Assembly: GCA_963702095.1 (NCBI GenBank)
Contig: OY969706.1
Coordinates: 1,120,001-1,184,000, forward strand
DNA from: Candidatus Bathyarchaeota archaeon
Lineage (GTDB): Archaea; Thermoproteota; Bathyarchaeia; Bathyarchaeales; Bathycorpusculaceae
DNA length: 64,000 nt
Reading direction: 5' to 3'
Shown: piece by piece, positions 1 through 64,000 of the stretch
How the letters are laid out: each line of letters starts with the position of its first letter
Numbering within the stretch: position 1 is the stretch's first letter
Made by a program: the position numbers and the translations under genes
The notes under the pieces: model-generated
What the model was told of the DNA's origin: nothing
The model's input: the letters and a program-made list of their open reading frames with translations, nothing else
Database searches by the model: none

Positions 1-237
1 TGGCTTGTCTTTTAAGCTGTAGCCATCCATCATCATGCCCTTGAAGATAAGCGGCAAGTTCGCGGAGAAATGCACGACTTCTTCGATGGGCAATCGGTCG
101 CGGATGCTCTGCAACACGGCTTTGGTGGCTTGGTAGGTTTTGTCGCGGCTCTCCCAACCCAAGACAGCTTGGATTTCATCCATGATTTCAAGGGTGTTGG
201 ATATGGCTCGGTCAAGCGCCACAATACTTGTTGACAT
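1..237 (-). CDS. DUF2267 family protein (runs off window edge)
   Basis: Manual translation from ATG at 237: MSTSIVALDRAISNTLEIMDEIQAVLGWESRDKTYQATKAVLQSIRDRLPIEEVVHFSANLPLIFKGMMMDGY; matches the remembered DUF2267 pattern. A different frame from the ORF-track 33..248. Confidence 0.8.
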   Translation of the reverse strand, partial: MSTSIVALDRAISNTLEIMDEIQAVLGWESRDKTYQATKAVLQSIRDRLPIEEVVHFSANLPLIFKGMMMDGYSLKDKP

Positions 238-300
238 AAAATTCCCATCCCATGCTGGGAGGTGGGCGGGGTTTAAAGGTTTGTTGGCGTTGCAAAGAAG

Positions 301-1239
301 TTACATTTTTGCAATGTGCCTCTTCATAGGAGCACTACCGCCAACAAGGAAACTGCTACAAGCAAAGGCAGAGCGAGGGCAAAAAATTCTGGAGTGATTG
401 GAGATGAGGTAGATTCTGGCACAATCGAGAAACAAACGATACTTCTTTGTCCTAAGAACCAATCCTGAAGCAAACATAGCTGTAATTAGCAATACAATAG
501 CTAATACTGATGGGAACTCAGGCAACTGTCTGTTAAATGAAAACGCTACAACAAGATCACCTAACAGGGGTTTGCCAAACTCAGAAAATTGTTCAATAGA
601 TATTATCTGGCTGGAATTAGTCTTCGTTAAATTGTAAATTGCCGGGTTCCATTTTGTGTCTGTCTCTGTGTTATATACTCGCAAGTCTGTGAAATTAGTG
701 CTCATCTGTATGTTGAAATAAGCTGTTGTGTTAGGGCTTTGTTCAGATAGGTAAGGGCTTACGTTGAGGTCATATAGGAAAATATACGAACCATTGACTT
801 CTTGAAGTGGATGCTCGTAATGAATTCTTAGCTCAAAATTGTTTGATGCAGTTCTTATGTTGCTGGAAATCATTCCCCAGTCACCAAATGCGGTGTGGTG
901 TAACTCCCAAGGATAATATTCAGCAAGATTACTCCAATTAATTTGCTCATCATTCAAACTGACGCTTATGTTAGTGGTGTTTGGGGGCACAGGGTACACT
1001 ATTGGCAAATCACCAGTGAAATTTCCCTGAAGATAGATTGGGTAATATCCATCAATAATGGCCCATAAGGTGCCATTTAGTTCTGTTATTGTATAGTTAA
1101 CGTATTCTTCTGGCATGGAGAGATTAGGTATATAGCCCTCTGAGTTAGCAGTTGTTGGTTTTATAAATATTGGACTTAGGGTTGAGATGGCTACAATTAG
1201 AATCAGAACTAAAGCCAAACCTTTACCTAAGCTACCCAT
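301..1239 (-). CDS. Exported surface protein with C-terminal PEF-type motif, TM helix and basic tail
   Basis: Signal peptide, many N-x-S/T sequons, LPEFPS followed by hydrophobic helix and RTKKYR. Confidence 0.8.
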   Translation of the reverse strand: MGSLGKGLALVLILIVAISTLSPIFIKPTTANSEGYIPNLSMPEEYVNYTITELNGTLWAIIDGYYPIYLQGNFTGDLPIVYPVPPNTTNISVSLNDEQINWSNLAEYYPWELHHTAFGDWGMISSNIRTASNNFELRIHYEHPLQEVNGSYIFLYDLNVSPYLSEQSPNTTAYFNIQMSTNFTDLRVYNTETDTKWNPAIYNLTKTNSSQIISIEQFSEFGKPLLGDLVVAFSFNRQLPEFPSVLAIVLLITAMFASGLVLRTKKYRLFLDCARIYLISNHSRIFCPRSAFACSSFLVGGSAPMKRHIAKM

Positions 1240-1260
1240 ACTTTCTATTGGCCATTGTTT

Positions 1261-1313
1261 GGATAAAAGGTTTACAGTAAACTGTATTTGACTAAGTTAA
1301 GAAGTTTCTTGAC
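1261..1313 (-). promoter_or_regulatory. TATA-like box with upstream GTCAA palindromic motif
   Basis: On coding strand, CTTAGTCAA is followed 21 nt later by TTAT; imperfect palindrome GTTAAGAAGTTTCTTGAC at 1296-1313. Confidence 0.55.
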
Positions 1314-1323
1314 CCTATGTCTG

Positions 1324-3074
1324 CTACTGGGAGACTCTCCGATGCCTCCTGTAGAGCACTAAAGAAATCGCGAGGATTACAACCACAATGGCAGCAACGA
1401 CAAGTGTCATGGCAAAATATGGCGTGGTTACATATGTTCCTCCTTGCTTATCCGTCTGGTCTACTGAGAAAGTTATTTGCTGAGACAGGGCATTTCCATA
1501 GTTATCATTAGTAAAGATAGTCAACGTGTGGTTACCCGCCGCCAAATCGCTAAGGGTAGTATTTCCTGTGAAAGTTACCTCGCCTTTGTCATCTAAACGG
1601 TAGGTAATAGAGTACGGTTCAATAACTGTCAAGTTCAACGGTAAACTGGTACCTGCTACCGCGGCGTTTTGGGGCGAATTTATGCTTAGAATCTGTGAAC
1701 CCCATGGATACATTAACGGAGAGGAATCAAAATGCGTGTTATAATCAAACGGGATGTGGGTTCCCATGTAGGTTTTCCCAATTTTGTAATCCTGAATAGT
1801 GTAAGCTGAGTCCCCGATACCGTCCTTGTTTAAGTCAGAGCCATTGTAATTGCTCCAATAATTTGAGTTGCAACTTTTGACGCTTCCGTCGTCAATGGTT
1901 GCTTGCCCTAAAATGATGTCTTGAACCATAGCTTCGGGGGCTTGGGTTTGATTAATTCGGGCTCTGCCGTTAAGTACAAAATTGTTTTTCATGAAGATAT
2001 TATCTGAACCGCACTGAACATCTAGACCACCTTGACCATTTCCAACCAAGCTATTTTCTGAAACTGAAACGCCGGCACAGTCAAAAAGCTCGATTCCATT
2101 TTCCTCGTTATTCATAATATTGTTTCGATAAATTTCATTATAATCAGCTTCATACAACATTACGCCGTTCAGTGCGTTTTCCATTATTATGTTGTCGCTA
2201 ATCTGATTGTAATAACATGGGATGCCTGGATAGCTTCTAAGGACCAAACCACACGAATTGTTTGTTAGTTGGTTCTCGATTACCTGAGAGTAGACGGTTT
2301 GGTCTAGAAGTATGCCTGGTTCATTATTGCTTATCTTTAGTCCTTTCACCGTTATGTTGCTGCAATCCACTAAACCCACGAACCCAGCGTTTGACGGAAC
2401 CACTTTGTCATGTTCGTTTACCCAGTAAATAATGGGTTTGCCATCAACAAGGTTCGACGGGTCAATGCTGTTTACAAAACTGTTAGTGAGCTCCCAACTG
2501 AAACGCAAGTTGTACATGTTATTGCTTAAACGATTGCTCATAAGAGTATGGCGGAAGAGGTTGAGAACGAAATACCGTATGTTCCGTTTTGTATTGTGTT
2601 GTTATCAATGGTGTTACTGTATGTGAACAATCCGAGCGAAATACCTATTCTGTTATCAACGAGAGTATTGCCGCTAACTATATTGTTATGGAATGACGCT
2701 TGCTCCACCGTGCTATTCCACGTTAATTCGATCGCACGAGAAAAATTTTGGACATCAAAATTCTTCACTGTAACGTAGCACACCCCTTGCAGAAAAACAC
2801 TGGTAGAGGTACCATCTCCAGTTAGTGTATGGTTGGCGCCCTCAAGGATTATATTGTTACGCTGAACCACTATAGTTTGCTGCAAATCGTCAAGCAAGGT
2901 ATAATCCTACCCGTGCCTCTTGATTTTATCCGTCCCAACCACGCTGCCATCGCTTGTTATTTGAATACCTGTGGGAGTGGGCGGTGGAAAAAAGTTGCCG
3001 TAAACGGGACCGGCAAGGAAAGTTTCTGTAATCAGGCAAGTTATTAACAGAAGTGAAGGAACGGTTTTTCTCAT
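1324..3074 (-). pseudogene. NosD/CASH parallel beta-helix surface protein, interrupted
   Basis: ATG 3074 (MRKTVPSLLLITCL signal), in-frame TAG at 2909-2907, continues in 2538..2897, single-base frameshift near 2550 into 1324..2541. Beta-helix repeats, NYWSNYNGSDLNKDGIGD motif, Ig-like domain, C-terminal TM + RRHRR. Confidence 0.75.
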
Positions 3075-3099
3075 ATGCCAATATCGGAAGCGATTGAAA

Positions 3100-3148
3100 T
3101 ATAAGCGTTCTCATCAAGGCTTCTTGACCAAGCTAGTCAAACTTTGAC
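3100..3148 (-). promoter_or_regulatory. BRE/TATA with GTCAA palindromic motifs
   Basis: CTTATA box; ATCAAGGCTTCTTGAC and GTCAAACTTTGAC inverted repeats immediately upstream. Confidence 0.55.
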
Positions 3149-3194
3149 AGCCAAAGGACTAGAGGGTAGGGTACACCTAGCTGTTTGAAAAAGT

Positions 3195-4139
3195 CTAATT
3201 TCTCAAATTACTGGTTTTTCTATGCCTTCTGTAAACAGCTATTCCCAATGCCGCAATCACCACAGACAAGACTGCGGTAACAGCTACAAAAATCAAAATA
3301 GGAAAAGGCTCTGCAACATTGAAAGTAACGGTGTCTGAGGCGCCGACGTTTCCAGTAACATCCCAAGCATAAACAGTAATGTTGTGTTTGCCAGCAGGCA
3401 AGTCTGTAAGAGCAGTGTGGGTAGTGTTTCCAGCAAGCGTCATATTATCCTGATTATCTAAATTGTATGCGATTCGGGAAGAAGGTTGGTTTACGACTAA
3501 ATCTAAGATAACGCCTGACGAATAGAATGGTGCATTTTCCACTGAGAGTGTAATTGTGGGCGGTAGCGACATGTCAAAAGATACCATCTCAGAAGAGCCC
3601 GAAAATGAAATATTCGTTTCCCCGTAAGAGTCTGGGCTATCAAGATATTTTTCAGGATCACGGTAAAAGAGAGTTGCACAATTTACGGTAACTGTTATGT
3701 TATGTTTTCCCTCAGCCAAAGTCAGATTTACTGAATAACTGGTTGAGGCTGCAGGCTTATCTCGAAAGTGCATGAAAGTGCGCACACCAAAGTTGTCTTC
3801 AAGCGGAACTTCTTGACTTTCAATCCCATCCAATGCATAGCGATATGAGACTAACTTGCCAATAGCCATCATCGTGTTAGGATTGTAGCTGAACATTGAG
3901 TAGGTAAACCATGTGTCTGGTTTGGTAACGGTAAAGTTTAGCACAGTTGCAGTTGAATTAACAGTCTGGTTTTGAAGCGGTGATTGTATAGTAACTATTG
4001 GCGGGGTTGTTACTGGTTCAGTTGGATACCACGTTAGATACAGAGGATTAGCTTTTGTTAAACCAACGAGAGTGGGATTAGCTAATGAGAGCAATAACAC
4101 CGCTAACAGAATTAGGAGGATGCCCTTTTTCTTGTGCAC
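3195..4139 (-). CDS. Exported surface protein with two Ig-like domains and C-terminal EPFP-TM anchor
   Basis: Signal peptide; two YxLD...LxxGKHNITV repeats; AEPFP + TM + YRRHRK. Confidence 0.85.
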   Translation of the reverse strand: MHKKKGILLILLAVLLLSLANPTLVGLTKANPLYLTWYPTEPVTTPPIVTIQSPLQNQTVNSTATVLNFTVTKPDTWFTYSMFSYNPNTMMAIGKLVSYRYALDGIESQEVPLEDNFGVRTFMHFRDKPAASTSYSVNLTLAEGKHNITVTVNCATLFYRDPEKYLDSPDSYGETNISFSGSSEMVSFDMSLPPTITLSVENAPFYSSGVILDLVVNQPSSRIAYNLDNQDNMTLAGNTTHTALTDLPAGKHNITVYAWDVTGNVGASDTVTFNVAEPFPILIFVAVTAVLSVVIAALGIAVYRRHRKTSNLRN

Positions 4140-4172
4140 GATCGCTATCGCCAGTTTGTGTTTTTGTATAGA

Positions 4173-4916
4173 CTAGCATAAGAGCTTTTTCGTTAAAGTT
4201 TTTTGACTAAGTGCGATTTTTTGATACCTAACTATCACAGCAATTAATAAGACGCTAAAAAGCAAAGGCACGACTGCCAACCAAGATAACTCTGGAGCGG
4301 TCGGAGATGGAGAAGGCGTGGCTTGGTCGTAGCTTATTGTTTGGGTGTTGCTCCACTCCCCTGCTGTGCCCTCAAAGTAGAAATCGTAGGTGGCGCCGCC
4401 AGGCAAAGCAATAGCGTGCCCGTAGGGTACAGCACGGTAGCCGCCGTACAAGCCTTGAACTTTAACGTCCATTGCTCCCTGCGTGATTTTGGGCAAAAAA
4501 GTCAACGCTATCACGGTTGAGGTGCCGTTTGAGGCGTGGCAGGGGACGTTGTAGCTATCATACTGGTTGTAGGCGCCTGTGGATTGTGGGTCTGATGGGA
4601 AATAATTCCAGTGGGTTTCGTAGTGTCCTTTGTAGGCAAAGTTATAGTATGATGCACCGTTGTTGGTGATTGTTGCCTCGACAGTTTCGTTTTCAACGCG
4701 GTAGCCAGGTATAGTGGTGGTTGTTGTGTTGCCAGTGTAGGGGTCGGTTGAGGTTATTGTGGCTGGTGCCACATTGTAAGAGTTATCCGCAACTGTTAAC
4801 TTGAATTCTGGGGCTGACTGTGCAGATGATTGGGCAAAGGTTGATTGAATGAGGAGCAGGCTTGAAGCTGCCAGGGCGACTGAGAGAAGCAAGGCTAAAC
4901 TCTTTGAGCGTTCCAT
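4173..4916 (-). CDS. Exported surface protein with APEL-TM C-terminal anchor
   Basis: Signal peptide; SPSPTAPELSWLAVVPLL TM + basic residues. Confidence 0.85.
   Translation of the reverse strand: MERSKSLALLLSVALAASSLLLIQSTFAQSSAQSAPEFKLTVADNSYNVAPATITSTDPYTGNTTTTTIPGYRVENETVEATITNNGASYYNFAYKGHYETHWNYFPSDPQSTGAYNQYDSYNVPCHASNGTSTVIALTFLPKITQGAMDVKVQGLYGGYRAVPYGHAIALPGGATYDFYFEGTAGEWSNTQTISYDQATPSPSPTAPELSWLAVVPLLFSVLLIAVIVRYQKIALSQKTLTKKLLC
4178..4211 (-). promoter_or_regulatory. GTCAA motif and TATA-like box for 3195..4139, embedded in the 3' end of the upstream gene
   Basis: CTTAGTCAAAAAACTTTAAC, with TTAT 21 nt after GTCAA. Confidence 0.5.
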
Positions 4917-4940
4917 GCTTCCAGTTGGGCATAGTTTTTG

Positions 4941-4996
4941 ATAAAAAGTTTCCTGTATAGCTTTGTTGACTAAGCCTTGTCAAGGTTTCTTGACAA
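4941..4996 (-). promoter_or_regulatory. Palindrome TTGTCAAG-N4-CTTGACAA plus CTTAGTCAA and TATA-like box
   Basis: Perfect 8-bp arms at 4977-4996; GTCAA to TTAT spacing of 21 nt. Confidence 0.6.
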
Positions 4997-5069
4997 ACCC
5001 TCGCCGAGTAGAGGATTTTTATACCTATGTACCTCATTGTATTTAGTGGATTTCTAAGAGGATTCAATC

Positions 5070-5744
5070 ATGACTTACTTTTCTGACCGAGTAGAAGCGG
5101 GGAAACGTTTAGCCGCTGAACTCAAAGATTTCAGGGGAGAAAAAGGGATTGTTTTGGCGATTCCCCGCGGCGGAGTCATCGTAGGCTATGAAATTGCGCA
5201 GGCACTCAATCTGCCACTTGACATCATTATTCCCCATAAACTCGGCGCACCCGACAATCCCGAATTAGCCATCGGCGCCATCGCAGAAGACGGCACGGCA
5301 ATTCTTGACCAAAACCTCATTGCCTACATGGGAGTCAGCCGCGAATACATCGCCGAGGAAAGCGAACGGCAAAAAAAAGAGATACAGCGCAGGCTTAACC
5401 TTTACAGGCAAGGCGCGGAGGAACCCAACCTCAAAGGGCAAGACGTCATCGTCGCCGACGACGGCATAGCCACAGGCTCTACCATGAAAGCCGCATTGGC
5501 TTCGCTTAAAAACCGTGGCGCCGCCACCATAACCGTCGCTGTCCCAGTCGGTCCCTCCTCAACCATAGAGGAACTCAAACGCCTTGCCGACCGAGTGATC
5601 TGCCCCTACACGCCCGAGTACTTCCAAGCTATCGGACAATTCTACAGCAACTTCACGCAGACCACTGACGAAGAAGTCATCGAACTCCTAAAAATGAACA
5701 GGCAGAATAAGGTTTCAACTCAGAAGGGGGTGGTTGCATTATGA
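5070..5744 (+). CDS. Phosphoribosyltransferase family protein
   Basis: LAIPRGG and VIVADDGIATGST PRPP-binding motif. Confidence 0.9.
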   Translation: MTYFSDRVEAGKRLAAELKDFRGEKGIVLAIPRGGVIVGYEIAQALNLPLDIIIPHKLGAPDNPELAIGAIAEDGTAILDQNLIAYMGVSREYIAEESERQKKEIQRRLNLYRQGAEEPNLKGQDVIVADDGIATGSTMKAALASLKNRGAATITVAVPVGPSSTIEELKRLADRVICPYTPEYFQAIGQFYSNFTQTTDEEVIELLKMNRQNKVSTQKGVVAL

Positions 5745-6391
5745 CCAGTATGGAATCAGCCATAAAAATTCCCGTAGGCAACGTCGAAGTTGAGGGCACC
5801 CTGTTTTTGCCTTCAGGCACGGGGGGCGTAGTGGTGTTTGCACATGGCAGCGGCAGCAGCCGTTTTAGCCCACGCAATCAGTATGTCGCCAAAGAATTCA
5901 ACCTGGCAGGCATGGGCACGTTGCTGTTTGATTTACTAACTCCCGGCGAAGAAGAGGAAGACGAGTTGACCGCTGAATACCGCTTCAACATACCGTTGCT
6001 GGCAGCACGGTTAGTTGGCACAACGCAGTGGCTGCGAAATGACCCTTCGACTCGCAATTTGAAGTTAGGCTACTTTGGCGCATCCACTGGTGCGGCTGCG
6101 GCTTTGATTGCGGCGGCGAAACTGCCCGATGAAGTTTCAGCGGTGGTTTCCCGCGGTGGACGACCCGACTTGGCAGGCGAATACTTGGCTGATGTTAGGG
6201 CGCCGACGCTGATGTTGGTCGGCGGATACGATGAAGAAGTCATTGAACTCAACAAGAAAGCCCAAAACCAAATGACTAACGAAAACAAACTCGTCATTGT
6301 CCCTGCTGCAACGCACCTGTTTGAGGAGCCAGGCAAACTCGAAGAAGTCGCCAAATTCTCAACGGAGTGGTTCAAACGCTTCTTAAGCTAA
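5741..6391 (+). CDS. Dienelactone hydrolase family alpha/beta hydrolase
   Basis: FAHGSGSSRFSPRN, GYFGASTG, VSRGGRPDLA, THLFEE; usual partner of the PRTase. Confidence 0.9.
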   Translation: MTSMESAIKIPVGNVEVEGTLFLPSGTGGVVVFAHGSGSSRFSPRNQYVAKEFNLAGMGTLLFDLLTPGEEEEDELTAEYRFNIPLLAARLVGTTQWLRNDPSTRNLKLGYFGASTGAAAALIAAAKLPDEVSAVVSRGGRPDLAGEYLADVRAPTLMLVGGYDEEVIELNKKAQNQMTNENKLVIVPAATHLFEEPGKLEEVAKFSTEWFKRFLS

Positions 6392-6392
6392 T

Positions 6393-6821
6393 TTATTCTG
6401 CTTTGGGCTGCTGCATCATCCTAAAGAGGGCATAGTTCTCCGCGATTTCTGCGTCGTAGAGGAAACTAAAAGCTAAAACACTTTCCAAGGGCACGTTCAT
6501 GTAGATTTTTTCTCCGCTAATCCGCAGTGCATTGGGTTGGGCTGTTAAAATTATGTTTAAGACGTCGCCGACAACTAATTCGTCGCCGATTCGGTGACCG
6601 TCTTCAGATGCTTCGTCAAGCGGCACCGCGGTTTTCCATGCGTCCGCTCCAAAATCAATGATTACATAGGCGTGGCCCATCTGTACTATCGAGGACACTG
6701 TGATGGTAGGTATGCATTTTTGGCATTGTCCGACGACTTCGTTGAGTTCGTTTTGTTTGAGTGGGATGACAAGTATTTTGTGTTGAATACTGGATTGGTC
6801 TGTTACCGTAAAAAACTGCAT
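6393..6821 (-). CDS. Hypothetical protein
   Basis: 142 aa ORF filling the gap; no motif recognised. Confidence 0.55.
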   Translation of the reverse strand: MQFFTVTDQSSIQHKILVIPLKQNELNEVVGQCQKCIPTITVSSIVQMGHAYVIIDFGADAWKTAVPLDEASEDGHRIGDELVVGDVLNIILTAQPNALRISGEKIYMNVPLESVLAFSFLYDAEIAENYALFRMMQQPKAE

Positions 6822-6901
6822 AAAATCACAGTCTAGGATTCTTTTCTGTGGCTTTAACTTTTTCTGTTAAGCCAAACACAGCACTTTTCGGTGAAAAAGG
6901 A

Positions 6902-7654
6902 TTAGAATCTAATGTTCAAGGACTTTGAGAAGTAGCCAAACGGCATCTTCATGCGGTCGCCGAATACTCGTTTTAAAAGGTCAGTGTAGGCGCTGTTTTC
7001 ATCCATATGATACTTGTATTTTCCAGCGGTGGATTGTATTTCAACCTCGAAGTATTGCCGATTAGTGTTTTCGTTGTCGCCTTTGACTTGGACTTTGATT
7101 TGGCTTATTATATTGTTGCTTAATTCAAAGTTGCCCAGGGTCTCCGCAAGTATAGCCTGCGGATGCATCGTTAGGAATCTATCGGCATAGTTAGAGGCGC
7201 CTTTGATCTGCTGCGCCCACTGCCCAAAGAAGCCTTTGCCCTCTGCTTTAGCCTGCTCTTTGGCCTGCATAGCCGCTGCATTAAGCATCTCGCTTGTTAA
7301 CTGCGCGAAAATCAACCGTTGAGGAGTCAGTACTCCAGCATAAGAGTCGTATCTTCCCAGCGACTTAGGTTGCCTTAGAATTATGACGCCGATGATGGGT
7401 TCACCGCCAGTTTGAGTTGTCTGCGCCGCTGGCTGGGGTGGAGGAGGCACCTGAAAATTCGGGTTTATGTCGGGCGGAGGAGGAGGCGGTGGGTAAGGGG
7501 CTTGTGGCGGCGGGCAGTAGTTGGATTGGAATGAGGGGGTAGCGGGTGAAGTTCGGGTTGACGCGGGCGTTTGGGCGGCACCGCAATTACCACAGAATCT
7601 GGCGTTTGGCTGAATTTGCGACTTGCATTTACCACATTGAGGCATAGGAATCAT
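6902..7654 (-). CDS. Zinc-ribbon protein with Pro-rich linker and C-terminal (possibly PH-like) domain
   Basis: CGKC...ARFCGNCG; poly-Pro stretch; LTPQRLIFA. Confidence 0.8.
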   Translation of the reverse strand: MIPMPQCGKCKSQIQPNARFCGNCGAAQTPASTRTSPATPSFQSNYCPPPQAPYPPPPPPPDINPNFQVPPPPQPAAQTTQTGGEPIIGVIILRQPKSLGRYDSYAGVLTPQRLIFAQLTSEMLNAAAMQAKEQAKAEGKGFFGQWAQQIKGASNYADRFLTMHPQAILAETLGNFELSNNIISQIKVQVKGDNENTNRQYFEVEIQSTAGKYKYHMDENSAYTDLLKRVFGDRMKMPFGYFSKSLNIRF

Positions 7655-7788
7655 TGATGTATTGGTTTTTTAGCTAATAAATTTGGCTGCAAACATGTTT
7701 ATGCTCAGGTTGTGCTGTTGCGTTAACGCGAAATTTATATTATTAGTTTACCATTTTTATGTTAGAGCTGTTTTTAGAAGGTGATTTT

Positions 7789-7968
7789 TTGGCAAGAAAA
7801 AAAGGTGAACGATATGAATGTGAAGAATGCGGTCTTGTTGTGGTCGTTGAAAACCCCTGTGACTGCGACGAATCCTGCGAGTTAATCTGCTGTCAGGAAC
7901 CCATGAAACCAGCTAAATCCTCCGCTTCCAAGACATCTGAAAAAGCGCCTGAAAAAACCAAGAAGTAA
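7789..7968 (+). CDS. Small desulforedoxin-like Cys-rich metal-binding protein
   Basis: GGTGA RBS, TTG start; KKGERYECEECGLVVVV...LICCQEPM. Confidence 0.7.
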   Translation: MARKKGERYECEECGLVVVVENPCDCDESCELICCQEPMKPAKSSASKTSEKAPEKTKK

Positions 7969-8041
7969 ACAAAAAAAATCGCATTCCCACTTTCTTTTTT
8001 TCAGTTACCTCTCATTTAACAGTAGATTAAATGGGTTTTTG

Positions 8042-8170
8042 TTTTTTCTAGTGTTAGATGAAGGCATAGGCGCCCTTACTCTTCTTCTTCCTGTGGCTTT
8101 GGTGGGCGGCTGTGTTTTTTGTTCTGCAACGGTTTTGGGTTGCCGGCTGGTTGTGGAGCAAACCTCAAGC
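8042..8170 (-). repeat. Dispersed ~130 bp repeat family A, copy 1
   Basis: Reverse complement TTGAGGTTTGCTCCACAACCAGCCGGCAACCC...CATCTAACACTAGAAAAAA aligns with copies at 18578, 33651, 44098, 49668, 63154. Confidence 0.75.
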
Positions 8171-8327
8171 AGACAGCAAATATTTTGGTTGCTGATAATA
8201 GAAAAGACCCGCCGAAAAGTAAGCTTGCGACCAAGCCTAAACATGTTTGCGCAGTAAAAACTCCGTGGAAAAGGCACACCTATAAATGGGTGAAAAACAA
8301 TCATTGCCTATCCAAAAGCGGATAAAC

Positions 8328-8651
8328 ATGACTGAACAACCAAACAACCAACCTCAAACTCAAAAACTTTTAATCGATAACCCCGTGAACTTCCAGTTCC
8401 ACGCTGCATACCTCGTCTATGAAGAAGCATTCGACAAGGCACGTGACGAGCAAGCGAGAACTGAATTAAACCAAAACATCCAAAACCTCTACGAAAGCAA
8501 AATCAGCCCAGAAACCTTCTACATGAACGTTTCACGCTTCAGAAAGATTGATGCTCCTCGCCAAGAACGCTTCTCCATGCAGACACAGCGCAAGAGAGAT
8601 TGGCGCAAGAAGGAACAGCGTCAAGACAGAATCAAACGCCACAAGAAATAG
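8328..8651 (+). CDS. Hypothetical protein with basic C-terminus
   Basis: ORF with upstream TATA-like TATAAA; helical, Arg/Lys-rich tail. Confidence 0.65.
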   Translation: MTEQPNNQPQTQKLLIDNPVNFQFHAAYLVYEEAFDKARDEQARTELNQNIQNLYESKISPETFYMNVSRFRKIDAPRQERFSMQTQRKRDWRKKEQRQDRIKRHKK

Positions 8652-9546
8652 GCCGTTTGCCTTTCGGGTCTTTTTGGACATATTCGAGCGCTTTTAGGGC
8701 GCTTACCTCTTTATCTTTAATTTCAAGCATCAAGTCAAAGTCATAGGGCTTAGTGTTTTCCAGGAAATCGCCGAAATCAGCTAAATCGATGGTCTCTGCA
8801 TGTTGCCCAACCCTTCCCTTGGGCTTCTGTGAGCTGTAGTCCACCATGGGAACCCCATCTTTCTTTGGCTCCCAAGACTTGCTTATCAGTGAAAAAGAGT
8901 CATGGCTGCTCTCTGCGCTGTGGTTTAGTCTATGATGGAATACGTCGAAGAGCACAGGGATCCGTGTTTCAGCGGAAATCGCCAAGCAATCATCGATGTC
9001 GTAGAGTCTTTCGTCGTTCTCAATCACAAGCCGCTGTTTAACTGCTTCTTCTAGTTCCCCAAACCTGCGGATAAAAAGTGCCATGCTTTTAGGCTTGTCT
9101 CCATAAGCGCCGCCCACATGGATTTGGATTTTAGCCGAGGAATCAAGCCTCATCGCATTGAGCAGTTGGGCATGGTAGTTAAGTTCTTTTTTGCTGCGCC
9201 TAAAGGTTTCGTCGCTGATGGAGTTGATTAGGGTAAACTGGTCAGGATGAACTGATATTCTTATGCCATTTCGTGCGATGTAGTCGCCGAGGGTTTCGAA
9301 TTTTCCTCTGTAGTGTTCTTGCCAGTCGAAAGTGTTGATTGGGTGGGACGCGAAGGGAATGATGCCTGATGGGATCCTGAAAAAAAGCAATTGATGCTCA
9401 ACGTTGAATTCCAAGATTTTTTGAAGGCAGGTCAGGTTGCTTTTGATTGTTTCTTTTAGGCGTTCTTCAGAGTAAGATTTTAAGCGAAAAGTTCGGGCGC
9501 TTATGCATCCTACGCTGCTGTTGATGCATGGGTAACCAATTTTCAC
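8632..9546 (-). CDS. uvsE: UV damage endonuclease
   Basis: MKIGYPCIN, FFRI, HPDQF, IQIHVGG, IENDE, FDVFHH, MLEIKDKE. Confidence 0.95.
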   Translation of the reverse strand: MKIGYPCINSSVGCISARTFRLKSYSEERLKETIKSNLTCLQKILEFNVEHQLLFFRIPSGIIPFASHPINTFDWQEHYRGKFETLGDYIARNGIRISVHPDQFTLINSISDETFRRSKKELNYHAQLLNAMRLDSSAKIQIHVGGAYGDKPKSMALFIRRFGELEEAVKQRLVIENDERLYDIDDCLAISAETRIPVLFDVFHHRLNHSAESSHDSFSLISKSWEPKKDGVPMVDYSSQKPKGRVGQHAETIDLADFGDFLENTKPYDFDLMLEIKDKEVSALKALEYVQKDPKGKRPISCGV

Positions 9547-9774
9547 AAAATCTCAACCTTCAAAAACATTCCAATTCAACATACCCTCTGATAGCATAAA
9601 AATCTATTACGGCCTTTTGGGTGCTTTCTGCATTGTTTGCTAAAACACTGGGAAAATAGGCGCAGAAACCAGCTAAGGCTATATTCTGTTTAATCGTGTT
9701 TAAACGTTATATACGGAATGCTTAAACGTGCCATTTTGTCACAAAGGTTAATCTAAAATCCAAAGGGATAACAA

Positions 9775-10521
9775 TTGAACACGCGATTCAAGGCCCAGGA
9801 TATAGCTGTTATTGGCATCAGCGCAGCACTTTATGCTGTATTTGGAATATTAACTGCAGGCTGGAGTTTTATAGGCGTGGGTTTTTTGCCTGCCGTGGTA
9901 ATTCCCGCAGTTTTTGCTGTGCTGTACGGTCCATGGGTGGGTGGATTGGGTGCTGCAATCGGCATTTTTATACGAGACATGTTTGTGCATGGAAACGCAG
10001 CTTTAAGCCTCGTAGCTGGCGTGCCTGCGAACTTTATAGTATTCTTCCTAATTGGGTATATAGCTGTAAGAGAGATAAGCCTCAAACAAGCCCTTATAGG
10101 TATAACGATTGCTGCAATAGGCCTGTTAGTTCCAACTTTAGTCTTCCTTCCCGATTTCTCAACTTACACTGGGTTATCTTCCGAATATTTCCTCCTCACC
10201 TTCGGTCTAACAATTATTCTAAGTCTAGCCATCATAGCTATAGTATCAATACGGTATAAAGAATGGCGAAGTTACGCCATTGGTGTTGTGGTCGGTCAAG
10301 CAATAGGTGCAGCGTTACTGTCAGCAACAGTATGGGCAGTCAGCCCCCTGTTCCTTTCATACTTCGGCACACCATTTGCTGCAATTTACATTCTGCCGCT
10401 ATTTGTTTGGACATTCGCCACAGAAATACCGTTTGTATTGTTGCTCGGACCGCCAATTATAAAAGTATGTTACCGTGCATTTCCTTCGCTAAAACAACGA
10501 AAGATACGCCAAGTGAATTAA
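9775..10521 (+). CDS. ECF transporter S component-like membrane protein
   Basis: IAVIGISAALYA start, FAVLYGPWVGGLGAAIG motif; first gene of a CoA operon. Confidence 0.75.
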   Translation: MNTRFKAQDIAVIGISAALYAVFGILTAGWSFIGVGFLPAVVIPAVFAVLYGPWVGGLGAAIGIFIRDMFVHGNAALSLVAGVPANFIVFFLIGYIAVREISLKQALIGITIAAIGLLVPTLVFLPDFSTYTGLSSEYFLLTFGLTIILSLAIIAIVSIRYKEWRSYAIGVVVGQAIGAALLSATVWAVSPLFLSYFGTPFAAIYILPLFVWTFATEIPFVLLLGPPIIKVCYRAFPSLKQRKIRQVN

Positions 10522-10522
10522 A

Positions 10523-11455
10523 GTGACCAAAACCGCTAAAGCCTTTGCACCAGCAGCCATATCCAGCTTCTTCGAAATCCACGACACCCAAAACGGCAAA
10601 CCCATCACCCAACTCGAAAAAGTCGGCGCAGTCGGCGGCGGCTTCGGACTGCACAAAGGCGTCCACACCCAAGTCACTGCAGAAGAAGCGAAAAGCAACT
10701 GCGTAACCGTAACAATCAACGGCGAAGCGAACTCGGCAAGAACCACCACCCAGGCAATCCAAACCCTCCTTGCACTGACAGAAAAAAAGTATGCTGTGGC
10801 AGTAGACCACATTATTGAGGTGCCCATAGGCATGGGATTCGGCACCAGTGCAGGCGGTGCATTGACGGCGGGTTTAGCACTGCGAGAAGCCCTCTCATTG
10901 CCATTAACATACAACCAAATCGGCAAAGTCGCCCACATCTCAGAAATCCAGTGCCTAACAGGACTGGGCACGGTGAGTTCGTTGACTTACAGCGGTGGTT
11001 GCGTGCTCGTTGTTGAGCCGGGTGCACCGGGCATCTGCAAAATCGACCGCATACCCCTAACCCCCAACTACGCCGTCGTAGTGGGCTATTACCCTTCGAG
11101 GATACCTAAAAAATCGGTGCTCTCATCTCCTGAGAAGAAACGGGAAATTAACCGCTACGGCAAAAAAACTCTTGAGGCAATTTTGGATGAGCCCAGTTTA
11201 GAGAATTTCTTGTCGTGCTGCTGGGAGTTTGCGCAGAAAGCAGGCTTTGCCACCGAAGACATCTGCCAGCTTGTGGCGGCGGCGAAAAAGGCTGGTGCAG
11301 TGGGTGCAGCGCAGAACATGATTGGGGAGGCTGTGCACGCGGTGGTGGATGAGGAGGGCGCTGAGGCGGTAGCGGAAGCTTTTAAGGAAACCTTATCTCC
11401 AAATCAAGTGTTTATCAGTAGAATAGGTTTTCAGGGTGCAAGACTGGTAAAATGA
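10523..11455 (+). CDS. Pantoate kinase (GHMP family)
   Basis: AFAPAAISSFF, PIGMGFGTSAG, AHISEI..TGLGTV, AQNMIGEAVH. Confidence 0.9.
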   Translation: MTKTAKAFAPAAISSFFEIHDTQNGKPITQLEKVGAVGGGFGLHKGVHTQVTAEEAKSNCVTVTINGEANSARTTTQAIQTLLALTEKKYAVAVDHIIEVPIGMGFGTSAGGALTAGLALREALSLPLTYNQIGKVAHISEIQCLTGLGTVSSLTYSGGCVLVVEPGAPGICKIDRIPLTPNYAVVVGYYPSRIPKKSVLSSPEKKREINRYGKKTLEAILDEPSLENFLSCCWEFAQKAGFATEDICQLVAAAKKAGAVGAAQNMIGEAVHAVVDEEGAEAVAEAFKETLSPNQVFISRIGFQGARLVK

Positions 11456-11928
11456 AGCAGTTCAAGAAAGTGGCGGTCGGAGGAACCTTTGATAAGCTGC
11501 ATAGAGGACACCAAGCGTTGCTGGGTAAAGCCTTCGAAGTCGGCGAAAAAGTAGTTATCGGCTTAACATCGGATAGTTTTGTTGAGAGGATGGGTAAGCC
11601 CCATAAAACCGCTTCTTATGACAGCCGCCAAAAAGAACTCTGGGCTTTCCTCCGCGAGAAGGGTTTGGCGGAGAGAGCAGAAATCGTGCCCCTAACCGAC
11701 GCATATGGCTTAACCGTTTCTGGCAGGGGTTTGGAGGCGTTGGTGGTTAGTGAGGAAACCGCGAAAACTGGTGAGGCAATTAATCAGGTGCGTAGAGAAG
11801 CTGGTTATCAACCGCTTGAAATCGTAGTCGTTGGCATGGTGCCCGCTGAAAACCACTGCCCCATTTCAACCACGCGGATTCGCCGCGGAGAAATCGACCG
11901 CAACGGCTACCTAATCACAGTACGCTAA
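11452..11928 (+). CDS. coaD: Phosphopantetheine adenylyltransferase
   Basis: VAVGGTFDKLHRGH, LVVSEET, ISTTRIRRGEID. Confidence 0.93.
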   Translation: MKQFKKVAVGGTFDKLHRGHQALLGKAFEVGEKVVIGLTSDSFVERMGKPHKTASYDSRQKELWAFLREKGLAERAEIVPLTDAYGLTVSGRGLEALVVSEETAKTGEAINQVRREAGYQPLEIVVVGMVPAENHCPISTTRIRRGEIDRNGYLITVR

Positions 11929-12864
11929 AGAATTTCGCCTACAACGTTGATGGGTTTAGGAATCAACGACGTTAAGTCTTCAAGCCGCTCCCGATCGATT
12001 GTGGCTAAAACCACTGTAGCTGGACCCGCAGATTTGTTGAGGTCCAACCCCGCGGGTTCCACAAGCTTTAGTTGCCTGCCGACGCCGTAAGCCATCATTT
12101 TGGCTTCGCTGGCAATCCCAAAATCCCCCACTGAAACGATGTCGTGGACGTATTTTCGCTGGGAAAGCTGCGTTACGTTTTTGAGGTCTGCTATTTCGCC
12201 TCTTGCTTCTGCCGCGATGACTTCTTCGCCGACTTTGGGTCTGCCAATTGCCACTATCAAGTCGCCAGGCAACGTTTTTCCAATTCTAAGTTCGCCTTCG
12301 TTGCGCCAACCCCACGACCGTTAAGCCTGCGCCTGTCTGGGTGGTTTGGAAGTTGTCTTCGGTTTTTTCCATTAACACTTGGTTTGGGTCTAAGCCTATG
12401 CTTCGGGCTTCACGTTTTATGCCTTCCAAGATTTCGTTGCCAGTCGGATTCTTCTCAACACCCAACGTTACTGACAGTAGAAGCGGAAACGCGCCTGTCG
12501 CAGTCACATCCATCAACGCGATCCTTGCCAGAAATTTCCCCAAAACTCTGCCATCCACTTTCACCCTGTCATCTATTTTGGGTCCCACGGCTCCTGTGGA
12601 TGTGGAGCCAGCGATGATTGCGTGCCCAGTGGGCATTCTAAGGATGGATATGTCGCCTCTTCTGGTGTAGGCGATTTGGGCAGGTTTAACTTGGAAGACT
12701 ATGGGGCGAAGCATGGTGCTGACGTTTTCGGTGAGGTGGAGGTAGATTGTGAGGGCTTGGCGCATGACTTCGGAGCGGGTTAACTCGTGTTTTTTGGCTA
12801 GTTTGTCTACGTCGGAGATTATTTTGTCGGGTAAACGGACGTTTATGATTTTCAACTGCATCAC
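11925..12864 (-). CDS. RHH DNA-binding domain fused to AIR-synthase-related (alpha-ribazole kinase-like) domain; frameshift near 12303
   Basis: N-terminal INVRLPD...TRSEVMRQAL; GAVGPK..D.V, ARIALMD, TEDNFQTTQTG; continues GELRIGKTLPGDLIVAIG after one extra base. Confidence 0.7.
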
Positions 12865-12953
12865 TGTGTTACAACCGTAACACTGGATGCTTTTATGTTT
12901 AGCTAAAATCCGCTACACTCTAATTCAAAAACAAAAAGGGGAGGAAGATGGTT

Positions 12954-14579
12954 TTAGCGGAAGCAGAAGAACCACCCGCTAAGGCGGCCCCAGAAAAAGA
13001 ACTGCCAGGGCGACCAATAGTGTGCTGGGCGGTATGTCCCTGTTTGGCCGTTTGTTGGGAACGTGGGTCTTGTTGGCTGTTGAGTTACCGGCGGCGCTGT
13101 TGGTTTAGCGGTAGGGTCAGGTGTGGGGTCTTGGGTTGGAGCAGGGGTTGGTGAGGTTGTTGGTGATGAAGGTGATGTTTCTGTTGGGTTTGGGGTCGGT
13201 GTTGCAGTTGGTGCTGGTGTTGGCGTCGCAGCGGGGGTTGATGTCGCCTGTGGAGTTGGAGTGGCTGTTGGTTCTTGAGTTGGTGTCGTTGCGGGGCCAT
13301 TGTAGGCGTTGATGAAGGCTTGTCCCATAGTGTTGGGTGAGTAGCCGCTGCTTAGAATGGTTTCGCCTGAGTAGACTGGTCCTAATCCCGCGTCGCTTAA
13401 CCAGTAGTATGCTCCTAAGCCTATGCCAACATCACGTTGTGCCACAACGAGGTTTTGCCACCAAGTGTAGTCGTTTTGTTTGTTGCTGACGGCGCTTAAG
13501 CATGAGCCCTCTTCATTAACCACTAATGGAGCAGTTACGCCCATGGTTGCTACGCCTGCTTGTAGCTGTGCCTTCAAACCCGCGTAGTCGGTGTTCCAAT
13601 AAGAGCTTAAGTCGGTTGGCGCGTGGTAGTAGAGGTGTGTGGTGTAGACTAGGTTGGTTGCGCTTGGTATGGCTGTTGCGATTTGTTTGCACCAGCTGAG
13701 GTCGTTGCCATAGCCGTTGGGGAACCAGCCCATGTGCCACTGCATCATGACTAGGTTGGTTGAACCTGTTCCACGAATTGCACTGTACATAGTCTGCAAG
13801 TATTGGAGGTAACCTGAGGTTATGGGTGCGTTGTCCGCGCCGGGTTGCGGTTCATTCCATGCCTCGAAGATCGCGTTTGGACAGTTCATCAATGTCTTTG
13901 CCATGTCGCTCCAGAACCAGCTCCAGAAGCCCAGTTCATTGCTGCCGTAGCCTGCATCTGAGAGAAATCTTTGTCCTGCACTGTCCCAGCTGCACATTGG
14001 CAATCCTTGACCTCCTGCAAAGCTTGAGGTTGCATAGGGGTCTTTGCCAAAGGAGCCTGAGTATGGCGTCAGCATGTAGGGAACTATGTCGACGTAGATT
14101 CCGTATTTGGCTGCTTCATTGCACAGTGTTTGCAGGTACGCTTTGGTGCTAATTGGAGTTGAAGAGGCATAGTTACTGTCTTCCTGTGCGGGTGCAATGT
14201 TGTCGCGGTAGTACCAGCTTGGATAGATGAAGACCCGTATCATGTTTATGTGCCATTGATTTTGCATGGCAGAGAAGGTCTGATCCATCGCTGTAGTTGG
14301 GTTGTAGTTCCATTGGGCGCCGAAGTTGTCGGTTGCCCCGCTTCCCCAGAGGATCAAGTCAGGTGCAAACCCCGCGACACCTACACCACGGAGGTAAACA
14401 ACGTTGTCGTCTGCATCCAAAATGTTTGAGCCAGAGGTATGCAGAACAAGCGTTGTAGCCGCCTGCGCCGGTTGCACCGCCAGCACAGAAACCATGCCAA
14501 CGATGAACAATGCGCATAAACCGATTGCAAACGGTTTAGATAGTTTCTTCAGCCCGCGAAATTGATTGGACCCCGCCAT
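12954..14579 (-). CDS. Exported glycoside hydrolase family 5 with Pro/Thr linker
   Basis: LHTSGSNILDADDNVVYLRGV, INMIRV, FEAWNEP acid/base, H.YY, VVNEEG nucleophile; long P/T repeat; aromatic tail. Confidence 0.85.
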   Translation of the reverse strand: MAGSNQFRGLKKLSKPFAIGLCALFIVGMVSVLAVQPAQAATTLVLHTSGSNILDADDNVVYLRGVGVAGFAPDLILWGSGATDNFGAQWNYNPTTAMDQTFSAMQNQWHINMIRVFIYPSWYYRDNIAPAQEDSNYASSTPISTKAYLQTLCNEAAKYGIYVDIVPYMLTPYSGSFGKDPYATSSFAGGQGLPMCSWDSAGQRFLSDAGYGSNELGFWSWFWSDMAKTLMNCPNAIFEAWNEPQPGADNAPITSGYLQYLQTMYSAIRGTGSTNLVMMQWHMGWFPNGYGNDLSWCKQIATAIPSATNLVYTTHLYYHAPTDLSSYWNTDYAGLKAQLQAGVATMGVTAPLVVNEEGSCLSAVSNKQNDYTWWQNLVVAQRDVGIGLGAYYWLSDAGLGPVYSGETILSSGYSPNTMGQAFINAYNGPATTPTQEPTATPTPQATSTPAATPTPAPTATPTPNPTETSPSSPTTSPTPAPTQDPTPDPTAKPTAPPVTQQPTRPTFPTNGQTGTYRPAHYWSPWQFFFWGRLSGWFFCFR

Positions 14580-14862
14580 AGGGTTTCCTAATGTTTTTGT
14601 CTTCACTTTTTTCTCTCTTCCTGAATTTGTGATTTCCCTTATCGTTTGGATCAATTTTAATGCTTTTTGAAAAGAGCGTTACGCTATCTTGTTAAATCTG
14701 GCGCGGGCGTTGCGAAGCTAACTTTACAAGCTTAGTAAAGGGTCAAATACTCAGACAAGTTACACTTGGAATGTTAGATCTTGACCATTGCTTGGTCCGC
14801 TCCACCCGAAAAGCACAAGTGTTATATGCATCAATCAATAAAAAAATTCAGGATGGTCGTAA

Positions 14863-15810
14863 ATGAAAAACAAGGTTTTAGCGTTAAGTATCATTTTATT
14901 ATTAACAACCATATCTTTAACTTCAATTACGTTTGCCCAAGCAGCGGGAGAAAGCCAATGGATCGGCGACTACGAGATACATGATGCATCAACTAACGCC
15001 CTTCTTGTCCAGCATGACGCCGCCACAAACACAACCACAACTATCTCCCCCGTTCTTCCGGGCGCTGACATAACAGTTGATTTCACAGTTAACATTCTTG
15101 CAGGCGGCGAAGGAAACCTTAAGCTATCCACTTCTCTGTCCAAGACATCGGGTCAAAGCACCTATTGGACACTTGAAAGCGACGATTACACCATGGGCAG
15201 CCAATACAACCCCGCCCAGCAATCAACACCATTTAACTGGGTTGAGGGCTCTTTTGAAATGTCTCTTCGCGGAACAGTTTCCAGCAGTGCAAGCGCCTCT
15301 CGACCAGTCACCGTGGTCACACTGGCTGGTCCATCTGGAAGTGTACTTGGACAGTTAATAGTAACTTCTACCAGCGCTAAAATGAATACTTACCTAACCC
15401 TCTACAGCCAGAAAAATGCAAACCTAAACCAACTTGTATCCGGCGGAGTTGACGCAGGATTTATTGAATTATACACTAACACTCTTAACGCATCCAAAGT
15501 AGTAGCTAACGGCGGAGACGTTGACAGCGCGATTGCCATCTTAAACGGCTTAGACGTTGCTAACCCACCTGCCGGTTCAACCATGCAAATGCTGTTTCTG
15601 CCGCTTGTAGGAGTCACAGTTGCCATAGCGGTAATCTTCTTAGTGCTATTCCTAAGAATTCGCGGCAGGATCGGTTACTTCCAACTCGTCGTTGAAGACC
15701 AAATCAAAGACCTTGAAGGTTTAACGCTAAGAGCCAGAAAAATTGACCGTGCAATGTCAGCAAACTTGGACTCCATCAAGGACAGACTCAAAAACTTAGT
15801 TGGGATGTGA
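14863..15810 (+). CDS. Exported single-pass membrane protein with cytoplasmic coiled-coil tail
   Basis: Signal peptide, beta-rich ectodomain, helical stalk, TM (LFLPLVGVTVAIAVIFLVLFL), ~50 aa heptad-like tail. Confidence 0.85.
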   Translation: MKNKVLALSIILLLTTISLTSITFAQAAGESQWIGDYEIHDASTNALLVQHDAATNTTTTISPVLPGADITVDFTVNILAGGEGNLKLSTSLSKTSGQSTYWTLESDDYTMGSQYNPAQQSTPFNWVEGSFEMSLRGTVSSSASASRPVTVVTLAGPSGSVLGQLIVTSTSAKMNTYLTLYSQKNANLNQLVSGGVDAGFIELYTNTLNASKVVANGGDVDSAIAILNGLDVANPPAGSTMQMLFLPLVGVTVAIAVIFLVLFLRIRGRIGYFQLVVEDQIKDLEGLTLRARKIDRAMSANLDSIKDRLKNLVGM

Positions 15811-15813
15811 TAG

Positions 15814-18522
15814 TCTACGAGAATATACCAGAACAGCGTACAACTCATAGGCTTGGGATCAGCAGGCACCAACATAGTCGAATCTTTCCTGTTACACAGG
15901 AAAACCCGTGAACTAATAGAGAACGACTTAACCCGTCTTTCTCTTTTAGCTCTAGACATCGCTGACCCAGAAATACGTAGCCTCCAAGAAACCCACGAAC
16001 AAATTTCAAAATCCCTCATAAAAGCCGGCATCCCCCGGGAACGCTGGCGCCTCATCGCGGAATCCGTGAAATTCCCAACCGCCGAAGCCATGTTCGATTT
16101 CATCAACCAAAAATACGGTGAATACGTAGTAGGCGAAGGCTCTAAACTTGAAAACTACATTCCATGGCTGCAATCCACCATGGCGGTTCCACCTATGGCA
16201 GGAGGCGCAGGACGCAGACGTGCACTGGCAAAAGCAATCTACGCACTCAACTACTACCAGTTAGGCATCATAAGAAACTGCATCAACTCCTTCAAAGAAC
16301 AGGCGCTTTCATCCATTGTTACTCCTACTGTTGTTCTGGTTTATGGTATGGGTGGCGGCACCGGAAGCGGCATCTTCTTCGACTTTGCCCGTCACCTACG
16401 GAAAGTTATGGGTTCAGGAGTACCCCTGATAGCATTCGTGATTACGCCGTGCGGCGGAGATGACCCACCAGCCAAAGGCTGCTCTGCATTTACCGCCATG
16501 AATGAACTCTCGCTTCTGCTAAACAAAGACTACAATGAACATGTTATCAAAGAATACGGCGAAATATACCGCAACCCACTAAACGCCTTGGTCTATCTGC
16601 CTTTACTTCCCGCGTTCTCCAAAGTCGGTAACATCGTGTCCGCCCGCAAAGAAATGGATGACATGGTCGTTGACCTCCTCTATGTACTAATGGACTTCGA
16701 CTTAGCAGACCTCTTAGGCGGCATAGGCACAGAAGTCGGGTTAACAACCAACTCCGCGCACACTTTGGGCATGATTAAAGTTATGTATCCAGTGGAGGAT
16801 TACCTCACAGCCTACAAGCTAAGCTTTGAAAGCATGACGCTGCTTCAGGAATCCCGCAAAGAAAAACTTGACATCCTAAGCGAAATCAAATCAGTCATTC
16901 AAGTTGACAGTGACCTAGCAAAGGAACTCTTCAAAAACTATCTAATCAAATCCGGCACTTACAACGAGGATCAGTTTGAGGATAAGCTGAAAACCATAAT
17001 TACCAGCAACCCCCGCCTCGAAGACGACGTTGAATTACACGTTAAAGGTGTTGAAATCCAGGTGAAAAACTGGCTTGACGATATCATGAAGTACCTCTCA
17101 ACTATCAAATTGATGGGCAAGAATGGGCCAATTGAAGAATCAATCATTGACCTCACATTAATGAAGGAAGGTTCAAGAAAACTCGACAACCTTGAAATGC
17201 TCTTAACTACCCTCGCCAAGACTCACCTTGAATTCCGCGAGCGCAAAGCCGACATCGTTGAACGCTTAAACCAACTTATCCCCAGCTCACAAGTCTTCAC
17301 CTTACGCCAGAAAAAAGTTCTAGAAGACCTGGTTAACATCGCTGAGCTAGCCGAGCAATCCCTTGACATACTCAACTTCTATGATGAAACCCGCTATATC
17401 ACCGACGCCTTGGTACGCTACTACGAGGTTCTTCCTGACAGTCAATTAGAACTCGAAGACCTTCATAACATCCAAGCTGAACTGGGCACATTGTACTTGT
17501 TGATTCAGCTTATGCTTCGAACACCCGCTGACGAATCGAAAATGATCGATGAACACCTCACCTATGTCAACGAAATCTTAGGTAAGCGCATGCAGAAACG
17601 AGGTGACTTCGACAATGAAGTTATGCGTGTAGCTGAAATTAAGAAACGCAAAGAATTCGACAAAACCAAGATGGAGCGCCAAATCCGCAAGTTCCTCAGC
17701 TCCAAACGCTACGCCCGAGAACAACTATTAGGCTTAGACCGTGACCTAAGACGCATCGCCGAAGAAGAAGCTATCGCATTGGAGAACCTCGACAAGGTTG
17801 ACGAAACCATAAAACTCTACGAGAAACTCGCCAACCGCTTCCAGTTAATTTCCGAGTACCGCAAACGGCTCAACAAAATTGTAGATGCCCACAACGAATA
17901 TAAAGCTAAAATCGCAGAGATAGTTGCGCCCAAACGTTACTTTGAGAAATCCGCTGACTTGACCGAGAAGGAACAATTAAAAATCATCTTCAAAATCCTC
18001 ACCGAGCAAGAAGAAAACCTAACCAGAGAAGTCATTTACAAAGACATCCTCGACATGGAACACTTCAAAGACTACATAAAAAGCGTGGTCCGCAGCTTCA
18101 AAACCCCCAGTGTCATGGGCTACAAAAACACATACAAAACCGATTACATCTGGGTAACTGTTACGACTCCGCCGAAAATGTGGACGGAAGACATGTCACA
18201 AGAAGTCTACACTGCACTCGCCGGCTATGTAACCAGTGAAGTCAGCCGAACCATCACTGTCCGCGTTGTGGAATCACGCGATGCATGGACAACCAGAGTG
18301 CTGGTGGTTGGCGGACGCGGCCACCCCGAAGACATGGAAGCCTTTGACGAAATGCAGAACCTCTACAGCAAATCCAACGACTTCGAACGCTACCTCTCCC
18401 GCTCCTTCCTACTTGAACACGGCGTACACGCAACCAATATCATCAAGAAGATCAACCAAGAAAACGGTTACACACCGACAGCTGCCAACGGCAACGGCGG
18501 CAACAACAAACCTAAGCAGTAG
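15814..18522 (+). CDS. Tubulin/FtsZ-superfamily GTPase with large helical insertion
   Basis: In-frame upstream of the ORF-track start: VQLIGLGSAGTNI (T1); LALD (T2); GGAGRRR (T3); GMGGGTGSG (T4); DFDLADL (T7-like); C-terminal strands TRVLVVGG. Start codon unresolved. Confidence 0.88.
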   Translation, partial: STRIYQNSVQLIGLGSAGTNIVESFLLHRKTRELIENDLTRLSLLALDIADPEIRSLQETHEQISKSLIKAGIPRERWRLIAESVKFPTAEAMFDFINQKYGEYVVGEGSKLENYIPWLQSTMAVPPMAGGAGRRRALAKAIYALNYYQLGIIRNCINSFKEQALSSIVTPTVVLVYGMGGGTGSGIFFDFARHLRKVMGSGVPLIAFVITPCGGDDPPAKGCSAFTAMNELSLLLNKDYNEHVIKEYGEIYRNPLNALVYLPLLPAFSKVGNIVSARKEMDDMVVDLLYVLMDFDLADLLGGIGTEVGLTTNSAHTLGMIKVMYPVEDYLTAYKLSFESMTLLQESRKEKLDILSEIKSVIQVDSDLAKELFKNYLIKSGTYNEDQFEDKLKTIITSNPRLEDDVELHVKGVEIQVKNWLDDIMKYLSTIKLMGKNGPIEESIIDLTLMKEGSRKLDNLEMLLTTLAKTHLEFRERKADIVERLNQLIPSSQVFTLRQKKVLEDLVNIAELAEQSLDILNFYDETRYITDALVRYYEVLPDSQLELEDLHNIQAELGTLYLLIQLMLRTPADESKMIDEHLTYVNEILGKRMQKRGDFDNEVMRVAEIKKRKEFDKTKMERQIRKFLSSKRYAREQLLGLDRDLRRIAEEEAIALENLDKVDETIKLYEKLANRFQLISEYRKRLNKIVDAHNEYKAKIAEIVAPKRYFEKSADLTEKEQLKIIFKILTEQEENLTREVIYKDILDMEHFKDYIKSVVRSFKTPSVMGYKNTYKTDYIWVTVTTPPKMWTEDMSQEVYTALAGYVTSEVSRTITVRVVESRDAWTTRVLVVGGRGHPEDMEAFDEMQNLYSKSNDFERYLSRSFLLEHGVHATNIIKKINQENGYTPTAANGNGGNNKPKQ

Positions 18523-18577
18523 CAGAAGCTTCTTTTTTCTTCTGCCCCTATTTTTAGTTTTTCTTTATCATAACTAC

Positions 18578-18704
18578 TTGTAGATTACGCCACAATCAGC
18601 CTGCAACCCAGCGCAGACGTAGAACCCAAAAAGCAGCCGCCTGCAATGTCCTCTGGAAGATGATGAGTAAGGGGCACTCTGTCTTCTTCTAATGCTAGAA
18701 AAAA
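18578..18704 (+). repeat. Repeat family A, copy 2
   Basis: TTGTAGATTACGCCACAATCAGCCTGCAACCC...TCTTCTTCTAATGCTAGAAAAAA between convergent genes. Confidence 0.8.
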
Positions 18705-18728
18705 GCAAACGGCAGCCTATCTGCCCTT

Positions 18729-20234
18729 TTATTCAGCTTTTTCTTCACTTTGGGCTTTTCTGGTTCGACGGGTCCTTTTGGGTTTCTGTGGCTCAGCTTC
18801 TTCAACTGGTTGCGCAGGATCCGCTGGAGGTGCTTCCTTGGGTTGTTTGGTTCTCCGTGACCTCTTCTTTTTTTCCGGTGCCGGGGGCTCGGGTTGCTCG
18901 GGTGCAACTTCGGTTTGAGGTAATGCTAAATCCATTTCTGCGGGTTCTTGAGCGGCAGTGGCTGGTGTTTCGGTCACGATTTCTGGTGATGCCTCTGTAG
19001 GCGATATTGGCTCCTCGACTGGCACTTCAATGTTCTGCAATTCAACGGTTTCGGCTGGCTGCTCAACCGCTTGAGTCTCCTCTATTGCAGGTGATTCAGG
19101 AGGCTTGACTTCTTCTTCAACTTTGAAGGGCAACTGCCAATCCTGTGTCATAAAGCCCCTCTCAACCGCTTGCCTCTTCAACCCTTCTACTTTCTTCTCC
19201 AGCCCAGCAAACATCTGTTCTGTGTCAAAGCCGCCGATGAACAGGACTGCGTCGATGCGGTCGGTTAAGTCTGTGGTGTAGATGGGTTCGGTTATGTGGA
19301 TGGATTGGAGGCTGGTTTTCTCTTTGAACCAGTTTGTGATTTCCAACTCGATTTTTGCTCTGGGAATCTTTTCCCGCAGCCCCTCAGGCATACGTAATAG
19401 CACGTAGAGCAATGAGGAACCTGAAACATCAAAATCCAAAAGAGGCTTAAGCAACGCGGTGTCGAGCATGTTCTCAAGTGAGCCGTAAACCCGGTAACTC
19501 GCCGCGGTAACCGCTAAGCAACTGAAAAATTTAACATTAAACGTCCTGGATAACTCGGCGATTTCCTGCACCAGCAACTCTTTAGACAAAAACAGGTTCA
19601 GCAAGTAATTGACCACATTGTTGCCCCTGATTTGTTGGCCTGCGCGGTCTACGCCATCAAAGCCTTCAAGTTGGTCTCTGCCCAGTAGCACAACCGTGGA
19701 GCCCTCTGTTGAGAGGCACATCTGGATTGTGGCGTATGCGTTGAAGTGGGCGTCGTTTGGCTGGATTTTTGAGGGTAAAATCGCCAGTGAAAGCGAGTCG
19801 ATGCTGTGCCGTCGGAACTTATCGATGAGGCTTGGCAGGGCGGCGCTGCCCACTCCATCCCACACTGAAGTGAAAATGATGGCGCTGTGGAGTTCTTGGG
19901 TGTGTTTCTTTTTGAGGCTATCCATAATTGCGGTGCTTCTAATCATCGTTGGCAAGACATCGTACCAGAAGTGGGTGTCGATGTCTTTGTCTTCGAAGCC
20001 CCAAACGAAGTGGGGGTTGTAGCCTCTGGGTATCCACTGGTAGATGTCATCGCTTGATTTTTCGATGAAAATCGGCAGTATGCCCACTTTGTTTACGCCT
20101 GGTTCTTTTATGAATGTTTTAATGGGGTATTCGCCTATGCAGACCATCGCTTGCTTAGGCAGCAAGGGTTTTAAGGCTTCTATATGTTTTTCAACGCTTG
20201 CTAGGATGTTAAAACTTGCTTTGCCATCCTTCAT
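18729..20234 (-). CDS. Divergent tubulin/FtsZ/CetZ-fold protein with degenerate GTP motifs and disordered tail
   Basis: SAIIFTSVWDGVGSA (T4-like), LAILPS...FNAYAT, TVVLLGRDQL, ALLKPLLDFDVSGS, RIDAVLFIGG; E/P-rich linker and basic tail. Confidence 0.7.
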   Translation of the reverse strand: MKDGKASFNILASVEKHIEALKPLLPKQAMVCIGEYPIKTFIKEPGVNKVGILPIFIEKSSDDIYQWIPRGYNPHFVWGFEDKDIDTHFWYDVLPTMIRSTAIMDSLKKKHTQELHSAIIFTSVWDGVGSAALPSLIDKFRRHSIDSLSLAILPSKIQPNDAHFNAYATIQMCLSTEGSTVVLLGRDQLEGFDGVDRAGQQIRGNNVVNYLLNLFLSKELLVQEIAELSRTFNVKFFSCLAVTAASYRVYGSLENMLDTALLKPLLDFDVSGSSLLYVLLRMPEGLREKIPRAKIELEITNWFKEKTSLQSIHITEPIYTTDLTDRIDAVLFIGGFDTEQMFAGLEKKVEGLKRQAVERGFMTQDWQLPFKVEEEVKPPESPAIEETQAVEQPAETVELQNIEVPVEEPISPTEASPEIVTETPATAAQEPAEMDLALPQTEVAPEQPEPPAPEKKKRSRRTKQPKEAPPADPAQPVEEAEPQKPKRTRRTRKAQSEEKAE

Positions 20235-20296
20235 CCGAGGTACCTACGATACCTTTAAGAGGCGTTTAACTACAAATAAGGTTTTAGGTAGATTGC

Positions 20297-22702
20297 TTGA
20301 AGAAGCCCTCCCTACACCTTTCAGGCTTAAGCACTTGGAATAAAGATCGCAAGCAGAAAAAGAAGGAAAAAGAAGAAAGGGAACGCCAACTTGAAACTCC
20401 CATGATAAAAATCTTCACCTTCGCGATCACAGCGGTCACGATGGCGCTTGCCATGTCAATTCTGCCCCTGTTTCCTCAGCCTCTGCCTATTTTCCTCGCT
20501 ATTTTGGTTGCGTTTGCAACCTACATTAAACCCCGCTTAGGCATGCCTGTGGGCGGCTTAATCGTAGGCTTAGGCTTACTGTTTCATTTATCCCAATTGT
20601 ACTTCATATCTTTCCTAGGCGACACCCTCGCCCGGGTGGTGTTTATCGTCGTTTGGATGACGCTGTTTGTAGCTATGCCCCTATTGTTTAACCGTTACAG
20701 AAGCGCCTTAGCCATCGACTTTGGCATTTTAGCGTTTGCAGCGCTTTGTTATCAACCCCTTTTCTTCTTGGCAATACCCTTGATTTTGGCGTCGGCGGTG
20801 TACTTCAAAAAGTATGTTGGGTTAACCGTTGTCTATTATGTTCTGCTGTCTGTACCCCTACAGCTTGTCCAGTACTATCAGGAAACAGTTTTGAAAATTG
20901 TTCAATCTGACTGGTGGACTGTGCCCGGTTCAGCTCCACCGTTATTTGTTTCTCTTAACTCGATTTCCGCCAACCTCACCTCGTCGATGAGTCAGTTCCG
21001 ACTTTATGACACTTCAAAAGTGATTTATGACATCGCTGGCCAAACCACTTGGGTTCCCGATTGGGGAGGACGCACCATCAAAGATGCCCTCTCACAATAC
21101 CTTGACTCTCTACCCGGCATACTCATGTTCGTCGTCATCGTCGTTGGCTTAGCGCTTCTGATGATTTTCTTCACTCAGACAATGGTTAAATCCGGTTTAA
21201 TCGGGGCTGGCGACAGGTTTTTCCCCTGCTTCACCGCCACCATCGCAGCCGCACTCTTCTTTGTGTTGCTAAACGCTTTCCAGACCCCCTTGGCTTTCAC
21301 CGCAGACGTAAGCGCCACAACCATGGTGCTGGGCATTTTCAGTACCTTACTGCTTACCCTGCCCGTAATGTTTATGGATTACGCGCCTAAACAACGCGCA
21401 ACCAACCAAGAAATCATAGAAAAAGCCCAAGAACTCCTCGACAAAGTCACCGCTTTCGATGGGCAACTTGCCAACGTGAAAGAGAATATTCCAGTGAATG
21501 TGACTTCGCCGCAGGGAAAAACGCTTGTTCTCCTAGACGCCATCCAAGAAATAAAGAAGCGAGCGGCGGCTCACGAGTTTGTCCAGAATGAATTAGACGA
21601 AAAAATCGTCGAGTTAGACACGCTGGGCAAGGACTACGAAGCCATAGAAGCTGAACTCAACTCTATCCTCTACGAATACCAGGTTTTCTCTAACTGTGAA
21701 TTCGCCAACTGGGTTGGCAAACTCAAAATTGCAGGCTTAAACATCCAAGCCACTGTCCCGGTAGACTACCAAAAAGAAATGACTATAGACGAGCGCATTG
21801 AAGCCATAAAACAAGTCGTGGAAGCCGGGCGCTCAGTGGTCCGCGAAGTTTCAGCGATTGCAGAACCCATCTACGACATCATCCGCCCCCTCTACGACCC
21901 CTCGCTGCCCGAAAAGAGTAAAGCAGTGGAATTCGCCGCTGAAAAACTCGCAAAAAACGAAGCCCCATGGATAGCCATCGAAGCCTTCTACAATGCCCTC
22001 AACAATTGGGCACGTCAATACGGCAAAGACATCCAAGACACCATGGTTTACCTGCAGCGGTCCCTAAAACCCATCGCCTACCTAAACAGCAAAGCAGACC
22101 TTTTACCCGGGGCCTTCGGCGATAACACCGCCAAAGTATTGGATTACGCAAAGAAAGCCGACGGACTAAAGCTCCTTGCAGAGAAACGCTCAGAAAAAGA
22201 GAAGCTTGAAATCCTCGACGTAGTCAACCTAAAAGAAGACGTGTTAGGATTCATTGAAATGTCAAATGATGTACTCTCTATGCTCTACGCCAACTTGGTT
22301 AACGACGAAGACACAATCGAGCACTTGTTGCCCACTAAAGATTTCATGTGGGAGAAAAACGCCTCCTTACGCGACCGACTAGGACAAGCCAAAGACATGC
22401 TCTCCAACCCCCAGAGCTACCGCATCAACCAAATCATGGAGAGCCTGCCCAAATATCTCGGGTACGTAGACGAAGCCGTGTTGACACTGGCAGCTTATGA
22501 CGAACGCAAAGAATTCCTGCTCAACTACCCATTGGCAGAAGCAGCCATAACTGAACAGCTGAAAACCAAAGAGAAGCTGTTGCCTTCAGATTTGCCTTTC
22601 CGACCCCAATTCGCCGCAGAATACCTAAGACTCTACTATTCACAGAGATACGGCGAATACGCCTTTGACAAAGAAAACTTTGTGCTAACTAGAAGAGAAT
22701 AA
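20297..22702 (+). CDS. Polytopic membrane protein with long cytoplasmic helical domain
   Basis: About 9-10 hydrophobic segments in the first ~360 aa, then ~440 aa of helical/coiled-coil-like sequence. Confidence 0.85.
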   Translation: MKKPSLHLSGLSTWNKDRKQKKKEKEERERQLETPMIKIFTFAITAVTMALAMSILPLFPQPLPIFLAILVAFATYIKPRLGMPVGGLIVGLGLLFHLSQLYFISFLGDTLARVVFIVVWMTLFVAMPLLFNRYRSALAIDFGILAFAALCYQPLFFLAIPLILASAVYFKKYVGLTVVYYVLLSVPLQLVQYYQETVLKIVQSDWWTVPGSAPPLFVSLNSISANLTSSMSQFRLYDTSKVIYDIAGQTTWVPDWGGRTIKDALSQYLDSLPGILMFVVIVVGLALLMIFFTQTMVKSGLIGAGDRFFPCFTATIAAALFFVLLNAFQTPLAFTADVSATTMVLGIFSTLLLTLPVMFMDYAPKQRATNQEIIEKAQELLDKVTAFDGQLANVKENIPVNVTSPQGKTLVLLDAIQEIKKRAAAHEFVQNELDEKIVELDTLGKDYEAIEAELNSILYEYQVFSNCEFANWVGKLKIAGLNIQATVPVDYQKEMTIDERIEAIKQVVEAGRSVVREVSAIAEPIYDIIRPLYDPSLPEKSKAVEFAAEKLAKNEAPWIAIEAFYNALNNWARQYGKDIQDTMVYLQRSLKPIAYLNSKADLLPGAFGDNTAKVLDYAKKADGLKLLAEKRSEKEKLEILDVVNLKEDVLGFIEMSNDVLSMLYANLVNDEDTIEHLLPTKDFMWEKNASLRDRLGQAKDMLSNPQSYRINQIMESLPKYLGYVDEAVLTLAAYDERKEFLLNYPLAEAAITEQLKTKEKLLPSDLPFRPQFAAEYLRLYYSQRYGEYAFDKENFVLTRRE

Positions 22703-22724
22703 GTTAGCCGCTGCTTTTCCAACT

Positions 22725-22814
22725 GTTTTTTCTGTGTCTTCGTATGATGGCGAAGGTGAGTAAAGAAATCATTAAAGGTACAATCGCAAGCCAAGACAGT
22801 TCTGGAGCGGTTGG
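22725..22814 (-). pseudogene. Orphan C-terminal anchor fragment of a surface-protein gene
   Basis: PTAPELSWLAIVPLMISLLTFAIIRRHRK vs PTAPELSWLAVVPLLFSVLLIAVIVRYQK of 4173..4916. Confidence 0.7.
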
Positions 22815-22912
22815 CCGAAACAGCCAAAGGAAAACGTTGCAACCGCAAAACGCAACGCCATCCGCTTGCATTCTTGTGGCATCCCTTAAACCGTTACACC
22901 CACACAAAGAGA
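22815..22912 (+). repeat. Repeat family B (98 bp), copy 1
   Basis: Ungapped alignment to 62629..62726: CCGAAACAG, CGTTGCAACC, TCTTGTGG, TAAAC, AAAGAGA. Confidence 0.65.
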
Positions 22913-22990
22913 CAAAACATGTTTGCCTTCAAACGGGTGATGCAGAGGTGGCAGAGTAACAGACTTATGGATTGTGCGCCGTAATATGGC

Positions 22991-23356
22991 GTGGTGTGTG
23001 CTGGTTTGGGTCATAAGCATGAATTAAAGAAAACCCATGTTTGCTTCGTGGAGTACGACGATGTCGATTTTGACCGTTTGGGTGACGCCCGTTATTTTGG
23101 GGAAGGCAACTCGGAAAACCGTAAACTCGAATTTGTCTTCGAGTACTGTTTGGGCTGCGATTTACGGTTGCTAAACGGCGAACCCGCATTGACCCGAGAC
23201 ATCTTAGAGACTGAATTCGAAAGGTACGTTAAAAACGCGAAAAAAGGCAACTGTAAAGCCGAAGAAGAAGTGACCCTGCAGCACAGCGATTTCGAAGTTC
23301 TCCAACGCTTAATTGGGATGGCTCTGGAGCTGGGCAAACATAAAAGCACCGTTTAA
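22991..23356 (+). CDS. Hypothetical protein
   Basis: 121 aa ORF, no motif recognised. Confidence 0.45.
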   Translation: MVCAGLGHKHELKKTHVCFVEYDDVDFDRLGDARYFGEGNSENRKLEFVFEYCLGCDLRLLNGEPALTRDILETEFERYVKNAKKGNCKAEEEVTLQHSDFEVLQRLIGMALELGKHKSTV

Positions 23357-23540
23357 ACGCTGATTTTCTTCTGGATCTCCTCTTGCTGCTCGGGACTAAA
23401 AACTTCTTCTTTGCAACTTGGGCACCTAAGCGCCTTCACACCTTGCATCAACACGCCGTCGATTTCGCAGTCAAACTGCACCTCAACATATTCCACACAG
23501 CAGACCGGGCAAAGAAGCGCACCCGCCTTGGAGTCTGGTT
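23353..23540 (-). CDS. YgiT-type zinc finger protein (start uncertain)
   Basis: CPVC...GVKALRCPSCKEEVFSPEQ. Confidence 0.6.
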
Positions 23541-24013
23541 TACTCGGTGAATTTTCGGCGAACTTCTTGCGCCCACGCCTCAACTTTGGCTGGGTCCGTG
23601 TTGTCCAGCATGGTTTTTCCGAAGTACCGTATGCGTCCCCCAAACGCTTCTGAACCCACGAAGTTAACCTGAGGGAACTTTGCGAGGGTTTTGGTGACGA
23701 ATCGGGTTTTGGCGTTTTCGTAGCTGCCCGGTGTGCCGCCCCAAGACGAAGAGGTGAAGAATGCCACGCGTTTTCCGCCAAGATCGCTTTTGAAGAGTTT
23801 TAATGCGCCGCCGTAGATTCTGCCGCCCCTAACTCCCGCGCCCACAAGCACATTGCGGTACTGCCCCAGATCGCATACATCCTGTTTTTTGAGGTTAACC
23901 AAATCAACCTCCAACCCATACTTTGACTGCAGTGTTTTCGCCAAGATTTCCGCGGCTTCTTTGGAGGCGCCCTGCTTGGATTCATAAGCAACTAACGTTT
24001 TATTCTCAGCCAT
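23540..24013 (-). CDS. Flavodoxin-domain protein (HemG-like)
   Basis: TLVAYESKQGASKEAAE, VLVGAGV, EAFGGR. Confidence 0.85.
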   Translation of the reverse strand: MAENKTLVAYESKQGASKEAAEILAKTLQSKYGLEVDLVNLKKQDVCDLGQYRNVLVGAGVRGGRIYGGALKLFKSDLGGKRVAFFTSSSWGGTPGSYENAKTRFVTKTLAKFPQVNFVGSEAFGGRIRYFGKTMLDNTDPAKVEAWAQEVRRKFTE

Positions 24014-24055
24014 TCCCAGTTCCCTTCCCCTATCATTAGCGCTCAAGGTTATAAA

Positions 24056-24529
24056 TTACTGGGTAAATTTCTTTCCAAGTTCTTCAGCCCACGCTTCCAC
24101 ACGGCTTAAATCCGTGGTGTCAGTGACTGTTTTGCCCAGCATCTTGAAGCGTCCGCCGAATGCTTCTGTGGCTACGGGCTGTATTTTCGGGTAGTTGGCA
24201 AGTGTGTTTTCGACGAATTTGGCTTTGGCGGATGCATATTTTTCTGGGGTGCCTGCTTCGCCTGAGGATACAAAAAACGCGACCCGTTTGCCCGACAAGT
24301 CCAGTTCGAGGCATTTGAGGGCTTTACTGTAGACTTTGCCTGCTCTCACGCCGCCGCCCACAACAACGTTGCGGTAACGGTTGCAATCAGAGATTCTCTG
24401 CTTGCCCAAATCGACGATGTCAACCTCCAACTGATACTTCGAACGCAGAACATCCGCAATTTTCCTTGCCGCTTCTTCGGTGGCGCCGCTTTTAGATTCG
24501 TAAGCGATAAGGGTTCTGTTCTGGCTCAT
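24056..24529 (-). CDS. Flavodoxin-domain protein, tandem paralog
   Basis: TLIAYESKSGATEEAA; colinear with the neighbouring gene. Confidence 0.85.
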   Translation of the reverse strand: MSQNRTLIAYESKSGATEEAARKIADVLRSKYQLEVDIVDLGKQRISDCNRYRNVVVGGGVRAGKVYSKALKCLELDLSGKRVAFFVSSGEAGTPEKYASAKAKFVENTLANYPKIQPVATEAFGGRFKMLGKTVTDTTDLSRVEAWAEELGKKFTQ

Positions 24530-24898
24530 CTATGTACTCCCCGAACCCGACTCGATCCCAACGTGTTTGCCGCAGCTGTAGCAGAAAACCGCGCCTGTGA
24601 CGTTTTTGGCTCCGCAGTTTTGGCAGACGACTGTGCCTTCCTGGCTGGCTTGGCTGGTTTGCGCCGTGTTTTTCTGTTGGATGTTCTCGCTTGCTTTTTT
24701 GAGGGCAGCGTGGGTTTCGTGGGCTGCTATGGTGAAGGCGCGTTCTAACTCTGTTCCGACGCGGTAGAAGGCGTCTTGGAACTCATCTGAGGGATAAGCG
24801 ACTTTAGCGGTTTTTCCAGCTGGGGTCTTGGTGCCGCATTTGGGGCAGAAATTGGCGTCTTCGGCGATCTGTGCGCCGCAATGTGAACAAAAAACCAT
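24530..24898 (-). CDS. Double zinc-ribbon protein
   Basis: FCSHCG..NFCPKCG and CQNCG..FCYSCG. Confidence 0.85.
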   Translation of the reverse strand: MVFCSHCGAQIAEDANFCPKCGTKTPAGKTAKVAYPSDEFQDAFYRVGTELERAFTIAAHETHAALKKASENIQQKNTAQTSQASQEGTVVCQNCGAKNVTGAVFCYSCGKHVGIESGSGST

Positions 24899-25346
24899 AT
24901 TTTATCACTGCTAGGTATGCATGCTGCATCAGAATTTAAGCTTTACAGCACAGCTGCTTTGTTGCTCTGCCTCAATTCTCAGGCGCTGAATGCGTAAAAC
25001 GCATGTTTCCACCGCCCTAGACCCCTCCCCTATAGGTTTCTGCATACATCTAATATTTGGATCCTGATATGTTGGTGGAAAACGCACACAGACTCCGTTT
25101 TCCGTGGCAACCGACATGTGCCCAGTGCGTTTATTCCACTGCAGTTCGGGCTTCTAGCATGACCCATTCAACGGGGCTTAGTCATCTCTTACATCCAAAC
25201 AACCCGCCCAACCGCCGCCTATAAGCAATTTTGCGCCACAAAAAGTAGATTTGAACCGGCAAATCTGCACCTCCACTTGGCGCGTGCACTTTCATTTGTT
25301 GACAGCTGGGCAGAAAATTCTTAAGTAAGACCGGCGTAAGTTTAAC

Positions 25347-25577
25347 TTGGTCGAGTTGTTCCGAGTACGAGTTAAACATAAAGGCCAAGTAACCATACCC
25401 CAAGAACTCCGCACACAAATGGGCATAGAAGAAGGAGCAATCCTAGAAATCACCAAAGAAGACGACAAACTCGTACTCAAACCGCTACCACCCTTAGAAC
25501 CCCGCGAACCCGTTGGCGAAGAAGAACAAAAAAAACTCTTAGACGAACTTGACGCATTAAGGCGACGATGGCGTTGA
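25347..25577 (+). CDS. AbrB/MazE family antitoxin
   Basis: KGQVTIPQELRTQMGIEEG. Confidence 0.9.
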   Translation: MVELFRVRVKHKGQVTIPQELRTQMGIEEGAILEITKEDDKLVLKPLPPLEPREPVGEEEQKKLLDELDALRRRWR

Positions 25578-25972
25578 CAAGCATAACAGACACCCGAATG
25601 CTAATCCACTTGGAATTCCCAGCCAACCAAGAGGAAAGCGCAAAAACCAGCGAATTTTTTGAGCGAGAACTCCGAGGACACCTCCTAGCGCCAACAATAG
25701 TTCTAACCGAATTCGTGGAAGTGGCAGGCAAAAAAATAGGAAAAGATGCAGCAAAAAATCGCCTAAGAATACTGAAAGAAAAAGGAATGCAAATCATAGA
25801 CCTAGACGAAAACCACGCGCTAAACGCCGGAGAAATGCTTCTCGCCCACACAAAAGTACCTATCACAGACGCATTAATCGCTTCATACGTAAAATGCGGA
25901 GAAGCCCAATACGTACTAACCGACGATCCCCACTACCAAACCCTAAACACAAAAACAAAATGGCTACCCTAA
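25568..25972 (+). CDS. PIN-domain (VapC) toxin
   Basis: ITDT, VLTE, DALIA, LTDDPHY; overlaps antitoxin. Confidence 0.9.
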   Translation: MALTSITDTRMLIHLEFPANQEESAKTSEFFERELRGHLLAPTIVLTEFVEVAGKKIGKDAAKNRLRILKEKGMQIIDLDENHALNAGEMLLAHTKVPITDALIASYVKCGEAQYVLTDDPHYQTLNTKTKWLP

Positions 25973-26120
25973 ACCACATCACCGTCAACTGCATCCCGCA
26001 CTGAAAACTATCCATAAGCCAACCGTGTATCGATACAGGCTTCCCCGCAGTGATCTTTTAAAAGATGAACTTATGTTATGGGCAAATTTTTAAGTACTAC
26101 GTTGGTACTACTGAGAATAT

Positions 26121-26420
26121 GTGAATGCCATGCAAGACGAAGTAAAAATCACAAGAAAATACCAAGTCACCATACCTGAGAGCGTTCGCTCAGAACTAGG
26201 CGTTAAAATCGGCGACAAACTCATAGTGAAATCAGAAAACAAACGCATAATCATGGAATCCCCCAAACGCATCAAAAACCCCTCAGATACACTCTATTGT
26301 CTCTTCGGCAGACCCCTAGAACTTGACGCCGTCAAACTTGTGGAACAATCATGGGAAACCACCTCCGTTTCAGTAGAGCCAAAGAAACCGCACAGTAAAC
26401 AAAAGGAAGACAGATCTTGA
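26121..26420 (+). CDS. AbrB/MazE family antitoxin
   Basis: ITRKYQVTIPESVRSELGVKIGD. Confidence 0.9.
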   Translation: MNAMQDEVKITRKYQVTIPESVRSELGVKIGDKLIVKSENKRIIMESPKRIKNPSDTLYCLFGRPLELDAVKLVEQSWETTSVSVEPKKPHSKQKEDRS

Positions 26421-26833
26421 GCTACTACGTCGACACCAACATTTTCATCTATTCTGCCCTAGCGCACCCCACCTACGGGGAAGCGTGCAAACAGATAATC
26501 GATGATATCCAAAATCTCAGCATCAAAGCTTTCTGCGGTTTTTTGGTTCCCATAGAGCTTCTTGGCGCATTAGCACGAATAGACCCCAAAAAGGCAGCAG
26601 TTGCCTTGGAAGCCTTTTTCTCATTACCCATAAACATGATACCGATAGACGAAAGAATTCTCCAAAATGCTGCTAAACTGACGCTTGAGTCAGGAGTGAG
26701 TTATGACTGTGTGCACGCTGCATGTATGCATAACAAGGGTTTGGACACAATAATAACTGAAGATGCAACGGATTGGAATAAAATAAAAAAATTCAAAATC
26801 ATCCGACCTCTTGAATACAAAAAACACAGTTAA
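26417..26833 (+). CDS. PIN-domain (VapC) toxin
   Basis: YVDTNIFIY, YDCVHAA, IITED. Confidence 0.9.
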   Translation: MSYYVDTNIFIYSALAHPTYGEACKQIIDDIQNLSIKAFCGFLVPIELLGALARIDPKKAAVALEAFFSLPINMIPIDERILQNAAKLTLESGVSYDCVHAACMHNKGLDTIITEDATDWNKIKKFKIIRPLEYKKHS

Positions 26834-27159
26834 ACCCTAAAAACTGCAGGGGCATTTGCTAAATTTGAACCTGCGGCCTTCCTGAGCACAAATGACCCGA
26901 CCGACGGCCCACGCTACAAAACCCTAAACACCAATACACTGGGTATTCTAAGAACAACATACCCTCCAATCGCCTCTTCGCTCCATTAAACAATCTTCAG
27001 AGAATCAAAAAACTGTTTAATTCACTCATTTTAGCCGCAGGCGAGTATTTGTCTATTTAGCACTTAAAGTCAAGCAGTGATTTTGCTTAGTTCTCTTCTG
27101 TCCACTACCTGTTGACCCTTTATGTTGTAACTTCTAATTTTACCACTTATCTGTCTTCT

Positions 27160-28524
27160 TCAATCAACCAGTTTTTTGCGTGCGTCCTCGATGAGTTTTA
27201 CTGTTTGGGTGCGCCATGGTTCGAAGCCTTCTGGTGTGGTTGGGTAGGTGTTGTAGTGTGCGCTAAGGCCCCTCATCATGACTACTGTTGCGCGTAGTTT
27301 GGTGAGGAAGCCGACTCTGCGTATGCCGCGGAAGACTCGTTTGGCGGTTTCGGTGATGTTGAGGTGGAAGTCGTCGCCCATGCCTGCTTTTAAGACGTCG
27401 TCTTCGGTCATGAGTTTTTCGTTCATGCCGTAGTTGAGGTCGTCGTCGCTGCATGAGAGGAGGAACATTTTGAAGATGTCAAGGGTGCCCTGTTTTTTGC
27501 CGTAGGTTTCGATGTAGCGTTTGTTGTAGCCCCACAGTGCCTCTTTGGTGGCTGCGCCTTTTTCGAGGGCTTCCACAATCTGCTGCCCTGCGAAGTAGCC
27601 GCTAAGCATTGAGGGTCCTATGCCGCCGCCGTGGATCGGGTTCACAAGTGAAGCCGCGTCGCCGACGAGGACGACCCCGTTGCCGACCATGTTGTCTAAG
27701 GGTCTGCGGACAGGGTCAAACCATGCGCCGCCAGTCAAAACCAGCGAGCCGTCGAACATTGGCTTCTTGAACGCGGTGCTGTATAGCTGTTCTTTGGGGT
27801 TGGGGTAGCCGGACTTGCGCATGCAGGCGCCTATGCCGACGTTGACGCGTGCGCCGCCTTTGGGAAAAATCCAGATGTAGCCGCCTGGGCTGGCTTTTTG
27901 GTTGAGGTAGATTTCGCAGAACCGTGTGTTCTCGGTTTCCTGTTTTAGTTGGCGGATTTCTCGGTAGCAGGCTTCGACGTCGGCGTTGTCTATGTCGCGG
28001 TCGATGCCCATTTCCGCTGGGAGTTGCTTGCGGACCATGCCGAAGTAGCCGGTGGCATCCACCACCACTTTGCTGCGTAACTCGCTTATTTTGCCCGACT
28101 TCATGTTCTTCGCCGAGATGCCTACTACTGCACCTTTCTCGATGATGGGGCCGCGTAAGTTGGTGCTGTCCTGCAAGGTTGCGCCTGCGTCGGTGGCTTT
28201 GTTGAGCAGCCATTGTCCAAAAAGCCGTCGGTTTAAGATGTGACCGACGAAGTCTTTGTCTGCGATGGTGAAGACGGTGTTTTCGTCTGGGCTGTAAATT
28301 TTTATGCCGTCGATTTTTGCTTCTAACTCGCCGCCCTGGGGTTTCTCAAGCCCCAAAAATTTGAGGTGGTGCTCGCCTAAGGCGTCGCCGCAGATTTTTT
28401 CGCCGATTTCTTGGCGGGGTTTCTTTTCTACTAGGCATACTTTTAATCCTTTTTGGGCGATGGTTTTCGCGGCTAAGCAGCCTGCTGTGCCTGCGCCGAC
28501 GACTATGGCGTCATATTTTTCCAT
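27160..28524 (-). CDS. Digeranylgeranylglycerophospholipid reductase (geranylgeranyl reductase family)
   Basis: VVGAGTAG, KICGDA, YIWIFPKG, LVGDAA..VNPIHGGGI. Confidence 0.9.
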   Translation of the reverse strand: MEKYDAIVVGAGTAGCLAAKTIAQKGLKVCLVEKKPRQEIGEKICGDALGEHHLKFLGLEKPQGGELEAKIDGIKIYSPDENTVFTIADKDFVGHILNRRLFGQWLLNKATDAGATLQDSTNLRGPIIEKGAVVGISAKNMKSGKISELRSKVVVDATGYFGMVRKQLPAEMGIDRDIDNADVEACYREIRQLKQETENTRFCEIYLNQKASPGGYIWIFPKGGARVNVGIGACMRKSGYPNPKEQLYSTAFKKPMFDGSLVLTGGAWFDPVRRPLDNMVGNGVVLVGDAASLVNPIHGGGIGPSMLSGYFAGQQIVEALEKGAATKEALWGYNKRYIETYGKKQGTLDIFKMFLLSCSDDDLNYGMNEKLMTEDDVLKAGMGDDFHLNITETAKRVFRGIRRVGFLTKLRATVVMMRGLSAHYNTYPTTPEGFEPWRTQTVKLIEDARKKLVD

Positions 28525-28595
28525 GGTTAGTCTCTCTCCCTGTTAACTTTACTTTGTATACCTTGTTGTATAAGTAAACGCTTATAAAGTGTGAA

Positions 28596-29054
28596 GTGAG
28601 CAAAACCACACCGAGTGTAACCGCCATGAGTGCACCCCTAACTTTAAGCGCAGAATTCCGCAAAATCGTCGAATCCCAAATGACCCAGTTCCTCCACGGA
28701 GCCGAAGCAACCTTCAACCAAATCATCGAAAAACAGAAAATCACCCCCAAAGAACTCAAAAACGAAATCGAAAGCCTCCAGGAAACCTTCAACCTGCTCT
28801 TCCAAAGGTGGAGTCTCGAAATCCTCTACAGCCTCATCCTAAAAGACGCCATCGGCTTCGGAGAAATTAAAAGAATCCTAGGCGTAAACTCGCGGACGCT
28901 AAGTGACAAACTCAAGATGCTCCAATCCCATGGCTACATAACCCGAAACGTCACTGCTGGACCGCCGCTGCGCGTGGAGTACGCCTTAACGCCTAAGGGC
29001 AAGAATACTGTGCTGTTGGCGTTGCCGCTTCTCTACTACTCCAGCTCTGCCTAA
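28596..29054 (+). CDS. HxlR family winged-helix regulator
   Basis: RWSLEIL, FGEI, SRTLSDKLK, PPLRVEYALT. Confidence 0.9.
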   Translation: MSKTTPSVTAMSAPLTLSAEFRKIVESQMTQFLHGAEATFNQIIEKQKITPKELKNEIESLQETFNLLFQRWSLEILYSLILKDAIGFGEIKRILGVNSRTLSDKLKMLQSHGYITRNVTAGPPLRVEYALTPKGKNTVLLALPLLYYSSSA

Positions 29055-29558
29055 CAGTGGATCAAAAGATTTGTCTGCCCTGCTTGTAGAAATCGCTATA
29101 ACCAGTCCGCAATGTATGCCGACGCAGTCACAAAATAGCAGTTGCTCGGCAAGGAACCGCGCAAGACACCGTAAAGTTGTATGTAAATAACCCAAACGTA
29201 CTCCATTCGCTGACTCTGGGCGCTTATGATATGTTCTGGTACCCTAACCCCCCAATATCAACAGGTCTCTGGATTGACAACCCGAGTAATTACTACTGGA
29301 TTGATGTCAAAATTACCCAACAATAACCATTCAAGCGACAGAAGGCTGTCACTTTTTTAGATTTGACGACTCAACCTATGATGACTTTTGACAACAGCCA
29401 CAAACCTTTGTGGGCTAGAGGACCAATATTATAACTATTATTATAACGGTATTTTCATTCCATGTCTCACAGACACAACCATCATCGCCGTATATCAGCC
29501 GCCTTAAAAAACTATAACCTAAATGATCAACCAAGAGAGCTAAACTACCAAATGACGT

Positions 29559-29591
29559 TTAGTCAAAATAATTTGACGAAAAAACTTTTAT
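29559..29591 (+). promoter_or_regulatory. GTCAA-N6-TTGAC palindrome with BRE/TATA, no intact downstream gene
   Basis: TTAGTCAAAATAATTTGACGAAAAAACTTTTAT; same GTCAA to TTAT spacing as the 1-5 kb promoters. Confidence 0.55.
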
Positions 29592-29644
29592 TACCAGTTC
29601 GTGGTCACGACGTTGAGGACAATAATGCTTAAATTTCCGTTCTG

Positions 29645-29854
29645 TTATCCTTTCTTACTTGCATTCTGTATTAGCGTCATCCATTTGTTATCTCCTTCAA
29701 CTTTAATTCCGCATGCTTCGGCGGGTGTCTTGCCGTGTAGTGCCATGTGAGGGCGTACAAAATTGTAGTATGTCTGGAACCCTTCCAAGATTGGTGTTCG
29801 GCGCTTCTTTAATCCGCGCATTGTCTTTTCTCTATCCCTGATTTCACCGTTCAT
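29645..29854 (-). pseudogene. 3' remnant of IS6-like DDE transposase
   Basis: IRDREKTMRGLKKRRTPILEGFQTYYNFVRPHMAL.GKTPAEACG, nearly identical to the C-terminus of 41792..42940. Confidence 0.9.
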
Positions 29855-30025
29855 CCCTCTTTTATATAAAATAACGGGAACAAGACCAACTTCAATTAGG
29901 AAAAAGTATGTTACTATCGCCTTAGTGGCAGTGTCCCCTGCCATAGTGTTGCAGCCTCCGTTTTGGAACTAACTGGTGTAGGTTGCGTTGCTGACGCAGT
30001 AGGGCAATATCAAGTGGTGAGTTTT

Positions 30026-30448
30026 TTAGAAGGTTCTTTTTATGTTTGTTGCGTTGAATCCTTTATCGTTTGTTATTATTTCTTTGGCACCGGCTCTTAT
30101 TGCGACGGCTAGTTGTAGGGCGTCTTCGTAGTCGAGTTTGTTGTTATTCATCAATTCTGCCGCCGCTGAGAGGTCCTCAGGTTTTAGGGGTTCTATTGTT
30201 AAGCCTTTAATGTCAGTTAGGGAGTTTATGATTTGCTGTACGAAGATTTTGTTTTTTAGGTTTGTACCGGCTAATTTAGCCAATACGTAGAGTGCTTGAT
30301 AAAGCGTTAAGCTGGAAGTTACATATTCTCGGGGAGAAGAGTTGGCGATTCTTTGAATCCAATTATAGGCTGTTTCACCGAATAGGGGATGCTTGCCTAG
30401 CCAGTACACGAATACATTAACATCTACATAGTAGTGCGCTGTTTCCAC
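30026..30448 (-). CDS. PIN-domain (VapC) toxin
   Basis: YVDVNVFVY, LDYEDALQLA, IITNDKGF. Confidence 0.9.
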   Translation of the reverse strand: METAHYYVDVNVFVYWLGKHPLFGETAYNWIQRIANSSPREYVTSSLTLYQALYVLAKLAGTNLKNKIFVQQIINSLTDIKGLTIEPLKPEDLSAAAELMNNNKLDYEDALQLAVAIRAGAKEIITNDKGFNATNIKRTF

Positions 30449-30678
30449 CGCTTATGCATCTCCTCTTTCGCCAATTCATGGATGTCTTCTGGCCACTTTT
30501 CGACATGAACTATACCGTAGTACTTGTCGGCTATAGGCTCGGAGGCTTCTATGATTATGGTTTTTCCTTCCGCTTTTATGTTTACACAGCTTCCTTCGGC
30601 TAGCTGGGCTGCTTCGCGGATTTTTCGGGGAATTCTGATCCGCCCTTTTTCGTCGAGTTTTACGGTGGTCTCAACCAT
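30424..30678 (-). CDS. AbrB/MazE family antitoxin
   Basis: LDEKGRIRIPRKIRE. Confidence 0.9.
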   Translation of the reverse strand: MVETTVKLDEKGRIRIPRKIREAAQLAEGSCVNIKAEGKTIIIEASEPIADKYYGIVHVEKWPEDIHELAKEEMHKRWKQRTTM

Positions 30679-30851
30679 AATGCTTCCCACCATAAACCAT
30701 GTAGCCCACAGACTTAAGTTTTTCCCACAAAAAATCGAATTCCCACATGTTTGGGGATTGCGGGATGGAGGATATTGGAAATACCGTTAGGGTTTGTTTG
30801 TCCTGCTAGATTTATTTACATCCTCACGTAGAGGCGATTGAGGCATTATGA

Positions 30852-31076
30852 TTGAAATATTGGGTGAACATCGATAAACCAACGAAATGTTATCTGCATA
30901 CGGATTTGTGTCCTAGTGTTTTGAGGGAAGCAACTCCGTTGAAGGGCATAAACGAGGAGAAGGCGGGTGGTGGCTGGTACTCTTTTGATTCTAAGGAGGA
31001 AGCAACGGTTTTTCTTGCGGAAAAGTTTCCTGATAAGAGTCTTTTTGCTCATTATTGCGTTGAGTCGCATGCATGA
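30852..31076 (+). CDS. Small hypothetical Cys/His protein
   Basis: 74 aa; LHTDLC and HYC; RBS-like GAGG upstream. Confidence 0.55.
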   Translation: MKYWVNIDKPTKCYLHTDLCPSVLREATPLKGINEEKAGGGWYSFDSKEEATVFLAEKFPDKSLFAHYCVESHA

Positions 31077-31112
31077 GTTCCCCCAGCCATAGATAGGGAA
31101 CAGGGAACACCT

Positions 31113-31841
31113 GTGGGTAATGTTTTTGACGAGATGAGCGTTTACTGGGCGGAAATCGCCGACAAAGACCAAACCCAGCGCCAAATCCAATTCTTAAAAA
31201 CCCAGCTTCAACCCGGCACAAGGGTGCTGGATCTTGCCTGCGGAACAGGACGCCACTCGATCCCCTTAAGCATGGAGGAGTACGGCATGGTGGGCGTGGA
31301 TGCTTCGCCGAAACTGCTTCGAATCGCCAAGCAACGCTACCGTGCCCTCGACGTGGTTTTTGGGGATATGCGGCGTCTGCCCTTCAAAGCGGAGGCGTTC
31401 GGGGCGGTGGTGAGTGTGGATACGAGTTTGGGGTATCTGCCCTCTTTGGCTGACGACAGCAAAAGCGTAGCGGAAGCCCGCCGTGTGCTGTGTCGGGGCG
31501 GCGTTTTTGTGGTTGACGTCTTCAACGGGGAGGAACTAAAAACCAAATACCGCGGCGAATCCAAAGTGACAAAGTGGTTGGAGTACCCGAGTTTTTGGCT
31601 GCAACAGCAACGTTCAATCAGCGCCGATGGCGAACGCCTCCATGACTTGTGGACAATCCAGCCGAAGTCTGGTGGAGAAGCGGTTTCTTTTGAGCATTCC
31701 GTGCGCCTCTACGGCAAAGAGGAGTTGCAAGTGCTGCTGGAAAACGCTGGGTTCACCGTCGAATGCGTGTTTGGCGATTATGAACGGCAAGCTTTTAGCT
31801 CAGAGACCCCTCGGCTCATCATGAGGGCAAATGCTAAATAG
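31113..31841 (+). CDS. Class I SAM-dependent methyltransferase
   Basis: VLDLACGTGRH, GVDAS, GDMRRLPF. Confidence 0.9.
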   Translation: MGNVFDEMSVYWAEIADKDQTQRQIQFLKTQLQPGTRVLDLACGTGRHSIPLSMEEYGMVGVDASPKLLRIAKQRYRALDVVFGDMRRLPFKAEAFGAVVSVDTSLGYLPSLADDSKSVAEARRVLCRGGVFVVDVFNGEELKTKYRGESKVTKWLEYPSFWLQQQRSISADGERLHDLWTIQPKSGGEAVSFEHSVRLYGKEELQVLLENAGFTVECVFGDYERQAFSSETPRLIMRANAK

Positions 31842-31924
31842 CCTGTTTTATCATATTTCAGGGTTGGTTGGGCTGTGTTATCGCATAAAAGTTATAAGCC
31901 GCCCAAAATTAAAAGAGTGAATAG

Positions 31925-32920
31925 GTGACTTTCATGAATGCTTGGAAGCTTCGTTTTTCCATGGTTGCCACTTTAGCAGCCATCTTTGGTTTAACTACAC
32001 TGGTTTTCTCAGCTGTACTACTATGGGTTGGATACTTCTCCATTTTAACCGTCGGCATCTTAGTCGTCGTGCTTAACGTGGCTCAGTGGCTCCTCTCACC
32101 CTACCTGGTAGGCGCCATGTACCGTGTAAAAGCATTAAAAGACGGCGAAAACCCCAAGCTGCAAGCGATGGTTGCCGACTTAAGCAAGAAAAGCGGCATC
32201 AAAGCACCCCAAATCATGCTCTCGCAGATTCCACTGCCTAACGCCTTCGCGTATGGTTCACCCTTAACAGGCAGCAGAGTCGCCGTCACAGAAGGTTTAC
32301 TCAAAAACTTAAACGACGGCGAAGTCGAAGCCGTCGTCGGACATGAACTCGGACACTTAAAACACCGCGACGTACAGGTCATGATGGTTGTCTCTTTCCT
32401 GCCCGCACTGTTCTACTATATCGGTTGGACAATGATGTGGTCAGGCATGTTGGGCGGAGACCGCAGACAAGGCGGCGGTGGCAACAACGCCTTAATCGGC
32501 ATCGCTTTCATGGCGTTCAGCTGGGTGCTGACGCTTTTCACCCTCTACCTCAGCCGCCTACGTGAGTACTATGCTGATCGCCACAGCGCATCCATCGTTG
32601 AAAACGGCGCAGCCAAACTCTCCACGGGCTTAGTCACCATCGTGGAAGAAAGCAAACGCGGCAGCCACCCAAACAAACAACAACAATCTAAAAGCAACAA
32701 CGCCTACAAAGCACTCTTCATATCTGACCCTGACCGCGCAGCCGTTGACTCCGCAGAACTCCACGCAAACAACGTAACCAAAGAAGACCTGCTAAGACAG
32801 AAACTCTCGCAGAAGCCAACCTCCGCCGACGCATTCGTCGAAATCTTCTCCACACACCCGAACATAATCAAACGCCTAAAAGCACTGCAGGAACTGCAGC
32901 AGAACCCATCCTACTACTAA
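31925..32920 (+). CDS. htpX: Zinc metalloprotease HtpX (M48)
   Basis: PNAFAYG, HELGH, SRLREYYAD, FSTHP. Confidence 0.93.
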   Translation: MTFMNAWKLRFSMVATLAAIFGLTTLVFSAVLLWVGYFSILTVGILVVVLNVAQWLLSPYLVGAMYRVKALKDGENPKLQAMVADLSKKSGIKAPQIMLSQIPLPNAFAYGSPLTGSRVAVTEGLLKNLNDGEVEAVVGHELGHLKHRDVQVMMVVSFLPALFYYIGWTMMWSGMLGGDRRQGGGGNNALIGIAFMAFSWVLTLFTLYLSRLREYYADRHSASIVENGAAKLSTGLVTIVEESKRGSHPNKQQQSKSNNAYKALFISDPDRAAVDSAELHANNVTKEDLLRQKLSQKPTSADAFVEIFSTHPNIIKRLKALQELQQNPSYY

Positions 32921-33531
32921 AAGTAGCTGTTCCCATCCACTAAGAAGGGGTTAACCTTTTTTTCTTCGCCCAGCACTGTAGCTTCTCCGTGACCGGGATA
33001 CACCACCAAGTTGTCAGGTAACTGCTTGATTTTCTGCAGTGAACGTTTCATGTCGCTGGGCGAGCCTTCAGCGAAGTCTGTTCTGCCGATGCTATAGGCG
33101 AAGAGGGTGTCGCCACTAAACATGACTTCTCCATCGAGGAGGCATATGCTGCCGGGGGTGTGGCCGGGAGTATGGAGCACGTTTAGGATTTCTGCACCGA
33201 ATTTGATTTGATTGCCATCCTGTAGCATGACGTTGCCTGATGCGTTGTCTTCTAGGAACACAGCGTCTAAGTTGTGTATGCAGAGGGGTACGCCGTATTT
33301 TTGTTGCAGGAGGCGGTTGCCTTTGGTGTGGTCGTCGTGTCCATGGGTGTTAACGACGTATTTCATTTTGAGTTTGGCTTGTTCGATGTAGTTGATGATG
33401 GGTTGGGCTTCGCCGCTGAAGTCGAATCCCGGGTCGATTATGATGGCTTCCCCGCTTTGTGGGTCGCTGGCGACATAGCAGTTGGTTTGCAACATGCCCA
33501 CCGTGAAAGTTTCTATTTGCATAGCAATCAC
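32917..33531 (-). CDS. MBL-fold metallo-hydrolase
   Basis: THGHDDH, HTPGHTPG, GDTLF, PGHG. Confidence 0.93.
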   Translation of the reverse strand: MIAMQIETFTVGMLQTNCYVASDPQSGEAIIIDPGFDFSGEAQPIINYIEQAKLKMKYVVNTHGHDDHTKGNRLLQQKYGVPLCIHNLDAVFLEDNASGNVMLQDGNQIKFGAEILNVLHTPGHTPGSICLLDGEVMFSGDTLFAYSIGRTDFAEGSPSDMKRSLQKIKQLPDNLVVYPGHGEATVLGEEKKVNPFLVDGNSYF

Positions 33532-33650
33532 CAGTTAAGGCGCAGTTAGAACAAATAAAGCGTTTCCCTTAGCATAGAAAACAACAATTCCTACGTTTAA
33601 CAAGTTGGATTTTGTTCTTTAGATTTCCTTTCACAGCTCATCAATATCTG

Positions 33651-33777
33651 CTTGTGGATTGCTCCACAATCAACCTGCAATATGCCGCAACGCCTGAACC
33701 CAAAAAACAATTGTCCACCAAACCCGCAAGAAGAAGATAAGTAAGGACAACAATCTCTTCTTCTTAAACTAGAAAAA
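33651..33777 (+). repeat. Repeat family A, copy 3
   Basis: CTTGTGGATTGCTCCACAATCAACCTGCAA...TCTCTTCTTCTTAAACTAGAAAAA. Confidence 0.78.
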
Positions 33778-33871
33778 TAGTCACCTAATAATTGGTGCTC
33801 TTCAACAATCCGCTAAGGATTCAGCCATAATCAAAATTAAAGGCGTGGGTAAACTAAAAAATAGTAAACAG

Positions 33872-34117
33872 TTATGCGTCGAAGCCCTGTTGGAAACCGG
33901 TAAGCTTCAAAGTGCACCCGCATTTGCCACAGGTGATAACTAACTCGGCGAGTTCGTCGTTAACAACTTTTGTGTCTATGATTTGGTAGTTTTCTTCTGT
34001 TTCGTCGTCAGGTGAAATGGAGGTGCCGCATTGGGGACATGGGAAGGACCCGTCGCCCTCGATACTTGCCAAGTTTATGACATGCTCGCACTTCTTTTCT
34101 AGCTTTTTCATCATCAT
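33872..34117 (-). CDS. Small zinc-finger protein
   Basis: FPCPQCG..ISPDDETE..CGKCG. Confidence 0.75.
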   Translation of the reverse strand: MMMKKLEKKCEHVINLASIEGDGSFPCPQCGTSISPDDETEENYQIIDTKVVNDELAELVITCGKCGCTLKLTGFQQGFDA

Positions 34118-34265
34118 ACTTCCTGCACTTCTTTTTAGGTGGTTGATTTCAATTTGGGTTTTTCATTAATTAACCATTATGAATTACTAGTCAGTAAACG
34201 GCGATTGCTTAAAAAGTTCACCCAAAAAAGGTGAGAAAACTGGATGGTTTTTTCCCAATTTTATC

Positions 34266-36161
34266 TTAAGCTCCTGTTTCAGCCTCGAAGCACTCAGGGG
34301 AAATGTAGTCGCCGAATTTCTCTTTCGCTTCGATTAGGCGTTGGCGTTGCAGGTAGAGTAAACCGAAGAGTTCCAGCGGGGTGTCAGTGACGTTTCCTTG
34401 ATAGAATTGTTGCACACGCTCGATTTTGGATAGGTTTTCTGGTACGCGGATGGTGAATTGTTTGATATAGTCTTCTTTGGCGTAGTCTTTGTTGAGGACT
34501 TGTTTGAACAATTTTTTGAGGTCATCGTATTTGGGTATGTAGCCTGTGGGTGTCTTTAAGGCACCTACCTCGTTGTGCACACGGAGTTCCATCCATTTTA
34601 CCCAGACGTGTTTGTCATGTGGGCTGTTGAGGTATTTGCCGTTGCCTATTTCTTTGAGGAAATAGTTTACGCCGAAGATTAACGGTTGCTTTTTGAGTTT
34701 AGCGCCAAAGTCTAGGTTGTTCTGTACGTTTCTGCCCAGTGGAATGCTTATGAAGTCTTGGATGCTCATCATGTTGATTTCTGGGACGCCTTCTTTGCCG
34801 ATGGTGGCAAACGTAGTTTCGGTTTCCAAGGAAGCACCGTAGGCGATGATGCCGTGTTCCCAGCTGAAGCTCTGCTGCACAGGCACATATGCTTTGGCGT
34901 CGCGTCCGCCATACATGATGCCGCCGAGTTCGACGCCATTGGGGTCGTTGAGTTCGGAATCAACGTTCTCCAGTGCCTTAAGTGCTACTGCATAGCGTGC
35001 GTTTTTGTTTGCTGCTGGGATGTCGTTGCCCGCTTCGTCTTTTTTGCCTTCATACCATGCGCCGGTGTAGTTGCAGCCGTCTTTGGGCAACTCTTCGCCC
35101 ATGCCAAGCCAGTAGGGTCTGCCGTCTTTGACTAGGATGTTGCTGAAGATGATTTCTCCGGGGGTAGTGAGGACTTTCCAGATTAAGGCGTCGTCTTTGG
35201 CTTTAACGTCTTGGATGATGCCGAAGATGCCTGATTCCACGTTGACTGCACGTGCGGCTGAGCCGATGTCTCGTATGTAGGCAATGTCGTCGCCAAGGAT
35301 GGTTTCGCCAGGTAACATTGCGGTTGAGGTTTTGCCGCATGCGCTCGGGAAGGCACCTGCAAAGTAGGTTTTACGGTCTTTAGGTCCAAACACGCCCATA
35401 AGCAGCATGTGCTCTGCTAGCCAGCCTTCGCTGCTTGCTTTGCGTATGGCTAAGCGGAAGGCAAGTTTCTTGAAGCCCACGCTGTTGCCAGCGTATTGGG
35501 TGTTGACGCTGTAGATAGTTTCATCCATGTGGTCGATGTAGATGCGTTTTTTGTTGTAGTCAACGCTGACCATGTCACTGTTGAGTTTTCCAGCTGAGTG
35601 GAGCACTTTTAGAAATTCTGTTTTGTTTCCTGCTTTCACAAACTGGTCAAAACCCGATCTGTAGAGCAGGGATTCTGAGTGAGCAACATACCATGAATCG
35701 GTACATTGAAGGCCAAGAATGGTGAAAACTGAGTCAGCTGGACCAAGCGATATGAAGCGGACAATCATGGTTTTGCCGATCATGCTGTTACGCAGCAACC
35801 CCATGACTTCAAGGAGTCCTTCTTGGCGATCCATCTGGTTTAACGCTTTGCTCAAGGTGGAGCCTTTAGCAACAAGGTATTTGGTTGCTTGTCGGTCCCG
35901 TCCTTGGTCTTGTTCGCCGTCAAAGTGAACGGTGTGCCCTTCTACGTCTAAAATGGCTGATTCTTCGCCGCTACTAACCGCCATTTTTCGAACGTGCTCG
36001 ATGTCTTCGGCGCTGTCGCTGCAGATGAAGATGTTTTCTGGGTGACAGAGGTCGCTTTCTTTGGCGATGAATTCGTGTACGTTGGGGTTGTCGATGGCGC
36101 TTAATTTTTTGAAGTCTTCAACGCTTAGTTTGGGGTGGAGTGCTTCTAGGTATGGATTCAT
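34266..36161 (-). CDS. pckG: GTP-dependent phosphoenolpyruvate carboxykinase
   Basis: YAGNSVGFKK, WLAEHM, AFPSACGKTSTAM, GDDIAY. Confidence 0.95.
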   Translation of the reverse strand: MNPYLEALHPKLSVEDFKKLSAIDNPNVHEFIAKESDLCHPENIFICSDSAEDIEHVRKMAVSSGEESAILDVEGHTVHFDGEQDQGRDRQATKYLVAKGSTLSKALNQMDRQEGLLEVMGLLRNSMIGKTMIVRFISLGPADSVFTILGLQCTDSWYVAHSESLLYRSGFDQFVKAGNKTEFLKVLHSAGKLNSDMVSVDYNKKRIYIDHMDETIYSVNTQYAGNSVGFKKLAFRLAIRKASSEGWLAEHMLLMGVFGPKDRKTYFAGAFPSACGKTSTAMLPGETILGDDIAYIRDIGSAARAVNVESGIFGIIQDVKAKDDALIWKVLTTPGEIIFSNILVKDGRPYWLGMGEELPKDGCNYTGAWYEGKKDEAGNDIPAANKNARYAVALKALENVDSELNDPNGVELGGIMYGGRDAKAYVPVQQSFSWEHGIIAYGASLETETTFATIGKEGVPEINMMSIQDFISIPLGRNVQNNLDFGAKLKKQPLIFGVNYFLKEIGNGKYLNSPHDKHVWVKWMELRVHNEVGALKTPTGYIPKYDDLKKLFKQVLNKDYAKEDYIKQFTIRVPENLSKIERVQQFYQGNVTDTPLELFGLLYLQRQRLIEAKEKFGDYISPECFEAETGA

Positions 36162-36179
36162 GGGTTAGGTTCAGTCCAT

Positions 36180-37157
36180 TTAGAGTTCATTAACGTTTCC
36201 AGGTACTCTTGGGAAAGGTTGACATTCCGCGATGTGCTTGACGCCTGCGAGCCATCCGACTAAGCGTTCAAGGCCTATGCCTGCGCCCGCGGTGGGTTTT
36301 AATCTGCCTTCCTTTGCCATTTTGAGGATGAGGGCGTAGTTCTCTTTCTTGACTTGGTCGCGCTCGATTTTCTCGAGGATCTTGGTGTATTCGTATTCGC
36401 GTTTGGCGCCTGAGAGAACTTCGCCGAACTGCGGCAAAAACAAGTCATAGTTGTCCCATTTGCCGGTTTTGAAGTCCTCAAAATCGTAGAATTCTCGAGG
36501 AATGTTTGTTACCCAGACAGGTTCGGTTGTTTCTTCGGCGATGCCTGCTTCCCAACCGTCTGCACCGTATTTGTCTTCTAAGTCGGCGCGGTCAACGATT
36601 TTGAAGGGTGCCTTCGGAGCTTGGAGAGTGTCACAACGGCAAAGCGAGGTGAGTTCACCGTTCATGTCTTTCTTTAAGTCTTTAACAAGCGTGCAGATGG
36701 CTTCTTCAACGAGTGCGAAGACGTCTTTGGAGCCTGAGTCACGCATTTCAAAGTCTAGTTGGGTGAATTCATAGATGTGTTTGCCTGTTTTGGCGCGTTC
36801 GCCTTTTTCGATGCGAATGTTTGGCGAGACTATGAATAGTTTTGGATATGCGGTGGATGCCGCGACGAGTTTATGGATAATCATGCTTGACATGGTGCGG
36901 ACGGGTTTGCCGTAGATGTCAACTTCGATGCGTTTCTCTATGGATGCGCCTGGGTCAGGCCACAAGGGATCGGTGCTTTGGCTTAATGCGACTGGAAGGA
37001 GCCATTGGAAGCCTTTATTGATGTAGGTGTTGGTGAGGCTTCGAAGTGTGTAAGTCATGACTTTGCCTATGCAGGCTTTGCGTTGGATTTCGGTTTCCGT
37101 CAGTTGGTCTAACGGCTTGGGGATTTCGATTAATTCTTGTTTCGGCATACTGATCAC
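36180..37157 (-). CDS. Archaeal asparagine synthetase (AsnRS catalytic-core paralog)
   Basis: TDPLWPDP, SMIIHK, SPNIRIE, EFTQLDFE, GEVLSGAKRE, GAGIGLERL; no anticodon-binding domain. Confidence 0.88.
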   Translation of the reverse strand: MISMPKQELIEIPKPLDQLTETEIQRKACIGKVMTYTLRSLTNTYINKGFQWLLPVALSQSTDPLWPDPGASIEKRIEVDIYGKPVRTMSSMIIHKLVAASTAYPKLFIVSPNIRIEKGERAKTGKHIYEFTQLDFEMRDSGSKDVFALVEEAICTLVKDLKKDMNGELTSLCRCDTLQAPKAPFKIVDRADLEDKYGADGWEAGIAEETTEPVWVTNIPREFYDFEDFKTGKWDNYDLFLPQFGEVLSGAKREYEYTKILEKIERDQVKKENYALILKMAKEGRLKPTAGAGIGLERLVGWLAGVKHIAECQPFPRVPGNVNEL

Positions 37158-37270
37158 TACCGGGTTTGTGTTATCGGTAGGGGGCGGCAGGTAATAAATT
37201 TTTTATATGAAAACATGCAATATTTACAATAACTACAAGCTTTTATACCTCAAACGTGTAATATTTACAT

Positions 37271-37774
37271 ATGAGCTTTAAACTAGACGAGAAAGACCTC
37301 GCCATCTTAACCCTCATCCAAGAAAACAGCAAACTCACCGCCAACCAAATCGCCAAAAAAATCGGCGCCCCAATAACCACCGTCTTCGCCAAAACCAAAC
37401 GCATGGAAGAACTCGGCATCATAAAACAGTACCGCGCCATCCTCTCAGCAGAAAAACTCAACCTAGGCACCGCCGCCTTCATCTTAGCCGCCGTATCCTA
37501 CCGCAGCAAAGACGACGCCCCCATCACCCAGCGCAGCGTCGCAGAAGAAATCGCCCATTTCCCCGAGGTGCAGGAAGTCCACATAATCACAGGCGATTGG
37601 GACCTCTTGGTGAAGCTCCGCGCGGAAAACGTGGAAGCCATTGGAAAATTCGTCGTCGACAAACTCCGCAACATCAAAGGCTTAGAGAAAACCCTAACAT
37701 GCATGGTGTTTGAAACCGTGAAAGAAAGCACCAGCATACCCCAAACGCTAAAGCGACCCCAGCCTAAACCATAG
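37271..37774 (+). CDS. Lrp/AsnC family regulator
   Basis: LDEKDLAIL HTH; EVHIITGDWD; divergent from Asn synthetase. Confidence 0.93.
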   Translation: MSFKLDEKDLAILTLIQENSKLTANQIAKKIGAPITTVFAKTKRMEELGIIKQYRAILSAEKLNLGTAAFILAAVSYRSKDDAPITQRSVAEEIAHFPEVQEVHIITGDWDLLVKLRAENVEAIGKFVVDKLRNIKGLEKTLTCMVFETVKESTSIPQTLKRPQPKP

Positions 37775-37809
37775 TTAACAGTTGATCAAAATTCGGGTTG
37801 GTTTGCCTT

Positions 37810-39200
37810 TTAACCTGGACGATGCTTTCTGAAGTAAAAAACTAAGGCTACAGCGACGACTATTGCAGCTGCGGTTGCTAACACCGCTACAATAATTACT
37901 GCCGCAAAGGGCTCAATGCACTCTTTGGAGGAAACTGCCACCGTGAAGTTGATTGTCTGTGAAGTAGCCATGTTGCCGAAGGTGTCGTTGGCGTAGATTG
38001 TTATACTGTGCTGACCGTTTGCGACGTTGTCGATTGTGCTGTTACCGTATATCGTTACTGTGGGGTGTCCATCCAAACTGTAGCCCATCCAGCTAGCCGT
38101 CCTATCGACAGAAAAAACAAAGGGCACAATAGATTCGTTGTAGGTTTGATTCATGGCCAATAAAAGTGAAACTTTCGGGGGAACGGTACCGTAGCCGAGG
38201 GGTATATACTGCTCGTTAATCGCAGACGGAGTAACCGTAGACGGGCCCGTCTCTGAAGGATACTGATAATCGACTCTTTGGCCGCCAATCACATATACTA
38301 TATCGTTTACTACACCCACACCAAACCTGTCTCGATTAGAAAGCATAGATGCACCGGCTACCCATGTATTGTCCTCTGGGTGGTAGATTTTGGTTGTTGA
38401 ACCGAAAATGTAAATTCGTTGTGGCGCAAAGATGCCTAAAGTTGCCGCCGCTGCAATGCCCCCCAGACTAGCCTGCGGTTGAGGAGTTAGTGCATTCCAC
38501 AGATTATTTTGGGGGTTATAAATTTCTACGTTTCTGCCCATTTCATATATACGGTCATCAAAAACTGTAGATATGTACATGTACTTTGGTGACTCTGGCA
38601 TGGACGATTCGGTAGACCACGAGTCTGTTGCTGGATCGTAAACTTGATTTATATTGCCTTGTGGGGTGCCGCCTACCAAGTAAATTTTGCCGTTAACAAC
38701 ATTAGCCTCAGCGCCCACTCTCGGCAGGGGCACTTGCGCTTTGGTTTCCCAGATATTTGCCTCTGGGTTGTAAACTTCATTTACAGGTGATAAGATTAAA
38801 CCATTGTCTCCGTTGGGAGGTTGGAAATTTGATGCTCCACCGATGCAGTAGATCTTGCCCTGATAGGCTGCTATAGCGAAACCATACCTAGGGGTTGGCA
38901 TTGGAGCTCTCAAACTCCAGTTATCAGTAACAGGGTCATACGCCTCGTTTGTGCCTTTAATCCAGCCGCTGGCTTTATAGTCAGCGCCAACAACATTAGG
39001 AGTATCTCCGCTTTCGTTTTTCCCTCATATAGCAAAAATTCTTCCATCCACCACAGCAACGCCTAAGTCGCTTCTAGCCTCATGCATCGGTGCCCTTGTA
39101 ACCCATGAGTCTTCAATAACTTTATCACAGGAAATAGGTTTAGCAATTGTAAGTAACGTTAAAAGGAGTAGAACAACAAGCAATAAACATGAGTATTTAT
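37810..39200 (-). pseudogene. Kelch-repeat surface protein with premature stop
   Basis: Signal-like NKYSCLLLVVLLLL, first Kelch repeat ends IFAI*G (TGA at 39027-39025 in place of Gly), in frame with 37810..38913; Ig-like domain and TM + FRKH. Confidence 0.75.
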
Positions 39201-40294
39201 TCGTCGCTTTTCTTAATGGTTAACTTGCTCCTCAGTTCTTCTCGTAGAGGAAGCCCAATTTCTAGACCAAGAGCAACGATTAAAGTAATAATTAACTCAG
39301 TATAACTGCCTATGTTTGCAAGTTGAGCAAGAGCTAAACCAACTATTCCTATTGTAGTTAGAACCATCATAACTTTGAAATAAAGTGGTATATCATGGAC
39401 TTTTTCAGATATTGTTCCTAGCCGTGAAATAGTAATATCTCTTGCTTCCTCAAATGCAACAGTTGATGGGTCATCATGAAGTTCGTTTATTGGTATATCG
39501 GTAATTAGCACCGATTTATCTGCAACAAGTATTTTTCCCTTTATATTTTCCATTATTTCATCACGAATATCACTAGAAGAAGGAGATTTTTTAATTACAT
39601 AGAAGTCTTTGCGGTAAGCAATTGTTGCTATTACCGTTTGATTGGCTGAATTGGCTTCACCTATAGCGAGGATTAATGCGCTTTTAGTTTTTGTATCATA
39701 TCTTTTTGTTATCCAGACAGAGCCTTGTTTCCTTGGTTTTTCAAAGTGATGGGTAGCTAAAAACCCTTTACTAATAAGGGCGATTATTTCTGGTGGGGCT
39801 TTGTTTACTAGATACGATTTTTTATCGACCCCGTCAAAACTCAATCGCACGACCTCCCGTACAATCAACAATTGAACTAATCCAATCTCCAGTAATACAA
39901 AACCCCACGTAAAGATGGTCTGAGTTAAGTTCTGCCAAAGAGTTGAAAGTTCTATGCTGTTTGTTGGCAGAATATTTGTTGTTGACCACTTGTAAACAAG
40001 TAGCACAGTTAAAACAGCTATGGTTCCAGTTTGACCCCAGACTGGAGACACAATACGTTTGGGGTTCAATAGAAGCGATACGGTGATGTAGTAGAATATC
40101 GGAATCATCGCATAAGCTACAAGATATGGAATGTTTGAAATGAATACGGTTCCTTGCGAATCTGTAAAAAGATTGAATGGATAAATAAGTAGTGGGAACA
40201 ACGCTAAAACTTGAATTGAAATAATTATCAACGTTGCAACTAAGTAACCAGTGACTGAGTTCGATTTGTTGTATAGTTCCTCTGCTTGGGACAT
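39197..40294 (-). CDS. Hypothetical multi-pass membrane protein (AT-rich)
   Basis: 4 N-terminal TM, soluble middle domain, 2 C-terminal TM. Confidence 0.75.
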   Translation of the reverse strand: MSQAEELYNKSNSVTGYLVATLIIISIQVLALFPLLIYPFNLFTDSQGTVFISNIPYLVAYAMIPIFYYITVSLLLNPKRIVSPVWGQTGTIAVLTVLLVYKWSTTNILPTNSIELSTLWQNLTQTIFTWGFVLLEIGLVQLLIVREVVRLSFDGVDKKSYLVNKAPPEIIALISKGFLATHHFEKPRKQGSVWITKRYDTKTKSALILAIGEANSANQTVIATIAYRKDFYVIKKSPSSSDIRDEIMENIKGKILVADKSVLITDIPINELHDDPSTVAFEEARDITISRLGTISEKVHDIPLYFKVMMVLTTIGIVGLALAQLANIGSYTELIITLIVALGLEIGLPLREELRSKLTIKKSDE

Positions 40295-40387
40295 TAAATA
40301 AACTTCTATTGTTTTGGTATTTAGATTTTGCCAAACCCATATGCTTTAAAACCGATTCAAGTAACAGCCAGCTCCGCAATCTCTTTT

Positions 40388-40629
40388 CAGAACTGTTCAA
40401 TCCAGCCCGACAGAACTCAAAAAGCCAACCCCAGAGACCCAAGAGAAAAGCCACTAGACGGATTTTCACATGAATGCCTGAACTGACGGAGACTTCAGAG
40501 AACCCCTTTGAGGGTTTTTTGAACTCTTCGTCAGTTGGGGGGTTCATGTGAAAATCCGTCTAGTGGGTTTTCTGTTGAAGCTCTGGGGCTGGTTTTCTTA
40601 TTTATGCGGGGCAAAGCGGAACAATTCTG
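40388..40629. repeat. 242 bp ungapped imperfect inverted repeat (element C)
   Basis: 24 bp perfect arms 40451-40474 / 40543-40566; all paired blocks share the same centre; 6 nt loop CTTTGA. Confidence 0.9.
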
Positions 40630-40684
40630 AACATAGAGCATTTTCGGCAAAGCTCAAATACTATGACCTAACAACCACAAGGAT

Positions 40685-41827
40685 ATGCCTAAAAAAACTG
40701 GAAACATTTTGCCCTTCCTATTGGGTGGAGGCTTTGTCTTGAGTTCTTTTCTCGGTGGATTCTTCAGTTCAATGGGTGAGAGTGTATGGACTGCCATATC
40801 TCAAGGTCATTACAATTTGGATATATCACAAATTGTTTCTTTAGCCTTTGGATTTCTAGGTGTCTTTCTTCTATGTTATGGTATATACCTAAAACTAAAA
40901 GATTTCACGACAACCGATGGTTCGACTTTTCCACAATCATTTTACAAATTGAGATTTCACTTCAAAAAAGAGGCTAGACTAAATATCGGTACTGTCGGCG
41001 CTATCTGCCTATTAATGGGTACTGTTATGATAGTTATGTTTCTGAGTTTTCCTCCACCCCCCGCAACAACTCCCATGTTGATGTACAATGTGATTCTGTC
41101 AACCGCTATCATTAGTGGTATAGCAATCATTGCTCTGGGCGGGGTTTTCTTTTCAAATGTATTACTGGATATAAAACAAGTGAGAGATAACGAAATAAGA
41201 AATCAAAAAGACACTTATACCAAGCTCGTAAAGGATTTTTGCAACGTCCGAGATAATATGCAAAGAGTTTCTAGCGACAGCTTAAGAGCGAAATTATCTT
41301 GTGAATTAGATGCTAAACTTCTCGCTTTGCTTAAAGGCTATAAATGGGTTAAGATAGAAAACGAAGTAATGTCGATACTTAACGATGTTATTCCAGACAG
41401 AATTACTATTGAAAATCATGTAATGAACATTAGCTACCTGTCAGCGATAGTTCAGTATCAAAGAGTTAACACTATTCAAAAAATTGGTAAAAATTGGGGC
41501 AAAGACTTGGAAAAACTATACGATGATCAAAAATGTAATACTGAAACCTTAAAGGAAGTTGTATATTTGCTCCAAGAAATAAATGGCTATAGCTCAGAGT
41601 ATATGATGCGTCTAATCGAAGATATGACTTCCCACGCTAGCAAATTGAAGTTTTCGCTTGTTTCAAGTAATATCAATTTTACGAAAGTTAAAGCCAGAAG
41701 TGAGGATGATTATTACAAATTGCTTAATTTCATCGTTCTTAAAATGGACTCAGCCCAAAGAAATAATGAAAACGAAGAAATACTTGAACGGTTAAGAATC
41801 TTGTATGCCACCGCTAAAAAAGCATAA
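40685..41827 (+). CDS. Hypothetical membrane protein with helical C-terminal domain (AT-rich)
   Basis: 4 TM segments then helical soluble region. Confidence 0.75.
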   Translation: MPKKTGNILPFLLGGGFVLSSFLGGFFSSMGESVWTAISQGHYNLDISQIVSLAFGFLGVFLLCYGIYLKLKDFTTTDGSTFPQSFYKLRFHFKKEARLNIGTVGAICLLMGTVMIVMFLSFPPPPATTPMLMYNVILSTAIISGIAIIALGGVFFSNVLLDIKQVRDNEIRNQKDTYTKLVKDFCNVRDNMQRVSSDSLRAKLSCELDAKLLALLKGYKWVKIENEVMSILNDVIPDRITIENHVMNISYLSAIVQYQRVNTIQKIGKNWGKDLEKLYDDQKCNTETLKEVVYLLQEINGYSSEYMMRLIEDMTSHASKLKFSLVSSNINFTKVKARSEDDYYKLLNFIVLKMDSAQRNNENEEILERLRILYATAKKA

Positions 41828-42940
41828 GTTAAGTTTTTTCTTGCTAGCATTTTGTATTAGTGTTATCCATTTGTTATCGCCCTCAACTTTGATACCACAC
41901 GCTTCGGCGGGGGTTTTACCATCCAGCGCCATGTGAGGACGTACAAAATTATAGTATGTCTGGAAGCCCTCAAGGATTGGGGTTCTACGCTTCTTTAATC
42001 CCCTCATTGTCTTTTCTCTATCTCGAATAGTTCCATTTAGGCGTTCCATCTTGTTATTGTTGTGTACTTTACCGTTTAAGGTTATTTTGCGGATGTGTTT
42101 TGTTTCGGGGAAGGCTTGTTCACATGCTACAGCGTAAGAGGGTAATCCGTCAGTGATGAGGACTTTTGGGTCTTTTCCCATGACTCTTTTAGCTCTAAAG
42201 AATAAGGCTCTTGCATCGTGTTTTTCTTTGGTTTCGGCTACTTCTTGAGCTATCCAGAAACGGGTTTCTGTGTCCATCATAGCGAAGAGGTACTTTAGGT
42301 TTCCAGCCATGCGGATGTAAACTTCATCAGCGCAAACCGTGTCAGAAACGTTTGGTCTGATTTTGTCAGTGTAGTTTTTCATTAGGCGAGTGTATTTCTT
42401 TATCCAGTTTAGGATTGTTCGGTAAGAGACTTTTACGCCCATTAATTCGAGGGCTCTCATTGTGTTGCGTAGGCTTTCCCCACCGAAATAAAGCTCTAAG
42501 CTGGTTACTACTGCTTGGGGATTATGCTTCATTTTCTCAAAGCCTATGTTGTATGTGAAGTATTTGTGGCAGTCTCGGCAGAGGTATTTTTGGATGTTGC
42601 CTGATTTGTTTTTGCGTAATCCAGCTTTCATTAGGTTCGGTGAACCACAGTAGATGCAAGCGGTTAGGGTTCCGAGTGGTTCTATTCTTTGGATTGCTAC
42701 TTCGGCGCGTACTCGCTGAGAGAAGATTACGGCGTGGATGTGTTTGCATGTGGTGTGTCGGTAAGTGTTATCTGGACAATCGCAAACCCATTCTTGATCT
42801 ATTTTATTGACTGCGTATTCGCCGTGTCCTGACTGTGATTTTACAAGGTAAAGCATTTCGTCTATTCTGTTGATTTGTCCGCTAGCCGTTGCGATTGCTT
42901 GACCGCGTACTTCTCTGGTTGTTAGCTGTGTGCTCGACAT
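41792..42940 (-). mobile_element. IS6-like DDE transposase with SWIM and zinc-ribbon N-terminal domains
   Basis: CDCPD...CKHIHAV (SWIM), CIYCGS..K.G..QKYLCRDC, ADEVYI, ITDGL.SY, NNKMERLNGT. Confidence 0.9.
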
Positions 42941-42946
42941 TTCAGT

Positions 42947-42968
42947 CACCTATTGATTTCAATAGGTG
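42947..42968. promoter_or_regulatory. Perfect palindrome overlapping the transposase RBS
   Basis: CACCTATTGA-TT-TCAATAGGTG; related half-site TCAATAGATG near 43005. Confidence 0.65.
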
Positions 42969-43030
42969 TAACGCAGCGCAAACTTATAAATATACCTATA
43001 AACATCAATAGATGTCATTAAGTGATTGAT

Positions 43031-43183
43031 ATGATGAAAAGATACACCTTAGCCATAACTGAAGAGATGGAAAAAAGATTAGACGAGGAACGAAAAAAGC
43101 GCCTCTTAGACTCAATCCCCGAAACCGTAAGAATGATACTAAGCGACTATTTAGCTAACCAAAAAACTAATCAAACCAATTAA
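43031..43183 (+). CDS. Small ribbon-helix-helix-like protein divergent from the transposase (not in ORF track)
   Basis: MMKRYTLAITEEMEKRLDEERKKRLLDSIPETVRMILSDYL; GTGAT RBS and TTATAAA box. Confidence 0.75.
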   Translation: MMKRYTLAITEEMEKRLDEERKKRLLDSIPETVRMILSDYLANQKTNQTN

Positions 43184-43205
43184 GAATAAAGCTTGAAAGG
43201 TAAAA

Positions 43206-43727
43206 ATGACTAAAAAGAGCCTTGCTAGTAAAATATTCAAAATCACTTGTGAAGTAGCAAAGGCTGTTGGAAAAGCTTTGTGGATATTTTCCAAATATCT
43301 CGTTAAATATTTTATTATTGCTTGTCGTTATCCACTTTTTACCGTTCCGTTGTTAGGTGCTTTATCAGGTTATTTCTTATATGTATTTCATGGAACAGAT
43401 TATGCGACCTTCTTTATGGTAACTATTATCGCATGGTTAGCCTCAGATATTTTAACCCCCTTCATACTTCGTGGTGGAAATGGAATTTTCCAATTTAGAC
43501 TTGCTGGTACGCATACAATGCCAGAAGGATATGGATTTCTAACTTTTTTTGGCGTCATTTTATTGATAACATTAGTAATAAACGTCTTATCAGACAAGAC
43601 TACTCAGATGCTATCTGATTATCTCGGTAATCCTCTAATTGCCTTTTCGATAGGTTGCCTTCTTTCGCTGTTTGTCTTCTTAGACTTAGTGGCGAAATTC
43701 TATAAACACGAAAAACAGCAAAAATAA
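43206..43727 (+). CDS. Hypothetical membrane protein
   Basis: 4-5 TM segments, AT-rich. Confidence 0.7.
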   Translation: MTKKSLASKIFKITCEVAKAVGKALWIFSKYLVKYFIIACRYPLFTVPLLGALSGYFLYVFHGTDYATFFMVTIIAWLASDILTPFILRGGNGIFQFRLAGTHTMPEGYGFLTFFGVILLITLVINVLSDKTTQMLSDYLGNPLIAFSIGCLLSLFVFLDLVAKFYKHEKQQK

Positions 43728-43872
43728 AAAATGCTGAAAGGAAAACGAATGTTAAAGGATTTAGTAAATCTAATTCGCTTAGAATAACCCATGAAAAAAA
43801 GAACGCTAATGTTAATACAATTGAGCGGTAAAAGCGCTTTCCAAATTCGTCAATTCCTTTTTCGGCAGTCAT
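43600..43872 (-). CDS. Small two-TM hypothetical protein
   Basis: MTAEKGIDEFGKRFYRSIVLTLAFFFSW...; 3' end overlaps the convergent gene. Confidence 0.4.
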   Translation of the reverse strand: MTAEKGIDEFGKRFYRSIVLTLAFFFSWVILSELDLLNPLTFVFLSAFFIFAVFRVYRISPLSLRRQTAKEGNLSKRQLEDYRDNQIASE

Positions 43873-43890
43873 ATTATCAATAGAAAGTGA

Positions 43891-43960
43891 ACTAGACGAT
43901 TTTTCACAGAGAAATCCCCTAGACGCAGACTTCACAGAACCCCTTTGAGGGTTATTTAAA
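43891..43960 (+). repeat. Half copy of element C
   Basis: ACTAGACGATTTTTCACA...GACTTCACAGAACCCCTTTGAGGGTT matches 40453-40523. Confidence 0.8.
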
Positions 43961-44097
43961 GGGGTTAAAGGTAGGTGGCAGCCCTTTGCGTAATGTTTGG
44001 CTGTCGTTAAATGACTTGTTTGTTGTGTTTTTGTTTGTGGGGTTTCTTTTTTGGTGGGGGTGGCTGGTGGATTGTTGCTGCTGCTTTTTTGGTCTGT

Positions 44098-44225
44098 TTG
44101 TAGAATCTGCCACAACCCGTCAGCAACTTGGAGCAGATGCAGACGCCAAAACAGAGCCGCCTGCAGAACCCGTTGGTTGTTGTTGTGTATAGGGGGTTCT
44201 CAGCAACAACACCTATAGAAAAATA
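44098..44225 (+). repeat. Repeat family A, divergent copy 4
   Basis: TTGTAGAATCTGCCACAACC...GCAGACGCCAAAACAGAGCCGCCTGCA...TAGAAAAA. Confidence 0.6.
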
Positions 44226-44302
44226 GAAGAAAGCAAATTTTTGGTTTCGAGCCGCTTAAATATTCAACTCTGCATTCACATATTGCACTGGAGTACCATG
44301 CG

Positions 44303-44993
44303 TTGACTGAGAAGCAGCAGTGGCAACACCTCTACATGCTCCTAAAACTCGCTGAAATGGGCGCATACAAGCGCACGGCAAAGATTTCAACAGAGTATTT
44401 AGCGAAAAAACTGAGATATCAGCCAGCAGACTGCTTCGCGTTACCTCATCGAATTGGAGCATAGGGGCTGGATTCAACGCAACATCACCCCTGAAGGCAG
44501 CCTCATAAAAATCGAGGAACAAGGTGTAGCGCAGCTGCAAAAACTCTACAGCAGCCTCAAGTTGCTGATGGAGAAAACTTATCCGCCCTCAGTCACCTTA
44601 GAAGGCACCGTTTTCACAGGGTTAGGCGAAGGCGCATATTACATCAACAAACCCGACTACAAAAAACAAATCGTCGACAAACTCGGCTTCGAACCCTACC
44701 CCGGCACCCTAAACATAAAATTAACCACAGACTACGATATTAAAACCCGCCAAGAACTCGAAGCCTACCCCGCTGTCGAAGTCACAGGTTTTCAAGGTGA
44801 CGACCGCAGCTTCGGCTTGGTAAAATGTTACCCCGCGGTTATCGGCGGCAAAGTCAAAGGTGCCTTGGTGACGGCACTGCGCAGCCACTACGATGCTTCC
44901 GTGCTTGAAATAATCGCGCCTGTTTGCCTTCGAAAACACCTAAACCTCAAAGACGGCGGCAAAGTAAAAGTGGAAATTTCCGCTGTATCCTAA
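44303..44993 (+). CDS. ribK: CTP-dependent riboflavin kinase with N-terminal wHTH (frameshift near 44414)
   Basis: LLKLAEMGA..ISTEYLAKKL / ISQQTASRYL; GLGEGAYY, PYPGTLN, LEIIAP..LR. Confidence 0.9.
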
Positions 44994-45598
44994 AACGGAG
45001 TTGTTCTGTAGCGGAACTGTTTTTTTGTGTCTTCTTGGTTTGGCTTGCGTTTGGAAGCTAATACGTAGCCGACAACTAAGCCGAATGCTAAGCCGCCTAA
45101 GTGAGCAACGATGTTTACACCTTCCCCGGTGTTAATGAAGAACAGGAAAAACGCGAACACTAAAGCACCTAGTATGGATTGCCGCATTGCACGTCGGTCA
45201 TAGATTACGCATGCGCCGAAGAGGGCAAAGATGGCGCCTGAAGCCCCCACTGAAACGAAGATGGGACCAAAGCCCAGTGAGAGCAGGTTGCCGATTAAGC
45301 CGCCGACGAGGTAGATGGTGAGGTATTCGGGGAGCGAGAACATTTCTTCTGCGCGTAACCCGAAGATGAGCAGGAACAGCATGTTGCCGGCGAGGTGGAA
45401 TATTGAGGCGTGGATGAATATGGATGTGATGAGTTGCCAATATGCGCCTTGGAACACAAAGGCGTTAACTTGCCCCCAATTGTAAATCACGTAATCGCCG
45501 GTGTTTAACGCGCTGCCAGTGACTATGGCGCCTACAATGTAGATAGCCACGTTTATGGCGATTAAGATGTAGGTGGGCTTGTATTTCTCGCAGTTCAT
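44990..45598 (-). CDS. Rhomboid intramembrane serine protease
   Basis: HLAGNM, VGASGAIF, AHLGG. Confidence 0.93.
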   Translation of the reverse strand: MNCEKYKPTYILIAINVAIYIVGAIVTGSALNTGDYVIYNWGQVNAFVFQGAYWQLITSIFIHASIFHLAGNMLFLLIFGLRAEEMFSLPEYLTIYLVGGLIGNLLSLGFGPIFVSVGASGAIFALFGACVIYDRRAMRQSILGALVFAFFLFFINTGEGVNIVAHLGGLAFGLVVGYVLASKRKPNQEDTKKQFRYRTTPF

Positions 45599-45613
45599 TA
45601 AGGTACACGACGG

Positions 45614-46076
45614 TTACTTGGAGAGTTTGTCGATTATTTTCTGTTTAATCTTTGTTGAGCTATCTAAAGTATTCTCCCCAAACTTGCCGATTCGCACGAT
45701 TGTGATAGGCAGTTTATGCGTTGCCAAATAATCTTTAACTTCGCACTCCATCCCAGCTTGGTCGTATCCCAACGCGATGATGTCCGGCTTAATTTTTTCT
45801 ATGACCTCGCCGATTTCTAAGCCTTCAAACCCCACAACCGCTTCATCCACCACTCTTAGCGATTGCACAAGCGCTTGGCGCTGGTCCTCGGACATGATGG
45901 GTTTTCTGCCCTTCATCTTCTCTACAGTGCTGTCTTTGGCTATGACGACGATTAGTTTGGCTTTGTTTCCGCCTGCTTTTTTTGCTTCCTCGAGGAACCT
46001 TACGTGGCCGTAGATGCAGCAGGTCAAAGACGCCTGAAGCTAAGACTACTTTTGGTTTTCCTGTTTGCTTGGCCAT
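45614..46076 (-). CDS. ribL: FAD synthetase (frameshift near 46010)
   Basis: VVLASGVFDLLH / GHVRFLEEAK, KPDIIALGYDQ, SSTKIK. Confidence 0.88.
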
Positions 46077-46327
46077 ACAAAGTTCACTGCACCCATTAAC
46101 CTTAACCCGTCCAGTAGCCCTTCACAGTAAGCCACTGAGGTTAAGCTGGTTTCAAGCTTGCCCTGAGCCTTATAATACTTTGCATCTTCAAGGTAATCGC
46201 CAGCCCAACGCAGCACCTCAGCCACCTTTGCCTCATCCACGCTCAGCGGGGTGGGGTTGCGTTTGAGTTCAGAGAACACTTTTTCTGCTGAAGCAAGGTA
46301 TTTGGCGGCAAGGGCTTCTAAACTCAT
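46046..46327 (-). CDS. DUF357 family protein
   Basis: YLEDAKYY, SVAYCEGLLDGLR; adjacent to dph5. Confidence 0.85.
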   Translation of the reverse strand: MSLEALAAKYLASAEKVFSELKRNPTPLSVDEAKVAEVLRWAGDYLEDAKYYKAQGKLETSLTSVAYCEGLLDGLRLMGAVNFVWPSKQENQK

Positions 46328-47127
46328 TTTATAAGTCTCCCAAATTCGGCTGGGGCACCAGCAAGGGCTATTAAAGCGTCTACTTCCATGAAATGCAAGT
46401 CTCCGGGGATTATGAGGCTAAACGGAGGCTCACCGAAATCGTAGCCTGCCAAATCTTTAAGGTAATCTGCTTTTATGGTGGGGGTGTCGCTGCCTGCTCT
46501 TGCGATGCCGACCCCGACAGTTTCAAGTGTAATTATGCCCTGCTGTTTTTTTTCCTCAACTATTAGCAGCAGCTTGATGGCTTCTTTTATGGAGAGATAC
46601 TTGTTTTCTGCTGCCCGCAAATCCAAAAGGCAAAGCGTATGCAGCCCTAACTTCTTGTTCTGTGCGATGACGTTGTAGGGTGTCTCAGAAAAGTTGTCGG
46701 CGAAGGGTACTGTGACGGTTTTTCCGAACTTGTAGTTGTGCAAACCTGAGAGGCTAACGATGGCTGACATAATTGAAATGCCATGCACTACACGGGTTTT
46801 TATGCCCTTCTTCTCTGCGTCGATGCGCAGGGTGATGTGGGTTGTGGCGATGAAGGGGTCGCCTGGAACCAGAAACACGGCTTTTCCCACTTTGGCGGCT
46901 GCAAGTAGGATTTTGCCACTGTCCTCTTCGAGGTCGCTGCGTTGGATAAGTTGGATTTTTCTGCCGCACATCTCCTCGAAATGTGGCATGTTGAAGTCGG
47001 GCATGCGGCTGGTGTAGGTTTCCATGAAAACGGCGTCGGCGCTGCGGGTTTCTTCTAAGCCTTTGACTGTTATGCCTTTTTCGTCGTTTAGTCCTAAGCC
47101 TACAAACACCAGTTCCAATTTGACCAC
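46324..47127 (-). CDS. dph5: Diphthine synthase
   Basis: FVGLGL, ETYTS, GDPFIATTH, GLHNYKFGKT, HTLCLLD. Confidence 0.95.
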   Translation of the reverse strand: MVKLELVFVGLGLNDEKGITVKGLEETRSADAVFMETYTSRMPDFNMPHFEEMCGRKIQLIQRSDLEEDSGKILLAAAKVGKAVFLVPGDPFIATTHITLRIDAEKKGIKTRVVHGISIMSAIVSLSGLHNYKFGKTVTVPFADNFSETPYNVIAQNKKLGLHTLCLLDLRAAENKYLSIKEAIKLLLIVEEKKQQGIITLETVGVGIARAGSDTPTIKADYLKDLAGYDFGEPPFSLIIPGDLHFMEVDALIALAGAPAEFGRLIK

Positions 47128-47136
47128 TGCACCCTG

Positions 47137-47325
47137 TTATTCTTGTTTTATTTTTCCCTGTGCTACCAGTTCATTGTAGAGGCTGCGGCAATCCTCCATA
47201 GTTAGGCTGTAGCGTTGACAGAAGATGGTGAGGACTTCTTCGGCTGGTTCCCCTTTTTTTCTGTCCCGAATCATCTCGTGGAGGGCTTCAAGTGAATGTT
47301 GTTTATCGACCAGCTTTTTACTCAT
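47137..47325 (-). CDS. Small hypothetical protein
   Basis: 62 aa helical ORF in the operon upstream of dph5. Confidence 0.6.
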   Translation of the reverse strand: MSKKLVDKQHSLEALHEMIRDRKKGEPAEEVLTIFCQRYSLTMEDCRSLYNELVAQGKIKQE

Positions 47326-47480
47326 GTTTCTTCCAACCCTTACTTATGTAGTATCATGTTTGTGCTTGTTCAAAAAGGCTTTTGCATAAGATACTGTTCG
47401 GATGGAACATCCGACCAAACCTTTATATGAATTACATTGAAAGGAAACCTTGGAATTCAGCGGCACAGGAATCGTATACC

Positions 47481-48614
47481 ATGAAGCCCATCGAAAATCT
47501 AGTCAAGGACAACGTTAAAAATCTTAAGCCATGCGTACATGGCGCAGAGGTTTATGGTGCCTCCCAAGAAAGCGGGTTCCAGATAAGAGACATCCTCGAT
47601 TTCAGTTCAAGCGTAAACCCGCTTGGTCCCTCCAAAAAAGCCCTTGCCGCGACAGAAGCCGCATTCCGTTACATCCCAGCTTACCCCGACTCCAACTCCA
47701 CTCAGCTCAGAGAGGTTATTGCAAACCACTACAGCGGCGTAACCAAAGACAACATCGTCGTCGGCAACGGCTCAACTGAACTCATGTACCTCTTTGCCGA
47801 GGCATTTCTCAAACGCGGCGAAAAAGCGTTGATGCCCGCGCCCACCTTCGGCGAATATGAAAGCGCTGTTCGCAAAACTGGGGAATCCGTCAAATTCGTC
47901 CGCTTAGGCAGCAGTTTCCAAGTTGAAGCTGAAGCTTTCAAGTCGGCGATGGCTGGGTGCAAACTGCTTTTCCTCTGCAACCCCAACAGTCCCACAAGCA
48001 AACTCATCCCCCAAACCACCTTAACCGAACTCCTTGAAACCGCTTTGGCACAGGACATCTTGGTTTTCCTCGACGAAGACTTCCTCGAATTCGTAGACGA
48101 CGAAAAAACCCTCTCCATGATACCTAAAATCGGCAAGTACCCCAACCTGTTTGTGCTGCGTTCCTTCACCAAAATCTTCGGCTTAACCGGGCTGCGCGTT
48201 GGCTACGGCATAACCAGCAAAGACATCGCAGACGTGCTCTTGTGTGCCAAGATTCCTTGGAACGTGAATTGTTTGGCGCAGGCAGCTGCTGTTGCAGCCG
48301 TTGAAGACCAAGAGCACCTGCAGGTAACGTGGGAACTGATCAAAAAAGAGAAAGCGTGGCTCCAGCAAGAGTTGGGCGCCATCAAAAGCTTCAGTTTTAG
48401 CCCGCCAGACGCCAACTTTTTTTTCATAGACATACGTGAAACAGGCTTAACCGCCAACGCGCTCAAACATCGGATGCTCAAACAGGGCATTTTGATCCGT
48501 GACTGCAGTTCGTTTGTGGGACTAAACGAATTTTACATCCGCGTGGCAGTGAAAACCCACGAGGAAAACCAGTGTTTAATCGAGGCGTTTAAGCAGTCGC
48601 TAAAGACGGTTTGA
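47481..48614 (+). CDS. cobD: Threonine-phosphate decarboxylase (HisC-like PLP enzyme)
   Basis: LDFSSSVNPLG, GNGSTE, CNPNSPT, RSFTKIFGLTGLRVGY; next to cbiB. Confidence 0.8.
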   Translation: MKPIENLVKDNVKNLKPCVHGAEVYGASQESGFQIRDILDFSSSVNPLGPSKKALAATEAAFRYIPAYPDSNSTQLREVIANHYSGVTKDNIVVGNGSTELMYLFAEAFLKRGEKALMPAPTFGEYESAVRKTGESVKFVRLGSSFQVEAEAFKSAMAGCKLLFLCNPNSPTSKLIPQTTLTELLETALAQDILVFLDEDFLEFVDDEKTLSMIPKIGKYPNLFVLRSFTKIFGLTGLRVGYGITSKDIADVLLCAKIPWNVNCLAQAAAVAAVEDQEHLQVTWELIKKEKAWLQQELGAIKSFSFSPPDANFFFIDIRETGLTANALKHRMLKQGILIRDCSSFVGLNEFYIRVAVKTHEENQCLIEAFKQSLKTV

Positions 48615-48615
48615 T

Positions 48616-49602
48616 GTGGGCATGTTTGCGTTTGCTGTCTCCTGGTTTGTTGATTCCGCGCTTATCTTTACATTAGCTTTCCTCATCGACCTCGCGTTCG
48701 GCGAATACCCTGACCGCGTCCACCCAACCATCGGCATCGGCAAACTCATCCTTATCCTAAAAAAGAAAGCCAAACACCCAAACCCCACAGTCGAGAAAGC
48801 CAACGGCGTCTTGATGGCGCTATCTATCATGCTGATTGCGGCACTTCCCGTCTTCGCCTTGCTCTACTGGCTAAGAACCCTGCCGTTCCCATACGGCGAA
48901 GTACTCTACATCGTTGTCGGCGCAATCCTGTTTAAAGCCACCTTCGCCATCTCTGGCATGGGGCAATACACCAAACCCATCGCGGCAGCCCTGAAAAACC
49001 GTGATTTGGATGGCGCACGCAAATGGCTGCCCTACATCGTCCGCCGAGACCCAAAAAGCCTCGACGAACGCCAAATTATATCTGCCGCAGTCGAATCCAT
49101 CGCGGAGTCCACCACCGACGGCATCACTGCACCTTTCTTTTTTTTCGCCATCTTTGGCGTGCCCGGTGCTTTCGCTTACCGAGTCATCAACACGCTCGAT
49201 TCCATGGTGGGCTACAAGAACGCTGAGTTCCGAAACATCGGCTGGTTTAGCGCTAAAATGGACACCATAACCAACTACCTCCCCGCAAGAATCACGGCTT
49301 ACTTGATGGTGGCGGCGGCGATGCTTTTGGGAGAGGATTGGCGGGAGTCATGGCGCATATTGCAGCGTGATAAGCACAAAACCGCCAGCCCCAACGCAGG
49401 CTTCACCATCTCCGCCATGGCTGGAGCACTAAACATTCAGCTTGAAAAGCAGGATTACTACAAACTCGGCGACGACAAAGGACATATTTCGCATGAGGAC
49501 ATTGGCAAGGCGTTGCGGGTGATGACGTTGACCTCAGCGTTGTTTGGGATAGTGGTGGTTCTGCCTATCTTGGCGTTGCGCGTTTACGTCGTAGGTTTCT
49601 AG
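48616..49602 (+). CDS. cbiB: Adenosylcobinamide-phosphate synthase
   Basis: GEYP..HP, AVESIAESTTDG, NTLDSMVGYKN, SPNAG. Confidence 0.93.
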   Translation: MGMFAFAVSWFVDSALIFTLAFLIDLAFGEYPDRVHPTIGIGKLILILKKKAKHPNPTVEKANGVLMALSIMLIAALPVFALLYWLRTLPFPYGEVLYIVVGAILFKATFAISGMGQYTKPIAAALKNRDLDGARKWLPYIVRRDPKSLDERQIISAAVESIAESTTDGITAPFFFFAIFGVPGAFAYRVINTLDSMVGYKNAEFRNIGWFSAKMDTITNYLPARITAYLMVAAAMLLGEDWRESWRILQRDKHKTASPNAGFTISAMAGALNIQLEKQDYYKLGDDKGHISHEDIGKALRVMTLTSALFGIVVVLPILALRVYVVGF

Positions 49603-49667
49603 TTGCTCTTCCCGTCTCTGTTTCGTCCTTAGCAGTAGATCAACGTTGGGCGTGGCCGGGGTTTCTG

Positions 49668-49798
49668 TTTTTCTAGTGTTAGAAGAAGAGAGTGTTGTTC
49701 TTGCTCATCATTTTTCAGTGAGTTGTTTGGGCGATTGCTTTTTTGTGTCTGCGTCGGTGTCGGGTTGCAGGCTGGTTGAGACTGATCCCACAAGCTGA
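49668..49798 (-). repeat. Repeat family A, copy 5
   Basis: Reverse complement differs from 63154..63283 at about 2 positions. Confidence 0.92.
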
Positions 49799-49917
49799 TG
49801 GCGATATAGGGCTTATTTTTCGGCGATTACTCGACGTATATACAAAAATTTATACATATACAAATTTGTATATTTGTTACCGAAATACTGTATTTCAGGT
49901 CCTTTTTCAGAAAGTGG

Positions 49918-50142
49918 TCAGAATTTTTCCTTTTTTGCCGCCGCCAATTCTTCAAGGATAACTAATGCTTCTCCAAGCGGCATACCCAGCCGCTCCGACA
50001 ACTCCGTGGCGGAGACATCGGCGTTTGACGGTAAAATCGTGTCGCGGATGTAGGCTTTGTGGGTGGGGTACATGACTGAGGCGTGGACGGTTTCAACAAG
50101 CAACTGCCAAAGCTTCTCTTTGCTGTATTCTTCCAGATTCAT
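49918..50142 (-). CDS. Small hypothetical protein (HTH-like C-terminus)
   Basis: GGTGA RBS; MYPTHKAY; ELSERLGMPLGEALVIL. Confidence 0.7.
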   Translation of the reverse strand: MNLEEYSKEKLWQLLVETVHASVMYPTHKAYIRDTILPSNADVSATELSERLGMPLGEALVILEELAAAKKEKF

Positions 50143-50227
50143 TTCTGATTCACCGATTACCTGTGTAGTTAACGGTCCTTGGATAAAAACAGTAAAGATA
50201 AATCTGCCTATCACTGCTAAGATATAA

Positions 50228-51208
50228 GTGATAATTTTGAAAGCCGCAGTTTACCGTGGACCACACAACATAAAAATCGAAGAAGTCCCAGAACCAGAAG
50301 TTAAAGGCAGCCGCATACCTGTCCATTTCAAGGCAGGCAGCATCTGCGGAACCGACATGCACTTCTACCGCGGAGACTGGAAATGGATGAAACGGGGCAG
50401 AATCATGGGGCATGACGCCTGCGGAGTCCGCGACGACACCGGTGAACGGGTGGTCATGGTTCCCATCGCTAACTGTGGACACTGCTACTTCTGCCTCCGC
50501 GGGTTACCCACCTACTGCTTACACGGCAAATTCTACGGTCTAACAAGAGACGGCTTCTTTGCGGAGTCCAAAGCCATGCTGCCCCGCAGCCTCATCCCCG
50601 TCCCCGACAACGTCAGCGACGAGGAAGCGGCGGTTGTGGAGCCTGTGGCGTTGGCGCTTCGCGTGCTTAATAATTTGCAGCCTAACTTGGGCGACTGGGT
50701 CACAGTGGTGGGGCAGGGCGCGATTGGCTTGTTGATGACGCAGGTTGCGTTGATGAAGGGTTGCCGAGTCATCGCTGTAGACGTTGAGGATTACCGTTTG
50801 GAGCTCTCGGAGAAGTATGGGGCGGACGCGGTGATTAACGCTAAAACGATGGATGTGCCCAAAACCGTGCGTAAACTTACCCAGATGGGCTCGGATTTTG
50901 TGGTTGAAGCCGCGGGAACCCAGCAGACGGTGGAGCAGACGCCGTTTTTGGTGCGTAAAGCAGGCAAAGTAGCGTTGATCGGCGAGTCGAAGGGTTACTT
51001 GAATTTGGAGGATGCAGATGAAGCAGAATTTTCTACGATGTATATTTCGCCTGTTGAGTATCCGGCGGCGGTGGAGTTGATTGCCCGTGGGCTTGTGGAT
51101 GTGAAAGGGCTGGTTACGCACAGGTTTAGGCTCGACGAATTCGAGAAGGCGCTGGAAACCGTTGATACCCCCGGGGAAAAAGCTCTTAAAGTGGTTATCA
51201 CCGCATAG
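50228..51208 (+). CDS. Zinc-dependent alcohol dehydrogenase family protein
   Basis: ICGTDMH, GHD, CGHCYFC..G..TYC, GQGAIG. Confidence 0.9.
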   Translation: MIILKAAVYRGPHNIKIEEVPEPEVKGSRIPVHFKAGSICGTDMHFYRGDWKWMKRGRIMGHDACGVRDDTGERVVMVPIANCGHCYFCLRGLPTYCLHGKFYGLTRDGFFAESKAMLPRSLIPVPDNVSDEEAAVVEPVALALRVLNNLQPNLGDWVTVVGQGAIGLLMTQVALMKGCRVIAVDVEDYRLELSEKYGADAVINAKTMDVPKTVRKLTQMGSDFVVEAAGTQQTVEQTPFLVRKAGKVALIGESKGYLNLEDADEAEFSTMYISPVEYPAAVELIARGLVDVKGLVTHRFRLDEFEKALETVDTPGEKALKVVITA

Positions 51209-51290
51209 CTAAGTGCTTGACCACAAAGTATATTTCTTTTAGCGCTGTGTAAACCCCGAATCCTCGGAGCGATACAGGGAGCTAAGCACA

Positions 51291-51971
51291 ATGCCCGTTG
51301 AAGCAGTTATATTCGATTTAGATGGAACACTTTCCAGCTTTAACCTAGACTACAAAGCCCTCCGCGGAGACGTCAGAGAATACCTCATGAAGGTAGGGGT
51401 TCCCGCATCGGTTCTCAAAGTCAACGAAAGCATCTTTGACATGCTATCGAAAGTAGAGATTTACTTCAAAAACAACAGCAAAAACAACCAAGCCTTCGAG
51501 AAAGCCCGCGCTCAATGTTTAGCTTTAGCCGAAAAGTACGAGTTAGAAGCAGCTGCCACAGCAAACTTGTTATCGGGCGCTTTGGAAACGCTTAAAGAGT
51601 TAAAGAAGATGAACCTCAAATTGGCGTTGTGTACTACCAGCAGTGAGGCAGCCGCCAACTATATTCTTGATCGCTTTAGAATCGTCGATTATTTCCAAGT
51701 GGTTGTTGCCCGCAACAAGGTGAAACGTGTTAAACCGGACCCTGAACAGTTCATGCTGGCACTAAAAACTTTGGGTGTACACGCGAAATCAGCGGTTATA
51801 GTTGGAGACAGCACCGTTGACATGGAGAGCGCCAAAGAACTCAAAGCCATCGCCGTCGGGTTACCCAGAGAGTATTCGACATCGGAGCAGTTGATGAGTC
51901 ACGGAGCAAACTACCTCATAACATCCTTAACTGACTTGCCCATACTTGTAAAAGAATTAAATAAAGAGTAG
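51291..51971 (+). CDS. HAD family hydrolase
   Basis: IFDLDGT, KPDP, VGDS..D. Confidence 0.92.
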   Translation: MPVEAVIFDLDGTLSSFNLDYKALRGDVREYLMKVGVPASVLKVNESIFDMLSKVEIYFKNNSKNNQAFEKARAQCLALAEKYELEAAATANLLSGALETLKELKKMNLKLALCTTSSEAAANYILDRFRIVDYFQVVVARNKVKRVKPDPEQFMLALKTLGVHAKSAVIVGDSTVDMESAKELKAIAVGLPREYSTSEQLMSHGANYLITSLTDLPILVKELNKE

Positions 51972-51972
51972 A

Positions 51973-54900
51973 TTAAGCGGCGGTTACTACGCCGTCGTCT
52001 TTACAGACCAACTTCCGCTCCCTGACCATCCGCTTGAGCACTTCTTGGAAACTTTGTTTTGCATCTTCACCTGAGTGGTTTATGCCAAATACTCTGGCGG
52101 TTTCAGAAATCAACGAGTCATCGCTTATGCCCAACGCGTACTGAGCCACCTGCGTCATCGCCGCTTCAACTTCTTCAGGGGCGATGTATTGGGGTTTGCG
52201 TTTGGATTCGGGGATGCCCTGCATTGGAACGCGGATGGGGGTTTCTTTGATTCCCACTGGCCAGAGGAAGCTGCCTTTGAGAGTGACTTTTTGTTCGCGG
52301 AGCAGGTTGTTTAGGGCTTCGCGGACGGCGTGGCCGATTTTGGGCGTTACCTGTTTTATGCCCCATGTTGTCGCTAACCGTTCCACGGCGTAGTCAAAGT
52401 GGACTGGGCCTTCGTTGACTATGAGTTCATAGAGGAGTTTGGTTTGGTTTTCGCGGTTTTTGGGGAAGTGGAACTCGTTTTTTTGCTTCGAATTCACGGT
52501 GGTTCTGCCGGTGGTAACTCTGATGTAGGGGTCATATGTTGCCTTCAGGGGGTAGACTTTGTAGGGGACACCGAGTTTTTCTATGCCAGCATACTGGTTT
52601 TTCTGTACGTCTGTGGCTGGTGGAGCGATGGGTTTTTGGCTGTCTTTTTCGATTTGCTGCACCTGCGCCTGTTCGATGGCGTCTTTTAAGCGGCGGATTT
52701 CACTGTCGCGTCTAGCAACCCAAGCGGGTGCCCAGATGCGGTGAATGCGCCAGCCCAGTTGCCGCAGAACCTGTTCACGGAGGCGGTCTCGGTCGCGGGC
52801 GCTGCTGCTGGATTGGTAGGTTGCGCCGTCACATTCAACGCCCAACAAGTAGCAGCCTTTATTGACTGGGTCTACGACGCCTATGTCAATTTTGTAGCCG
52901 CTACAACCCACTTCAGGAACCACTTCGTAGCCGAGTTTTTTGATTTCGTTGGCGACGTCTTCGTCGAGTGCTGAGTCGAAGGCGCCTTGTCTGCATTTGG
53001 ATTTGATGCTGTCAGCTCCGTGCTCGGCGTAGTCGAGGTAGGTACGCAGAGTCTGCACGCCTAGGGCTTGTGCGTCTGGGTCCATGTCGGAGCCTTTGAT
53101 GGATGTGATTAGCAAAACTTTTTCTCTTGCGCGAGTGACTGCAACGTTTAGGCGGCGTTCTCCTCCGGGCTTGTTTAGAGGTCCGAAGTTCATGGTGATT
53201 TGGTGGTTCGAGTCATAGCCGTAGCCGACGCTAAAGAAGATGACGTCGCGTTCGTCTCCCTGCACGTTTTCAAGGTTCTTGACAAAGAAGCCGTTGATGC
53301 GGTCCTCTTTGAAGAACTGTTCGAATTCGGGGTGGTCTTTGAGGCGGCGGTCTATGGCTTCCTGCACCGCATCCATCTGCGCAATGCTGAAGGTGACGAC
53401 TCCGAGGGTTTTTTTGGGGTAGTTTTTGAAGTGTTCAAAGACGAGGTCAGCGACTTTTTCGGCTTCCACGGGGTTGTCGCGTTTGCCGCCTCGGTCATAT
53501 ACGCCGTCGGGGACGTAGATGAGTTTGACGCCTAAACTGTCCGTTTCGGCTTTTGCGGCGGGGAAAGTGATCATGGTGTCGTCGTAGAATCGGTGGTTCG
53601 AAAACGCTATGAGCCCTTCGTGTTTGCTTCGGTAATGCCACTTAAGCGTCTTCACGGGTAACCCGATGCCTAAGCATTCGTCTAGGATACTGTCGAAGAC
53701 TTCTACGTCTTCGTCGCTTAGTTCATCCCAGTCTTTGTCGTCTAGGAGGTTCTTTTGGAAGAACGAGGTGGGCGGAAGCTGTTTGTTATCGCCTGCAACC
53801 ACGATGGTTTTGCCCCGGTAGATGGCGCTAATCGCGTCTTCGGGAACAAGCTGGGAAGCTTCGTCGAAGAGGACCAAGTCAAATTTGGTGTCAGCCGGTA
53901 GGAACTGGCTTACAGAGAGGGGACTCATAAGCAGGCAGGGTTTGAGTTTGACGAGTAAGTTGGGGATTTTCTGGAATAGCATGCGCAGGGGCATGAGGCG
54001 ACGTTTTTTGGCGGCTTCTTTGCTTAAGATGCCTGCTTCTGCGTCGGCGGCTTGGATGAGGATGTCTTGGGGTTTGCGTCCGTTGGCAGCGTCGATAACC
54101 ATGCCTGATGTGAGGTGAATCATTTCTTGGTCAAGCGCTTTGAAGTCGGCTATGCGTTGCTCATGGTTCTCGCGTCTGAAGCTGCCCATTTTTTGGTCTT
54201 CGTTGTAGAGGTTGTTTATCCATTCCTGATAGACGCTCTTGCGGAAAACCTGCAGTAAATCAGCTGCGGGCAGCTTCTGCTCGGCGAGGCGGTTAAAGAA
54301 GGGGTCTAAGCCGCGTAGGGTGAAGCGGTTTTTGACGTCTTTGTAGTCAATCCACACCTGCAAGTCATCTACTCGGTCACGCAGCGCTTGGATACGTTCC
54401 TCTATGGTGCTAATTTCCAGCGTTTTAAGCGGTTGGTTTTGGTAGCGCATCTCGCGGTCAAAACGTTTTTCAAAGTCCGATAGCACCTTAAGGGAAGCAT
54501 CGCGCCTCTTTACAAGTTCAGTGTTTGCTGGAGCTGCATCGGGTCCTTTGGCGGCGATTTCCGCGTATGCCTGTGGCACGGGGAGGTCTTCGAATGCCAA
54601 CTGAACCTTCACTGTCCACTCCAAAACCGAGACAATGTCTTGCCAATTAGTCTCTAACTCTAAAAAGCGGCTGCCGTATTTTTCTTGCAACTGGGCTTTT
54701 TCGCCAACGATTTGGGCTTCTTTCTTGCGGATTTCCTCGCTGTTATGGAGGTCTTCTATGAACTGCTTGTAGTTGGCGGGTTCTTTCTTCGCCACTGTGA
54801 GGGTGTCACGGGTTAATTTACAGAGGTCCAACAGAGTCTTTTCCGATTCTGCCGCCCACTCCTCGACCAGTAGCAGCGGCGTCTCAGCGAGGGCAGCCTG

Positions 54901-57660
54901 CGATTTAGGCACCGTCTGCGGCAGAAGCTCCTCAACCTCTTTGGCTTGGTGCTCCCATTTCGCCACTGACTCACGGAGTTCATCGCCCAAATTCTTAATC
55001 ATTGGCGAGGGGCTTGAGGAAGCGGTGAGGAGTTTGAGGAGGGGTTCGGGGATGGTGGTTACCCAGTTGAGTTTACGGATTTCCTCGGTTAGGGCTAATG
55101 CTTTTTCTGCGCCTTTGAAGTCGGTTCGGCTCTTGTGATAGTAATGTCCCATCAGGGCTTGGACGGTTTCGGCGGACGTCGCGATTTTTGCGGCGAGTTT
55201 GTTGACTTTGCGGGCGTCGATGAGGTCTTTTAGGACTTCTTTGGGGACTTTGCCGTCGTTGGTGACTTTGGCGATGCGTTTTTGGTCGTTGCGGTATTCG
55301 CTGTTAAAGAGTTTGATTCCGCCCTGATAGGGGCCGCTGTAGTTGGCGATGAGTGTGTCGAGGTCAAGTTCAAAGATGCCGTCAGTGTAGGTTTCGTCAA
55401 GGCGGCTTTTGAGAAGGCTGTGTTCTTGGTAGAGTTGCTTGGCTTTGTCAACGGTTTCCTTTACTTGCTCAAGATACTTGGCGTCAAACCACTGTGGTTC
55501 AGGCTTATCCTCGGCAAAACACAGCAGTGCCATGCGTGAGAGCTGTTTTAGCTGGTTTATGGTTAAGTCGGCGCTGTCCAGTCCCAGCGTTTGGGCGAGG
55601 GCTTGGGAGCTTTCACCCCACTTATGCGTTGTCAACTGGGTGTTTTTGATGAATTGGAACAGCTTTTCACGCTTGCCCAAGAGCTCGCTTTCCGCGAGGT
55701 TCTGTGTGCCCAATGCTTTGCCAACGTCGTTTACAGCCACCTGCATCTCCTGCGACCTTGTCAACACCAAGTCGAAGAGGCTGGGTTGATAGTGTTCCAT
55801 GAGGCTGGCGCGGGTGGCTTTAATCCAGTTAGTGACTTTAAGGTACGCTTTTGCCTCAGCTAACAGCTTGTCTAAGGCGGGGTTGGTTAGCCAGTGCACT
55901 TCGGGTTTTGGGCTCTTAAAAAGCAAGTTGCTAACGTCTAGCAACCACTGTATCCGCGCAAAGTTTTCGGGTGGGAACACGCCGAGTTTGGCGGAGAACT
56001 CTTCAGTTTCCAATTCGAGGTCGTGGAAGGTGGCGTTGATGGCTTCGAGTGCTGTTAAGACTTCACTGCGGATTTCAAGGTTGTACTTGTGAGCTTGGTA
56101 ACCTAGCCAAGGAAAATCGGGTTCTTCAACGACCTGCCAGACCTTGCTGAGTTGGGAAACAAGTTCTTCGAGTTCCCGCATCTTCTGCGGTGTAAGCGTA
56201 CCCAACTCCGTCAAACCCACAGGCACAAACGGCACCCGCTCCAAACTGCAAATTATACTCAACACCTCGTAGACGCTACGCTGCAGGTAGGGACGCCTCT
56301 CATGCAACGCGGCGACGTAGCCGTTGAGTGCGTCGCGGTACTCGGTTAAACGGTCAAATTCGTGGGCGGAGGGCAGTTTGCGTGGGACAAGGTTTTCGTC
56401 GAGGCTGCGTTTGAGTTCTGCCACGACCTGTTGTTTGTTGGCTTTGCTGCTGTGCATTTCTAAGCAGAAATGTGCTAAGCTGACTTCGCTTAGGCGTTTG
56501 TAGACGACTTCAAGCGCCGCCATCTTGTCGCTGACGAAGAGCACGCTTTTGCCGTTGGCGATGCACTCCGCTATGATGTTGGCGATGGTTTGGCTTTTGC
56601 CCGTGCCCGGCGGACCTTTCATCACGAAGCTTTGCCCACGGAGGGCGTATTCGATGCTTAGGCGTTGGCTGCTGTCTGCGTCGAGCACCTGGTAGGTTTT
56701 GGCTGGCAACTCGACTTTGTCCACGTCTTTCTCTTCGGGGAGCCCTGTTAAGAGGAGGTTTTCTTCTTTGATGCCTGCGATGGCACGGATGATTGGGTGC
56801 TGAGTTACCAGGGCAGCGTTGGATTCGAGGTCTTTGTAGATGACCAGTTTTTGGAAGGAGAACAATCCGAGGGCGGTTAAGCATTCGGTTTTCCAGCCCA
56901 TCTCCGAGAGTGCTGCTTCAACTTGGCTGTAGTAATCGCTTAGTTTTTGTTCCTCCCATTCTTCAGGCAGCGGGGGCAAGTCAAGTTTGAAGTCATTCTT
57001 CAACTTCGCCACCAACGCTGGGTTAAGCACCGCCTCGTCTTCAACAGGCGGCACAGTGATGCTGTAGGGGGCGCGGATGGTTTCTTTGCCAAGCTCCAAT
57101 GGCACCAAAATCAGGGGCGACTGAACCTTTTCTTTGGTCTCTGCGTCCACCCAGTTCAAGACGCCGAAAGCAGCGTAGAGGATGCGGACGCCTCTTTCAC
57201 GGTAATCGAGCAGTGAACGGCGTTCGAGGGCTTTTAGGGCGCGGTCGAGTTCCAGGTGGGTAAGGTTGCCGCAGACCAGTTGGTTTGCGCCGGGTTTTTT
57301 AGGTGCCTCTTCTACGGTGGCGGCTCGGACTGGGGCTTGGGCGGTTTTAGCTTCAGGTTTAGCCGAGGCTTTTTGTTTGCCTTTAACGTTTTTGCCTTTC
57401 GCCTTCGGCTTCTCCTCAGCTTTCTCTGCCTTGGGAGCTTTAGCTTCAGGCGGAAGGTAAAATTCAAGGCGGCTCTTCTTTACCACTAGGCCGTCAAAAA
57501 TCTTTTGAGAATCTGGTTGAGTGATTGGGAGGTTGCCGTGTTTTTCTTTGCGGAAGTAAAGCAGGTTGTTTTTGCGGGATAAATCGATGAGTCTGGATTT
57601 CCAGTCTTCGACGCGTTTCATGGGTGAAGAGACAGGTGTAGGTTCGGTAAGTTCAGTCAT
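51973..57660 (-). CDS. DUF4011 / SF1 (Upf1-like) helicase / Vsr-like nuclease / DUF3320 protein
   Basis: WKSRLIDLSRKNNLL, DADSSQ, GPPGTGKSQT, FDEASQ, GDNKQLPP, HYRS, VQGDERD, RRLNVAVTRA, KIDIGV..GVECDG..ARDRDR. Confidence 0.9.
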   Translation of the reverse strand: MTELTEPTPVSSPMKRVEDWKSRLIDLSRKNNLLYFRKEKHGNLPITQPDSQKIFDGLVVKKSRLEFYLPPEAKAPKAEKAEEKPKAKGKNVKGKQKASAKPEAKTAQAPVRAATVEEAPKKPGANQLVCGNLTHLELDRALKALERRSLLDYRERGVRILYAAFGVLNWVDAETKEKVQSPLILVPLELGKETIRAPYSITVPPVEDEAVLNPALVAKLKNDFKLDLPPLPEEWEEQKLSDYYSQVEAALSEMGWKTECLTALGLFSFQKLVIYKDLESNAALVTQHPIIRAIAGIKEENLLLTGLPEEKDVDKVELPAKTYQVLDADSSQRLSIEYALRGQSFVMKGPPGTGKSQTIANIIAECIANGKSVLFVSDKMAALEVVYKRLSEVSLAHFCLEMHSSKANKQQVVAELKRSLDENLVPRKLPSAHEFDRLTEYRDALNGYVAALHERRPYLQRSVYEVLSIICSLERVPFVPVGLTELGTLTPQKMRELEELVSQLSKVWQVVEEPDFPWLGYQAHKYNLEIRSEVLTALEAINATFHDLELETEEFSAKLGVFPPENFARIQWLLDVSNLLFKSPKPEVHWLTNPALDKLLAEAKAYLKVTNWIKATRASLMEHYQPSLFDLVLTRSQEMQVAVNDVGKALGTQNLAESELLGKREKLFQFIKNTQLTTHKWGESSQALAQTLGLDSADLTINQLKQLSRMALLCFAEDKPEPQWFDAKYLEQVKETVDKAKQLYQEHSLLKSRLDETYTDGIFELDLDTLIANYSGPYQGGIKLFNSEYRNDQKRIAKVTNDGKVPKEVLKDLIDARKVNKLAAKIATSAETVQALMGHYYHKSRTDFKGAEKALALTEEIRKLNWVTTIPEPLLKLLTASSSPSPMIKNLGDELRESVAKWEHQAKEVEELLPQTVPKSQAALAETPLLLVEEWAAESEKTLLDLCKLTRDTLTVAKKEPANYKQFIEDLHNSEEIRKKEAQIVGEKAQLQEKYGSRFLELETNWQDIVSVLEWTVKVQLAFEDLPVPQAYAEIAAKGPDAAPANTELVKRRDASLKVLSDFEKRFDREMRYQNQPLKTLEISTIEERIQALRDRVDDLQVWIDYKDVKNRFTLRGLDPFFNRLAEQKLPAADLLQVFRKSVYQEWINNLYNEDQKMGSFRRENHEQRIADFKALDQEMIHLTSGMVIDAANGRKPQDILIQAADAEAGILSKEAAKKRRLMPLRMLFQKIPNLLVKLKPCLLMSPLSVSQFLPADTKFDLVLFDEASQLVPEDAISAIYRGKTIVVAGDNKQLPPTSFFQKNLLDDKDWDELSDEDVEVFDSILDECLGIGLPVKTLKWHYRSKHEGLIAFSNHRFYDDTMITFPAAKAETDSLGVKLIYVPDGVYDRGGKRDNPVEAEKVADLVFEHFKNYPKKTLGVVTFSIAQMDAVQEAIDRRLKDHPEFEQFFKEDRINGFFVKNLENVQGDERDVIFFSVGYGYDSNHQITMNFGPLNKPGGERRLNVAVTRAREKVLLITSIKGSDMDPDAQALGVQTLRTYLDYAEHGADSIKSKCRQGAFDSALDEDVANEIKKLGYEVVPEVGCSGYKIDIGVVDPVNKGCYLLGVECDGATYQSSSSARDRDRLREQVLRQLGWRIHRIWAPAWVARRDSEIRRLKDAIEQAQVQQIEKDSQKPIAPPATDVQKNQYAGIEKLGVPYKVYPLKATYDPYIRVTTGRTTVNSKQKNEFHFPKNRENQTKLLYELIVNEGPVHFDYAVERLATTWGIKQVTPKIGHAVREALNNLLREQKVTLKGSFLWPVGIKETPIRVPMQGIPESKRKPQYIAPEEVEAAMTQVAQYALGISDDSLISETARVFGINHSGEDAKQSFQEVLKRMVRERKLVCKDDGVVTAA

Positions 57661-57786
57661 GAAAGCCACATCCGAAAGGTACAGGTAAGCTATTGTATAC
57701 ATCATTCTTTAACATTTGCGGTTTTTCCGCTGAGCCCAAACAATCAGTTACCCAAGTTTAGATGTAGAAAAGAAGCAGTTGATGCG

Positions 57787-58401
57787 TTAAGCATGGGAGA
57801 TTGCATCTAAAACCGCCGATAAAACGCCATCGCAGCCGATTCTGCGGGTTTCGAGCACTTCGAGGTTCATGCCCGACTTCTCGATGTCTTCCTTTAGCTT
57901 GTCCGCGTTGCCCACGGTGTCAAGCAACACGACGCCTTTGATGCCGCTAAACATCTCATCGTCCACGCCTTGACGCCTAAGGTTCTCCCGCATATCCTCA
58001 AAGAAGTCCACCATGCCAGGCCCCATAAACATCAAGTTATGGTTCGGATCAACATCCAGCGATTTTCCGGCTCCGCCCATCTGGCAGTCGATACAGTTGA
58101 GCGCGTCCACCTTGGCGACGCCGTATTCCTGCACCAGCTTCTTCATTTCACCGTCTTGCCCCAGGCAGAGGTCACCGTAGACCAAGACGATTTTGCCCTT
58201 AAACCTGCCTTTGGTGTGCCCGAGCATTTTTCGCAGGTTGCTTTCTAGCAAGGCATAGTCAACGTGGAAGTTTTTGCTTACAAACACCAACTCAGCGTCC
58301 AGTTTGCCCTCTTTTTTTAGTTGCTCAAGCTCTTTGCGCAGTACGCTGCAGCTAACTATGCAAACGGATGGTTTCTGTGTTGAAGCCATAAAGTTCAGCA
58401 A
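57787..58401 (-). CDS. DUF1638 domain protein
   Basis: IVSCSVL..E, H, IVLVYGDLC, NCID. Confidence 0.75.
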   Translation of the reverse strand: MLNFMASTQKPSVCIVSCSVLRKELEQLKKEGKLDAELVFVSKNFHVDYALLESNLRKMLGHTKGRFKGKIVLVYGDLCLGQDGEMKKLVQEYGVAKVDALNCIDCQMGGAGKSLDVDPNHNLMFMGPGMVDFFEDMRENLRRQGVDDEMFSGIKGVVLLDTVGNADKLKEDIEKSGMNLEVLETRRIGCDGVLSAVLDAISHA

Positions 58402-58778
58402 GGAATAGTCTGGGTTTGATTGCAGATAGCTTTTTCTTTGAAGCCCAAAAACTTAATCAAGCATACAAGCATTATCTTGGTTGGTGAGGACTCTGCGGAT
58501 GGTTGGGGTTTTTCCTCTCTTCCTGAAAATTGAGGTTTACTTTCAGCCGCCTAAGCAGAGAAACCTCGCCATTTAGTTATCAGAGGAGTTGAATAGGATA
58601 GTCTTTTGGCTGCAGTTTTTTGTATTGTGTTTGTTTGCCTGCGGTTATGCAGATGGCTTTCCTGAGTCCGGCTATTGCAACGGGGAGAACGTCGTAGAAG
58701 ACGATTTTTCCTTCACAAGCTACTTTTGAGCGGGTTGGCGCGGCATAAACAAGTGGCACCCAATGGAGAGAAAATAGG

Positions 58779-58826
58779 GAATGCCCGAGCGTTTGAAACT
58801 AAAGTAGCACCCCTGTGAAGGGTTTT
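58779..58826 (+). repeat. Degenerate core of element C
   Basis: GAATGCCCGA...AGCACCCCTGTGAAGGGTTTT vs GAATGCCTGA...AGAACCCCTTTGAGGGTTTT; AGACGATTTTTC also at 58699. Confidence 0.4.
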
Positions 58827-58837
58827 CTTAACGCGGT

Positions 58838-60319
58838 TTAATAGGGGCTCTTTCGTTTAAGCAGCAACAAGACCAAAGCAGCCACTGCCAAAACAAAAAT
58901 AGCAATCACCAAGGCAGCGAGCGTTCCAGAATTTTGAGTTATTCTGCCTAAGAAAGCCGTGGACTGGGTTGGCTGCATAGTCGGCGCGGGTGCTTTTTGG
59001 AGAACATAATTCGCTTGGATTACGCCATCTTCTGCTATCAAGATGCCCTTTTGCGTCTCTGATAATCCAGAGGTTTGTGTCCACACGTAACTGTCCCCTG
59101 TACCTATGGGCAGTTGGGTGCTGTACGCGTAGTTGTGGGGGCTGCCAATATCCCAAGTGAATGTCACAGGTAATTGGGAGACTGTGTAGTTTACGGAGTC
59201 CACACATAAAACCGTCCAGTCCACATCCGTCAAGCCTTCTTGACTAAAACTGACCGCGCAAGTTTGGACTTTGTAGGCGTATTTCAAGTCGCCGTTGGTC
59301 TGGTCGTAGTAGCATATGTTAGGATTACCGCTGGAGTCAACAACCAAAGAGTTGTAGAAGCCTACTTTGCCGTTTGTATCCACTTTTTCTATGTTCCAAG
59401 TCTGGTTGCTCCATGAAGCATAGTACAATGCCAAGTCGCCATCGTGGAAGTAGCTTATTTGGGGGTTTCCGTTAGGGTCCAAGCCTATTGATGCATAGCT
59501 GCCAGACCAGTCGACGACCTGCGTGCTCCACATAGCCCCTGTCCAAGCAGCGGTTTCAAGCTGCCAACTTGGATAGTACTGGTAGGTTATATGCGGCTTT
59601 CCCGAGGAATCTAAAGCAAGGGATATCCCTTGGGAGGGGCCGTCACTTTCTGCCACATCTTGAATGTTCCAGTTTGAACCAGTCCACAAAGCGTACTTTA
59701 CGACTTCTTGGTCGTAGTAGACTACGTGAGGATTTCCGGTTGCATCTAAGGCAATGGCGCTATAGCCACCAATTGCCCCTGCCTTAGCCACGGTTTGGAT
59801 GTTCCATGTTGAACCAGTCAAGGTTGCATAGTTAAGGCGTCCAGCTGCATCTATATAGGATACATGGGGGCTGCCAGAGGAATCCAACGCTAAAGAGACA
59901 CTGTTGCCCCACTCAGTGCCTATAGATTGTGTGCTCCAACTTTGGCCCGTCCAATAAGCATACTTTAAGGCTTGAGTGAAAACTTCACGGTAAACAATAT
60001 GCGGGTTATCTGAAGCATCAAGGGCAATGGAGGTGGCGCCGCCGACGTCGCCGTTGGAATCCACGGTTTGAGTGATCCACTCCGAGCCAGTCCAATAAGC
60101 ATACTTCAAATCGTAGTTACTGGTGTCTTGGTAGCTTATGTGTGGGTTGCCCTGAGAGTCTAAAGATAGGGAACACCATTCGCCGACGTTTCCTGCGGAA
60201 TCCACCGTTTGGATAACCCACCGTGAACCCGCCTGCACCTGCGGCAGAAACATCAGAGTAGAAGTGGATAGGAGAAGAAAAATTGCTAAGAGGGCAATTG
60301 ACCGGGAGGACTTACTCAT
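58838..60319 (-). CDS. Exported beta-propeller-like repeat surface protein with C-terminal TM
   Basis: About 7 repeats of W.IQTVD..G...SLALD..G.PHISY....LKYA; TM + KRK. Confidence 0.85.
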   Translation of the reverse strand: MSKSSRSIALLAIFLLLSTSTLMFLPQVQAGSRWVIQTVDSAGNVGEWCSLSLDSQGNPHISYQDTSNYDLKYAYWTGSEWITQTVDSNGDVGGATSIALDASDNPHIVYREVFTQALKYAYWTGQSWSTQSIGTEWGNSVSLALDSSGSPHVSYIDAAGRLNYATLTGSTWNIQTVAKAGAIGGYSAIALDATGNPHVVYYDQEVVKYALWTGSNWNIQDVAESDGPSQGISLALDSSGKPHITYQYYPSWQLETAAWTGAMWSTQVVDWSGSYASIGLDPNGNPQISYFHDGDLALYYASWSNQTWNIEKVDTNGKVGFYNSLVVDSSGNPNICYYDQTNGDLKYAYKVQTCAVSFSQEGLTDVDWTVLCVDSVNYTVSQLPVTFTWDIGSPHNYAYSTQLPIGTGDSYVWTQTSGLSETQKGILIAEDGVIQANYVLQKAPAPTMQPTQSTAFLGRITQNSGTLAALVIAIFVLAVAALVLLLLKRKSPY

Positions 60320-60375
60320 GGGGTTCGCCTGCCTGAATGGGGGAAACGTTGCGTATATAATTTACTCAACGCAGG

Positions 60376-60777
60376 CTAGTAGGGTTTGAAGCAGTACCGC
60401 TGCCACTGAGGCCACTGCTGCGGCTGGCTGCATGAGCCAAAATCAACCTTTAACTCCATGCCGATTTTAAGCTGCTCCTGCGTTACCCCCTGAATCATGC
60501 ACGGAATCCTTAGACCGCCTGCCAATTCAACGATGCCGACTGCGTAGGGCGTCAAGTTTTGGAATTGCTGTGGAGCCACGTTGATGACTGTGTAGGTGAG
60601 CAGTTTTCCTTTGCCTGAAACGTTGACCCAGCTGAATTTTTCGGAGCCGCAGTTATCGCAGAATGGGCGGGGCGGCATGTGGGTTTTTCCGCATTTCTGG
60701 CATAAGCCAGCCATCAATTTGCCTTGCCCAAGGAACTTGTAAAACTGCTCGATAGTAAAAGGCGCAATGGTGCTCAT
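60376..60777 (-). CDS. DUF35 Zn-ribbon/OB-fold thiolase partner
   Basis: CQKCG..PPRPFCDNC, GKLLTYT, PYAVGIVEL. Confidence 0.92.
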   Translation of the reverse strand: MSTIAPFTIEQFYKFLGQGKLMAGLCQKCGKTHMPPRPFCDNCGSEKFSWVNVSGKGKLLTYTVINVAPQQFQNLTPYAVGIVELAGGLRIPCMIQGVTQEQLKIGMELKVDFGSCSQPQQWPQWQRYCFKPY

Positions 60778-61953
60778 TATTGCTCTCTCCTGTAAATGTG
60801 GACTGCTGCCGTGGCACCGCTGCCGCCGATGTTGTGGGTTAAGCCGACCTGCGCGTCTTTTACTTGGCGTTTTTCAGCTTGGTCGGTGAGTTGGAGGTAC
60901 ATTTCGTAGGCTTGTGCAGTGCCGGTTGCGCCGACTGGGTGTCCTTTGGATTTCAAGCCGCCGCTGGTGTTCACTGGAATGCGCCCGCCCAGTTGTGTTG
61001 CGCCGCTGTCGATTAGTTTGCCACTTTCGCCAGCTTTGCAGAAGCCAAGGTCCTCATATGCAATCATTTCGGCGATTGTGAAGCAATCATGCACTTCTGC
61101 CAAGTTAACTTGGTCGGGTTTAACCTGTGCCATCTCGTAGGCTTCTTTAGAGGCTAGCTTGGTTGATTGGAGCGAAGTGAAGCTGCACCGTTCATAGAGT
61201 CCGATGGCGTCGGTGGCTTGTCCGCTGCCTATGATGTGGACGGGTTGGTCACTGTATTTTTTGGCGAGTTCAGGCTTGGTTAATATGATGCAGCTTGCGC
61301 CGTCTGTTATGAGGGAGCAATCGTAGAGTTTAAGCGGCGCACGCAACATACTTCGAGGACATGACGGTCTCAAGCGTTACTTCTTTTTGCATGTGTGCCT
61401 TGGGGTTTAACAGTCCGTGGCGGTGGTTTTTAACTGCGACTTTACCGATTTGCTCCTCAGTGGTGCCGTAGGCATGCATGTGCGCGGTTGCCATCATGGC
61501 GAATAAGCCGGGGAACGTGATGCCGTTGAACTGTTCAAAGGGGTAATCGGCTGCCATCGCAAGGTACTCGGTGACTTCCGCGGTGGTTCGATGCGTCATT
61601 TTCTCCACGCCGCCGACGACGGCGACGTCGCTGAGGCCCGAGAGGACAGCGTAGATGCCGGTGCGTAATGCGGCGCCTGATGATCCGCAGGCTGCTTCAA
61701 CCCGGGTGGCTGCTACGCCTCGGAGCCCGATCCAGTCGGCGATGGTTGCGCCCGTGTGGCCCTGGTGCTCGTAGGCTTCGCCCATGTGCCCGATGAACAT
61801 GGCTTTAACGTCTTTTTTTGGTTCCAGTTTGGGGCAGCGGCTAAACGCTTCCGATGCTGCTTGCCCAAAAATTTCTCTACCAAGTAAGCCTTCGTGTTTA
61901 CCGAATTTCGACATGCCAGCGCCGATTATGCTGACCAGTGGTTTCCCATTCAA
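60777..61953 (-). CDS. Archaeal acetoacetyl-CoA thiolase (frameshift near 61339)
   Basis: VEAACGSSG, VGGVEKM, KNH..G..NPKAH / PLKLYDCS, EVHDCFT, KGHPVGATG, HNIGG. Confidence 0.9.
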
Positions 61954-62054
61954 ACCCGATGTACTCCTCTCTGTGGCATTACAGTGATGGCGAGCAAGAA
62001 TAAAAACTATACAACAACAATCAGAACGAAGGCTTTTAAACCTACTCAAGGGGC

Positions 62055-62321
62055 TTAAAGTTTGTTTATCAGCATGTACTTCCAAGTAAACCTATTAATC
62101 AAGTATCCACCCGCTAAACATGCAAAAAGCAGGACCGTTAGAAGGAGAATTTGACCGCTTCCACCAAAAGTATCGCTTATTTGTGCACTGTACCCGCTTA
62201 GATGCAAAATAAAGATTGAAGCAAACCAAAGAAGCAAACCGAATACAACGAATCTTGCGTAATAATTAGTTGTCTTGTATTTGGGGGTAACTTGCTTCTT
62301 TTTGGAATTCACTTGGTACAC
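62055..62321 (-). CDS. Small two-TM membrane protein
   Basis: Two hydrophobic helices. Confidence 0.55.
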   Translation of the reverse strand: MYQVNSKKKQVTPKYKTTNYYARFVVFGLLLWFASIFILHLSGYSAQISDTFGGSGQILLLTVLLFACLAGGYLINRFTWKYMLINKL

Positions 62322-62628
62322 CGACCTTGTTGACAGAACGTTAACGTATTAAGTTGAATAATGCTTATCTGCTTTTGTTATTTGCTCTTTTTTTAGAAAC
62401 CGAACAGCGAGGTTTTGGTCTTTTGCAGTATGGCAGTTTGCCTTTGGCGGCGTGGTAGGTGGTGCATTCGGTGCATCTGCCTTGGCGGATGTATTTCTTT
62501 TTTGGGCAGGGCAGTCTTCTTTGTGCTAAATGCGGGAATAGCCAATTTGTATGTTGCTCCACATCCACATGGAGCCCGACCCAACATGGAGCCCTGTATA
62601 GCGTGTGGAAGAAAACGCCGCTGCCACA

Positions 62629-62726
62629 CCGAAACAGACGCCGAAAACCGTTGCAACCCTAAAAAGTAGCCTCCTTCTTAAACCGTCTTGTGGTGCCCCG
62701 TAAACTGCCATACCCCCATAAAGAGA
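62629..62726 (+). repeat. Repeat family B, copy 2
   Basis: Ungapped match to 22815..22912. Confidence 0.65.
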
Positions 62727-62944
62727 ACCGAAGATAACCAAGTACGTTAGGGATGGCTGGCTTTTAAATTTAAGCAAAGAAGGAAGGTTCTCTGGTGATT
62801 GTACTAATAAAACAGTTAATTGCTGTCGGTCTATCGAAATTTTTTTAAGAGAAAGACCTTAATAAACTTAAAATAGTTTCTCAATAATGAAGCGCTATAC
62901 AACTATTTAAATAACAAAGTGAGCATTGAAACTTTGGGTTCGCT

Positions 62945-63244
62945 TTGGTATGCAAATACCTCACCGATAAAGGTGCATGCAACGCATTTCGTGAAAAGTG
63001 GGAGTGCATTTTCCCAGAACACCGCCTAAAAAGCCACGAAGCATGCCCAAGATACCAATTCAATAAAGAAAAAGTTGTAAAAGAAGGCGAGGAGTATTTG
63101 CAGGCTCAACCCTTGACTGATTTATACAACAGCAGGTCAAAAGTTTCGGCTTTTCAGCTTGTGGAATCAGTCTCAACCAGCCTGCAACCCGACACCGACG
63201 CAGACACAAAAAAGCAATCGCCCAAACAACTCATTGAAAAATGA
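62945..63244 (+). CDS. Small Cys-containing hypothetical protein whose 3' end is supplied by repeat A
   Basis: CKYL...C...C...CPRY; last ~29 codons lie within the repeat. Confidence 0.5.
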   Translation: MVCKYLTDKGACNAFREKWECIFPEHRLKSHEACPRYQFNKEKVVKEGEEYLQAQPLTDLYNSRSKVSAFQLVESVSTSLQPDTDADTKKQSPKQLIEK

Positions 63245-63283
63245 TGAGCAAGAACAACACTCTCTTCTTCTAACACTAGAAAA
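63154..63283 (+). repeat. Repeat family A, copy 6
   Basis: Near-identical to 49668..49798. Confidence 0.92.
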
Positions 63284-63308
63284 CAAAAACTAAGAAAAGG
63301 AAGATTGT

Positions 63309-63848
63309 TTATTCTACTACGTAACGGTATGTTATATGTTCGCCTGCAGTAGTGCTTTTACGAGTGATTTTTAATACGTCGCCGGGTTCTGCGCCGATGG
63401 CTTTGACTGCGGGGTCGCCGGAGCGGATTTGAGGCATCTGGTACGGCTTCACTCTGTACTGGGCAAGCAACTCTTTCTTTTCTTTCTCGCTAAGTATCTC
63501 GTGGTAAGGCACCAAGGCATGCTCGAAAATGTCGAACACTGGGAAGGATTTGGGCAGCAACTCAACATTCTTCTTTTTAGCGCCTAACTTGACGGCGTGG
63601 GTGTAGCGTCCTTCGGTGACGACGATGGCGCGTTCAAGTTCTTTCTCCTTCAACACTTTGTAGAGAGTGTTCATGGCTGCGATGCCAACTGTGGCTTCGC
63701 CTAGGATGCACCAGACAATCGCTCTTTCCTTGTTCTGGGGTATATCGATTATGTAGGCGTATGCGCCTTCATACTTCTGTTTCTCGACAAGCTTGTATTT
63801 TCTGAGTTTTATGAGGACTTCCGCTTTGCGTTCTTCGATCGTTTCCAT
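63309..63848 (-). CDS. rpo5: RNA polymerase subunit Rpo5 (RpoH) with N-terminal extra domain
   Basis: [32 protein letters not shown]...YRYVV; ~100 aa N-terminal alpha/beta domain. Confidence 0.93.
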
Positions 63849-64000
63849 TTTGGTGCTCAAACCACAAACCTCAAACGTAGAATACCTCGCAACTAAAATA
63901 AACATCTACCCTTAAACTTTTCTCTCACCGAAAGCTAATCCCCGTCCCAACTGCGCATTTTTAGCCATAAAAACGCAAAAATTATTAGCACAATCAGCCA

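Follow-up and report, generated by a model that had tools for sequence, protein, structure and literature searches.

The window analysed here, a stretch of 64,000 nucleotides from a genome of the class Bathyarchaeia, contains on its reverse strand the gene of a 501-aa protein, here called psTub (18729..20234, ATG start, stop codon included, from the open reading frame list). Bathyarchaeia are abundant sediment archaea, and we know of no experimental work on their cell biology. psTub is a genuine protein under strong constraint, and its tubulin fold is complete, with both domains. Its reading frame is unbroken in the window as well as in 48 loci, and its dN/dS against the closest unsaturated homologue is 0.077, i.e. 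about 0.08. A search in which 8000 candidates were scored returned 676 relatives at E<=1e-3. Among the 120 matches listed, all legible database names read 'hypothetical protein' with a single exception (P0044, named 'cell division GTPase FtsZ' by JGI), while two metaclust names were unreadable; the sequence-only reading had thus rightly anticipated, bar this one case, what standard annotation would call the protein. No family was assigned to psTub in NCBIfam, PADLOC or PHROGs, and the latter two also gave none for its three cluster neighbours, hence no link to defence or phages is indicated. Likewise, a phmmer search of the PDB sequences with the single psTub sequence gave nothing significant (best E 0.09, to an unrelated protein), and a full-text literature search found no description of the family.

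The gene cluster in Bathyarchaeia

Downstream of psTub, on the forward strand, lies the gene of a tubulin-like GTPase of the FtsZl1 type with a long helical arm (15817..18522, 901 aa from a probable ACG start, PF13809 at E 2.1e-10). Its nucleotide-binding motifs are intact: residues G12, G14 and G17 of T1, G179-G181, G183, S184 and G185 of T4, and F294, D295 and D298 of T7, which reads DFDLAD, do not vary across 26 sequences, irrespective of the kind of second tubulin that accompanies the GTPase. Immediately upstream of the GTPase gene is the gene of a 315-aa membrane protein (14863..15810, forward strand), which according to hydropathy has an N-terminal (residues 4-28) and a C-terminal (237-273) hydrophobic segment and a short helical tail. 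On the other side of psTub and transcribed divergently from it is the gene of an 801-aa polytopic membrane protein (20297..22702, forward strand), with hydrophobic segments between residues 35 and 362 and a soluble C-terminal half of about 440 aa. Since the psTub gene runs towards the GTPase gene and away from the 801-aa gene, it is not co-transcribed with the GTPase. The 62 bp between psTub and the 801-aa gene (20235..20296, read directly in the sequence, not assigned to a strand) may serve as promoter for both divergent genes, and the spacing is kept in related loci; a terminator and promoter scan gave sites no more numerous than in shuffled sequence.

For the neighbourhood of psTub, 62 psTub loci were compared, and for its occurrence a sample of 301 genomes of the class. 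No member of the family was found outside Bathyarchaeia; within the sample, 49 of the 301 genomes have psTub and 55 the GTPase, and 48 of the 49 psTub genomes hold both. The four-gene cluster of psTub, the FtsZl1-type GTPase and the 315-aa and 801-aa membrane proteins is kept: the GTPase gene adjoins psTub in 57/62 loci (four of the five misses being at contig ends), the 315-aa gene is present in 52/62, and the 801-aa gene in 60/62, about 61 nt from the psTub start. In one locus with sufficient room (L037), psTub and the 801-aa gene occur with no GTPase gene within 8 kb. Within the same genus, 8/14 genomes are without both psTub and GTPase, and the module is therefore accessory. The genome also has one canonical FtsZ (130 bits), located approximately 280 kb from psTub. 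A predicted complex of psTub (residues 1-372), the GTPase (1-345 and 750-890) and GTP, computed without controls, scored 0.00 and 0.00 and counts neither for nor against a contact. A scheme in which psTub would donate catalytic T7 acids to a partner lacking T7 was rejected, as the GTPase has its own invariant DFDLAD.

Fold, relatives and place in the superfamily

The globular body of psTub (residues 1-365; 19140..20234, reverse strand) is a two-domain tubulin-like structure, as seen with AF2, VIA and Foldseek. The AF2 model, built from a 47-row alignment, has a pLDDT of 88.3 and a pTM of 0.86, with all five models at 85-88. In VIA, model residues 23-367 superpose on OdinTubulin 7eve with Z 29.4 (327 residues at an rmsd of 3.1 A); Z is 28.3 both for BtubA 2btq_A and for a chain in 8vrj, an entry of the gamma-tubulin-ring-capped microtubule, and 27.7 for CetZ 3zid. 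The sequence-only reading had placed the protein in the tubulin/FtsZ family and named the lack of a Foldseek match as grounds for abandoning this; Foldseek returned E 2.5e-15 to Methanocaldococcus jannaschii FtsZ over 353 columns and 6e-14 to CetZ2, and the placement stands on both structural searches. Together with the pLDDT, these values assign psTub the two-domain fold of the Tubulin/FtsZ superfamily, in which helix H7 accompanies a Rossmann-like N-domain and a C-terminal domain, and the modelled fold leans towards the tubulin/CetZ side rather than towards FtsZ. CetZ (3zid, 4b45, 4b46) and the tubulins (OdinTubulin 7eve, BtubA 2btq) have the same two-domain fold over residues 25-368. CetZ, which are archaeal cell-shape proteins, and tubulins bind GTP and polymerise. 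Sequence identity to psTub is, however, 10-13%, psTub is without GGGTGSG, and the gene contexts are unlike.

Against Pfam Tubulin (PF00091) psTub reaches 16.1 bits (E 0.014, residues 111-182 only), below the gathering score of 33. It has no FtsZ_C match at E<=1 and neither GGGTGTG nor the NxDFAD form of T7, which puts it outside FtsZ proper; no CetZ_C (PF21011) match at E<=1 and no Tubulin_C Pfam match; and no PF13809 match, helical arm or coiled coil, which puts it outside FtsZl1 / Tubulin_2. The architecture of that family, with a long coiled coil and a helical C-domain after the N-terminal GTPase domain, belongs to the neighbouring gene instead. A profile of the psTub family (A1) matched only CetZ and AtubB2 among PDB sequences, both sub-threshold at E 0.08-0.1, and these matches were used solely for the local T4 alignment. 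With hhalign, A1 gave an uninformative probability of 0.3% to the genome's own FtsZ, the latter being one sequence and not a profile.

A profile of the psTub family also finds a group of 420-460-aa Zn-ribbon proteins at E 1e-26 to 1e-11, of which 11 exceed the Pfam Tubulin cut-off (35 proteins scanned). In reverse, a profile of these relatives (A3) matches the psTub open reading frame at E 7.1e-46 with homology over the full length, so that the family assignment is also upheld by profiles, through relatives that reach Pfam Tubulin. Against solved structures, A3 is best matched by CetZ1 (9e-13) and CetZ2 (1.9e-12). Judged by sequence comparison, these unnamed Zn-ribbon tubulin-like proteins (e.g. 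P0173, P0176 and P0188) are the nearest relatives of psTub. The globular domain aligns throughout, with LPSxxEPxxxHFNAY and SDRIDAxxLLGG in common, and they take the same place in the cluster, beside homologues of the 315-aa protein, the GTPase and the 801-aa protein; this kind of cluster was present in 12/12 metagenome loci with a full upstream flank. Unlike psTub, they carry an N-terminal Zn ribbon and have neither the acidic linker nor the basic tail. psTub lacks an N-terminal CxxC...CxxC ribbon, its only cysteines being C32, C173 and C239, and the model has an N-terminal helix at residues 10-20.

The contigs with Zn-ribbon clusters are bacterial, since their flanks carry RecA, Rho and OmpR-type regulators. 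In contrast to the Bathyarchaeia arrangement, all cluster genes are on one strand and there is an extra gene of ~327 aa, for which neither the window nor the Bathyarchaeia loci contain a homologue; the idea that this extra gene might be tubulin-like was rejected (hhalign probability 0.75%). Among the 20 aligned Zn-ribbon relatives, 10 have the exact GGGTG[SAC]G and 18 the T1 pattern G-x-G-x-x-G. One Zn-ribbon clade has GETLVSG, SEGIVAG or GENITSG in place of the T4 signature, and in P0244, also a second tubulin, the signature is wholly absent, while psTub forms its own clade in the tree (15 rows, SH-aLRT 99). On the alignments and the tree, the signature has disappeared from the second tubulin on more than one occasion.

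Nucleotide loops, linker and tail of psTub

The T1 and T4 stretches of psTub were identified by alignment to the G-x-G-x-x-G and GGGTGSG motifs of the Zn-ribbon relatives and to CetZ 3zid, and residue conservation was counted over 49 family sequences. CIGEYP at residues 32-37 falls under G[IV]GxxGxxI of the Zn-ribbon relatives, and the T1-loop equivalent GEYPIK (residues 34-39; 20118..20135, reverse strand) takes the place of G-x-x-G-x-x; measured against the glycine-rich T1 pattern G-x-G-x-x-G, C-I-G-E-Y-P retains the middle glycine only. In this loop G34, E35, Y36, I38 and K39 are present in 49/49 sequences and P37 in 45/49. SVWDGVGSA at residues 123-131 is aligned to GGGTGSG of the Zn-ribbon relatives and to SGGTGSS of CetZ 3zid, with WDGVGSA (residues 125-131; 19842..19862, reverse strand) as the T4-loop equivalent. 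It does not conform to the T4 signature [SAG]GGTG[SAT]G, of which three of seven positions (G127, G129, S130) are retained. D126, G127, G129 and S130 occur in 49/49 sequences, W125 in 48/49 and the final alanine in 46/49, and in divergent family members the second T4 position is still acidic (WEG, SEG). The alignments and this near-invariance bear out the earlier proposal that the glycine loops have been replaced, with Trp and Asp for the first two glycines and Val for Thr in T4, and Tyr-Pro for Ala-Gly in T1.

Further along, helix H8 starts with VQEIAELSRTF (residues 222-232; 19539..19571, reverse strand; from the AF2 model and alignment), and the T7 loop ahead of it is about 3 residues long, between model helices 206-217 and 221-232. 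The Zn-ribbon relatives have an H7-H8 link that is longer by 2-7 residues. E224, E227, R230 and F232 are present in 49/49 sequences; E224 and E227 can be equated with the catalytic T7 acids only tentatively. The T5 motif PSKIQPxDAHFNAY, common to relatives with GTP motifs, is kept, as is R186-D187. Across the T1-T6 loops, invariant positions are concentrated at 15/41, against 26/319 elsewhere in the protein (odds ratio 6.5). In FtsZ and tubulin structures the T1 and T4 loops wrap the phosphates via backbone amides, hence steric clashes with the phosphates or their repulsion are to be expected from bulky and acidic side chains. With T1 and T4 rewritten and T7 short, psTub has most likely lost canonical GTP binding and hydrolysis.

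The C-domain stretch ALLKPLLDFDVSGS (residues 260-273; 19416..19457, reverse strand, coordinates checked) had been described as an FtsZ-like signature. The stretch is there, and its likeness to ALNGRLLDIEDVTKAKG of the genome's own FtsZ is a visual one, seen by eye only.

The acidic, proline-rich linker and two basic patches that had been read at the C-terminal end were also recovered. The linker (residues 373-454; 18873..19118, reverse strand) is disordered, with a pLDDT below 50; its 82 aa include 21 Glu and 16 Pro with a net charge of -21, and its length and sequence differ among relatives. It is followed by KKKRSRRTK (residues 455-463; 18846..18872, reverse strand, read in the sequence) and KPKRTRRTRK (residues 484-493; 18756..18785, reverse strand; A1 consensus KPKRxRRTKK). 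At least one [KR]x[KR][KR]x[KR][KR] heptad is present in the tail of 80 of the best 120 relatives of 676, and two such heptads in only 8 of these 120. Many family members have no tail and stop near residue 375, and the basic tail is therefore not core to the function of psTub.

Proposed role and rival explanations

Taken as a whole, the explanation that we favour, and consider moderately probable, is that psTub is a non-catalytic second tubulin working with the neighbouring GTPase. It would be the Bathyarchaeia form of a 'second tubulin' in a conserved module consisting of the 315-aa membrane protein, the helical-arm FtsZl1-type GTPase, the 801-aa polytopic protein and the second tubulin itself, whose inspected bacterial forms have an N-terminal Zn ribbon and in many cases an intact GGGTGSG. 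The GTPase would build a membrane-linked assembly in which psTub serves as structural subunit or adaptor. The 'nucleotide face' of psTub, which is remodelled and at the same time highly conserved, would act as a fixed contact surface that does not depend on nucleotide, while the acidic linker and basic tail of this lineage might tether psTub electrostatically to an anionic surface or a partner. Fold, homology, the replaced motifs, purifying selection, the conserved gene cluster and the co-occurrence follow directly from the data; that GTP binding has been lost, that psTub contacts the GTPase and what the tail does are inferred.

Conservation of the pocket would be compatible with a retained or a new ligand too, as no part of psTub is more conserved than the pocket loops. 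We hold it to be unlikely, yet deserving of attention, that psTub is a ligand-regulated tubulin whose pocket still binds GTP or GDP non-canonically, another nucleotide, or a metal or cation via E35 and D126. Such a role would suit the excess of invariant residues in T1-T6 and the retention of G127, G129, S130, the T5 motif and R186-D187, whereas the Trp/Asp, Val and Tyr-Pro replacements should be hostile to phosphates, the second T4 position stays acidic even in divergent members, and the Pfam Tubulin score lies at about half the cut-off. Rather improbable, in our estimate, is an autonomous scaffold or filament that psTub would form with the 801-aa protein, independent of nucleotide and of direct contact with the GTPase. 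The divergent 62-bp region that the two genes have in common, their arrangement in 60/62 loci and the GTPase-free locus L037 speak for it, but 48/49 psTub genomes also hold the GTPase, nearly always adjacent, and the bacterial cluster genes are all on one strand.

A negative regulator or end-cap, acting on the polymer of the neighbour or of canonical FtsZ in the manner of ARC3, seems to us very unlikely. A subunit able to polymerise through just one of its two faces would terminate a filament, as the rewritten top face and short T7 might suggest; ARC3 provides a precedent in its published account of direct Z-ring inhibition (10.1101/2024.01.08.574726), and the genome has a canonical FtsZ to act upon. 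However, that FtsZ shows no link to psTub, given the distance of ~280 kb and the lack of psTub in 8/14 genomes of the genus, and capping is indistinguishable from co-polymerisation in these data. That psTub is a decaying gene without function, as the lost family signature and hypothetical annotation could imply, is refuted by the conservation data: the low dN/dS, the intact frame in the window and 48 loci, and the invariance of the replaced loops, along with the confident fold. The pocket is not in decay; purifying selection on the protein is strong, and no region of it is more conserved than this one.

The preferred reading of psTub as a non-catalytic partner of the GTPase can be extended into a more speculative one, which we regard, with all its parts taken jointly, as doubtful though conceivable. 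The module would then be a prokaryotic, membrane-anchored two-tubulin cytoskeleton with labour split as in alpha/beta-tubulin and the FtsZl1-type protein as sole user of GTP; the second tubulin would repeatedly have become an obligate nucleotide-free subunit, in Bathyarchaeia and at least two other lineages; the face formed by E35, Y36, K39, W125, D126, R186 and D187 would mimic a permanently loaded site as a hydrolysis-proof partner contact; and the module would have become common to bacteria (possibly Chloroflexota) and Bathyarchaeia via gene transfer across domains.

The psTub cluster suggests a hitherto unstudied, membrane-linked cytoskeleton, one partner of which has probably given up the use of GTP, and offers a testable case of a cytomotive filament system recruiting a non-catalytic paralogue. 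We know of few tubulin-family proteins that are believed to work without GTP, and the examples that can be named are an FtsZ-like protein of Nitrosopumilus maritimus and plant ARC3, the latter of which, to our knowledge, does not bind GTP. Family surveys which by their own description collect members via Pfam PF00091, e.g. PMC9871819, would miss the psTub family, whose 16 bits fall short of the cut-off of 33. psTub shares its gene module with an FtsZl1-type protein, and for FtsZl1 both membrane remodelling and an accessory relation to canonical FtsZ have been predicted (Makarova and Koonin 2010, PMC2875224). The published FtsZl1 operons include vWA proteins, P-loop GTPases, kinases and OmpA, and the main-text passages on these operons mention no second tubulin-like gene (PMC2875224); psTub adds a second component to these 'membrane remodelling' modules, themselves still uncharacterised.

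Plant chloroplast ARC3, which in a published domain scheme combines an FtsZ-like domain with a MORN domain (PMC12232670), is described as directly inhibiting Z-ring assembly (10.1101/2024.01.08.574726). On these accounts it resembles the role considered here in that a tubulin-family domain regulates a GTP-using relative instead of polymerising alone, but it is a eukaryotic MORN-repeat fusion with no sequence link to psTub. A connection to thaumarchaeal FtsZ-like proteins gained no support from the profile searches, as three weak A3 matches elsewhere in the phylum (L110-L112) cover the N-domain only and are not matched by the psTub profile. For the N. maritimus protein, Nmar_1262, the published description gives AGKAGSA in place of the signature, no conserved T7 loop, coexistence with another division system and no polymers in yeast (Ng et al. 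2013, PMC3684127). Unlike for psTub, the passages on it mention no link to an FtsZl1-type cluster (PMC3684127); by the published description alone, it is like psTub in belonging to a TACK archaeon and in having a replaced signature that ends in G-S-A.

Fold and rewritten nucleotide loops of psTub

The ORF at 18729-20234 on the reverse strand starts with ATG and encodes a 501-aa protein (psTub), which a sequence-only reading took for a probable pseudo-GTPase of the tubulin/FtsZ family. The features listed by that reading were all found: the replaced loops CIGEYP (residues 32-37) and SVWDGVGSA (residues 123-131) and the C-domain stretch ALLKPLLDFDVSGS (residues 260-273), each read from the sequence, an 82-residue linker with 21 Glu, 16 Pro and a net charge of -21, and the two basic patches KKKRSRRTK (residues 455-463) and KPKRTRRTRK (residues 484-493). 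The protein is barely visible to standard libraries, as Pfam Tubulin (PF00091) matches residues 111-182 only, with 16.1 bits against a cut-off of 33 (E 0.014), and NCBIfam, PADLOC and PHROGs gave no match. As had been predicted, the legible names among the 120 relatives listed are 'hypothetical protein', the sole exception being P0044, a JGI 'cell division GTPase FtsZ'; two metaclust entries were unreadable.

The proposed tubulin/FtsZ fold was recovered by structural comparison. Foldseek searches with a first AF2 model, based on 34 close homologues and uneven in quality (best pLDDT 70.4, the other four 49-60), matched M. jannaschii FtsZ (E 2.5e-15), CetZ2 (6e-14) and TubZ (1.2e-13) across about 350 columns. 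A second AF2 model of residues 1-372, based on a 47-row alignment including distant relatives, reached pLDDT 88.3 and pTM 0.86 (five models, 85-88); this alignment holds relatives with GTP motifs, which may aid fold prediction and have no bearing on ligand binding. When the Foldseek matches were re-aligned to this model, OdinTubulin (7eve) gave Z 29.4 with an rmsd of 3.1 A over 327 residues, BtubA (2btq_A) and one chain of the gamma-tubulin-ring-capped microtubule entry 8vrj each gave Z 28.3, and CetZ (3zid) gave Z 27.7 with 304 of 360 residues aligned, the alignments covering model residues 25-368. The 50 matches listed, all at Z of at least 27.3, are tubulins, CetZ and similar proteins, with FtsZ entries absent. 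psTub therefore has the complete two-domain fold and leans to the tubulin/CetZ side.

The psTub profile also finds proteins of 420-460 aa (E 1e-26 to 1e-11) that carry an N-terminal Zn ribbon (C-x-x-H...C-x-x-C) as well as T1 (G-x-G-x-x-G) and T4 (GGGTGSG) loops. Among 35 proteins scanned, 11 of these Zn-ribbon relatives exceed the PF00091 cut-off (37-53 bits); seven divergent members, full-length at about 370 aa, all fall below it. A joint alignment with the Zn-ribbon relatives upheld the replacement of both glycine loops: G-x-G-x-x-G of T1 stands against C32-I-G34-E-Y-P37 in psTub, and S-x-G-G-G-T-G-S-G of T4 against S123-V-W-D-G-V-G-S-A131, the T4 register being identical in a local HMMER alignment to CetZ. 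Both groups share a T5 motif (LPSxxEPxxxHFNAY in the relatives, LPSKIQPxDAHFNAY in psTub) and a C-domain motif (SDRIDAxxLLGG and TDRIDAVLFIGG, respectively). The H7-H8 link, the site of T7, is 2-7 residues shorter in psTub and spans about three residues in the model (helices 206-217 and 221-232).

Conservation was assessed across psTub of the window and 48 full-length loci (n=49). Invariant in all 49 are G34, E35, Y36, I38, K39, D126, G127, G129 and S130, as well as R186, D187, E224, E227, R230 and F232, while W125 is found in 48, A131 in 46 and P37 in 45. With the T1-T6 loops defined as the stretches that follow model strands S1-S6, positions conserved at 98% or more make up 15 of the 41 inside the loops and 26 of the 319 outside them (odds ratio 6.5, Fisher p 4.5e-6, with non-independent columns and related sequences). 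More divergent members retain an aromatic residue in T1 and an acidic one at position two of the signature (WEG, SEG). The former nucleotide face has thus been rewritten and then frozen, with no drift. T1 and T4 of FtsZ and tubulin hold the phosphates via glycine backbone amides, and Trp, Asp, Val, Tyr and Pro in these loops of psTub speak against canonical GTP binding; as G127, G129 and S130 are kept, we infer this loss rather than observe it.

The tail extends at least 40 residues past position 372 in 116 of the best 120 relatives (median 97), and carries at least one basic heptad in 80 and two in 8, while more distant members, including most of those in family f19 of the class, stop near residue 375. 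The linker is free to vary in length and sequence, and a KPKRxRRTKK consensus is retained. This layout, in which a disordered linker joins the globular body to a short conserved end, resembles that of FtsZ. The tail is a lineage-specific addition and therefore cannot define the function of the family.

The gene module and its relatives

In the window, the module begins with a 315-aa membrane protein (14863-15810, forward strand) and the neighbouring FtsZl1-type tubulin-like GTPase (about 15817-18522, forward), matched by Pfam Tubulin_2 (PF13809, 2.1e-10). The psTub gene comes third, converging on the GTPase gene, and an 801-aa polytopic membrane protein (20297-22702, forward) diverges from it across 62 bp. 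Of 62 related loci, 57 keep the GTPase gene near psTub, 60 the 801-aa gene and 52 the 315-aa gene; the GTPase gene is missing from five, four of which stop at a contig edge. The only roomy locus without it, L037 (CAVZJV010000014.1), encodes psTub and the 801-aa protein, with no GTPase or 315-aa match within its 8-kb flank.

The GTPase gene appears to begin at a conserved ACG (15817-15819), three bases past the double stop (TGA TAG) of the 315-aa gene, and the start chosen by the ORF finder, the TTG at 15853, comes only after the conserved peptide TRIYQNSVQLIGLGSAGTN (strand S1 and T1 loop). The codon preceding R/K-I-Y-Q is ACG in 51 of 53 loci and ATG in two; no other Thr codon occurs there, and the next Arg codon is variable. 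The two tubulin-like genes converge on a 5-bp GC-rich hairpin flanked by T-runs on both strands (18711-18725), which lies 4 bases beyond the psTub stop; terminator-like sites in the region overall show no excess over shuffled sequence. A 192-aa protein (12286-12864, reverse) with a ribbon-helix-helix domain (PF01402, E 4.9e-7) and an AIR-synthase-like N-domain (PF00586, E 1.9e-5) is encoded beside the module at most of the related loci, and in the window and a few loci is separated from it by a GH5 cellulase-like gene (12954-14654). According to the title of PMC7439475, haloarchaeal ftsZ2 is regulated by ribbon-helix-helix proteins. Additionally, tandem paralogous ORFs of 168 and 157 aa (23540-24046 and 24056-24529, reverse) have one or both counterparts near the module in 8 of the 62 loci.

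The Zn-ribbon relatives are encoded at 30 metagenome loci, and all 12 with a full flank (7 kb upstream) share the order 315-like, GTPase, 801-like, unrelated ORF (about 327 aa), Zn-ribbon tubulin, with GTPases of about 900 aa that are 33-36% identical. These contigs are bacterial, as their flanks hold RecA (L083, 436 bits), Rho (L104), an OmpR-type response regulator (L084) and a HAMP histidine kinase (L082); in a language-model atlas the nearest cluster is most often labelled Chloroflexota, with just 7 of its members bearing a label. This suggests that the whole module was transferred between domains, the Zn-ribbon version being bacterial and the psTub version archaeal. The fifth gene of the bacterial clusters, of about 327-354 aa and located between the 801-like gene and the Zn-ribbon tubulin (for example L082:6002-6973, L084:5993-6976, L104:5937-6998 and L095:5953-6993), matches no Pfam family and is unlike tubulins, and neither the window nor the Bathyarchaeia loci encode a homologue of it.

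A reverse search with a profile of 20 aligned Zn-ribbon relatives matched the psTub ORF at E 7.1e-46, and its best matches in 401 sampled genomes of the phylum were psTub orthologues (1e-37 to 1e-53). The nearest solved structure was CetZ1 (9.4e-13), followed by Odinarchaeota FtsZ1, CetZ2, CetZ 3zid, the Asgard tubulin AtubB2 and TubZ. Both its sequence and its position in the cluster thus make psTub the Bathyarchaeia counterpart of a second tubulin. Three of the divergent clusters (L066, L068 and L069) have, on one strand, 315-like, GTPase, 801-like, a 348-350-aa ORF and a 251-254-aa ORF. The 348-aa protein of L066, a Bathyarchaeia cluster (P0244, 4547-5590, reverse), has a Zn ribbon and no trace of the signature, and aligns with the profile of psTub plus relatives over 238 columns (hhalign probability 88%, E 2.9e-6).

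The signature is canonical or near-canonical in 17 of the 20 aligned Zn-ribbon relatives (exact GGGTG[SAC]G in 10, one or two changes in 7), and three (P0185, P0191 and P0177) carry GETLVSG, SEGIVAG and GENITSG. In a quick IQ-TREE run of 41 rows with three outgroups, which does not resolve how the three main clades branch, these three form one clade (SH-aLRT 100) within one of two Zn-ribbon clades, the psTub core forms its own clade (15 rows, SH-aLRT 99) and P0244 has a long branch without a firm placement. Outside the psTub lineage, too, the second tubulin has independently lost its signature loop to decay. The two well-supported Zn-ribbon clades also differ at the start of H8 (columns of psTub residues 222-229), which in the rows inspected is mostly Asp in one (P0176, P0179, P0190, P0204) and Arg in several members of the other (P0173, P0181, P0188, P0207, P0182).

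Distribution and constraint

A word-seeded search with 8000 candidates scored gave 676 relatives at E<=1e-3, the best 120 of which are 64-99% identical across the globular part. When 1.84 billion cluster representatives were searched exhaustively with a profile, 120 proteins scored E<=1e-3, of which 95 reached E<=1e-10 and 47 reached E<=1e-30. Against L021, the closest homologue with unsaturated dS, the dN/dS of the globular part is 0.077 (dN 0.037, dS 0.473); seven more pairs gave 0.07-0.13 at dS >1.5 and three were not computable. psTub is a real, constrained gene of a sizeable family.

The 62 related loci were all taken from species-representative genomes; 56 bear the title Bathyarchaeota, Bathyarchaeia or Bathycorpusculum, three 'uncultured archaeon', two 'Nitrososphaerota archaeon' and one 'miscellaneous Crenarchaeota group-6'. 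Among 301 sampled genomes of the class, psTub is present in 49 and the GTPase in 55; by family, and leaving out the window's own genome, psTub occurs in 12/48 (f1), 2/12 (f5) and 34/71 (f19). Both occur together in 48 of the 49 psTub genomes, the exception (G120) being a 75% complete genome whose psTub gene lies at the end of a contig. A GTPase match without a psTub match occurs in seven genomes: two are fragmentary (G144, G255) and five (G011, G035, G112, G135, G222) have divergent GTPases of 32-39% identity. As both genes are absent from 8 of the 14 genomes in the window's own genus and one canonical FtsZ is encoded elsewhere in the window's genome, the module is accessory and not core division machinery.

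Proposed role and precedent

In 26 GTPases paired with either kind of second tubulin, T1 (G12, G14, G17), T4 (G179-G181, G183, S184, G185) and the canonical T7 (F294, D295, D298 of DFDLAD) are invariant. One subunit, the GTPase, always keeps its GTP machinery, and the second tubulin can apparently do without. This pattern is our main argument for a non-catalytic structural role, and we lean towards reading psTub as a non-catalytic second tubulin in a membrane-linked assembly of the neighbouring GTPase, to which it would offer a fixed, nucleotide-independent surface as co-subunit or adaptor. Lending of catalytic T7 acids to the partner is ruled out by the invariant T7 of the GTPase itself.

Among the alternatives, the pocket, with its retained T4 residues and its replaced T1 and T4 loops, may still bind some ligand, which we consider doubtful. 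Autonomous scaffolding with the 801-aa protein, the divergent neighbour, is somewhat less probable again; the 801-aa gene accompanies psTub at nearly all loci, and so does the GTPase gene at most of them. The sequence-only reading had also named a cap, and an ARC3-like cap or inhibitor seems distinctly unlikely, while a dead gene is scarcely credible at the dN/dS found. A non-catalytic partner of the GTPase remains the preferred reading.

Full-text searches returned no description of the psTub family, nor of FtsZl1 clusters with a second tubulin; such neighbours might be listed as hypothetical in the supplementary tables of PMC2875224. In the available text of the 2023 family survey (PMC9871819), homologues were gathered with PF00091 and the word Bathyarchae is absent. 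A replaced tubulin-family signature has a precedent: as described in the available text of PMC3684127, Nmar_1262 of N. maritimus has AGKAGSA in place of the signature, has no T7 and formed no polymers in yeast.
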